A stretch of DNA of 35,988 nucleotides from Myxococcota bacterium (GCA_039208735.1 JBCCQY010000093.1:1-35988), one strand, 5' to 3'. Counted from the stretch's first letter, positions 1-35,988 are shown. Notes: generated by a model from the letters alone, not told the origin. Translations and numbers: made by a program.

Positions 1-201
1 ACCCAACTTGGGCTGCGTGACGATCTCGTAGATCAGGGAGTCGACATTGGATTCGGCAATCAGCTCCAGAGTGGCACTGCCATCCTCTTCGAGTCGAATG
101 GAGCCGTCTCCAACGGTAATCTGGACGACGGGTGGTGGTTCGGCACCGGTACACCCGGCGACCAGTCCCCCCAACACCAATATGCGGGCGTAGGACCTCA
201 T
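1..201 (-). CDS. 5' part of a lipoprotein with a probable Ig-like/cadherin-like domain (runs off the window edge)
   Basis: Not in the ORF track; translated by hand from ATG at 201: MRSYARILVLGGLVAGC-TGAEPPPVVQITVGDGSIRLEEDGSATLELIAESNVDSLIYEIVTQPKLG. Lipobox VAGC; the 'EDGS..L.L....LIYEIVTQP..G' pattern resembles Big_9/tandem-95 Ig repeats; GAGGGA upstream. Confidence 0.65.
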   Translation of the reverse strand, partial: MRSYARILVLGGLVAGCTGAEPPPVVQITVGDGSIRLEEDGSATLELIAESNVDSLIYEIVTQPKLG

Positions 202-441
202 GTTTCTTCCCTCTGCTGTAGACGGACGGGCGACAGTATACGGATGCCGTCAGGTGAGCGCAAGGGGACGAATCCGTCTCACGTTGGTGACGAGACCAGC
301 GCGCGCGCCAATCGATCTCGGTCGGATTGCCTTTCTCCGATTTTCTTCCTACACGCTTACCGCCACGATCCTGGCGGACTTGTCCTTTGGATTGCTGGCG
401 ATGACAGGGGCGCGCGTCTAGAATCCCGTTTCGGAGAGAGT

Positions 442-1863
442 GTGTTCACGATAAACCTCATTGTCGCTAGTACGTTGACGAGCACTGCGTTTGCGCAGGA
501 CGTAGCGCCGTCGAATCAACCTCAGTCCGCCGAGATCGAGCTGCTGCGACCGGTACTTTCGCCACGTACCGGGGTTGGAATCGACAGTATGGCGCTAGAG
601 AGGCCGGGATCCTTCCGAATTGGTGTTTTCGCAAATTACCTGGCGAATCCGTTGGTTTTGCAGCAGCAAGATGCGGACGACCTGCGGGTAATTGCCAATC
701 GCGCAACCGCCCACCTCGCGTTCGCGGCTGACGTCAGCGACCGTGTGGGAATTCGCGCAAGTCTTCCGTTGGCGCTCAGCTGGGGCTCCGACAACAGCGA
801 TTACACGGCCGATGGATTTGGCTTGGGAGACCTTTCCGCGGGCGTGCGCGGCGTCCTCGTCGAAACCGACAACCTCGCATTTGGTGCGCACGGGGACGTC
901 TTCCTGCCCACAGGTCGATCGGCGTCGTGGTTAGGCGAAGGCGCGGTGCGGATTGGCGCAGGTCTTGGCCTGACCATCGACCCCTCCGATACGTTTTCAA
1001 TCTCCGTCACCGCCGGGGGTCGCACGCGCGACTCCATCCTGACGGGCGCCCAGCTCGAACTGGGACCTGAGGCCTACACCTCGCTGGGTGGGTATCTGGC
1101 CCTTTCCGATGCGGTGTCGCTCAACGCCGGGGTGCTCGGTCGCCTCGCGATTCTCGACGGCACCAATGCGCTCGAAGCGCTCATTGGCGCAGAGATTGCC
1201 CCGAGCGACCTCGTGGCCGTCAACCTTACGGCCGGCCGTGGGCTGACCAGTGGCGTCGGCTCCAGCGACTTTCGGGTGTTGGGTGGCGTGACGTTCCGCC
1301 GTGCCGGCCCCGAGCCAGAGCTGGCGCTCCCGACGGTTCTCGATGACTTCTCGGCCCTGCCCGAAGACTTCACCGATGAGATCGAAGCCCTCGACGCCGA
1401 AAAGGAATGGGACCCAAGCAAGATCGCCCGGGTCAACCGGGGCCAGGTCGAGATTCGTGACCCCATCAAGTTCAAGGTGGGCACAGACCGCGTCTTGGAC
1501 GAGTCGCAGCCCATCCTGGACGCCGTCCACGAGATTCTCGAGACCACGCCCGAAATCATTCACGTCGTGGTTGTGGGCCATGCGTCGAACGAAGGGTCGT
1601 ACGAAGTCAACTACGCCTTGTCGCTCGAGCGCGCGAACGCCGTGTTCGAAGAGCTGCTCCGTCGTGGGGTCCATCCCGACCGTCTTTCGGTCCGGGCGAT
1701 GGGTGAAATCTCCCCGGTCGGCGAAACCAATGACGACGCGGCGTCGCGTCGGGTCGAATTCCGCATCACGCGCGCCCTGAACCAGGGTGAACGCCTTCCC
1801 AACTACAGCAACATCGATCAGCTGCCCTTTAACGGAGAGCAGCGGCCTGGAGGAGCCCAGTGA
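442..1863 (+). CDS. OmpA-family outer-membrane protein with an N-terminal beta-barrel and a C-terminal peptidoglycan-binding domain (TraB-like layout, no TSP3 repeats)
   Basis: ORF 244-1863; likely start is GTG 442 after GGAGAG, giving the signal peptide ...STAFA-Q. Alternating amphipathic strands ('[11 protein letters not shown]', '[21 protein letters not shown]'). C-terminal OmpA motifs 'IKFKVGTD', 'VVGHAS', '[12 protein letters not shown]', 'MGEISP', 'SRRVEF'. Confidence 0.85.
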
Positions 1864-4800
1864 TGCTGTTCATAAGCTGGATTCTCGCAACGACCGGGGT
1901 GGCGCACGCTCAGTGTTCGGCGCCCGAAGAAGCAGACCGCAACTGTAACGGCGTGCCTGAAAGTGCCGAGGGTCTCGTCGATCTGTCGGACCCGCTTTGT
2001 GCGTCGAATGTGGGCCCCTTCGGCGACCGCGACAGTCGAGACTGGTACTACGACTACGGTTCCTATGGCTGCGAAATCTTCCTCGACCCACAGCAGTTCG
2101 ACCCGGACGGCGACGGCAAGGGCTCGGGGCTCATTCTGTTGCCCATCAACAGTCCGAACCCCATCGGCATCTTCTTGCTGGAGTGCGACAACTGCCCGCA
2201 GAACACCTTCCCCAATGCTGACCAGGCCGATGAGGACTGCGACGGGGTTGGCGACGTCTGCGACAACTGCGTCGACACGCCGAACACGAACCAGCTCGAC
2301 CAAGACAACGACGATGTTGGCGATGAGTGCGACCCCTGCGTGTTCGAAGAGGGCGGCGACATCGACGATGACGGCGACGGCATCGGGAATGCCTGCGACA
2401 GCTGCCCGGACCTCCCGAACCCGCTGCAGCAGAACACCGATGGCGACGCTCGCGGCGACGATTGCGACAACTGCCTGACCGTCGTGAACAACCCCATCGA
2501 CACCGATGGCGACAACATCCCCGATACCCAGCCGGATGCGGATGCCGACGGCTTCGGGGATGCTTGCGACGTCTGCCCCGACGACGCCGACCCCGAGCAG
2601 ACCGACAGCGACTTCGACCTCGTGGGCAATGCCTGCGACGTCTGCCCCGGCGAGCGCGACCCCAACCAGTCCGACATGGACAGTGACGGGGTTGGCGATG
2701 AGTGCGACGCCTGCGAAGAGGTCGACGACCCGCTGCAGGAGAACTCCGACGCGGACCGGTTCGGAAACGCCTGCGACAACTGCCCGATGTTCTCGAACGC
2801 CGACCAAGCCGATGAGGACGAAGACGGCGTGGGCGACGCGTGCGACGTCTGCCCGCTCATCCCGAACGCAGCGCAGGCCGACCGTGACGGCGATGGCGAT
2901 GGCGACGAGTGCGACAACTGCCCCGACGTCCCCAACAGCGACCAGAGCGACCTTGATGGCGACGGCGAAGGGGACGCGTGCGACCGGAACCCCGCCCTCC
3001 GCGGTGGCGCATGCAACACCACCGGCCCGGCCGGCCTGTTCGGCCTCGGCGGGCTCCTGATGTTCGGGCTTCTTCGTCGGAGGAGGGTTCCTGTGAGCGG
3101 AACCACCTCCCGCTCGATCGCCGCGGTGCTCCTCGCTCTCGGCCTCGCGGGCTGCGAGGGTGACTTCGTGATTCAGCCCACGGAGACCACCGAGCCCTGC
3201 ACCGGACCCGAGTGTGATCCCGTCACCGTGACCACCCCGTGCATCGAGCTGAAGCCCAACGTCCTCGACTATGGGGAATTCCAGTTTGAAGAGGCGCCGC
3301 CCGAGCTGACCGTCTCCATCGGCAACCCCTGCGCCGGCTCCCTCGAAATCTCCGAGCTGTCGTTCGAGTCCAAGGTCAAGGACCTCCCCGAGGCCTTCGA
3401 GATCGTCAACGCACCGACCCTTCCGCTAGTCGTGAAGGCGTCCGACACCGTCGACCTCGTGATTCGCGCGGCAGCTCCTCGCTTTGGGAACTTCTCGGAC
3501 CGGTTGGTGGTCAGCAGCAACGACCTCAACTTCCCCGAAGACGTGGTCGCCATGTCGGCATCGGCAGTGTGTGAAAGCGCTGCGCTCGACGTTGATGATG
3601 ACGGCGACACCATTCCAAACGGCTGTGACATCTGCCTCGCCGGCGACGACCGCCGCGACAACGACAAAGACGGCGTGCCCGATGCATGCGACCGCTGTGT
3701 CGGCGCAGACGACACCATCGACTTTGATGGTGACACCGTGCCCGACGACTGCGACGCCTGCCCCGATGGCGACGACACCATCGATGACGACACCGACGGC
3801 ATTCCCGACGCTTGCGACTCCTGCCCCGCAGGAAACAACTTCCAGGACGTCGACCAGGACACCGTCCCGGATGCATGCGATCTCTGCGACAACTTCGATG
3901 ACCGCATCGACCTCGACTTCGATGACGTGCCCGGTGACGGCACTGCCGGAAGCTGCGACATCTGCGAAGGCTTCAACGATACCATTGACCTCGACGGCGA
4001 CGGCGTTCCTGGCGATGGCACGCCTCAGTCGTGCGACGTTTGCGAAGGATTCCCCGACGGCATCGATACCGATGGCGACGGAGTGCCTGGCGACAACGGG
4101 GTGACCCCCGGTGGCTGCGATCTGTGCGAAGGTTTCGACGATGCGTTGGACGACGACCTCGACGGCGTCCCGAATGGCTGCGACATCTGCAACCTTGGAC
4201 CCGACAACCTCGACGCCGACAACGACGGTGTGCCTGATGACTGTGACAAGTGCGCGGGCTTCGATGACACGCTCGATGCCGATGGCGACGGCCGCCCCGA
4301 CGGCTGCGATGCCTGCGATCTCGGTGACGACACCCTCGACGCCGACGGCGACAATGTGGCCGACGCGTGCGATCTCTGCCCCAACTTCGATGATGCGATC
4401 GATGCCGACCAAGACACGATTCCCGACGCATGCGACATCTGCCCGAACGGCGATGACCGGGACGACGCCGATGTCGACGGCACACCTGACTTCTGTGACC
4501 TCTGCCCCAACTTCGATGACCTGATCGACGACGACCTCGATGGCGTGCCCGGCGGGCTGGACATCAACAACGTCGTGCTCGCTGGCAGCTGCGATCTCTG
4601 CGAAGGCTTTGACGACCTGCTCGACGACGACCAGGACACGATTCCTGACGCCTGCGACCTCTGCCCAGACTTCGACGACCTCGACGACCAGGATGGCGAC
4701 GGCCTGCCGGACCGCGAAGACTGCGACTCCTGCGTGGGCCTCAACAACGCGATCGATGACGATGGCGACGGTGTGCCCGGCGGTCTCGACATGAATGGCG

Positions 4801-6746
4801 ACATTCTCGAAGGCAGCTGTGACCTCTGCGAGGGTGTCGACGACAGCATCGACGCCGACAGCGACACGATTCCCGACGCTTGTGACGTCTGCCCCGGCTT
4901 CGATGACCTCGCCGACGACGACGTCGACCTCGTTCCGAACGACTGCGACGTCTGCCCCGGCTTCGACGACGCTGAAGACGCCGATGGCGACAGCGTGCCC
5001 GACGGCTGCGATGTCTGCGACAAGGGCGACGATACTCTCGACGCCGACGCCGACACCGTGCCCGACGCGTGCGATCGCTGCGCCGGCTTCGACGACACCA
5101 TCGACGCCGACTTCGACGGCCTGCCCGACCGCGAGCCCGACTGCGACCCCTGCGTAGGCGTGCAGAAGATCGACGCGTTCCCGCAGACGCCGGCCAACCT
5201 CATCGACCTTCTCGTCGTGGTCGACGATTCGTGCTCGATGGGCGACGAACAGGCCGCCCTTGGCTCGAACTTCGATGACTTCATCTTGGCGATGGCTGGC
5301 GTGGGCGCCAATTGGCAGGTCGCCGTCATCAGTACGTCGAGCCCTGACTTCCTCGGCCCGATCATCCTCAACGGCCCCGGTGCGGCCGCGGAGTTCGCAA
5401 GCCAGGTCAACGTGGGCACCGCCGGCAATGCGAACGAACAGGGCATTCAGCGCGCCTACGACTCCACCCAGCCGGGGGGGGACGCGGCCCCCGGAAGCAC
5501 CTTCTTACGGCAGGATGCCGTGCTCTCTGTCGTCATGGTCTCGGACGAGCCTGACTCGAGCACGATCACCCCCCTGCAGGCCTACACCTACTGGCTCGGC
5601 CTCAAGAACAACGACCCCGGCAAGGTGGTTGTAAACGGCATTCTCAACACCAATGCCGCAGGCGGCTACGACCAGCTGATCACACTCGCCTCTGGCCAAA
5701 CGTTCGACATCGTCAACACGACCTGGGGTTCTGACCTTGCGCAGATCGCGACCGGTTCGCTAGCCAGCTTGGCCTTCCCGCTTAACGACATCCCTGTGCC
5801 GGAGAGCATTCTCGTGCGCTCGAACGGGGTGCCGATCGAGGGCTGGATCTATGACCAATCGCAGAACGGCGTGCTCTTCGACGGCTCGAATCGTCCCGCG
5901 TCCGGCACGCTCGTCACCGTCGAATACATCGAGGATTGCGAAGGCGTGATCGATGGTTGTAATGACGGCATCGACCAAGATGGCGACGGCCTCGTCGACT
6001 GGCCGAACGACCCCGGTTGTGAAACCCCGTTCGACCCGAACGAGACCGACCCGCTGACGACGCCGGCGTGCTTCAACAACTCTGACGATGACAGCGACGG
6101 TCTGACGGACTTCCCGAACGACCCCGAGTGCATCTCGGCTGCACACCGCTACGAGAACTGCACCGAACTCGACAGCGACGTGTTTGGCTACCGGATGTGC
6201 GAGCAGGTCGGCGCCACCAACGTCTGTCCCGACCTGTCGGCCAGCAACATCACGCTGGCCCTTGGTGATGAAGGCACCGTTGAAGTCTCACTCGGCTTCT
6301 CGTTTGACTTCTACGGCATCGACTACTCGAGCGTCTTTGTGGGCGCGAACGGCACGCTCAACTTCGAGCTGCCGTTGTCGCCGCCGCAGAACCAGTGCTT
6401 GCCCGCCAACACGCAGGACCGCACCATCATGGCCTGGTGGGACGACCTCAACCCGGCGGGTGGCCAGGTTTGGGCACGGACCTCGGGTGCCGCCCCGAAC
6501 CAGCGGTTCGAGGTGCAGTGGAAGGTGCCACACTTCAATGGCGGCGTTGTCGACGTCCGCGCGGTGCTCCGCGAAGGCTCCAACGACATCGAGATCTGCT
6601 ACGTCGACTCGCTCTCTGGGCTTGGGATCGACAATGGGGCCAGCGCAACGGCCGGTATCCAGGGTAACCAGAGTGTGTTCCTCGAATACAGCTGCTTCGA
6701 CGGCGGCATGATTCAGGGCAACGTGGTGCGCTTCACTCACCCCTGA
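1863..6746 (+). CDS. Giant Asp/Cys-rich surface protein as read in one frame: TSP3-repeat unit with an internal MYXO-CTERM-like tail (1863-~3092) joined to a lipoprotein adhesin unit (3093-6746)
   Basis: Single ORF 1860-6746, with the start overlapping the OmpA stop (GTGATG). Sec signal ...GVAHA-Q; 11 CDxC TSP3 repeats; '[28 protein letters not shown]'; then a second signal with lipobox LAGC. Probably two functional units (see findings). Confidence 0.8.
2185..2985 (+). repeat. Canonical ~23-aa thrombospondin type-3-like coding repeats (P..N.DQ.D.D.DG.GD.CD.C)
   Basis: 11 CDxC units counted in the translation, most with the N..Q signature. Confidence 0.85.
3093..6746 (+). CDS. Probable independent lipoprotein adhesin (~1217 aa): ASH/choice-of-anchor-D Ig-like domain, 23 CDxC Ca-binding repeats, VWA domain, Cys-rich DxDxDG motifs, NIDO-like C-terminal domain
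   Basis: AGGAGG at 3081-3086, GTG at 3093, lipobox Cys at codon 21 (3153-3155). MIDAS-type '[11 protein letters not shown]'; '[21 protein letters not shown]'; '[21 protein letters not shown]...[10 protein letters not shown]'. Colinear with the paralog at 6939-10517. Confidence 0.7.
3590..5155 (+). repeat. 21-aa TSP3-variant coding repeats (..DD..D.D.D.VPD.CD.C), 23 units
   Basis: Counted in the translation; several units carry insertions ([20 protein letters not shown]). Confidence 0.85.
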
Positions 6747-6769
6747 TGTGAAACTGGATTCGGCTTGAT

Positions 6770-6805
6770 AAAGCCCCGGTTTCGGTTTTCCGAAGCCGGG
6801 GCTTT
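6770..6805. terminator. Rho-independent terminator-like hairpin, possibly bidirectional
   Basis: AAAGCCCCGGTTTCGG-TTTT-CCGAAGCCGGGGCTTT: 16-bp stem with one G-U pair, just downstream of the stop at 6746. Confidence 0.8.
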
Positions 6806-6824
6806 CTGCATCTCTAGGCAGCGC

Positions 6825-6935
6825 CATCCACATTCGATAGAATGCGAGTGTTTTGCCATTATTGGCACTCTTGCCATTCAAGACAGTTTACCTTTGTATG
6901 TAATCGCACCTTTTGCATCGTTGAGTTGGAGAAAC
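6825..6935 (+). promoter_or_regulatory. AT-rich promoter region of the second adhesin, with repeated and palindromic motifs
   Basis: Much lower GC than the flanks; TTGCCATT at 6853 and 6871; TGCCA-TTAT-TGGCA; CATTC-GATA-GAATG; GGAG before ATG 6939. Confidence 0.45.
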
Positions 6936-6938
6936 CGA

Positions 6939-9900
6939 ATGGTCACACGCCACAGATTGGCCCAATTTGGGACGTCAATCCTCGTACTCAGCTTGATGGG
7001 GTGCTCGGGTGACTCCGATCCGAATACGGATGCTACGCTCCCCGTTCCCGTCCCCGATGAGATTCCGTGCATCCAGCTTTCCCCTCAGCTCCTTGATTTT
7101 GGAGAAATTCGGTTTGGCGCAACCGGGGGGCGGGAGACCTTCGAAGTTCGCAACAATTGTGAAGGGGAACTCATCGTCACCGCGATGAGCTTCGAGGGCG
7201 GCGACACGTTCACGCTTGAGGATGTCGCTTTGCCCTTCTCGGTCTTCGCGGGTCGAAGCGAGATCGTGAGTGTTCGCACTCAGCCCCAAGGATACGGCGC
7301 GTTCTCGGATCAGCTCATCGTCCAAAGCAACGATCCAAACTTTCCTTCTGACTCCCTGACCCTCGTGGTCGATTCGGTGTGCACCAGCACGAGCTTCGAC
7401 ATCGATACCGACGGAGACGGCATCCCCGACGGCTGCGACGCCTGTGCGGAGGGGGACGACAGCGCCGATGCCGACCTCGATTCTGTGCCCGACGCCTGCG
7501 ATGCGTGCGAGGGGTTTGACGACGCTCTCGACAAGGACCTCGACACGGTTCCCGACGCCTGCGATGTGTGTCCGTTTGGAAACGACACCTTCGACGGCGA
7601 TGGTGACACCGTTCCCGATGCCTGCGACATCTGCCCGTTCGGAAGCGACCTCGAAGATGGCGATGGTGACACCGTTCCCGACGCTTGCGACGTCTGTGAG
7701 CTTGGGGATGATGCGGTCGATGACGACGCCGACACCGTACCCAACGCTTGCGACATCTGTGCAGGCGCCGACGACCGCATCGATGATGACCTCGACACCC
7801 GACCCAACGGGTGCGACGTCTGCCCCGGATTCGACGACCTTGACGACCTCGATAGCGACGGCAATCCGGACGGTTGCGACATTTGCCAGGGGTTCGACGA
7901 CAACATCGACACCGATGGCGACGGGGTGCCGGGGGATGGCCTGTCACCCAACAGCTGTGATGTTTGCGAGGGCTTCCTCGACAGCGCGGATGCGGATGGC
8001 GATTCGTTCCCCGATGGCTGCGATCGGTGTCCGTTGGGGAGCGACCTGTTCGATACCGACGGGGATTTCGTGCCGGATGCCTGTGACATCTGTGAAGGCT
8101 TCGACGACCAGATCGACGGCGATGGGGATGGACGACCGGACGGCTGCGACTCGTGCTTGCTCGGCGATGACAGCCTCGACGCCGATTCCGACGACGTCGC
8201 CGATGCTTGCGACATTTGCCAAGGGTTCGACGACCGCGTCGACAACGACTTCGATGGGTTCCCCGACGGGTGCGACCTCTGCCCTGGGTTTGACGACAGC
8301 GTCGATCTCGATGGCGACACCGTTCCCAACGGCTGCGATGTTTGCCCGGGCGAAGACGACCGGCTCGACGACGACAACGATGGCGTCCCCGACGGATGTG
8401 ACCGTTGTCCGAATGCCAACGACAACGCCGATGCCGACGCCGATACCGTCCCGGATGCCTGTGACCTCTGCCCCTTCGCGGACGACCTACAAGACCGAGA
8501 CAGCGACTCGATCCCGGATGCGTGCGACGCCTGCGACGGCTTCAATGATGCCATTGACCTAGATGGAGACGGCATTCCCGGAGATGGGACGGAGGGCAGC
8601 TGCGACATCTGCGAAGGATTCGCCGACCGCGATGACGCCGATGTTGACGGCATCCCCGACGGCTGCGATGCCTGCCGTGGCTTCGACGATCTCATTGACG
8701 AAGACCAGGATGGGGTGCCGAACGGGTGTGACATCTGCACGGGCTTCGACGACCTTCCCGACGCGGACGGCGACCTGATTCCCGACGGGTGTGACCAATG
8801 CGCCGCGGGAGACGACCTGCTCGATGCCGATGCCGACACCATCGCGGATGCCTGCGATGCCTGTCCGGGTTTCGACGACCGCGTCGACATCGATCTCGAC
8901 GGGGCGCCTGACGCTTGCGACACCTGCCTGGGCGCGCCCCAAACCGACAACTTGGCTCCCGCAAGTGCTCCAAAGCTTGACTTGCTCTTCGTGATCGACG
9001 ACAGCTGCAGCATGCTCGACGACCAGAACACCCTGGCCAATGCCTTTAGCGGGCTCACCAACGGCTTTGGTGTGGTGGGTGCCGACTGGCAGATTGGTGT
9101 GATCACGACGAGTTCCGCCACGCTTCAAGGCCCCATCATCGTCCCTGGACCCAGTGCATCAAGCGACTTCACGACCCAGGTCACCGCGGGCACAAATGGA
9201 CTGGCTGTCGAGGCCGGCATCGATCGAGCTTGGGAAGCGACCCAGCCGCTGGGCGACGCGGGTCCGGGCAGCCCATTCCTCCGCTCCGACGCTGCGCTCG
9301 TCATCCTGTTCTTCAGCGACGATCAGGACTCCAGCATGGCCATCACGCCTCAACAGGCCCTGACCTACTGGCAGGGCCTCAAGGGAGCGCCCGAACAGCT
9401 TGCGATCCATGGCTTTTTGAATCCGTTCGCGACCGCCGGGTACGACGTCGTGATCGACCAGGGTCGGATCTTCGACATCTTCGACCAGGCGTCGTTCGTG
9501 ACGAATCTCGAGGCGGCGGTGCTGGCTTCCACCCCGCCAACCACTCGCACGCTGTCAGCCTTGCCGGTGGTCGAGACGCTCGACGTCAAGCTCGACGGCG
9601 TCTCGAGTTCGGCGTGGCGCTACGACAGCTGCGCAAACCGCATCGAGGTTTCAGGTGGCGCCTTGGGCACCACCACCACGATCACGGTGGACTACGTCGA
9701 AGACTGCGGCAGTTCCATCGGAGCGTGTTCCGATGGCCTCGACAACGACGGCGACGGGCGAACCGACTTCCCCAACGAACCAGGGTGTTCCTCGGCGTGC
9801 GACAACAACGAGACCGATCCCGCCGTGCTCCCTCGGTGCGCGGATGGCCTCGACTCCGACGCAGACGGACAAACCGACTTTCCCGCCGACCCCGAGTGTG

Positions 9901-10517
9901 CCTCGGCTGCCGATCGGTCCGAGTCTTGCAGCGTGATCGACATCGACGACTTCGGCTACCAAATGTGCGAAGAACTCCTGCCGGTCGGCATCTGCCCTGA
10001 CCTCTCCGCCTCGCTGGTCGACCTGGGACTCGGCGACGAAGGCACCGCCTCGGTCCCACTCGGTTTCGACTTTGACTTCTACGGGGATACCTACACAAGC
10101 GTCTGGGTCGGCGCCAATGGCACACTGTCGTTTGGCAACGCGCTGTCGCCAGCAAGCAACCAGTGCCTACCCGATGACCGCTTCGACGCGGCCATCATGG
10201 CCTGGTGGGACGACCTCAATCCCGCCGGGGGAAGCGTGTGGACGCGCACGTCGGGAGCGGGCACGACGCGGCGGTTTGAAGTCCAATGGAAGGTCCCCCA
10301 CGTCAACGGTACCAGCACGCTCGACGTTCGCGCCGTGCTCCACGAAGCCACGGGCGATATCGACCTGTGCTACGTCGATTCGATCGGCGGCCTCGGCATC
10401 GACAATGGCACGAGTGCCACCTCGGGGATTCAGAGAGACTTCCGAGGCTTCCACGAATTCAGTTGTGGGAGCCCAGACCTGACGACCGGCAACGTGGTGC
10501 GGTTCCTGCACCCCTGA
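6939..10517 (+). CDS. Paralogous lipoprotein adhesin (~1192 aa): Ig/ASH - 24 CDxC repeats - VWA - Cys-rich - NIDO-like
   Basis: ORF 6765-10517; likely start ATG 6939 (MVTRHRLAQFGTSILVLSLMGC, lipobox). 'LLFVIDDSCSM' MIDAS motif; C-terminus 'GNVVRFLHP' versus 'GNVVRFTHP' in the paralog. Confidence 0.85.
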   Translation: MVTRHRLAQFGTSILVLSLMGCSGDSDPNTDATLPVPVPDEIPCIQLSPQLLDFGEIRFGATGGRETFEVRNNCEGELIVTAMSFEGGDTFTLEDVALPFSVFAGRSEIVSVRTQPQGYGAFSDQLIVQSNDPNFPSDSLTLVVDSVCTSTSFDIDTDGDGIPDGCDACAEGDDSADADLDSVPDACDACEGFDDALDKDLDTVPDACDVCPFGNDTFDGDGDTVPDACDICPFGSDLEDGDGDTVPDACDVCELGDDAVDDDADTVPNACDICAGADDRIDDDLDTRPNGCDVCPGFDDLDDLDSDGNPDGCDICQGFDDNIDTDGDGVPGDGLSPNSCDVCEGFLDSADADGDSFPDGCDRCPLGSDLFDTDGDFVPDACDICEGFDDQIDGDGDGRPDGCDSCLLGDDSLDADSDDVADACDICQGFDDRVDNDFDGFPDGCDLCPGFDDSVDLDGDTVPNGCDVCPGEDDRLDDDNDGVPDGCDRCPNANDNADADADTVPDACDLCPFADDLQDRDSDSIPDACDACDGFNDAIDLDGDGIPGDGTEGSCDICEGFADRDDADVDGIPDGCDACRGFDDLIDEDQDGVPNGCDICTGFDDLPDADGDLIPDGCDQCAAGDDLLDADADTIADACDACPGFDDRVDIDLDGAPDACDTCLGAPQTDNLAPASAPKLDLLFVIDDSCSMLDDQNTLANAFSGLTNGFGVVGADWQIGVITTSSATLQGPIIVPGPSASSDFTTQVTAGTNGLAVEAGIDRAWEATQPLGDAGPGSPFLRSDAALVILFFSDDQDSSMAITPQQALTYWQGLKGAPEQLAIHGFLNPFATAGYDVVIDQGRIFDIFDQASFVTNLEAAVLASTPPTTRTLSALPVVETLDVKLDGVSSSAWRYDSCANRIEVSGGALGTTTTITVDYVEDCGSSIGACSDGLDNDGDGRTDFPNEPGCSSACDNNETDPAVLPRCADGLDSDADGQTDFPADPECASAADRSESCSVIDIDDFGYQMCEELLPVGICPDLSASLVDLGLGDEGTASVPLGFDFDFYGDTYTSVWVGANGTLSFGNALSPASNQCLPDDRFDAAIMAWWDDLNPAGGSVWTRTSGAGTTRRFEVQWKVPHVNGTSTLDVRAVLHEATGDIDLCYVDSIGGLGIDNGTSATSGIQRDFRGFHEFSCGSPDLTTGNVVRFLHP
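7400..8930 (+). repeat. 21-aa TSP3-variant coding repeats, 24 units
   Basis: 24 CDxC units counted in the translation. Confidence 0.85.
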
Positions 10518-10583
10518 CAGTACCGGGGGGTGGGCACAGTCGCATCATCCAGGTAGACTCCGAGTCTTGGCAGAGGAGAGCAC

Positions 10584-12008
10584 GTGCCACGGCTGGAGGG
10601 TTTTGAACCGGCAGACATTCCAGGACCCAAGCCCCTTCCCCTGGTCGGTACTCGGATGCGGCAGCGCCGGTTCCTCGAAGACCCGGTCGGGGCGGTCCTC
10701 GAGCTGCGGACGCACGGCGATGTGGTGGCGCTTGTGGACCAAGACCCAGCCATCGTGTGTGCGTTCGGGGAGCGCGTTCGTGAGGTGCTGACCGACCCCG
10801 AGCGCTTCCGACACGATGAGGAGACCCCCGGCCGACCCGGAAGCCTAGTCGCAACCTTGCTTGGCCACACCCTGCCGGTGCTCAATGGGGCTCCCCATGC
10901 GCGCCACCGTCAGCTGATGAGCCGTGCCTTCGACCGGTCGGCCGTCGAAGGCTACGCCGAAGACCTCATCGAACTCGGTGCCCAACTCGTACGTCGATGG
11001 CCCCTCGAAGGGTTCGTGAAGGCCGATGACCTGTGCCGCGAGTTGGTCCTCGCGGTCACGCTGAAGTGCCTGTACGGCGTCGACGTCACAGCGGGCCCCA
11101 CGGAGCTAGGGCGCCTGGCCGCAACCCTGTTCGACGTTCAGGGCAATCCACACCCTCCGGTGCTTCCCGAGGTGCCCATTCCCGGGCTGCCCTACCGACA
11201 CACCCACCTCATCGCGAAGCAACTCAAGAAGCTCCTCGGTGCGCTGATCGACCATCGGCGGTCCCCACCGGGGTCGCCAAGGGATGCTCTGGCCCGATTG
11301 GTTTCCGCGAGTCATCGCGAGGGCCCGTTCGATGAAGACGAACTCATCGGTCAGGCCGCCACGTTGTTCCTTGGCAGTCACGCCACCATCTCCATGGCGG
11401 TGTCGTGGACGTTGCTGCTGCTTGACCAGCATCCCGAACGACTCGAGGCCATCCAGGCCGAAATCGACCGGGTACTCGACGAGCGGGACCCCACGCTCGC
11501 GGACCTCCCTCAGCTTGGAAAACTCGACCGAGCGATCAAGGAGACGCTGCGCATTGTTCCGGTGGTTCCCGTATTGTTCTTCCGGGTCACCCGCGAAGCG
11601 GTGACGCTCGGCGGCAAGAACCTGCCCGCAGAGGCCAACGTGGTGGTCAGTCCACTGGCCGTGCACCACGACGAAGCGCGCTTTCCCGATCCGCAACGCT
11701 TCGATCCAGACCGATGGTTCGACCTGCATCCCGACCCCTTCGACTACCTTCCCTACGGTGCGGGTCCGCGAGCTTGCGTCGGGCATGCCTTCGCCAAGGT
11801 TGCCGTGCCGCTCTTGCTCGCGATGATTCTGCAGCATCGGCGTCTGCGCACCCAACCCGGCGCCCGCATCGACCGCCTCACGCGGGGCCACGTCATGGGC
11901 TTCAAGCATGGTTTACCCATGCGCATCAGCCGTCCCAAGGACCCCACCGATCCGGCTCGCCGCATTCGTGGCGACATCCACCAACTCGTGACGTTGCCGG
12001 CCAGTTGA
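10584..12008 (+). CDS. Cytochrome P450
   Basis: ExxR 'KETLR', 'FPDPQRFDPDRW', heme ligand 'YLPYGAGPRACVG'; GAGGAG before the GTG start. Confidence 0.95.
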   Translation: MPRLEGFEPADIPGPKPLPLVGTRMRQRRFLEDPVGAVLELRTHGDVVALVDQDPAIVCAFGERVREVLTDPERFRHDEETPGRPGSLVATLLGHTLPVLNGAPHARHRQLMSRAFDRSAVEGYAEDLIELGAQLVRRWPLEGFVKADDLCRELVLAVTLKCLYGVDVTAGPTELGRLAATLFDVQGNPHPPVLPEVPIPGLPYRHTHLIAKQLKKLLGALIDHRRSPPGSPRDALARLVSASHREGPFDEDELIGQAATLFLGSHATISMAVSWTLLLLDQHPERLEAIQAEIDRVLDERDPTLADLPQLGKLDRAIKETLRIVPVVPVLFFRVTREAVTLGGKNLPAEANVVVSPLAVHHDEARFPDPQRFDPDRWFDLHPDPFDYLPYGAGPRACVGHAFAKVAVPLLLAMILQHRRLRTQPGARIDRLTRGHVMGFKHGLPMRISRPKDPTDPARRIRGDIHQLVTLPAS

Positions 12009-12026
12009 CCTGCCGCGGAGACCCTC

Positions 12027-13475
12027 ATGGCGCTACCCTTCTCGCTCCGCCCGCAGCCCATCGGGGATGACCTTGGCATCCCAACCGAACCCCCTCGACA
12101 ACGGCCACTATTCGGCTCGCGCCTGCGACGATTGGTCCCGTACGGGGTTGTCGCCGTGGGGGTGGGGCTCGTCCTCAACGCGGTAGGCATCCAAGTGGGC
12201 ATGACGTTCGCGCCAACCCCGGCTGACACCGGACCCTTGCACGCCTGGCTCCCCGCCATTTTGGCCTCGGGCGGCTTGCTTCAGATCCTGACGGGCTTCG
12301 TGTGGCGAGCCGGACGCCAGGATGTGGCTTTGTGGCTCATGCTGATGGCGTGGTTCGCGGTCGTGGTCGGAGCGCAGGTGGTGGGCACCGCCTCCTCGAT
12401 GGCCATCGCCGCGTTTGCTTACGGGGCGGCGATTCTCGTTTCGGTGCTGTTCGAAAGGCCCGCCAACGTCCTTCGTGTCGGGGTCTTCGCCGCGTGCGCG
12501 TGGTTCAGCGGGCTCCTGCTTCGGTACCTCCTGACGGGGGACTGGGTGGGCGAAGACGGCTCCTCGGCGGTAACGTTGGCCATCGTGCCGCCCTTGGTCT
12601 TCTTCGGGCTCGCGAAGCTCGTCGAGGTGACCCTTCGCGCCGCCCAGAACACGCTGCTCGAGCTCGACCGGGCCATGCAATCGCTCGAGCACTACAACGA
12701 AGCGCTGGTGCAAGCTCGCGATCAGGCCGAGTCCGCGAACCGCGCCAAATCCACCTTCCTCGCCAGCATGAGCCACGAGCTGCGCACGCCACTAAACGCC
12801 ATCATCGGCTACAGCGAGCTCGTGCTCGAAAGCCCCGAGGATGTCCAGGGCGTCCAAAAAGACATCACCCAGGTCCACATGGCAGGGCGGCACTTGTTGT
12901 CGCTCGTCAATGACGTACTCGACATGTCGGCCATCGAGGCCGGTAAGATGGAGCTCGCCCTCGAAGAGGTCCGCATTGAGGAGCTGCTCGAAGGCATCGT
13001 CGCGTCGGTCCAACCGCTGGTAGGACGCCGCAACAACACGCTCGAGACGGTGCTCGACCCTGACCTTCAGTCGGTCTGGGTCGACCCGCTTCGCCTCCGC
13101 CAAGTGGTCATCAACCTGGTGAGCAATGCAGCAAAGTTCACCGAGAACGGCCAGATTGGATTGCGCGCACGCAAGGCAGGCCGCGGGTGTGCCATCGACG
13201 TCGAAGACACCGGCCCAGGCATCGCGGACAACCAGATCGGAAGCATCTTCGAGCCCTTCGTCCGAGAGGGTCACGTCACCCAACGTCAGCCGGGCACGGG
13301 CCTTGGCCTCTCCATTGCTCGCGATCTCGTCCAGTTGATGGGCGGCCGCATTGCGGTCGAAAGCGAGGTGGGTGTGGGCACACGATTCACGGTGTGGCTG
13401 CCCTCGCGCCGACCGGCTCAGACCACGGTGCGGAGCACGCCGCGGTCCCTCAATCCGTCGTCGCTCGTCCCCTAG
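12027..13475 (+). CDS. Membrane sensor histidine kinase without a receiver domain
   Basis: Several N-terminal TM segments; H-box 'FLASMSHELRTPLNAIIGY', N-box 'NLVSNAAKFT', 'DTGPGI', 'GTGLGLSI'. Confidence 0.93.
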   Translation: MALPFSLRPQPIGDDLGIPTEPPRQRPLFGSRLRRLVPYGVVAVGVGLVLNAVGIQVGMTFAPTPADTGPLHAWLPAILASGGLLQILTGFVWRAGRQDVALWLMLMAWFAVVVGAQVVGTASSMAIAAFAYGAAILVSVLFERPANVLRVGVFAACAWFSGLLLRYLLTGDWVGEDGSSAVTLAIVPPLVFFGLAKLVEVTLRAAQNTLLELDRAMQSLEHYNEALVQARDQAESANRAKSTFLASMSHELRTPLNAIIGYSELVLESPEDVQGVQKDITQVHMAGRHLLSLVNDVLDMSAIEAGKMELALEEVRIEELLEGIVASVQPLVGRRNNTLETVLDPDLQSVWVDPLRLRQVVINLVSNAAKFTENGQIGLRARKAGRGCAIDVEDTGPGIADNQIGSIFEPFVREGHVTQRQPGTGLGLSIARDLVQLMGGRIAVESEVGVGTRFTVWLPSRRPAQTTVRSTPRSLNPSSLVP

Positions 13476-13527
13476 GCAAGAAAAGGCTTGCCCCAACCTG
13501 GCCAACGGGACGTCACCATGGCCTCGG

Positions 13528-14130
13528 TCATCGGGCGGGACCTCCGGCGGTGGTCCACAGCTCGATCAGGTCGTTGGGTAAGGGGCTTTCGAACGCGAGC
13601 GGCGCGCCCGTTTTGGGATGGGCCAACCGCAGGGCAAAGGCATGCAGGGCAAGCCTCGGCCACCGTCGAGCTGCATCTCCGCCATACCGCCGGTCGCCAC
13701 ACATCGGAAACCCGGCCATCGCGGCGTGGACCCGCAGTTGATGCTTACGCCCGGTCGTAGGCCAGCACTCCACCGCGGCGCAACCCCGCTCCTGGCCCAC
13801 CGGAACGACCCGAGTGGTGGCCTTTCGACCGTCCACGGGCCACGACCAGTCCGTCTCGTATAGGCCCGTACCCGCGAGCACCGCCCGGTAGCCGCGCTCC
13901 ACCGCATGACGGCGAAACGCCTCGGTCAACGTTGCATTCACCGTCGGGTTGATCGAGAACAGAAGGAGTCCCGAAGCAACGGTGTCGAGGCGATGCAACA
14001 GGGCGGCCCGGGGCCACTGCGCACGGACCTCGTCAAAAGCGTTGGGACCGCCGCCCCGAGGCGCTTGGCTCGGCAAGCCAAACGGTTTGTCGATCACCAC
14101 GATCGACGGGTCTTCGTAGCAGACGACCAC
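13528..14130 (-). CDS. RluA-family RNA pseudouridine synthase
   Basis: 'VIDKPFGL', catalytic 'HRLD', 'TGRKHQLRVH', 'GDRRYG', 'LALHA..L...HP'. Confidence 0.92.
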   Translation of the reverse strand: MVVCYEDPSIVVIDKPFGLPSQAPRGGGPNAFDEVRAQWPRAALLHRLDTVASGLLLFSINPTVNATLTEAFRRHAVERGYRAVLAGTGLYETDWSWPVDGRKATTRVVPVGQERGCAAVECWPTTGRKHQLRVHAAMAGFPMCGDRRYGGDAARRWPRLALHAFALRLAHPKTGAPLAFESPLPNDLIELWTTAGGPAR

Positions 14131-14337
14131 TCAACCGCCGCCCACAGCCCGAAGGATCTCGACCTCGGCCCCCTCGGGGAGTGGAGTCGACCCGTACTCG
14201 CTACGCGGCACGACCCGACGATTCACGGCTACGGCGAGCCCCGACCGACGGTCGGCAAGCTTCAGCTGCTCCAGCAGCTCCTCGACGGTTGCGCCCGCAT
14301 CCAGCGTTCGAGATTCGCCGTTGACCTTCACCGTCAC
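14131..14337 (-). CDS. thiS: Sulfur carrier protein ThiS
   Basis: 68 aa; 'VKVNGE', 'AVAVNRRVVPRS', C-terminal 'VEILRAVGGG'. Confidence 0.9.
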   Translation of the reverse strand: MTVKVNGESRTLDAGATVEELLEQLKLADRRSGLAVAVNRRVVPRSEYGSTPLPEGAEVEILRAVGGG

Positions 14338-14933
14338 GCCACCTCCACGCGATTTTGCAGCGCTCGGGCGAGCGACAGCGCATCTGCGTACTCGATCTCG
14401 GTTCCCACACTGATGCCATGGGCGAGCCGTGTCACTTTCACGGGCAAGGGCTCGAGCACCGAGGCCAGATACAGCGCCGTGGTATCGCCCTGCACATCGG
14501 GATCCATCGCAAGAATCACTTCCGCTACCCGCTTGTCGCGGAGCCGCTCGAGTAAGGGGCGAATCCGAAGCTTGTCGGGGGTGATACCGTCGAGCGGCGA
14601 AATAGCACCGTGAAGCACGTGATAGCGCCCTCGGTAGTCACCGGACCGCTCGAATGCGGCCACGTCTTGGGGTTGCTCCACCACGAGGATGGTCGCTGAG
14701 TTTCGCTTTTCATTCGCACAGATCACACAGGGGTCGCGACTGGTGAGATCACAGCAAATGCTGCACTCCTTCACGCCTTCGTGCAATTGCTGCAGGGCTC
14801 GCGCCAGGTCGGATGCGACCGGGTCGTCGGTTCGAATGAGCCAGTACACGAGCCGCGTGGCCGTTTTCTCCCCGATGCCAGGCAAGCGTCGGAGTTGTCG
14901 GACCGCCTCTCGGAGGGCGTCGGGATCGGCCAT
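14334..14933 (-). CDS. recR: Recombination mediator RecR
   Basis: 'LPGIGEKTATRL', C4 zinc finger 'CSICC.....PCVIC', TOPRIM 'YHVLHGAISPLDG', 'EYADALSL'. Confidence 0.97.
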   Translation of the reverse strand: MADPDALREAVRQLRRLPGIGEKTATRLVYWLIRTDDPVASDLARALQQLHEGVKECSICCDLTSRDPCVICANEKRNSATILVVEQPQDVAAFERSGDYRGRYHVLHGAISPLDGITPDKLRIRPLLERLRDKRVAEVILAMDPDVQGDTTALYLASVLEPLPVKVTRLAHGISVGTEIEYADALSLARALQNRVEVA

Positions 14934-14935
14934 CG

Positions 14936-15262
14936 TCAGAAGTTCAACAGTCCAGGAGGCAGCGGAAGACCACCGGCAAGCTCCTTCATGTTCTCCTGCA
15001 GCTGCTCACGTACTTGACGCAAGGAGTCGGAGGTCGCGGCGCGAACCAAGTCCTCAAGCATTTCCTTGTCATCCATGGCGCCAGCATCGATCTCGACAGC
15101 CTCGACCTGGTAGTCGCCGGTCATCGTGACCTTGACGAGCCCCCCGCCCGCTTCTCCGGTGCAGCGCGCCTCGGTGGCCTTGCGCTTCATGTCTTCCATC
15201 TTCTGCTGCAGACCGCCGAGCATGCCGCTCAATGGGCCGAGGCTATTCGGGTCGAAATCCAT
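14936..15262 (-). CDS. ybaB: YbaB/EbfC nucleoid-associated protein
   Basis: 'GEAGGGLVKVTMTG', 'DKEMLEDLVRAA'; lies between dnaX and recR. Confidence 0.95.
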   Translation of the reverse strand: MDFDPNSLGPLSGMLGGLQQKMEDMKRKATEARCTGEAGGGLVKVTMTGDYQVEAVEIDAGAMDDKEMLEDLVRAATSDSLRQVREQLQENMKELAGGLPLPPGLLNF

Positions 15263-15270
15263 GAGGTCCT

Positions 15271-17034
15271 CTAGGTGTTTTCGTCGCGAAGCGAAGTAAC
15301 GGTATCGATCTCGGCCCCAAGGGCGCGGATGATCCTTTGATAGTCTGGGTCATCGAGCACCTCGCGCTGAAGCGCTTGCTGGTGCTCTTTGGGCGTTCCG
15401 GTGCCGGGCAACGGAGCCGTCTGCAATTTGGCGTGCCCCGAAAAGTGAACGTCGACCGCCCGAGCGACCTCGGGCAACTCCTGCGCCCGTCGCGCCTCGG
15501 CCAACGCCCGGCCCGCGGGCACGCGAATGGTCAGGGTTCCGTTTTGCCAAAGCGGATCGCCTGCCGCGAGCCGCGCCGCCGGACCCCCAATCTCCTTCAG
15601 CTCTTCAATGAACGTGCCCCAGCGTTCCTTGAACGTCCGTTTGGGCGGCTCTTCTGCCGGAGCGTCTTCGGTGGGTACGGGCCCATCGTAGGGTGGAGGT
15701 TCTAGATCGGAGCCTTCCCTGTCGGACTCCGATGCGTCGCGGGACGACGACGGGCTGCGCTTGGCCGAACGAGGGCTTCGCGGCGAGGCCTGTCCGGTAC
15801 GCGTGGTGTTGCCAGCCGCCGAGGTGCGAGGGGCAGCCCCTCCACGACCCGCCCGAGCCCGGCCTCCCGAGGGCGGGGTGGGCCGACCCGCGCCGCGCTC
15901 GAGCTGTTCAAGGCGCGCCAGCAGCTCCGACACCGGCTGTACCGGCCGTGTCGTCGCGAGGCGAGCCACCGCCATTTCCAACACAATGCGAGGCCGCGCC
16001 GCCCGGGACACCTGGTCGTGAACGTCGAGCAGCGCGTTGAAGATGCGGGTCAGCTGCTCCGTAGGCACCCCGTCGACCATCGACTGCAGCTGCTCGACCT
16101 CTGCCGGCCCCAAATCGAGGTGTTGGCGTGACGACTCCGACAACCCGACCAGGGTGGCATTGCGCACCGTTTCCAACAGATCGCCTGTAAACTGGCTCAT
16201 CTCGTGCCCAAAGTCGTAGACCTTGGCGATGATGCTCAAGCATGCGTCGGGCTGGCCCTTCACCAAGCCCTCGGTGAATTGCCAGAGCAGCGAACGATCG
16301 ATGAGACCGAGCAACTCGGCGGCTCGGGCCTCGTTGACGGAGTCACTTCCGCCAGCGCTGATCACCTTGTCGAGCAAGGACTGCGCGTCGCGCATGCTGC
16401 CTTCGCCAGCCCGAGCGATGAGACGCAACGCCCCTTCCTCGACATTCACCCCCTCGGCGCTCGCAATCTCAGCAAGCCGTTCGGCGACCACCGCGACGGG
16501 CATGCGCTTGAAATCGAACCGCTGCACCCGCGAAAGGATGGTGTCGAGGATGCGATGGGGCTCGGTCGTGGCGAAGATGAACACGACGTGAGGGGGCGGT
16601 TCCTCCAGCGTCTTAAGCAGCGCGTTGAACGCGGCCTTCGACAGCATGTGGACCTCATCCACAAGGTAGATCTTGGAGCGGCCACGCGTCGGAGCGTAGT
16701 GGACGGTCTCGCGAAGGTCGCGAACATCATCAACGCTGTTGTTGGAGGCTCCATCGATCTCGATGAGGTCAGGGCTTGAGCCGGAGGCGATCTCGCGGCA
16801 CGACGCACAAACGCCGCAGGGCGTCGGCGTCGGTCCTTTCTCGCAGTTCAGCGACTTGGCGAGGGCTCGAGCGGCGGTGGTCTTCCCCACCCCCCGAGCG
16901 CCGCAGAACAGGTACGCGTGATGGATGCGGTCGTTGGTGATCGCATTGCGTAAGGTCTGGGTGACGTGGTCCTGGCCTACGATCTCGTCGAAGGTGGCCG
17001 GACGGTATTTGCGAGCGATGGCAAGGTAAGACAC
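15271..17034 (-). CDS. dnaX: DNA polymerase III subunit gamma/tau
   Basis: 'ARKYRP.TF', Walker A 'GARGVGKTT', zinc-binding Cys, 'EIDGASNNSVDDVR', 'DEVHMLS..AFNALLKTLEEPP'. Confidence 0.97.
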   Translation of the reverse strand: MSYLAIARKYRPATFDEIVGQDHVTQTLRNAITNDRIHHAYLFCGARGVGKTTAARALAKSLNCEKGPTPTPCGVCASCREIASGSSPDLIEIDGASNNSVDDVRDLRETVHYAPTRGRSKIYLVDEVHMLSKAAFNALLKTLEEPPPHVVFIFATTEPHRILDTILSRVQRFDFKRMPVAVVAERLAEIASAEGVNVEEGALRLIARAGEGSMRDAQSLLDKVISAGGSDSVNEARAAELLGLIDRSLLWQFTEGLVKGQPDACLSIIAKVYDFGHEMSQFTGDLLETVRNATLVGLSESSRQHLDLGPAEVEQLQSMVDGVPTEQLTRIFNALLDVHDQVSRAARPRIVLEMAVARLATTRPVQPVSELLARLEQLERGAGRPTPPSGGRARAGRGGAAPRTSAAGNTTRTGQASPRSPRSAKRSPSSSRDASESDREGSDLEPPPYDGPVPTEDAPAEEPPKRTFKERWGTFIEELKEIGGPAARLAAGDPLWQNGTLTIRVPAGRALAEARRAQELPEVARAVDVHFSGHAKLQTAPLPGTGTPKEHQQALQREVLDDPDYQRIIRALGAEIDTVTSLRDENT

Positions 17035-17105
17035 GCGCGCGATTCTCCCGGCGCCCGCGAGAGCGCGGGCGTTTCACCGAACCGACTCGTAACCCGGACT
17101 CCCCC

Positions 17106-17627
17106 GTGCTCCCCGTCCTGACCACCGAACGCCTGACTCTCCGTCCGTGGACCCTCGACGACACGCCCGCCGCGTATCGGTTGTACGGCGATGCTGACGT
17201 CACACGATTCATCGGAGGCGACACCGCGGCAACCCTTGAGGAAGCCCGCGAGCAGCTCAAACAGCGGATCGCAAAGACGGCCACCTACGCCGATGGATTG
17301 GGAGCCTGGGCCGTGCTCTTCGAAGGCGAGGTCGTAGGCACGGGGCTGCTGAAGCCCCTTCCCGATGCGCAGCGCGTCCCGACCGCCGACATCGAGGTGG
17401 GTTGGCACTTAGCGCGTGCGTTCTGGGGTCGAGGCTTCGCGACGGAAGTGGGCCGGCGCCTGCTGCAGCTTGGTGTCGATGATCACGGGCTCACCGACAT
17501 TCATGCCGTGGTCGAACCTCCCAACCACGCTTCGAAACGCGTCGCCGAACGCATTGGCCTCACCCCTGTAGGCCAGACCGACGCCTACTACGGCCTACTC
17601 CTCGATCACTTTCGATTACGGCCCTAG
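17106..17627 (+). CDS. GNAT N-acetyltransferase (RimJ/RimL type)
   Basis: 'LTTERLTLRP', 'IEVGWHL...FWGRGFATE', 'N.AS.RVAERIG'. Confidence 0.9.
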   Translation: MLPVLTTERLTLRPWTLDDTPAAYRLYGDADVTRFIGGDTAATLEEAREQLKQRIAKTATYADGLGAWAVLFEGEVVGTGLLKPLPDAQRVPTADIEVGWHLARAFWGRGFATEVGRRLLQLGVDDHGLTDIHAVVEPPNHASKRVAERIGLTPVGQTDAYYGLLLDHFRLRP

Positions 17628-19420
17628 AACGACCGGAGCCAGGAATCCAGGACAAACAAGGTCCAAAGGCGAAAGCCGGCCGCATTGGAGCGCGTAACAT
17701 CGGCCCGCAGCTTTTCGATGGCGTCCGCCTGCCAAAGCCCAAATGGGTCATCGAGAAGCTGACGGACCCGGCTCTCCATGAAGAGTCGGCCCGGTCCGGC
17801 GAGCCACATCCCGGGCGGTGTGGGCAAGCTGCGCTTCGGCCGGTCGACAAGCACCGGAGGCAGGACCCCGGCGAGCATGCCCCGCAGGGGCCATCGGGTG
17901 TGCAACGAACCCGACACCCGACGGACCTTCGATGCACCCGGCAGGGCGACCGCCGCCTTCACGACATCGGCATCGAGCAGCGGAAAGCGGACATCGAGCC
18001 CCGCTGCAGCTGCTGTCCGTTCCGCCCGAGGAAGGGCGCGCTCCGCCAGCGTCGAGCGTAGCAGTCCGTGCAAGACGAGGTTCACCGGATCGGTCTCGAC
18101 ATCGACGTACCAAGGCTCGAGGACCCGTTGACGGATGCCCGGACGCACCAAGCCAGAATCGCGAAGCAACCGGGTCCGCTCTTCGACCGAAAACAGACTC
18201 GCCCCGCCTAATCCTAGTTTCAGGGCGTAATCGCGTGGGGCGGTGACCAAGCGACGCCCCCCAGGATTACGCCCAATCCACTTGGACAACGGCTCCCGCA
18301 CCATTTTGGGCAGTTGCTGGAACCAGCCGGCGAGCCTCAGGTCGCGCGCCAAGCCATCGAGCTGGCGCCCTCCGAACAACGCCTCACCGCCGTTGCCCGA
18401 CAACACGACCTCAACATGGGCCCGCGTCTGTTGGGCCAAGGCCCGTTGGAGCAGCACGGCAGGGTGCCCGATGGGATGGCCCAGCGTGGAGACGGTGGCA
18501 TCGAACGTCTCGGCCAACGCCGCGGTGCCCACCACCACTTCGTGGTGCTCGAGGCCCATGAGGGTGGCCACCCGCCCGGCAAACGGCGTTTCCGGGTAGG
18601 GATCGTCGGCAAACCCCACGGTGAAGCTGGGCAGGTGGAGGTAGCGCTCCCCCGCCGCGGCGGCGATGACCGAACTCCCCAGCCCGCCCGACAGGTACAG
18701 GCCGGTGGGTTGCGCCTGCGGAATGCGACGCGCTACCGCACGCCCCACGATTCGCTGCAATCGGTCCACCACATCGGTGTCGGGCGGACGCGGGGTGCCC
18801 GGAGGGGCGTAGTTGAGCCACCAGTAGCGTTTGACCTTTCGGTCCGTTCCCTGAGCGACGACCACATTGCCCGCATCGACTTGCTTGACCCCACGGATGA
18901 GCGTCCGCGGTGCATGAACGACCTGAAACGAGAGGTACTCGGCCAATCGAGACCGATCGAGTTCCGTCGGTACCCACGACACCGAGAGCAGCGCAGGCAG
19001 CTCCGACGCAAAAGCCAGGCGTCCCCCGCGGTCGCACCAAAACAACGGCCGTGTGCCCAGCCCATCCCGGGCGAGCACCAATTGCTCGGTCTGGCGGTCC
19101 CAAACCGCCAGGGCAAATTCGCCCTCGAGCCGGTCGAGCGCCGCCAAACCAAACCGGCCGAAGGCCACGTCCACGATCTGCGCGGGGGTCGGCACCGCCA
19201 CGTCATCAAGGGTCGGACCCCACAACGTCCCGTTCACCATCACGACCCGTTCCGCGCCAATGTGCGCATCCGGGGCGAACACCGCCGGACCTTCGGCGAA
19301 GGCGTTGACGGCCTCGTCGAGCCCTGGCGAACGATGCCGCTGCCGGGCCATTATCGCCCGCACCTCAGGAATGCCTGGTGGATCGCCCTGAAAATGGACG
19401 ATCCCCGCAAGGCCTCCCAT
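17624..19420 (-). CDS. Asparagine synthetase B-like protein with degenerate catalytic motifs
   Basis: AsnB fold motifs 'GEFALAVWD', 'LARDGLGTRPL', 'FASEL', 'LSG.GG..LFGG', 'RFPLLD', 'RPK'. However, it starts MGGLAG (no Cys) and the PP-loop reads SGGLGSS. Confidence 0.85.
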   Translation of the reverse strand: MGGLAGIVHFQGDPPGIPEVRAIMARQRHRSPGLDEAVNAFAEGPAVFAPDAHIGAERVVMVNGTLWGPTLDDVAVPTPAQIVDVAFGRFGLAALDRLEGEFALAVWDRQTEQLVLARDGLGTRPLFWCDRGGRLAFASELPALLSVSWVPTELDRSRLAEYLSFQVVHAPRTLIRGVKQVDAGNVVVAQGTDRKVKRYWWLNYAPPGTPRPPDTDVVDRLQRIVGRAVARRIPQAQPTGLYLSGGLGSSVIAAAAGERYLHLPSFTVGFADDPYPETPFAGRVATLMGLEHHEVVVGTAALAETFDATVSTLGHPIGHPAVLLQRALAQQTRAHVEVVLSGNGGEALFGGRQLDGLARDLRLAGWFQQLPKMVREPLSKWIGRNPGGRRLVTAPRDYALKLGLGGASLFSVEERTRLLRDSGLVRPGIRQRVLEPWYVDVETDPVNLVLHGLLRSTLAERALPRAERTAAAAGLDVRFPLLDADVVKAAVALPGASKVRRVSGSLHTRWPLRGMLAGVLPPVLVDRPKRSLPTPPGMWLAGPGRLFMESRVRQLLDDPFGLWQADAIEKLRADVTRSNAAGFRLWTLFVLDSWLRSF

Positions 19421-19986
19421 CAGCGCCGACCCCGCCCCTTGCGACGTCCCTGCGGCGGAGGTCCCTTGCGCGGCCGACTACCCCGCGAAGGGGCGACCTG
19501 CCCAGAGGCCGCCTGGCCCTTCGGAAGGTAGACGCCGCGCGGTTCGAGCGAAAACGGAGAGCCCGAGACGATCATGTTGCGACCGAAGATGCCGAGCACA
19601 AAGGCGAGCACGGTGAGTCCGAACGCCGCGGGCGACGTCGTGGGCAGGGTGATGGCATCACCTTCGTCCGGTTCGATGACGAAGCTAAGCGAAAACCTCT
19701 CTTTCCGGGTCTCGGGGAGCACCGCGTCAGGCTCGTTGGGCACGATGCGGAACTCGTCGTTCGGCAGATTGAGCTTTCGAACTACGTTTGCCGGCCAGCG
19801 TCGGATGAACCCATCCTCCGATGAGGGCTCCACGATGAGCACCTCGTAGGAACTGGGATCTTCGGTGCGGGCCGGAAACACCGACACCGCGGTGCCATAC
19901 CAAGCGGTAAAGAAGTCACTCGCGGCCAGGAACACCAGCACGCAAAGCGGAACAATGACCGCGATAAAGGCGACCAGCGACCTCAT
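19420..19986 (-). CDS. Hypothetical membrane protein (two TM segments, basic C-terminal tail)
   Basis: Hydrophobic N-terminus and 'AFGLTVLAFVLGIFG'; stop overlaps the asnB-like start (TGATG). Confidence 0.7.
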   Translation of the reverse strand: MRSLVAFIAVIVPLCVLVFLAASDFFTAWYGTAVSVFPARTEDPSSYEVLIVEPSSEDGFIRRWPANVVRKLNLPNDEFRIVPNEPDAVLPETRKERFSLSFVIEPDEGDAITLPTTSPAAFGLTVLAFVLGIFGRNMIVSGSPFSLEPRGVYLPKGQAASGQVAPSRGSRPRKGPPPQGRRKGRGRR

Positions 19987-19993
19987 GCATCCC

Positions 19994-20560
19994 TCACGAT
20001 GCCGCCTTCTCTTCGTCGGTCACGGGAGTATGGGTGTAGTCGGCGAGACCTTCGAAGCTTTTCGGCGGCGTCCAGTTCGCATCGAGGGCCTCGGTGGCCA
20101 CCCACATCATCATGTACACCTTGAAGGCCTCGAGTTCGTCGAGCGGCTCTTCTTGTTCTTCTTCTTCCTTGCGGATGAACAGGGCATAGAGGGCCTCGTC
20201 GAGAATGTGGGCCTGGGCCCTGGGCACGGACCGGGCCCGAGAGACGAACCCATCGTCAACCGGAAGCAGCGCTTCGACCTGACCTGCGACGCGCTGCTCG
20301 GCACTTCGCAAGTCGTCCCAGGTCGCTTTCTTGAGGCGGCCCCCGGCCAGGTCGAACATGCGCACGATGACCCCAACGAGGTACATCGCGACCCCCGCCG
20401 TCATGCCTTGCAGGTGCGCGGCGTTCTCTTCAACGTGGCGGGAAATGCGGCGCTGGTCCTTCAGAAGCCGGGTAATGGCTGCCTGATGGCCCTCGGGGGT
20501 CTCCGACATGGCTTCGGACCACCCGTGGACCTGTTCGCGCGGCAGTAGGGGATTGCCCAT
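19994..20560 (-). CDS. Hypothetical soluble helical protein
   Basis: 188 aa, GC3-biased codons, GGAG before ATG, packed in an operon-like arrangement. Confidence 0.7.
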   Translation of the reverse strand: MGNPLLPREQVHGWSEAMSETPEGHQAAITRLLKDQRRISRHVEENAAHLQGMTAGVAMYLVGVIVRMFDLAGGRLKKATWDDLRSAEQRVAGQVEALLPVDDGFVSRARSVPRAQAHILDEALYALFIRKEEEEQEEPLDELEAFKVYMMMWVATEALDANWTPPKSFEGLADYTHTPVTDEEKAAS

Positions 20561-20597
20561 GAAACGGTCTCTCCAGTGAGCGAAGACGATAACGCGG

Positions 20598-21731
20598 TCA
20601 CCAATCGGCTTCGTGCAGAGAGATCTCGTAGGCCTCGCAGGGAACGTGACGGGGAAGCCGACGCCTCACTGTCCGCACGTCCCCCGAAGGCACATCGATG
20701 ATGTCGACTTCCCACTTGGTATCGCCACATCCAATAGCCGCTGTGGCCTCGAGCACATCGCGACGCGAAACGGCCTCGAGGCTGACTTGCACCTCGACCC
20801 GCCCTCCCGGAAACCGGGTGAAGGTGGCCGACAGTTCACTAAATGGCTTCACGTCGAGCTTGCGATCGAACGTCTGCCGACGCGTGAACACCACCTCACG
20901 CCGGTCCGCATCGATGGCGAGGTTGAAGGCCCCTGCCACGTTCAATCCAAGCAGCCCCACGGTGTCGTCGCTGGCGCAGTCGTCGCACGTGGCGATGGCC
21001 ACTCCTTCGAGGCGAAGGTCGCCAAGCCACACTTCATCGAGCAACACAAGCTGGGCTTGGCGCTCGCCGTTCGCGGTGTGCAAGCGGATCACGGGGTCGT
21101 CGGGGCCGGGCACGATGCCCAACTCCCCCAACACCGACAGCGGAAGCGTGGTGTAGGTCGCACCCGTGTCGAACATCATGTCGACTTCGATCTCACGACG
21201 AGCGTTGGTGAACACCACCGGCACCGTCATGCGGCGTCCTTCGCCCTCGTAGGACAGCACCATCTGGTCGTCCGACAAGGGCACGTCGGTGACGGGCGGC
21301 GGCGGCTCTACGTTCAACGGACTCGCTTCGGCGACTTCCGGAGACGCGACTTCAGGCTCCTCCGGGAGCGACTCCGCGATCTGGTTGGGAAGCTTGTCCG
21401 TGCTGCCGATGCCCGCTACCGCGAGACCTGTCGCGACCGCCTGCCGGCGCTCCCCAGGAAAGTAGAGCGGCAAGACGGCGATGAGCAGCGCGCTCCAGAT
21501 GCAAAGCGCCGCCCCAAGCCACAACGAGCGTCGCTCCATGCGGGCCAACGCCACCGCGACCGGGGGGAGGAACGTCAGCAGGGTGGCTGACGTGCTGATG
21601 AGCACCGGCTCGGCGTGCCGGTGCACGCCCAAACCGATCAGCATGAAGAATGGAAGCAACGAGACCAACGCTCCCATCACACAGAGCACGAGCGCTACCG
21701 CCCGCCACAGCCCCGACTCCGAGGTCGCCAT
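20598..21731 (-). CDS. Membrane-anchored retropepsin-like (clan AA) aspartic protease
   Basis: Likely start ATG 21731 (GGAGG upstream); three N-terminal TMs; 'MMFDTGATYTTL', 'TANG', 'GLLGLN'. Confidence 0.85.
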   Translation of the reverse strand: MATSESGLWRAVALVLCVMGALVSLLPFFMLIGLGVHRHAEPVLISTSATLLTFLPPVAVALARMERRSLWLGAALCIWSALLIAVLPLYFPGERRQAVATGLAVAGIGSTDKLPNQIAESLPEEPEVASPEVAEASPLNVEPPPPVTDVPLSDDQMVLSYEGEGRRMTVPVVFTNARREIEVDMMFDTGATYTTLPLSVLGELGIVPGPDDPVIRLHTANGERQAQLVLLDEVWLGDLRLEGVAIATCDDCASDDTVGLLGLNVAGAFNLAIDADRREVVFTRRQTFDRKLDVKPFSELSATFTRFPGGRVEVQVSLEAVSRRDVLEATAAIGCGDTKWEVDIIDVPSGDVRTVRRRLPRHVPCEAYEISLHEADW

Positions 21732-21807
21732 CGAACGTCCGCCTCCGCTGCCCAATCGGTAACGCGACAACGAACCCGAATGGACGCGGCTGACGGGCTG
21801 CGACGAA

Positions 21808-22584
21808 TCAGTTGATGCCGGTCGGCTGGTCAAAGCCCCCGAGGACTTCGAACGCATCGACGTCGCCGCCATCGATGCGCTGGGCCGTCACGCTAAACTC
21901 GCGGGTGCAATCATCGTTCACCCGAAGGGTACACAGATCTCCGTTGTCATCCGGACAATCGTTGTTGAACTCCTGATTGAACACGAAGTTGCCGCCGTAG
22001 CCTCCGGGCGGTTCGACCCAGTCGAGGTAGGTGTCGGTCTCCAACATCTGTGTGGCGGTCGTGCCTACGACATCCGGATCCCACTCGTCGTTTTCCGCCA
22101 GCTCCAAGAGGAACTGGTCTCGACGCGTGAAGCTCCCCGAAAAGTTGGGGTCTTCTTCGCCAACCGGGCGAAGCACAATCGTCTGTTCAATGGCCTGTTC
22201 GAACAACCGGGTGTGGACGTAGGTCTCGGCCTCGCGCGTCTCGTCAAACCGCTCGTTGTTAACGGACGAAACCTCGATACCACCGTTGTCGGTCTCGGTG
22301 CCGGTGAGCACATCGCCACGGTAGTTCATGAGGACGGTGCCGTCCTCGCCTTTCGTGACGAACGCATAGTCGGCGCCCAGGGTCTGTTCTTCCGTGATCA
22401 TCCGCTCGAACGCATTGGCACTGCCCGCGGGCCGCGTGTTCGCCATGTTGCTCGAGATCTCGACATCTGGACAGATCGTCGCGGTTTCGATGACTTCAAG
22501 CCAGAACACGTCACCACTAAACGGCGCCGGCGCCGGCTCACAGCCGATCGCGAGCAACGCCGCGGGGATCAGGTAGCGGTTCAT
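21808..22584 (-). CDS. Acidic lipoprotein of unknown function, tandem copy 1
   Basis: ATG 22584 after GGAGG; MNRYLIPAALLAIGC lipobox; colinear with 22814-23587. Confidence 0.8.
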   Translation of the reverse strand: MNRYLIPAALLAIGCEPAPAPFSGDVFWLEVIETATICPDVEISSNMANTRPAGSANAFERMITEEQTLGADYAFVTKGEDGTVLMNYRGDVLTGTETDNGGIEVSSVNNERFDETREAETYVHTRLFEQAIEQTIVLRPVGEEDPNFSGSFTRRDQFLLELAENDEWDPDVVGTTATQMLETDTYLDWVEPPGGYGGNFVFNQEFNNDCPDDNGDLCTLRVNDDCTREFSVTAQRIDGGDVDAFEVLGGFDQPTGIN

Positions 22585-22724
22585 TACGCCTCCATCGGTG
22601 CCTGCCGCACCACACCGGCCATTTTCCGCCGGAGCAGTGGCCAACCCGAGGCGCTTCCCGCCATACCCGGTGCGAACCGGCACCCAAACCTGGAGGATGC
22701 GGCTGCGAACTGGACCCTCCCCCA

Positions 22725-22779
22725 CGTCAGGAAAGTGTGGATTCCGGGGAGGGCCGTCCAACGATCACAAATCGTGACG
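22725..22779 (-). promoter_or_regulatory. Conserved upstream element, copy 1
   Basis: + strand CGTCAGGAAAGTGTGGATTCC-N16-CGATCACAAATCGTGACG; repeated at 23729-23783. Confidence 0.65.
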
Positions 22780-22813
22780 GACAGATTGCGCTTTCGTGAA
22801 GAAGGCGCGTCCG

Positions 22814-23587
22814 CTACGGAACCCCTTCGTCCTGGTTGAAGTCGACCAGCGCTTCGAAGGTATCTACGTCCGCACCCTCAATGCGAATCGCGGTGACCGC
22901 AAACTCCCGCGTACAATCGCTGTTCACGCGCAAGCTGCACAGATCGCCGTTGCCATCAGGACAGTCGTCGAAGAACTCCTGGTTGATGACGTTGTCCTGC
23001 TGCGGACTCGGCTGAACCTCCCAGACCAACCAATCATCGGTCTCGGGCATCTGTGTGGCGCCCGTTCCCACCACATCCGCGTCCCATTCGTCGTTTTCAG
23101 CAACTTCGAGCAGGAACAGATCGCGCCGGCTGTAGCTTCCCGAGAACGACTGGCTGTCCTCGCCCCCTGCGGGACGCAAGATCAGCGTTTCCTCGACCGC
23201 CTGTTCTTCGACCCGCGTGTGAATGTACGTGTCGCCTTCGCGCGTCTCGTCGAGGCGCTCGGACTGAGCCCAAGACACCTCGATGGCGCCATTGTTCTCG
23301 GTTCCGCGAAGTACCGCATCCCGGTAGTTCACGAGGATGGTGCCATCCTCCGTCTTCGTCACATAGGCATAGTCCCCACCCAAGGTGGCTTCCTGCGTGA
23401 TCGTGCGATCGAATGTGCCATCCACTCCAATCGGATTCGCATTGGTGATGGATGTCGAGATCTCCACGTCAGGACAGATCGTGTCGGTACTGACCAGGTC
23501 AATCCAGAACACGTCGCTGCTGAAGGGTTCGGGTGCCGGTTCACAGCCAATCACCATCAGGGCGAGCGGAATCAGGGTCCGGTTCAT
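22814..23587 (-). CDS. Acidic lipoprotein of unknown function, tandem copy 2
   Basis: MNRTLIPLALMVIGC lipobox; shared blocks 'TICPDVEIS', 'AENDEWD.DVVGT.ATQM.ETD', 'CPD.NGDLC.LRVN.DCTREF'. Confidence 0.85.
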   Translation of the reverse strand: MNRTLIPLALMVIGCEPAPEPFSSDVFWIDLVSTDTICPDVEISTSITNANPIGVDGTFDRTITQEATLGGDYAYVTKTEDGTILVNYRDAVLRGTENNGAIEVSWAQSERLDETREGDTYIHTRVEEQAVEETLILRPAGGEDSQSFSGSYSRRDLFLLEVAENDEWDADVVGTGATQMPETDDWLVWEVQPSPQQDNVINQEFFDDCPDGNGDLCSLRVNSDCTREFAVTAIRIEGADVDTFEALVDFNQDEGVP

Positions 23588-23728
23588 GGCGCCTCCTTCG
23601 GTGCCGGAGCACCGCCGCCGGCCATTGTCCGTCCTGATTCCGTCAAGCCGATGTGAAGGAAGCGTCAGGTCCCCTATCGGTCAGTCCAAACGCTGGAGGA
23701 GCTCGTTCGTCACTCGCCCGTGCACCCT

Positions 23729-23783
23729 CGTCAGGAAAGTGTGGATTCCACAGCGCTGACCTTCGCGATCACAATTCGTGACG
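23729..23783 (-). promoter_or_regulatory. Conserved upstream element, copy 2
   Basis: CGTCAGGAAAGTGTGGATTCC-N16-CGATCACAATTCGTGACG, with the same spacing as copy 1. Confidence 0.65.
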
Positions 23784-23795
23784 AACCTGTGGCGC

Positions 23796-24440
23796 TCACG
23801 TCGCAGCGGACATGAGGTGCTGGGTGTCATTGCGGCGCACTTCCTGGGTCGAAACACCGCGGTAGCCAAGCTCGGTAATGGACGCATTGGCAATACGGGT
23901 TTTCCATGCGGTTGAGCGATCGAGGTGGCCCCAGCCCGCAAGCAACGACGTGATCACCACCCCATGGCACACCACCCAAGCCGTTCGGCCTTGCGCTACC
24001 ACCTCACGTTCGAGCAGCGCCGCCACACGGGCAAAGACATCCGCCTGGGATTCTCCTCCCGGCGAACGGAAATTCCAGTTGTCCTCATCGATCACGGCTT
24101 GCTGTTCGACGGTGTAAATCTCGGAGCGATCCCGTCCCGTCCAGCGTCCTTGATCAAGTTCTTCGAGTTCGGAATGGGTCGCAAGGCGGGTCAGGGACGC
24201 TTGCGCGGTCTCAAGCGCGTACCGAGCCGTCTGCGTCGCCCGCACCGCGGTCGAAGCGAGCACCAGGTGGTCAGCGGCCAGGGCCGAGCGCCACAGCATC
24301 CCCAACGCCTGCGCCTGCGCTTTGCCTTGTTCGGTCAGTTCGGCCCAACTGCTTCGCCCCCCCACGAGGTGCGAAGAATGCGCGTTGAACTCACTCTGCC
24401 CATGCCGCACGAGCAGCACGCGAGGTTCGTCATTCCCCAC
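23796..24440 (-). CDS. Histidine phosphatase (phosphoglycerate mutase) family protein
   Basis: 'LLVRHGQS', 'LTEQG..QA', 'RATQTA', 'PGGES', 'VVCHG', 'N.SITEL'. Confidence 0.92.
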   Translation of the reverse strand: MGNDEPRVLLVRHGQSEFNAHSSHLVGGRSSWAELTEQGKAQAQALGMLWRSALAADHLVLASTAVRATQTARYALETAQASLTRLATHSELEELDQGRWTGRDRSEIYTVEQQAVIDEDNWNFRSPGGESQADVFARVAALLEREVVAQGRTAWVVCHGVVITSLLAGWGHLDRSTAWKTRIANASITELGYRGVSTQEVRRNDTQHLMSAAT

Positions 24441-24622
24441 CGGCCGTGTCCCCCTTGTGCCGTACGTACATCGGTCGTGCCCGTCAACCTTGTGGCCGGT
24501 CCGCAGCGAAGCTCTGCTTCATCGAGGACAAGGAACGAGCTTGCCATTCGAAACGGGACGAACCAATCTTTGCCGTGGACCGACTACGGCACTCCAGACC
24601 CATGCCCAGTGAGGAACGACTC

Positions 24623-25207
24623 ATGACCGCCCGAGCGACCTGGTTTTCGATCGACATCGAGTGTTCGGGACCCGTGCCCGGGCTGTACGACATGATCTCG
24701 CTTGGGGCCGTGGTCGTCCGCCGCAACAGCGATGCGATCCACATTGGGGACACTTGGTATCGCGAGTTCATCCCTACAGGACCCCGCGTTGATCCCGGCG
24801 CCATGGCCGTGAATGGACTCGACCTCGATGCGCTGAAGGCCCACGGCGTTCCCTTGGCCGACGGGCTCCGTTCACTCAATGCCTTCGTCGCCGAGCAGCG
24901 CACGGCCAATACCAAAGCCGTATTCGTAGGCCACAACGCCCCCTTTGATTGGTCGTTCGTCGCTCACGGTTACGTGCGCTGCGGGCTCACCAACCCCTTT
25001 GGCTACAAGGCGCTCGACACCAAGGCCCTTGCGGCCGGTGTCCTGGGGTTGCATTGGCTCGACTCGAACAAGGAAGTGTTGGCCGAGCGACTCACCTTGC
25101 CGGATGTCGAGCGCGAGAACGTTCACCGGGCGGACTACGATGCGCTGTACCAGGCGCACATCTTGGCCGAGCTGCTCCGCCGAATGCCCTCGGACGCCTC
25201 GCGGTAG
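24623..25207 (+). CDS. DEDDh-family 3'-5' exonuclease
   Basis: 'SIDIECSGP', 'GHNAPFDWSF', 'LDTK', 'HRADYDA'; GAGGA before ATG 24623. Confidence 0.9.
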   Translation: MTARATWFSIDIECSGPVPGLYDMISLGAVVVRRNSDAIHIGDTWYREFIPTGPRVDPGAMAVNGLDLDALKAHGVPLADGLRSLNAFVAEQRTANTKAVFVGHNAPFDWSFVAHGYVRCGLTNPFGYKALDTKALAAGVLGLHWLDSNKEVLAERLTLPDVERENVHRADYDALYQAHILAELLRRMPSDASR

Positions 25208-25263
25208 CTCGGGGGGTTACGAAGCCCCCCCGGGACGGCACACAGCCCGGGTCTGGAGCACCA

Positions 25264-26709
25264 GTGTGTGGCTTTGTGGGAATCATCGCCGATGAGCCGG
25301 TGGCGCATTCGTTGTACGTTGCGCTCGCCGCGATCCAGCATCGCGGGCAGGACGCCACGGGCATCGCCACCCTGCACAATGAACGCCTTCGACTCTACAA
25401 AGACGTGGGGCGAGTCGCCGACGTCTTTACGCCTCAACGTCTTGAGGAGCTGCCGGGTAACGCGGGCATCGCCCATGTTCGGTACCCGACCTCGGGCGAG
25501 GCCATTCGCAACGACTCACAACCCTTCATGTCGCGACGCCCGAGCCTTGCGCTCGCGCACAACGGCAATCTGACCAACCTTGGAGAACTTGACCGCTACC
25601 TCGTCTCTCGCGGAGTGCACTTGGTCTCCGGCTGCGACGCCGAGCCCATCATGCTCATCCTCGCCGACGAGCTTCTTGAGCTGAAACCGACGGGCCATAC
25701 GGCCGACGATCTCGCAGTGGCGGTACGACAAACCATGAAACGACTGCGCGGAAGCTACGCGGTCGTGACCTTGCTCGAGGTCGACGGAGAACGCACGCTG
25801 GTTGCGTTCCGAGACCCCCATGGCATTCGGCCCGCCATGTACGGGCGCGATGCAAATGGGTCCTGGGCGGTCTCTTCGGAGAGTGTCTCGCTCGACGTGA
25901 ACGAGTTCACCGCCGAAGCCGAAGTCCCCCCCGGCACGATGGTCCTTCTTCGACCCCACCGTGATCCGGTCGTGGTTCCTCTCCTCGAAGCGCCCCACAA
26001 GCATTGCATCTTCGAGGACATCTACTTTGCCCGACCGGATTCCTTCATGGCGGGTACACGGGTGTACCACCGCCGCTGGGCCTTTGGAGAGCGGCTGGCT
26101 GACGAGTGGTCCGAGAAGGGACTGGCCGCTGACGTCGTCGTCGCCGTCCCGGACACCTCTCGTCCCGCCGCCCAGGCCATGGCCGAGAAACTCGGACTCC
26201 CCTGTCGCGAGGGGTTCATCAAGAACCGCTACAGTGGCCGGTCATTCATCATGCCGACCCAAGCGGCCCGTGAAGCGACCGTACGGCTCAAGCTGAACCC
26301 CATCGACGAGATGTTCCGGGGACAGCGAGTGATCATTGTCGACGATTCGATCGTACGGGGCACGACGATGCGCCGAATCGTCCAACGGGTCCGGAAGCTA
26401 GAGCCCGCCGCGATCCACGTCGCGATCTTCTCACCCCCAGTGAAGTACCCGTGCTTCTACGGCATCGATATGCCGCTGCACGAAGAACTAGTGGCCCATG
26501 GCGCCGGCGATGGAAGTGCCCTCGAGCAACAACTTGCAAAAACCTTCGGGGCCGACACCGTGACGTTCCTGTCGGATGAGGGCCTGCGCGCAGTCTCCGG
26601 AAATGATATTTGTGCCGCGTGTTTCACGGGGCAGTATCCCATCCCGGTCGACGAAACCGAGCGTGGCGACATCGTTCGGGATCGACGTCCGCAGGTCGCC
26701 TTTCCGTGA
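25264..26709 (+). CDS. purF: Amidophosphoribosyltransferase (Fe-S type)
   Basis: GTG 25264 gives MCGFVG (Ntn Cys); 'QHRGQD', 'HVRYPT', 'HNGNL', PRPP loop 'VDDSIVRGTT'; Fe-S Cys in 'CIFE', 'CFYGID', 'CAACF'. Confidence 0.97.
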   Translation: MCGFVGIIADEPVAHSLYVALAAIQHRGQDATGIATLHNERLRLYKDVGRVADVFTPQRLEELPGNAGIAHVRYPTSGEAIRNDSQPFMSRRPSLALAHNGNLTNLGELDRYLVSRGVHLVSGCDAEPIMLILADELLELKPTGHTADDLAVAVRQTMKRLRGSYAVVTLLEVDGERTLVAFRDPHGIRPAMYGRDANGSWAVSSESVSLDVNEFTAEAEVPPGTMVLLRPHRDPVVVPLLEAPHKHCIFEDIYFARPDSFMAGTRVYHRRWAFGERLADEWSEKGLAADVVVAVPDTSRPAAQAMAEKLGLPCREGFIKNRYSGRSFIMPTQAAREATVRLKLNPIDEMFRGQRVIIVDDSIVRGTTMRRIVQRVRKLEPAAIHVAIFSPPVKYPCFYGIDMPLHEELVAHGAGDGSALEQQLAKTFGADTVTFLSDEGLRAVSGNDICAACFTGQYPIPVDETERGDIVRDRRPQVAFP

Positions 26710-26731
26710 CCCACCGGGTAGGGTGAGGACG

Positions 26732-27631
26732 ATGGCTGTAGGCCGCGAAGTCACCGAAGCACACTACTTGCACGAGCGAAGCGGGCTCGAGGCCGTTCTG
26801 CGTCCGCCCGTGAAGCAACCCACCGCACTGCGTTGGGTGCCTCGTCGTGAGGAATTGCTCGCCGCCACCCAAGAGGGTGAACTGATCAGTGTCGATCCGG
26901 TGTTGGGCACCCGCGTCGTCACCGATGGGCTTGGTGAGACCGCCGTGCTCGATGTCCACGCCGACCAGAAGCGCTATCTCGCGGTCTGTCGCAATGGCAC
27001 GTGGCGAGTGGGCACGTTGAACGGGCAGACCCTACTCAACGGCGAACATGCGTTCGTCGGTGGCATGGGGGGCTTCCTCGCGGACCGATACGCGGTGATC
27101 GTCGGTGATGAACACGGCGTACGGGTCATGCGCATCATCGCATTGTCCGACGGCAGCACGACGGGCCATGTCCGCCTGCCGCCTAAGGTCGTCGGCACGG
27201 TGTCCATCGAAGGGCGGCCGTTGCTCGCCCGATCGACTGCCGCAGGGCTCAAGGTGATTCCCCTCGGCAAGGACCACAGCTTCCCCGCAGACCTCGACAG
27301 CACCGCCCATCGTCTTCGTCCTTCGGGCCAGTACGTTCTTGGCTTCACGAGCACGGGCGTCTGCGTGTGGGGACAGGAGGGCGGAGTGCCTCGCTCCATG
27401 CGATTGCCCGACCTCACCGCCGGCGACATCAGCAAGGATGGCCAGTACCTCGGTCTCGGCACCAAGAACGGGGCCGTCGCCCTGGCGCGCATGGATCGAA
27501 TGGAAAAGCGCATTCGCCCTGATCTCGTTCGCGCCTTTACCGATCCTGTGACCTCGGTGTCGTTCTCCACGAAGGGCCGTTGGCTGGCCACGGGCGCCGA
27601 GGGGCTCCGCATTTGGAGTTGGGAAGACTAA
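26732..27631 (+). CDS. WD40-like beta-propeller protein
   Basis: Likely start ATG 26732; 'DISKDGQYLGLGT', 'VTSVSFSTKGRWLATG..GLRIW'. Confidence 0.7.
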   Translation: MAVGREVTEAHYLHERSGLEAVLRPPVKQPTALRWVPRREELLAATQEGELISVDPVLGTRVVTDGLGETAVLDVHADQKRYLAVCRNGTWRVGTLNGQTLLNGEHAFVGGMGGFLADRYAVIVGDEHGVRVMRIIALSDGSTTGHVRLPPKVVGTVSIEGRPLLARSTAAGLKVIPLGKDHSFPADLDSTAHRLRPSGQYVLGFTSTGVCVWGQEGGVPRSMRLPDLTAGDISKDGQYLGLGTKNGAVALARMDRMEKRIRPDLVRAFTDPVTSVSFSTKGRWLATGAEGLRIWSWED

Positions 27632-27766
27632 CCCTGCCTCCTTTGATTTCGGCCCACCCCTGAGCCGAAAGCGACCGTGGCCGACTCAAGGACGACCCTC
27701 GCTGTCATCTGACGCAGCTCACAGGCGTCTCGTCGCCCGACGACATGACGTGTCGCAACCCCAGGG

Positions 27767-28537
27767 TCAGCGAACCTCGAACGGGTAGACCATCCGGAAC
27801 TCAAGGGGCAGTCGATCGAAAAGGACACTGTCCCGCGACGACAGCAGACCTTGGGTCTCGAACGCGTACATCCCCGGTTCAAGATCTTTTTCAGGAACCA
27901 CCCGGTAATCCGAGCGCTCTCGCAATGGCGTGACCGACACCGGAACCCGACCCGCATCGACGTGCAGATTCACGTTCACTTCGGTCGAACCCAGAGGACC
28001 GGGCAACGCCATCGAGGGTACAAAGGTAAGCCGACGAAGTTCGAGGCCGAGCTGCATGAGTTCGTCTCGCCGTAGCGGCGTATGAAACAGAACCATCGGA
28101 CGCCGCTCCCCCACCGTCACTCGGCCCACGGAGCGAATCCCGCGTACGGATCGCAACGGACTGCCCACCGCCGTCACCGGTTCGGAGGGCAAGGTGACAA
28201 GGTGGTTGTCGCCCACCACATGCAGACCTGGCTCTTCCGGCTCTGGAAGCAGCTCGAAACGCGGCACGTCGTCACTCGTCAAGGAGCGCTCGACGGGAAT
28301 GAACCCCTTGCGACCCACCCGAATGACCGTGGCCGCGAGGGGATCCCGCTCGGGAAGCTCGACGCGGCCACTCGTGTCGGTGTGCAACCGCTCGAAGTGC
28401 CCCTCGACAACGACGCTGGCTTGCGCCACGGGACGTCCCCACACATCGGTGACTCGAGCCGTCGAGAGCGATGCTCCCTCCTGGCATCCAAGACACACCA
28501 CAAACGCCGCCGTAGGGGCGAGCAGTCGATGGACCAT
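27767..28537 (-). CDS. Lipoprotein with a carboxypeptidase-regulatory-like domain
   Basis: ATG 28537 after GGGAG; lipobox 'VCLGC'; 'VTDVWGRPV..ASV......TDTSG' and 'RKGF'. Confidence 0.7.
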   Translation of the reverse strand: MVHRLLAPTAAFVVCLGCQEGASLSTARVTDVWGRPVAQASVVVEGHFERLHTDTSGRVELPERDPLAATVIRVGRKGFIPVERSLTSDDVPRFELLPEPEEPGLHVVGDNHLVTLPSEPVTAVGSPLRSVRGIRSVGRVTVGERRPMVLFHTPLRRDELMQLGLELRRLTFVPSMALPGPLGSTEVNVNLHVDAGRVPVSVTPLRERSDYRVVPEKDLEPGMYAFETQGLLSSRDSVLFDRLPLEFRMVYPFEVR

Positions 28538-28571
28538 GCGAGGTCTCCCGTCGGCGAACGAGGAATCCGGG

Positions 28572-28838
28572 CTAATCGCGGTCGCCGCTTCCGTCGGTCC
28601 GGTAACCCGCCGCCTCGCCCTCGCGAAACCAGTCGTCCAGCTCTCCGTGGTCGACCTCATGAATCGCATGGTCGACGAACGCCACCCAGCTCGTCCACTG
28701 GTGCAGCTTGGCTGCATCTCCTGGATTCGCTTCCTCGTTGAGACGTCCGAGGAGCTTTGGGATCTCGAGGTCGGTCCCCCAGGCCCGACAGCGCACCAAG
28801 AAGTCCCGTACGACCCTCTTCTTGTCGTCCTCGTTCAC
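28572..28838 (-). CDS. Small hypothetical protein
   Basis: 88 aa; GTG start overlaps the regulator's stop (GTGA); plausible helical composition. Confidence 0.6.
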   Translation of the reverse strand: MNEDDKKRVVRDFLVRCRAWGTDLEIPKLLGRLNEEANPGDAAKLHQWTSWVAFVDHAIHEVDHGELDDWFREGEAAGYRTDGSGDRD

Positions 28839-29428
28839 CGCGCAGCCTCGTCGTCGCTCACCTTTTCGGGGCTCTGAGCGGCGGGCTGGGCCTTACTCAA
28901 GGCCCCTCGAATCGGGTCCAACGTGAACATACCCACCTCAGCGAACGACTCGACGAGCTGATAGCCAATGCGCGACAGCCCAAGCAGGCCCTGCAGCCGC
29001 GTCAGCATGAAGGACGCTTCCGCATCGTCCGGGTCGGACTCGAGCAGTGTTTCAAGCACCGCGACGGCCTCCGTGAACCGCTCGACGCTGCGCCCTACGA
29101 GCCGCAATTCGCGTTGGCGAATGATGCGACGCACGATGCCCCAAACATCGGTCTCCGCCTTGTAGTGGCGTTTCCGTGCGCCAGCGAGGACCGCGCGCTC
29201 CGCGATGCCCCACTGCTGGAGTTCAGCGAGCGCCATGGAGACGGCGCCCGTTGAGAGTTGGGTCCGCGATGCAATCTCGTCGGCGGGCAGTGGGGAAGGA
29301 GAGAGGTAGAGCAAGGTCCAGATCCGGCCCATACTCGCCTTGAATCCCCAGAAAGCGATGAGTTCCCCCATCGTTTCTGCAGCTAGATCCACTGCCCGTT
29401 GCCGAGCCTCGTCCGCCGTTCGGGTCAT
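28835..29428 (-). CDS. GbsR/MarR-family transcriptional regulator
   Basis: Likely start ATG 29428; 'WGF..SMGRIW.LLYLS..PL..DEI...QLS.G.VSM.L.EL..WG', 'RK.HY.AETD.W'. Confidence 0.88.
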   Translation of the reverse strand: MTRTADEARQRAVDLAAETMGELIAFWGFKASMGRIWTLLYLSPSPLPADEIASRTQLSTGAVSMALAELQQWGIAERAVLAGARKRHYKAETDVWGIVRRIIRQRELRLVGRSVERFTEAVAVLETLLESDPDDAEASFMLTRLQGLLGLSRIGYQLVESFAEVGMFTLDPIRGALSKAQPAAQSPEKVSDDEAAR

Positions 29429-29534
29429 GAGGTCGCCATAGTAATCGAACTTCCAGCGTGCAAATCCGACCCACCCGGAGAGCAACGGGCCAACCATGAA
29501 TATTGTGGACGGCGCAAAACCCCACAAATCCATA

Positions 29535-29615
29535 ATGTCGTTCTAAGCTGAATACCAGCCAAATTTTCATTGTGAATTGAAGAGACTGACGATACACGGG
29601 GGGTACCAAGGAGAC
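29535..29615. promoter_or_regulatory. AT-rich divergent promoter region with a candidate operator
   Basis: TTCA-TTGTGAAT-TGAA at 29566-29581; AAGGAG before ATG 29620. Confidence 0.4.
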
Positions 29616-29619
29616 CCCC

Positions 29620-30651
29620 ATGCCTTCCATGTCCGCCTTCTCCGGCGGCCACATCTCGCGCCCTTCACCCGCGGGGGTGCGAAGCGGGAAATGGGGCACG
29701 TTCGTGAAGGGCCCTGCCGATGCAATGGCCCTCGTCGGTCCCGAGTTGGCGGACTGCGAGCGTTCCCTCGTTTCGCTCGTTCACACCGACGTGGCTGCCG
29801 TGCCGGAAATCGCGGGGTACCTCGTGGCGGCCGGCGGAAAGCGCTTACGGCCTGCCCTCACCGCGCTCGGCGCCAAGGCGGTGGGGTTCGAAGGTCCCAT
29901 CACCAAGCTCATGTGTGTCGGCGAGTTGCTCCACTTGGGGTCGCTGCTTCATGACGATGTGGTGGACGAAGGCGAGACGCGTCGAGGGAAGCCCGCCGCT
30001 CACCGGGTCTATGGCAACGCGGTAACCGTGCTCACCGGCGACTTCTGCCTCGCCCGGGCCGTCTGGCTGGCCGCCGAGGAGGGCGGGTTCGCGGCGGTCA
30101 AGGCCCTGGGTCAGACGGTCACCGAGATGGCAGAAGGGGAAGTGCTGCAGCTGCAGCACGCGGGTGATTTGTCGTCGACGGTGGAGCAGTATCTGGATGT
30201 CGTGGCCCGGAAGTCAGCGGCCCTGATCGCGTGGTGCTCGGCCGCAGCCGGTTGGGCGGCCGAAAACGATGCGTATGCCGAGGCCCTGTGGAGCTTTGGG
30301 CGCGGGGTGGGCATCGCCTTCCAAATCACCGACGATGTGCTCGACTACAGCGATGCCACCGGCAAAACGCCTGGCGCCGACCTCCGGGAGCGCAAGGTCA
30401 CCCTTCCGTTGCTGATCGCGATGGAGCGCATCGAGGGGCTACGGGAACGGCTGGAGGTCGGTCCCCCTTCCGACGAACTCGTACGGCAGCTCATGGACGA
30501 AGTGCGGCGATCGGGAGCCTTGGACGCCGCCCTCGACGAGGCTCGGGGACGGGTCCAGCGTTCGCTTGCCGACCTCTTGGTGCTCCCCAACAATGCGGGT
30601 CGACAGGGTCTCGAAGCGCTTGGCCGCTACCTGGTGGAGCGTGCCGCGTGA
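29620..30651 (+). CDS. Long-chain polyprenyl diphosphate synthase (IspB/HepT-like)
   Basis: 'GGKRLRP', FARM 'LLHDDVVD...RRG', 'GEVLQL', SARM 'FQITDDVLD', 'GK..G.DL'. Confidence 0.93.
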   Translation: MPSMSAFSGGHISRPSPAGVRSGKWGTFVKGPADAMALVGPELADCERSLVSLVHTDVAAVPEIAGYLVAAGGKRLRPALTALGAKAVGFEGPITKLMCVGELLHLGSLLHDDVVDEGETRRGKPAAHRVYGNAVTVLTGDFCLARAVWLAAEEGGFAAVKALGQTVTEMAEGEVLQLQHAGDLSSTVEQYLDVVARKSAALIAWCSAAAGWAAENDAYAEALWSFGRGVGIAFQITDDVLDYSDATGKTPGADLRERKVTLPLLIAMERIEGLRERLEVGPPSDELVRQLMDEVRRSGALDAALDEARGRVQRSLADLLVLPNNAGRQGLEALGRYLVERAA

Positions 30652-31250
30652 CCTCCCGGCGCATCGTCATTGGAGTGACCGGCGCGTCTGGGCAACCCTA
30701 TGCCCAGCGCATCCTCGACTTCTTAGCGGCCCATCACGAGGACCTCGACATGGAGGTTCGGGTGGTGTTCACCAAGTTCGGTCGCTTGGTTTGGGGCGAT
30801 GAGATCGGAACCGACCCCAAAGAGGTCTACCCGTTCGAGATTCACACGCCGAGCGACATGCTGGCCCCCTTCGCTTCTGGCTCTGCGAACTTTGATGCGA
30901 TGGCCATCGTGCCGTGCTCCGCGGGCACCTTGGCCCGGATCGCGACGGGTGTGTCGACCGATCTCGTGGGTCGGGCGGCGGACGTGATTTTGAAGGAGCG
31001 ACGCAAGCTCGTCATTGTGCTCCGTGAATCCCCCTACAACCTCGTACACCTACGAAACATGGTTGCGGTGACAGAAGCGGGCGCAGTGGTCATGCCGGCA
31101 TCCCCGAGCTTTTACTCGGCGCCCAAAGACCTCAACGCGCTGCTCGACACCGTGACCGCTCGGATCCTCGATCAATTGGGGATCGACAACCAACTCATGC
31201 ACCGGTGGACCGGCGAGCTACGCGGCGCCACCGCTCGGAGGACCTCATGA
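30648..31250 (+). CDS. ubiX: Flavin prenyltransferase UbiX (MqnM-like)
   Basis: GTG 30648 overlaps the upstream stop; 'IGVTGASG', 'ASGS', 'PCS.GTL', 'RAADV.LKERR', 'RESP', 'P.FY'. Confidence 0.93.
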   Translation: MTSRRIVIGVTGASGQPYAQRILDFLAAHHEDLDMEVRVVFTKFGRLVWGDEIGTDPKEVYPFEIHTPSDMLAPFASGSANFDAMAIVPCSAGTLARIATGVSTDLVGRAADVILKERRKLVIVLRESPYNLVHLRNMVAVTEAGAVVMPASPSFYSAPKDLNALLDTVTARILDQLGIDNQLMHRWTGELRGATARRTS

Positions 31251-32362
31251 TCGCCTCCCCCGTTTTGCAGCGGAGTCTCGACCGCGCAGACCTGGGCTCG
31301 ATCGCCGAGAAGGTCATCGCTGGCACCCGGCTCTCGTTCAAGGAGGGGCTGCAGCTCCTCAACAGCCCGCATGTGGCCGCTGTGGGCGCCCTCGCCAACC
31401 TGGTTCGCGAAGCGCGTCACGGCGATTTGACCTGGTTCAACCGGAACCAACACATCAACGCCACCAACGTCTGCGAAGCCAGTTGCATCTTTTGCAGCTT
31501 TGCCCGGCTGAAGACAGGCGATCCACAGGCCTACACGATGTCGATCGAACAAGCCGTCGATCGCGTGCGTGCCTTGCGGCATCAGTTTGTGACCGAGGTT
31601 CACATCGTGAACGGTCTCAATCCTGACCTGCCGTTCACGTACTACACCGATTTGCTGACCGCGTTGAAGACCGAACGGCCCGACCTCCACATCAAAGGGT
31701 TCACGGCGGTCGAGATCCACTACTACGCTGGCAAGTACGGCATGACCTACCGCGAAGTGATCGAGGCTTTGCGGGCGGCGGGCCTGGATTCCATGCCCGG
31801 TGGTGGGGCGGAGATCTTCCATCCCCGGGCGAGGAAGAAACTCTGCAACGACAAAGTAGACGCCGACGGGTGGCTCGAGGTGCATCGCACCGCTCACGGT
31901 TTGGGCATGCGAACGAACTGCACCATGTTGTTTGGCAGCATCGAGAAGCCCGAAGAGCGCATCGATCACATGATTCGACTGCGTGAACTCCAAGACGAGA
32001 CTGGCGGATTCCAGACGTTCATCCCGCTGAAGTTCCACAACGAGAACAATCGGCTCCAGAAGATCAGTGAGCCGTCGGATGCGGACTGCCTCAAGACCCT
32101 GGCCGTCTCCCGCTTGATGCTCGACAACATTCCCCACATCAAGGCGTATTGGCCCATGCTCGGGGTGCAGCTGGCCCAGCTTTCGTTGTCATTCGGGGTC
32201 GACGACCTCGACGGGACGGTGCGGGAAGAGCGCATCTACCACATGGCGGGGGCGAAAACCCCGCAGGAACTGACGCGCCCCGAGCTCGTCGCCCTCATTC
32301 GTCGCGCCAATCGCATCCCCGTCGAACGCGACACCCTCTACCACGTCGTCGCGGAGGCTTGA
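31247..32362 (+). CDS. mqnE: Aminofutalosine synthase MqnE (radical SAM)
   Basis: ATG 31247 (ATGA overlap); 'TNVCEASCIFCSF'; 'EVHIV.GL.PDLP', 'HIK.FTAVEI', 'SMPGGGAEIF', 'HIKAYW.MLG', 'DDLDGTV.EERI'. Confidence 0.88.
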   Translation: MIASPVLQRSLDRADLGSIAEKVIAGTRLSFKEGLQLLNSPHVAAVGALANLVREARHGDLTWFNRNQHINATNVCEASCIFCSFARLKTGDPQAYTMSIEQAVDRVRALRHQFVTEVHIVNGLNPDLPFTYYTDLLTALKTERPDLHIKGFTAVEIHYYAGKYGMTYREVIEALRAAGLDSMPGGGAEIFHPRARKKLCNDKVDADGWLEVHRTAHGLGMRTNCTMLFGSIEKPEERIDHMIRLRELQDETGGFQTFIPLKFHNENNRLQKISEPSDADCLKTLAVSRLMLDNIPHIKAYWPMLGVQLAQLSLSFGVDDLDGTVREERIYHMAGAKTPQELTRPELVALIRRANRIPVERDTLYHVVAEA

Positions 32363-32364
32363 TC

Positions 32365-33768
32365 ATGGCTCGCATCGGAACCGTCGGGTATCTCAACGCG
32401 CGCCCATTGAGCGACCGCATCGACATTGACCGGCACACGCTGGTCTTGGCGCACCCCGCCGAGATTGCCCGCCAGCTCCGGGAGCGCGAGGTCGACGTCG
32501 CGCTCGTTCCCGTCGCCGCGGCATTGTCGGATGGCGACTACCAAATGGTCGGAGGCGTAGGCATCGGCGCTGAAGGGCCGGTCGCATCGGTGCTTCTGGT
32601 GGCCGAGCAGCCTCCCGAGACGTGGACCGAGGTCCTGCTGGACGGGGTGAGCCGCACTTCGGTGGTGCTCGCCCAGCTCCTGTTGGACGGTCCGCTAAAG
32701 CGCCGGGCGAAGGGCGAACTCACGATTCGCCATGTGGGTCCCAATGAAGGGGTGGCCCAAGCGGAAGGCAGCGTGGCCGCCCTGGTGATTGGCGATGCGG
32801 CTCGGGAACTCCCCGACCGACTCACTCATCGCATTGACCTCGCTGAGGCCTGGTTCGAATGGACGGGCCTGCCATTTGTCTTCGCAGTGTGGGCGGGCCA
32901 GCCCGACTTGGACCCCGCGGTGGTGACGCACCTACAGGAAGCCGGACGTGCCGGCATTGCAGCCGTGCCCCACTCCTATGCCGGGGCCGACCTCGAATAC
33001 CTGACGCGCAACATTCGCCACACCCTCGACGACAAAGCCCTCATGGGGCTCCGTCGCTTCGCCGCGCTGGCGAGTGCGAAGGGCCTCGTCGCACGCCACG
33101 ACATTCCCCTGTATGGGCCCGCCGAACGCACGTTGCCCCGAACCCAACTGGATGACCTGCTCAGCAAGGCGGCGGACGGAACCCGTCTCACCGCCGAGGA
33201 ACTGGGGCTGCTCGATGAACATGCCGCGCTGGCTGACCTCGCCTTGGTCGCCACCCTGATCAAAGAAGCGCGTCACCCTTCCCCGAAGGTGCCCTACCGC
33301 GTAGACGTCGGCGTCGTCGCGGCCGATGGCGAAACGTTGGAGCAGATCGTTGTCGGCACCGAAGCATCGGTGGTGGACCAGCTCGTTCGTCTTCGCGAGG
33401 AGCAAGACAACGGCGGACGCATTTGGGGGGTCCAGGTGTGGGCGGCCGGTGGCAATGCCCGTGGCGCCTACGGCTCGCTCGCCAACACGGCGGCCGACCA
33501 TCAGCGCGCCACCGCACTCGCTCGCATCGCGCTTGACAATGTCGACCACATGGTCGCCTCGCCTGCCACCGAAGGGTTGGGCATGGCCCAGATGAGCCTC
33601 CACCTGGGTTGCGATCACTTGGGACGTTTCCGCGTCAGCGATGAGGACGAAGCCCGTCGGACCTCCGATGAGGCCGATCGCCACATTCGCGAAGCCGGCT
33701 TCGAGCCTGACGGTTCGATTCGTCAGGGAGTCCTCGAAGCCTCCGACAGCTCCGTCTCGCCAACATGA
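32365..33768 (+). CDS. mqnA: Chorismate dehydratase MqnA fused to a degenerate MqnC/CofH-like C-terminal domain
   Basis: ATG 32365; MqnA motifs 'VGYLNARPL', 'GPVASVLL', 'SRTSV.L', 'LVIGDAA', 'DLAEAW..WTGLPFVFAVW'. A ~200-aa extension resembles the termini of MqnC. Confidence 0.85.
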   Translation: MARIGTVGYLNARPLSDRIDIDRHTLVLAHPAEIARQLREREVDVALVPVAAALSDGDYQMVGGVGIGAEGPVASVLLVAEQPPETWTEVLLDGVSRTSVVLAQLLLDGPLKRRAKGELTIRHVGPNEGVAQAEGSVAALVIGDAARELPDRLTHRIDLAEAWFEWTGLPFVFAVWAGQPDLDPAVVTHLQEAGRAGIAAVPHSYAGADLEYLTRNIRHTLDDKALMGLRRFAALASAKGLVARHDIPLYGPAERTLPRTQLDDLLSKAADGTRLTAEELGLLDEHAALADLALVATLIKEARHPSPKVPYRVDVGVVAADGETLEQIVVGTEASVVDQLVRLREEQDNGGRIWGVQVWAAGGNARGAYGSLANTAADHQRATALARIALDNVDHMVASPATEGLGMAQMSLHLGCDHLGRFRVSDEDEARRTSDEADRHIREAGFEPDGSIRQGVLEASDSSVSPT

Positions 33769-34643
33769 GAGCCACCATGGCCGACCGACCGCTCGATAGC
33801 CTGCGCACCTACAGCTCGATGATCAAGCTGTCGCACAGCATCTTCGCCATGCCGTTTGCGCTTGCCGCGGCCGTTCTGGCCGCGCGCACCGTCGAGGTCA
33901 CCGTCGCTCAGATTGGGCTCATCCTCGTGTGCTTGGTCACCGCGCGGTCGGCGGCCATGGGCTTCAATCGCATCCTCGATCGAGACATCGACGCCGATAA
34001 CCCCCGTACGTCCAGTCGAGAGCTGCCCTCGGGAGCCATCAGCCTGCGCGCCGCGACCGTCTTCACCGCGGTGTCGGCGGGCCTGTTCGTGCTCGCCACC
34101 GCCCTGCTTGGACCGTTGACCCTGGCCTTGTCGCCCATCGTGCTCTTGGTGGTCCTCGGGTACTCTTACACGAAACGCTACACGGCCTGGTGTCACGCGG
34201 TCCTCGGACTGGCCCTGGCATTGGCCCCCACCGGGGTCTGGGTCGCCCTCACCGGCTCCTACGCGTGGACGCCCCTGCTCTTGTCGCTTGCGGTGGGAAC
34301 CTGGGTGGCAGGCTTCGACATCCTGTACTCCTGCCAGGACTATGAATTCGACCGCGATCGCGGCCTACACTCGGTTCCCGTCGCACTCGGACTATCGGGC
34401 GCGATGGTGCTTTCGGCGGTACTCCACCTTGGAACCGTGGGGCTGCTCGTGGCCGTAGGGGTCGTGGCGAACCTTGGCTTCGCCTACGCGATCGGCGTAG
34501 CGGTGATCACGGCGGTACTCGTTTACGAGCACTGGATCGTGCGTCCCGACGACCTGTCACGGATCGACAAGGCATTCTTCGACCTCAACGGATACGTCTC
34601 GCTCCTGTTCTTTGCCTTCGTGGTGGGCGACCTCGCCTGGTGA
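33765..34643 (+). CDS. mqnP: UbiA-family prenyltransferase of the futalosine pathway (MqnP-like)
   Basis: 'IKLSHSIFAMPFA', 'ARSAAMGFNRILDRDID..NPRT..RELP', 'YSYTKR', 'GFDILY.CQD..FD', 'AFF..NG'. Confidence 0.88.
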   Translation: MRATMADRPLDSLRTYSSMIKLSHSIFAMPFALAAAVLAARTVEVTVAQIGLILVCLVTARSAAMGFNRILDRDIDADNPRTSSRELPSGAISLRAATVFTAVSAGLFVLATALLGPLTLALSPIVLLVVLGYSYTKRYTAWCHAVLGLALALAPTGVWVALTGSYAWTPLLLSLAVGTWVAGFDILYSCQDYEFDRDRGLHSVPVALGLSGAMVLSAVLHLGTVGLLVAVGVVANLGFAYAIGVAVITAVLVYEHWIVRPDDLSRIDKAFFDLNGYVSLLFFAFVVGDLAW

Positions 34644-34703
34644 CGGTCGAGGTCGACCAAAGCTACGCTTGGGCCTAGTACGAGCCGAGATCAGACGCGG
34701 AGG

Positions 34704-35762
34704 GTGACGACGATGTGGTGGATGGCCAGCGCGCTCGCAGCACCGGGATTCTTCGACGGGCCAGGGTCCGCCGACCTTCCCGAGGATTCGCTCGGCGATG
34801 AGTTTGGGATCCGATTGCCGGACATGGACGACGAACCGCCCACCGTGGCTGCGCCGATCGTCAACGGAGAAGTCGACACCACCGGGCGCTTCCCGTCCAC
34901 CAGCTACCTCCTGCTCGAAAGCACGTCGGGCGGGCTCGGCACGTGTTCGGGCACCCTGATCCACCCCGAGTACATCCTCACTGCAGCCCATTGCGTGGTG
35001 TTCGACGATGGTTCGACGTTGACGCGCGCGGACATTGGGTTCGGCGTGGGTGGCGGCAACGGGTTCAGCACCACCCGGGACGGCATCTACTACTGGGTTC
35101 ACCCCGACTACAACGACATTGGTAACAGCCCCGACCTCGCCATCATCCAGATGGACCTCCCCATCAACAGCCTCGAGTCCATCGCACTCAACGACGAGCC
35201 CCTGGGTGACGGGTGGATCGGGGTAGAGCTGGAGTTGGTCGGATACGGAGTCACGAGCGATGACGCGGACGGCACCGGGGGCATCCGTCGCTTCGCCGAT
35301 GCCGAGATTTTCGCGATTAACAGCCTAGTTCTGCGAACCACCGACGAGACCCAGAACGTCTGTTTCGGCGACTCGGGCGGTCCGATGTATCGAGACACCC
35401 CCGCGGGTCTCGAGTTGGTCGGCGTCAACTCGTTCGTGACCGGCGGGTGCGTCGATGGCAACGCGGGTGCCGCACGAGTCGATCGAGACCTGCAGTGGAT
35501 CACCGACATCGTGCCGGACGTTCGCCTGTCCGCCGCCGAGCCCCCCCTCGTGGTCGACAAGCCGCCCCAGGTTCGGCCGCTCGACATGCAAGTTGGACCC
35601 AACGCCGCACCGCCCAACGTCGAAGCCCCAGAGTGGGACGACGCGACGCTGCCTTCCGGCTCGCTCTATCGTCAATTCGGGTGCAGCACGCAGGGAGCGC
35701 CATGGTCGGCGGTCGGCTGGCTCGTCGTCGCGGCCGCCTTGGGTTGGCGCCGCCGCCGCTAA
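34704..35762 (+). CDS. S1 (trypsin-fold) serine protease with a MYXO-CTERM-like sorting tail
   Basis: 'IVNG' mature N-terminus, 'CSGTLI', 'LTAAHC', 'DLAII', 'CFGDSGGP'; tail 'GCSTQGAPWSAVGWLVVAAALGWRRRR'. Confidence 0.92.
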   Translation: MTTMWWMASALAAPGFFDGPGSADLPEDSLGDEFGIRLPDMDDEPPTVAAPIVNGEVDTTGRFPSTSYLLLESTSGGLGTCSGTLIHPEYILTAAHCVVFDDGSTLTRADIGFGVGGGNGFSTTRDGIYYWVHPDYNDIGNSPDLAIIQMDLPINSLESIALNDEPLGDGWIGVELELVGYGVTSDDADGTGGIRRFADAEIFAINSLVLRTTDETQNVCFGDSGGPMYRDTPAGLELVGVNSFVTGGCVDGNAGAARVDRDLQWITDIVPDVRLSAAEPPLVVDKPPQVRPLDMQVGPNAAPPNVEAPEWDDATLPSGSLYRQFGCSTQGAPWSAVGWLVVAAALGWRRRR

Positions 35763-35988
35763 GGCGCGTGGACAGTTGCGGGAACCGGTCAACGGTTGAC
35801 CGGAAGGGTGACGCTTGTTCAGTTTCTGAGTAAGCTCGCCCCATGACCCGAGTCGAGCTTCTCATTCAACGTCTGGTGGTCGCCGCGCGCTCGCTGTCTC
35901 GACGTGGGCCGGCGGGGGACCTGGGTCGGTTCCTCGGTGGCGTTCTCTGGATCTTGCACACGGGTCGGTCCCGCGGCGGCTTCACCAC
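35763..35988 (+). mobile_element. Probable internally deleted IS5-family (IS427-like) element remnant, running off the window edge
   Basis: Translated by hand from ATG 35843: MTRVEL...RRGPAGDLGRFLGGVLWILHTG-RSRGGFTT. This joins two IS5 transposase motifs ('GILW.LRTG' and 'GRSRGG.TTK'). A candidate left end GGCGCGTGGACA follows TAA. Confidence 0.55.

Follow-up and report, generated by a model that had tools for sequence, protein, structure and literature searches.

A predicted polyprotein with a MYXO-CTERM tail fused to an internal lipoprotein signal in a marine myxobacterium

By definition, a C-terminal sorting tag is terminal, and in lipoprotein maturation Lgt lipidates the cysteine of the lipobox while LspA cuts before it. 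Bacterial polyproteins that are split by membrane proteases are, to our knowledge, thought to be rare; one of them is FbcH of Bradyrhizobium japonicum, the cytochrome b–c1 precursor, which is split at an internal signal peptide. [quoted passage not shown] The same passages describe internal MYXO-CTERM motifs as rare in ORFs and give one case, MXAN_5598, a possible gene fusion of which the N-terminal part would be processed; where they deal with MXAN_5598, they mention neither a second signal peptide nor an export route for the C-terminal part (PMC11980579).

The gene described here lies in a window of 35,988 nucleotides (the whole stretch of DNA that was analysed) from an uncultured marine myxobacterium, of which the 9.4-Mb genome assembly (G000) is 92.7% complete and consists of 288 contigs; the sequencing run that matches best is a marine metagenome. 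With the Myxococcus xanthus TraA/MrtX system, as far as the available parts of the source describe it, it has in common the tripartite tail (Cys, helix, Arg cluster), an N-terminal signal, and a myxosortase core and a T2SS secretin in the genome. In contrast to TraA, 1219 residues follow the tail, which is thus not located at the C-terminus, and they start with a second, lipoprotein signal. An internal tail between two protein units is shared with MXAN_5598, known to us by its description in PMC11980579; that protein is described there as a rare and atypical single case, whereas here the second unit is a predicted lipoprotein and the layout occurs six times in one genome. In MtsC (NF047638, cell–cell cohesion), too, a MYXO-CTERM tail goes together with repeats of thrombospondin type 3, but there is no fusion to a lipoprotein. 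FbcH gives rise to respiratory subunits through one signal peptidase I cut and has no sorting tag, lipid anchors or repeated design. In bunyavirus glycoproteins and IGSF1, according to the parts of those accounts that were available, an internal signal that comes after a stop-transfer helix likewise gives rise to two exported proteins, but this involves the ER signal peptidase of eukaryotic cells and no sortase-type tag. We found no tag-plus-signal polyprotein among the papers listed in the literature searched (MYXO-CTERM, sortase, PEP-CTERM and internal signal peptides, with subscription journals outside the coverage), and the accessible part of bioRxiv 10.1101/2023.06.07.544157 contains no mention of 'polyprotein', 'internal' or 'fusion'.

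Layout of the locus and its junction

All features of the locus are on the plus strand. The long ORF (1860..6746, 1628 aa), a predicted polyprotein precursor, is preceded by a gene for an OmpA-domain, TraB-like outer-membrane protein (442..1863; PF00691, 1e-14; NF033763 TraB at 78 bits, short of the 700 required), to which it is coupled through a GGAGG-6 nt-GTGA overlap. Its N-terminal signal peptide (1863..1910; hydrophobic residues 1–16 ending in AHA, assigned by rule and by eye) has a predicted signal peptidase I site between AHA and Q. Unit 1 (1911..3011) is an MtsC-like thrombospondin type 3 repeat protein with 23-aa repeats, which matches PF02412 with 47 bits and NF047638 MtsC with 156.4 bits, below the cut-off of 350. 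Relatives encode homologs of unit 1 that carry an ordinary terminal tail.

The internal MYXO-CTERM tail (3003..3086) consists of the motif GGAC, a linker, a hydrophobic helix and RRRR, with Gly381 at 3003, Cys384 at 3012–3014 and Arg405–Arg408 at 3075–3086. TIGR03382 matches residues 384–408 with 17.4 bits in the whole protein and 20.4 bits in unit 1 alone (scores range from 17.4 to 24.7 bits, against a cut-off of 15.85), and TIGR03901 is absent from the profile matches listed for the fused protein. The four Arg codons are CGT CGG AGG AGG and are followed by GTT CCT and by GTG at 3093. The stretch 3079..3096 thus combines a Shine–Dalgarno sequence GGAGGAGG inside the Arg codons, a 6-nt spacer, the in-frame GTG and a TGA in the +1 frame at 3094–3096. 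A predicted cytoplasmic loop of ten residues and a predicted second signal peptide occupy 3087..3155; its h-region and lipobox (LAGC) span residues 419–431, ending in Cys431 (3153–3155). The signal is internal within the long frame, and would be N-terminal only if GTG 3093 were the start. Ranked by hydrophobicity over 13 residues, the three leading stretches of the protein fall on the second signal (residue 419), which is the highest, on the tail helix (residue 392) and on the N-terminal signal, which ranks third. Cys384 is the predicted site of lipidation and of myxosortase cleavage, and Cys431 the predicted site of Lgt and LspA.

Unit 2 (3153..6746) is a predicted lipoprotein. Its 21-aa Cys/Asp repeats are accompanied by one domain that is Ig-like (choice-of-anchor D-like), one that is vWA/MIDAS-like and, at the C-terminus, one that is beta-rich. 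The repeat type switches at the junction, as the initial annotation had noticed: the most frequent CDxC spacing is 23 residues before it (seven of ten) and 21 residues after it (15 times). The same annotation had seen a MYXO-CTERM-like tail within the 1628-aa ORF, a GTG two codons past it that begins an LAGC lipoprotein signal, an AGG AGG that doubles as a Shine–Dalgarno sequence and a second unit colinear with the gene at 6939, and all of these hold. The latter gene (6939..10517), a stand-alone paralog, carries a lipoprotein signal itself (LMGC) and is 54% identical to unit 2 over 1171 aligned residues. The second signal of the fused protein aligns with the N-terminal signals of the stand-alone paralogs. 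No convincing terminator is present between the units (four found versus 2.9 in shuffles).

Family matches of unit 2 to NF012200 and NF052240 are weak and under the cut-offs. For the MIDAS family adhesin profile NF052240 the score is 27.7 bits against a cut-off of 700 and concerns one short stretch, where a DxSxS string is presumably a MIDAS-type motif. A single-sequence fold of the C-terminal 522 residues gave no confident structure (pLDDT 33), and this region has no match in the PDB or in Pfam.

The long frame in contigs and in relatives

The evidence for the frame comes from assembled contigs. In the likely source run a single contig runs across 2700–3700 with zero differences. Gap-free contigs of other strains, about 96% alike to the window, come from two further studies (contig depths 2.3 and 2.8): X3 (study P3) covers 3000–3303 with 13 other letters and X2 (study P2) covers 2830–3115 with nine, although X2 reaches just 28 letters past 3087, under our 31-letter bridging rule. 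The differences listed all lie outside 3075–3108. Contigs X4, X5 and X7 do not reach across the junction.

In the congener G001 the same fusion is present as a single open frame of 1698 aa, with different junction DNA. This ortholog is 65% identical over 1594 aligned residues and keeps the same tail (76% identical to that of the window), Arg cluster and lipoprotein signal; at four-fold sites the two genes agree in 52% of cases, versus 45% expected at saturation. In G054, which belongs to another genus, the tail, RRRR, signal and unit 2 lie in one frame behind the same OmpA-domain gene (58% identity), which is also found upstream in G001. The G054 copy has two frame changes, one at residues 382/383, just before the tail cysteine, and one at residue 1372, and its lipobox is irregular (ESGC); this points to assembly errors or to a gene that is broken, and the copy weighs less. 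Cys384 and Cys431 are both invariant across the three orthologs.

The initial annotation had asked whether relatives carry two ordinary GTGA-coupled genes instead. G001 and G054 are fused, and no split ortholog was found among 182 genomes of the class, a scan in which the three full-length matches are the members of the alignment itself and from which a few weak matches that begin near the tail in G033:C278, G050:C5, G082:C62 and G133:C324 are excluded. The genome scan gave only the G001 and G054 loci, and metagenome scans gave no further orthologs. In G002, G003 and G004 (80–95% complete) the junction region was unmatched with the queries used, which does not imply absence. The fusion is real and conserved.

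It is plausible that two GTGA-coupled genes became fused long ago. The simplest reading is that they fused before G000 and G001 split and that the start was kept or has not yet decayed, but the compact junction of G054 could equally well be the ancestral state. Another stand-alone copy of unit 2, on contig C5 of G000, is 77% identical over 1220 residues and has its own ribosome-binding site and signal, so unit 2 is viable as a whole protein. In trees of seven unit 2 copies this copy groups with unit 2 of the window for the vWA domain (88/94, midpoint root), while the tree of the Ig domain leaves its placement unresolved; the trees are too weak to order fusion versus fission.

Polyprotein processing and its alternatives

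We consider it probable that the gene encodes a polyprotein precursor in which the tail, the Arg cluster and the second signal form a membrane hairpin, and that this precursor is cut by myxosortase and by the Lgt/LspA pathway. The N-terminal signal would direct unit 1 through Sec and would then be removed. The MYXO-CTERM helix would halt transfer, with RRRR and the ten-residue loop staying in the cytoplasm, and the next hydrophobic helix, with the Arg cluster serving as its positive n-region, would re-start export, so that a hairpin is formed and unit 2 reaches the periplasm. Cys384 would be lipidated and myxosortase would cut after it, leaving unit 1 anchored at its C-terminus; Lgt would lipidate Cys431 and LspA would cut before it, leaving unit 2 anchored at its N-terminus. 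The hairpin peptide would be discarded. The predicted products, of about 370 and about 1200 aa, are an MtsC-like thrombospondin-repeat protein and a vWA-tipped repeat lipoprotein, respectively. They are probably adhesins made in a 1:1 ratio, the adhesive role being suggested by sub-threshold family matches only. The genome encodes one myxosortase, two LspA and four Lgt over cut-off, and one GspD. The myxosortase matches NF040914 with 121 bits (cut-off 100) and clears the cut-off of Mrt_core, but falls below those of MrtX, MrtC and MrtP. Among the explanations that the initial annotation had offered, a polyprotein that a sorting protease and signal peptidase II would cut apart is the best supported, with the cleavage itself predicted.

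The strongest competitor, which we nevertheless regard as unlikely, is that initiation at GTG 3093 dominates and that the read-through part is a tolerated by-product, degraded after myxosortase frees unit 1. The Shine–Dalgarno sequence before this GTG pairs with −11.9 kcal/mol, which is more than chance, since among 4154 internal ATG and GTG codons in frame 0.2% attain this value. With its 6-nt spacing it has the same geometry as two other starts, the coupled one upstream (−9.3) and that of the stand-alone paralog (−10.3). G001 retains GGAGG and GTG (−11.3) and additionally has a second ATG at −8.3. The AGG at Arg407 is kept in both species, whereas outside the junction none of the four Arg codons that are CGT or CGA is shared, although the numbers are small. 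On the other hand, the spacing between the Shine–Dalgarno sequence and the GTG in G001 is 12 nt, and G054 has no AGG, no start codon between RRRR and the h-region, and reaches just −6.6, at a GTG further on. Over a protein divergence of 35% the long frame has remained open. Among the junctions collected below, 19 of 34 lack a nearby start, and starts just upstream of the Arg run are not commoner in internal (10/34) than in terminal tails (43/98; p = 0.16). The Shine–Dalgarno sequence and GTG most likely mark where a formerly separate gene began, a start that is vestigial or still active, and internal initiation may add extra unit 2 to that derived from the precursor.

A precursor that is only partly cut is more doubtful still: one of the enzymes would fail on its internal site, and one unit would remain tethered by the hairpin to the inner membrane, or both would remain joined. 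Internal lipoboxes are not a textbook substrate of Lgt and LspA, which counts in favour of partial cutting. The MrtX tests in the available passages likewise concern terminal tails, followed by at most small C-terminal tags, but work cited there has sorting tags functioning in mid-protein (PMC11980579). Against partial cutting we also count the invariance of Cys384 and Cys431 in the three orthologs, and second units that are TraB-like beta-barrels, as in locus L084, need release in order to reach the outer membrane.

The initial annotation had further proposed that a programmed +1 frameshift at AGG AGG stops unit 1 at TGA 3094–3096, while the Shine–Dalgarno sequence restarts unit 2. The second half of this proposal may hold, because a strong Shine–Dalgarno sequence and an in-frame GTG are kept in both congeners, but the recoding itself is not supported because the tandem AGG is private to one species, and we rate it as very improbable. 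Tandem AGG in E. coli is known to cause slippage. AGG is rare here (3.6% of Arg codons), the 92.7% complete genome yielded no gene for tRNA-Arg(CCU), and the +1 stop sits at the GTG in the window and in G001 alike. However, G001 reads AGG CGA and G054 reads CGG CGC CGC CGC without any AGG, so that with the tandem in one of three orthologs the shift site is not conserved, while the conserved product stays in frame 0 throughout. Tandem AGG occurs in one of 34 internal junctions and one of 98 terminal tails, and AGG is used equally in internal (5/140 codons) and terminal Arg clusters (13/369). The pair AGG AGG is found 57 times in 3459 long ORFs. Among the 34 junctions none but that of the window shows a tandem AGG or, within six codons, a +1 stop; a second +1 stop would come from G001, which is outside this set. 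The genome does contain tRNA-Arg(UCU). The TGA that gives the GTGA overlap is present as annotated, but as a signal it is no more than chance, A following 17.5% of 63,717 GTG codons. Folding of the RNA of 3060–3160 does not surpass that of shuffled versions (z 0.11), giving no frameshift-stimulating structure, and a shifted ending would bring little gain when myxosortase takes off the tail regardless. A literature search on AGG AGG frameshifting, with subscription journals outside its coverage, returned nothing relevant. The best reading is that AGG AGG is incidental to translation elongation.

Least credible of all is the other pair of proposals, in which the GGG run contains an assembly error or has recently gained 1 nt, joining two ordinary genes: with one base fewer the tail would indeed be normal and stop at the TGA overlapping the GTG, but both are rejected because the strain contigs are gap-free and G001 and G054 are fused in frame despite a different junction sequence, and the distance to the congener, with its near-saturated four-fold sites, speaks against 'recent' in particular.

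Tail–signal junctions in other genes

Searches with the tail alone are unbiased as to what comes after it. In G000 TIGR03382 has 34 matches over its cut-off, of which three are internal, and in G001 two of the best 30 are internal; all five internal tails lead into a hydrophobic stretch with either an AxA site or a lipobox at its end. With our own terminal-tail profile and a pattern search, six junctions were found in G000 (on contigs C20, C36, C54, C93, C105 and C125), three of the lipoprotein type and three of the signal peptidase I type. Of the internal matches to the regular expression in G000, five of 11 have no signal, and none of these five is matched by TIGR03382 or reaches 10 bits with our own tail profile.

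A junction profile was then used for two surveys; it contains the signal half, which inflates the signal rates in both by selection. Over 121 genomes of the order, 150 of 1236 matches were listed, and 40 regions were fetched on their basis. In 27 of these, from 23 other genomes, there are 28 more junctions; the remaining 13 regions have no tail match at the threshold used. Among 1.84 billion representatives the profile matches 183 proteins. In the 150 of these that were listed, an internal Cys-type tail is present in 107, and at least 13 have two or more internal tails. By our own rule a signal follows 120 of 122 internal tails in the listed representatives, versus 522 of 4499 random positions (12%), the former rate being subject to the selection mentioned above. 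The position of the h-region is not selected for by the profile, and in 111 of 121 cases at most three residues separate its start from the Arg cluster; a Met lies within the spacer in three of the listed representatives.

At the DNA level 34 junctions were compared (G000:C117 was dropped as spurious from 35, and the G001 ortholog and C20, C54 and C105 of G000 are below the threshold). In 19 of them there is no in-frame ATG, GTG or TTG from five codons before to six codons after the Arg cluster. Because there is no start codon near the signal, the second unit of these 19 genes likely comes from a precursor, and the Arg cluster likely doubles as the n-region of the second signal. The junction of the window is atypical in its ten-residue spacer and its strong Shine–Dalgarno sequence and GTG.

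These surveys incline us towards a general polyprotein design in bacteria with C-terminal sorting, although we hold it less firmly than the polyprotein reading of the present gene. Tag helix, Arg cluster and signal helix would make up a disposable hairpin, in which the Arg cluster would act both as stop-transfer element and as n-region of the signal, and one gene would give rise to two to eight or more envelope proteins, with the second units taking lipoprotein, surface-tag or beta-barrel routes. The present gene would be a dual-mode example that keeps an internal start. If the polyprotein reading is true, myxosortase and Lgt/LspA act on internal sites, two lipid-anchored surface proteins are made from one gene, and annotation as one protein misses about one in ten tagged genes in these genomes (three of 34, and two of the best 30). 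For the layout of the tag, MXAN_5598 is the one internal MYXO-CTERM precedent in print, and the activity of MrtX on MYXO-CTERM in E. coli offers a direct test of the reading, as far as both are described in the available passages (PMC11980579).

PEP-CTERM tags show the same layout of tail and signal (P0005, P0023 and P0038), with at least seven internal PEP-CTERM junctions listed for P0005, and P0109 has four internal MYXO-CTERM junctions. Locus L084, from the same order as the window, has an adhesin–tail–barrel/OmpA layout in which the second unit is a TraB-like beta-barrel, and it shares this layout with MXAN_5598 as the latter is described in the available part of PMC11980579. At the C54 junction of G000 the upstream unit appears to be short or degenerate.

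Junctions in PEP-CTERM and MYXO-type polyproteins

The layout in which a sorting tag and its arginine cluster run in frame into a second signal peptide is repeated in PEP-CTERM (exosortase) proteins, as seen in three protein representatives from the junction-profile search (P0005, P0023 and P0038). P0005, which is 2500 residues long, contains nine TIGR02595 stretches and at least seven internal junctions in addition to a terminal tag. Multi-unit polyproteins are also found among proteins of the MYXO type. Representative P0109 has four internal junctions within 4697 residues, while the protein encoded at L109 in the relative genome G014 (contig C31) exceeds 4200 residues and carries two internal tails and one terminal tail.

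Junctions leading into barrel and OmpA-type proteins

The regions L084, L085, L093, L094, L097, L107, L108 and L117 form a recurring junction family, in which the second units start with a similar 'DAQRF'-like motif. In L084, the one member checked, the second unit is a TraB-like barrel/OmpA protein, and its layout agrees with that published for Myxococcus xanthus MXAN_5598 (PMC11980579). In the host genome, an internal tail and signal followed by an OmpA-type protein are present at L043:4933-7269 (G000:C54). Only a short stretch, in which no signal is obvious, precedes this tail; this upstream part is possibly a remnant.

Relatives of the fused ORF

The host genome also contains a stand-alone lipoprotein gene (L046:5538-9257, G000:C5) with 77% identity to unit 2 of the fused ORF. 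Unit 2 is closer to this gene than to the fused ortholog of the congener G001, which suggests, from sequence comparison, that the stand-alone gene may have arisen when a copy of unit 2 separated from the fused ORF, or that exchange took place between both. The ortholog in another genus (L045, G054:C7) has two frame changes, one of them directly before the tail cysteine within a GC repeat, and these may represent either error or decay.

Other features of the window

Directly 3' of the fused-ORF stop, a long GC-rich inverted repeat (6771-6805) looks terminator-like by eye; it is absent from the candidates of the terminator scan. Two tandem paralogous lipoprotein-like genes (21808-23587, minus strand), for which the Pfam comparison returned zero matches, adjoin an aspartyl-protease-domain gene. 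The genes at 31205-34643 are of the radical SAM (CofH/MqnC-type), menaquinone-biosynthesis and UbiA kinds, and we take them to be likely the futalosine pathway; in the middle one, a PF02621 domain is fused to a C-terminal region that resembles a degenerate CofH/MqnC. A trypsin-family protease at 34704-35762 carries an ordinary terminal MYXO-CTERM tail.
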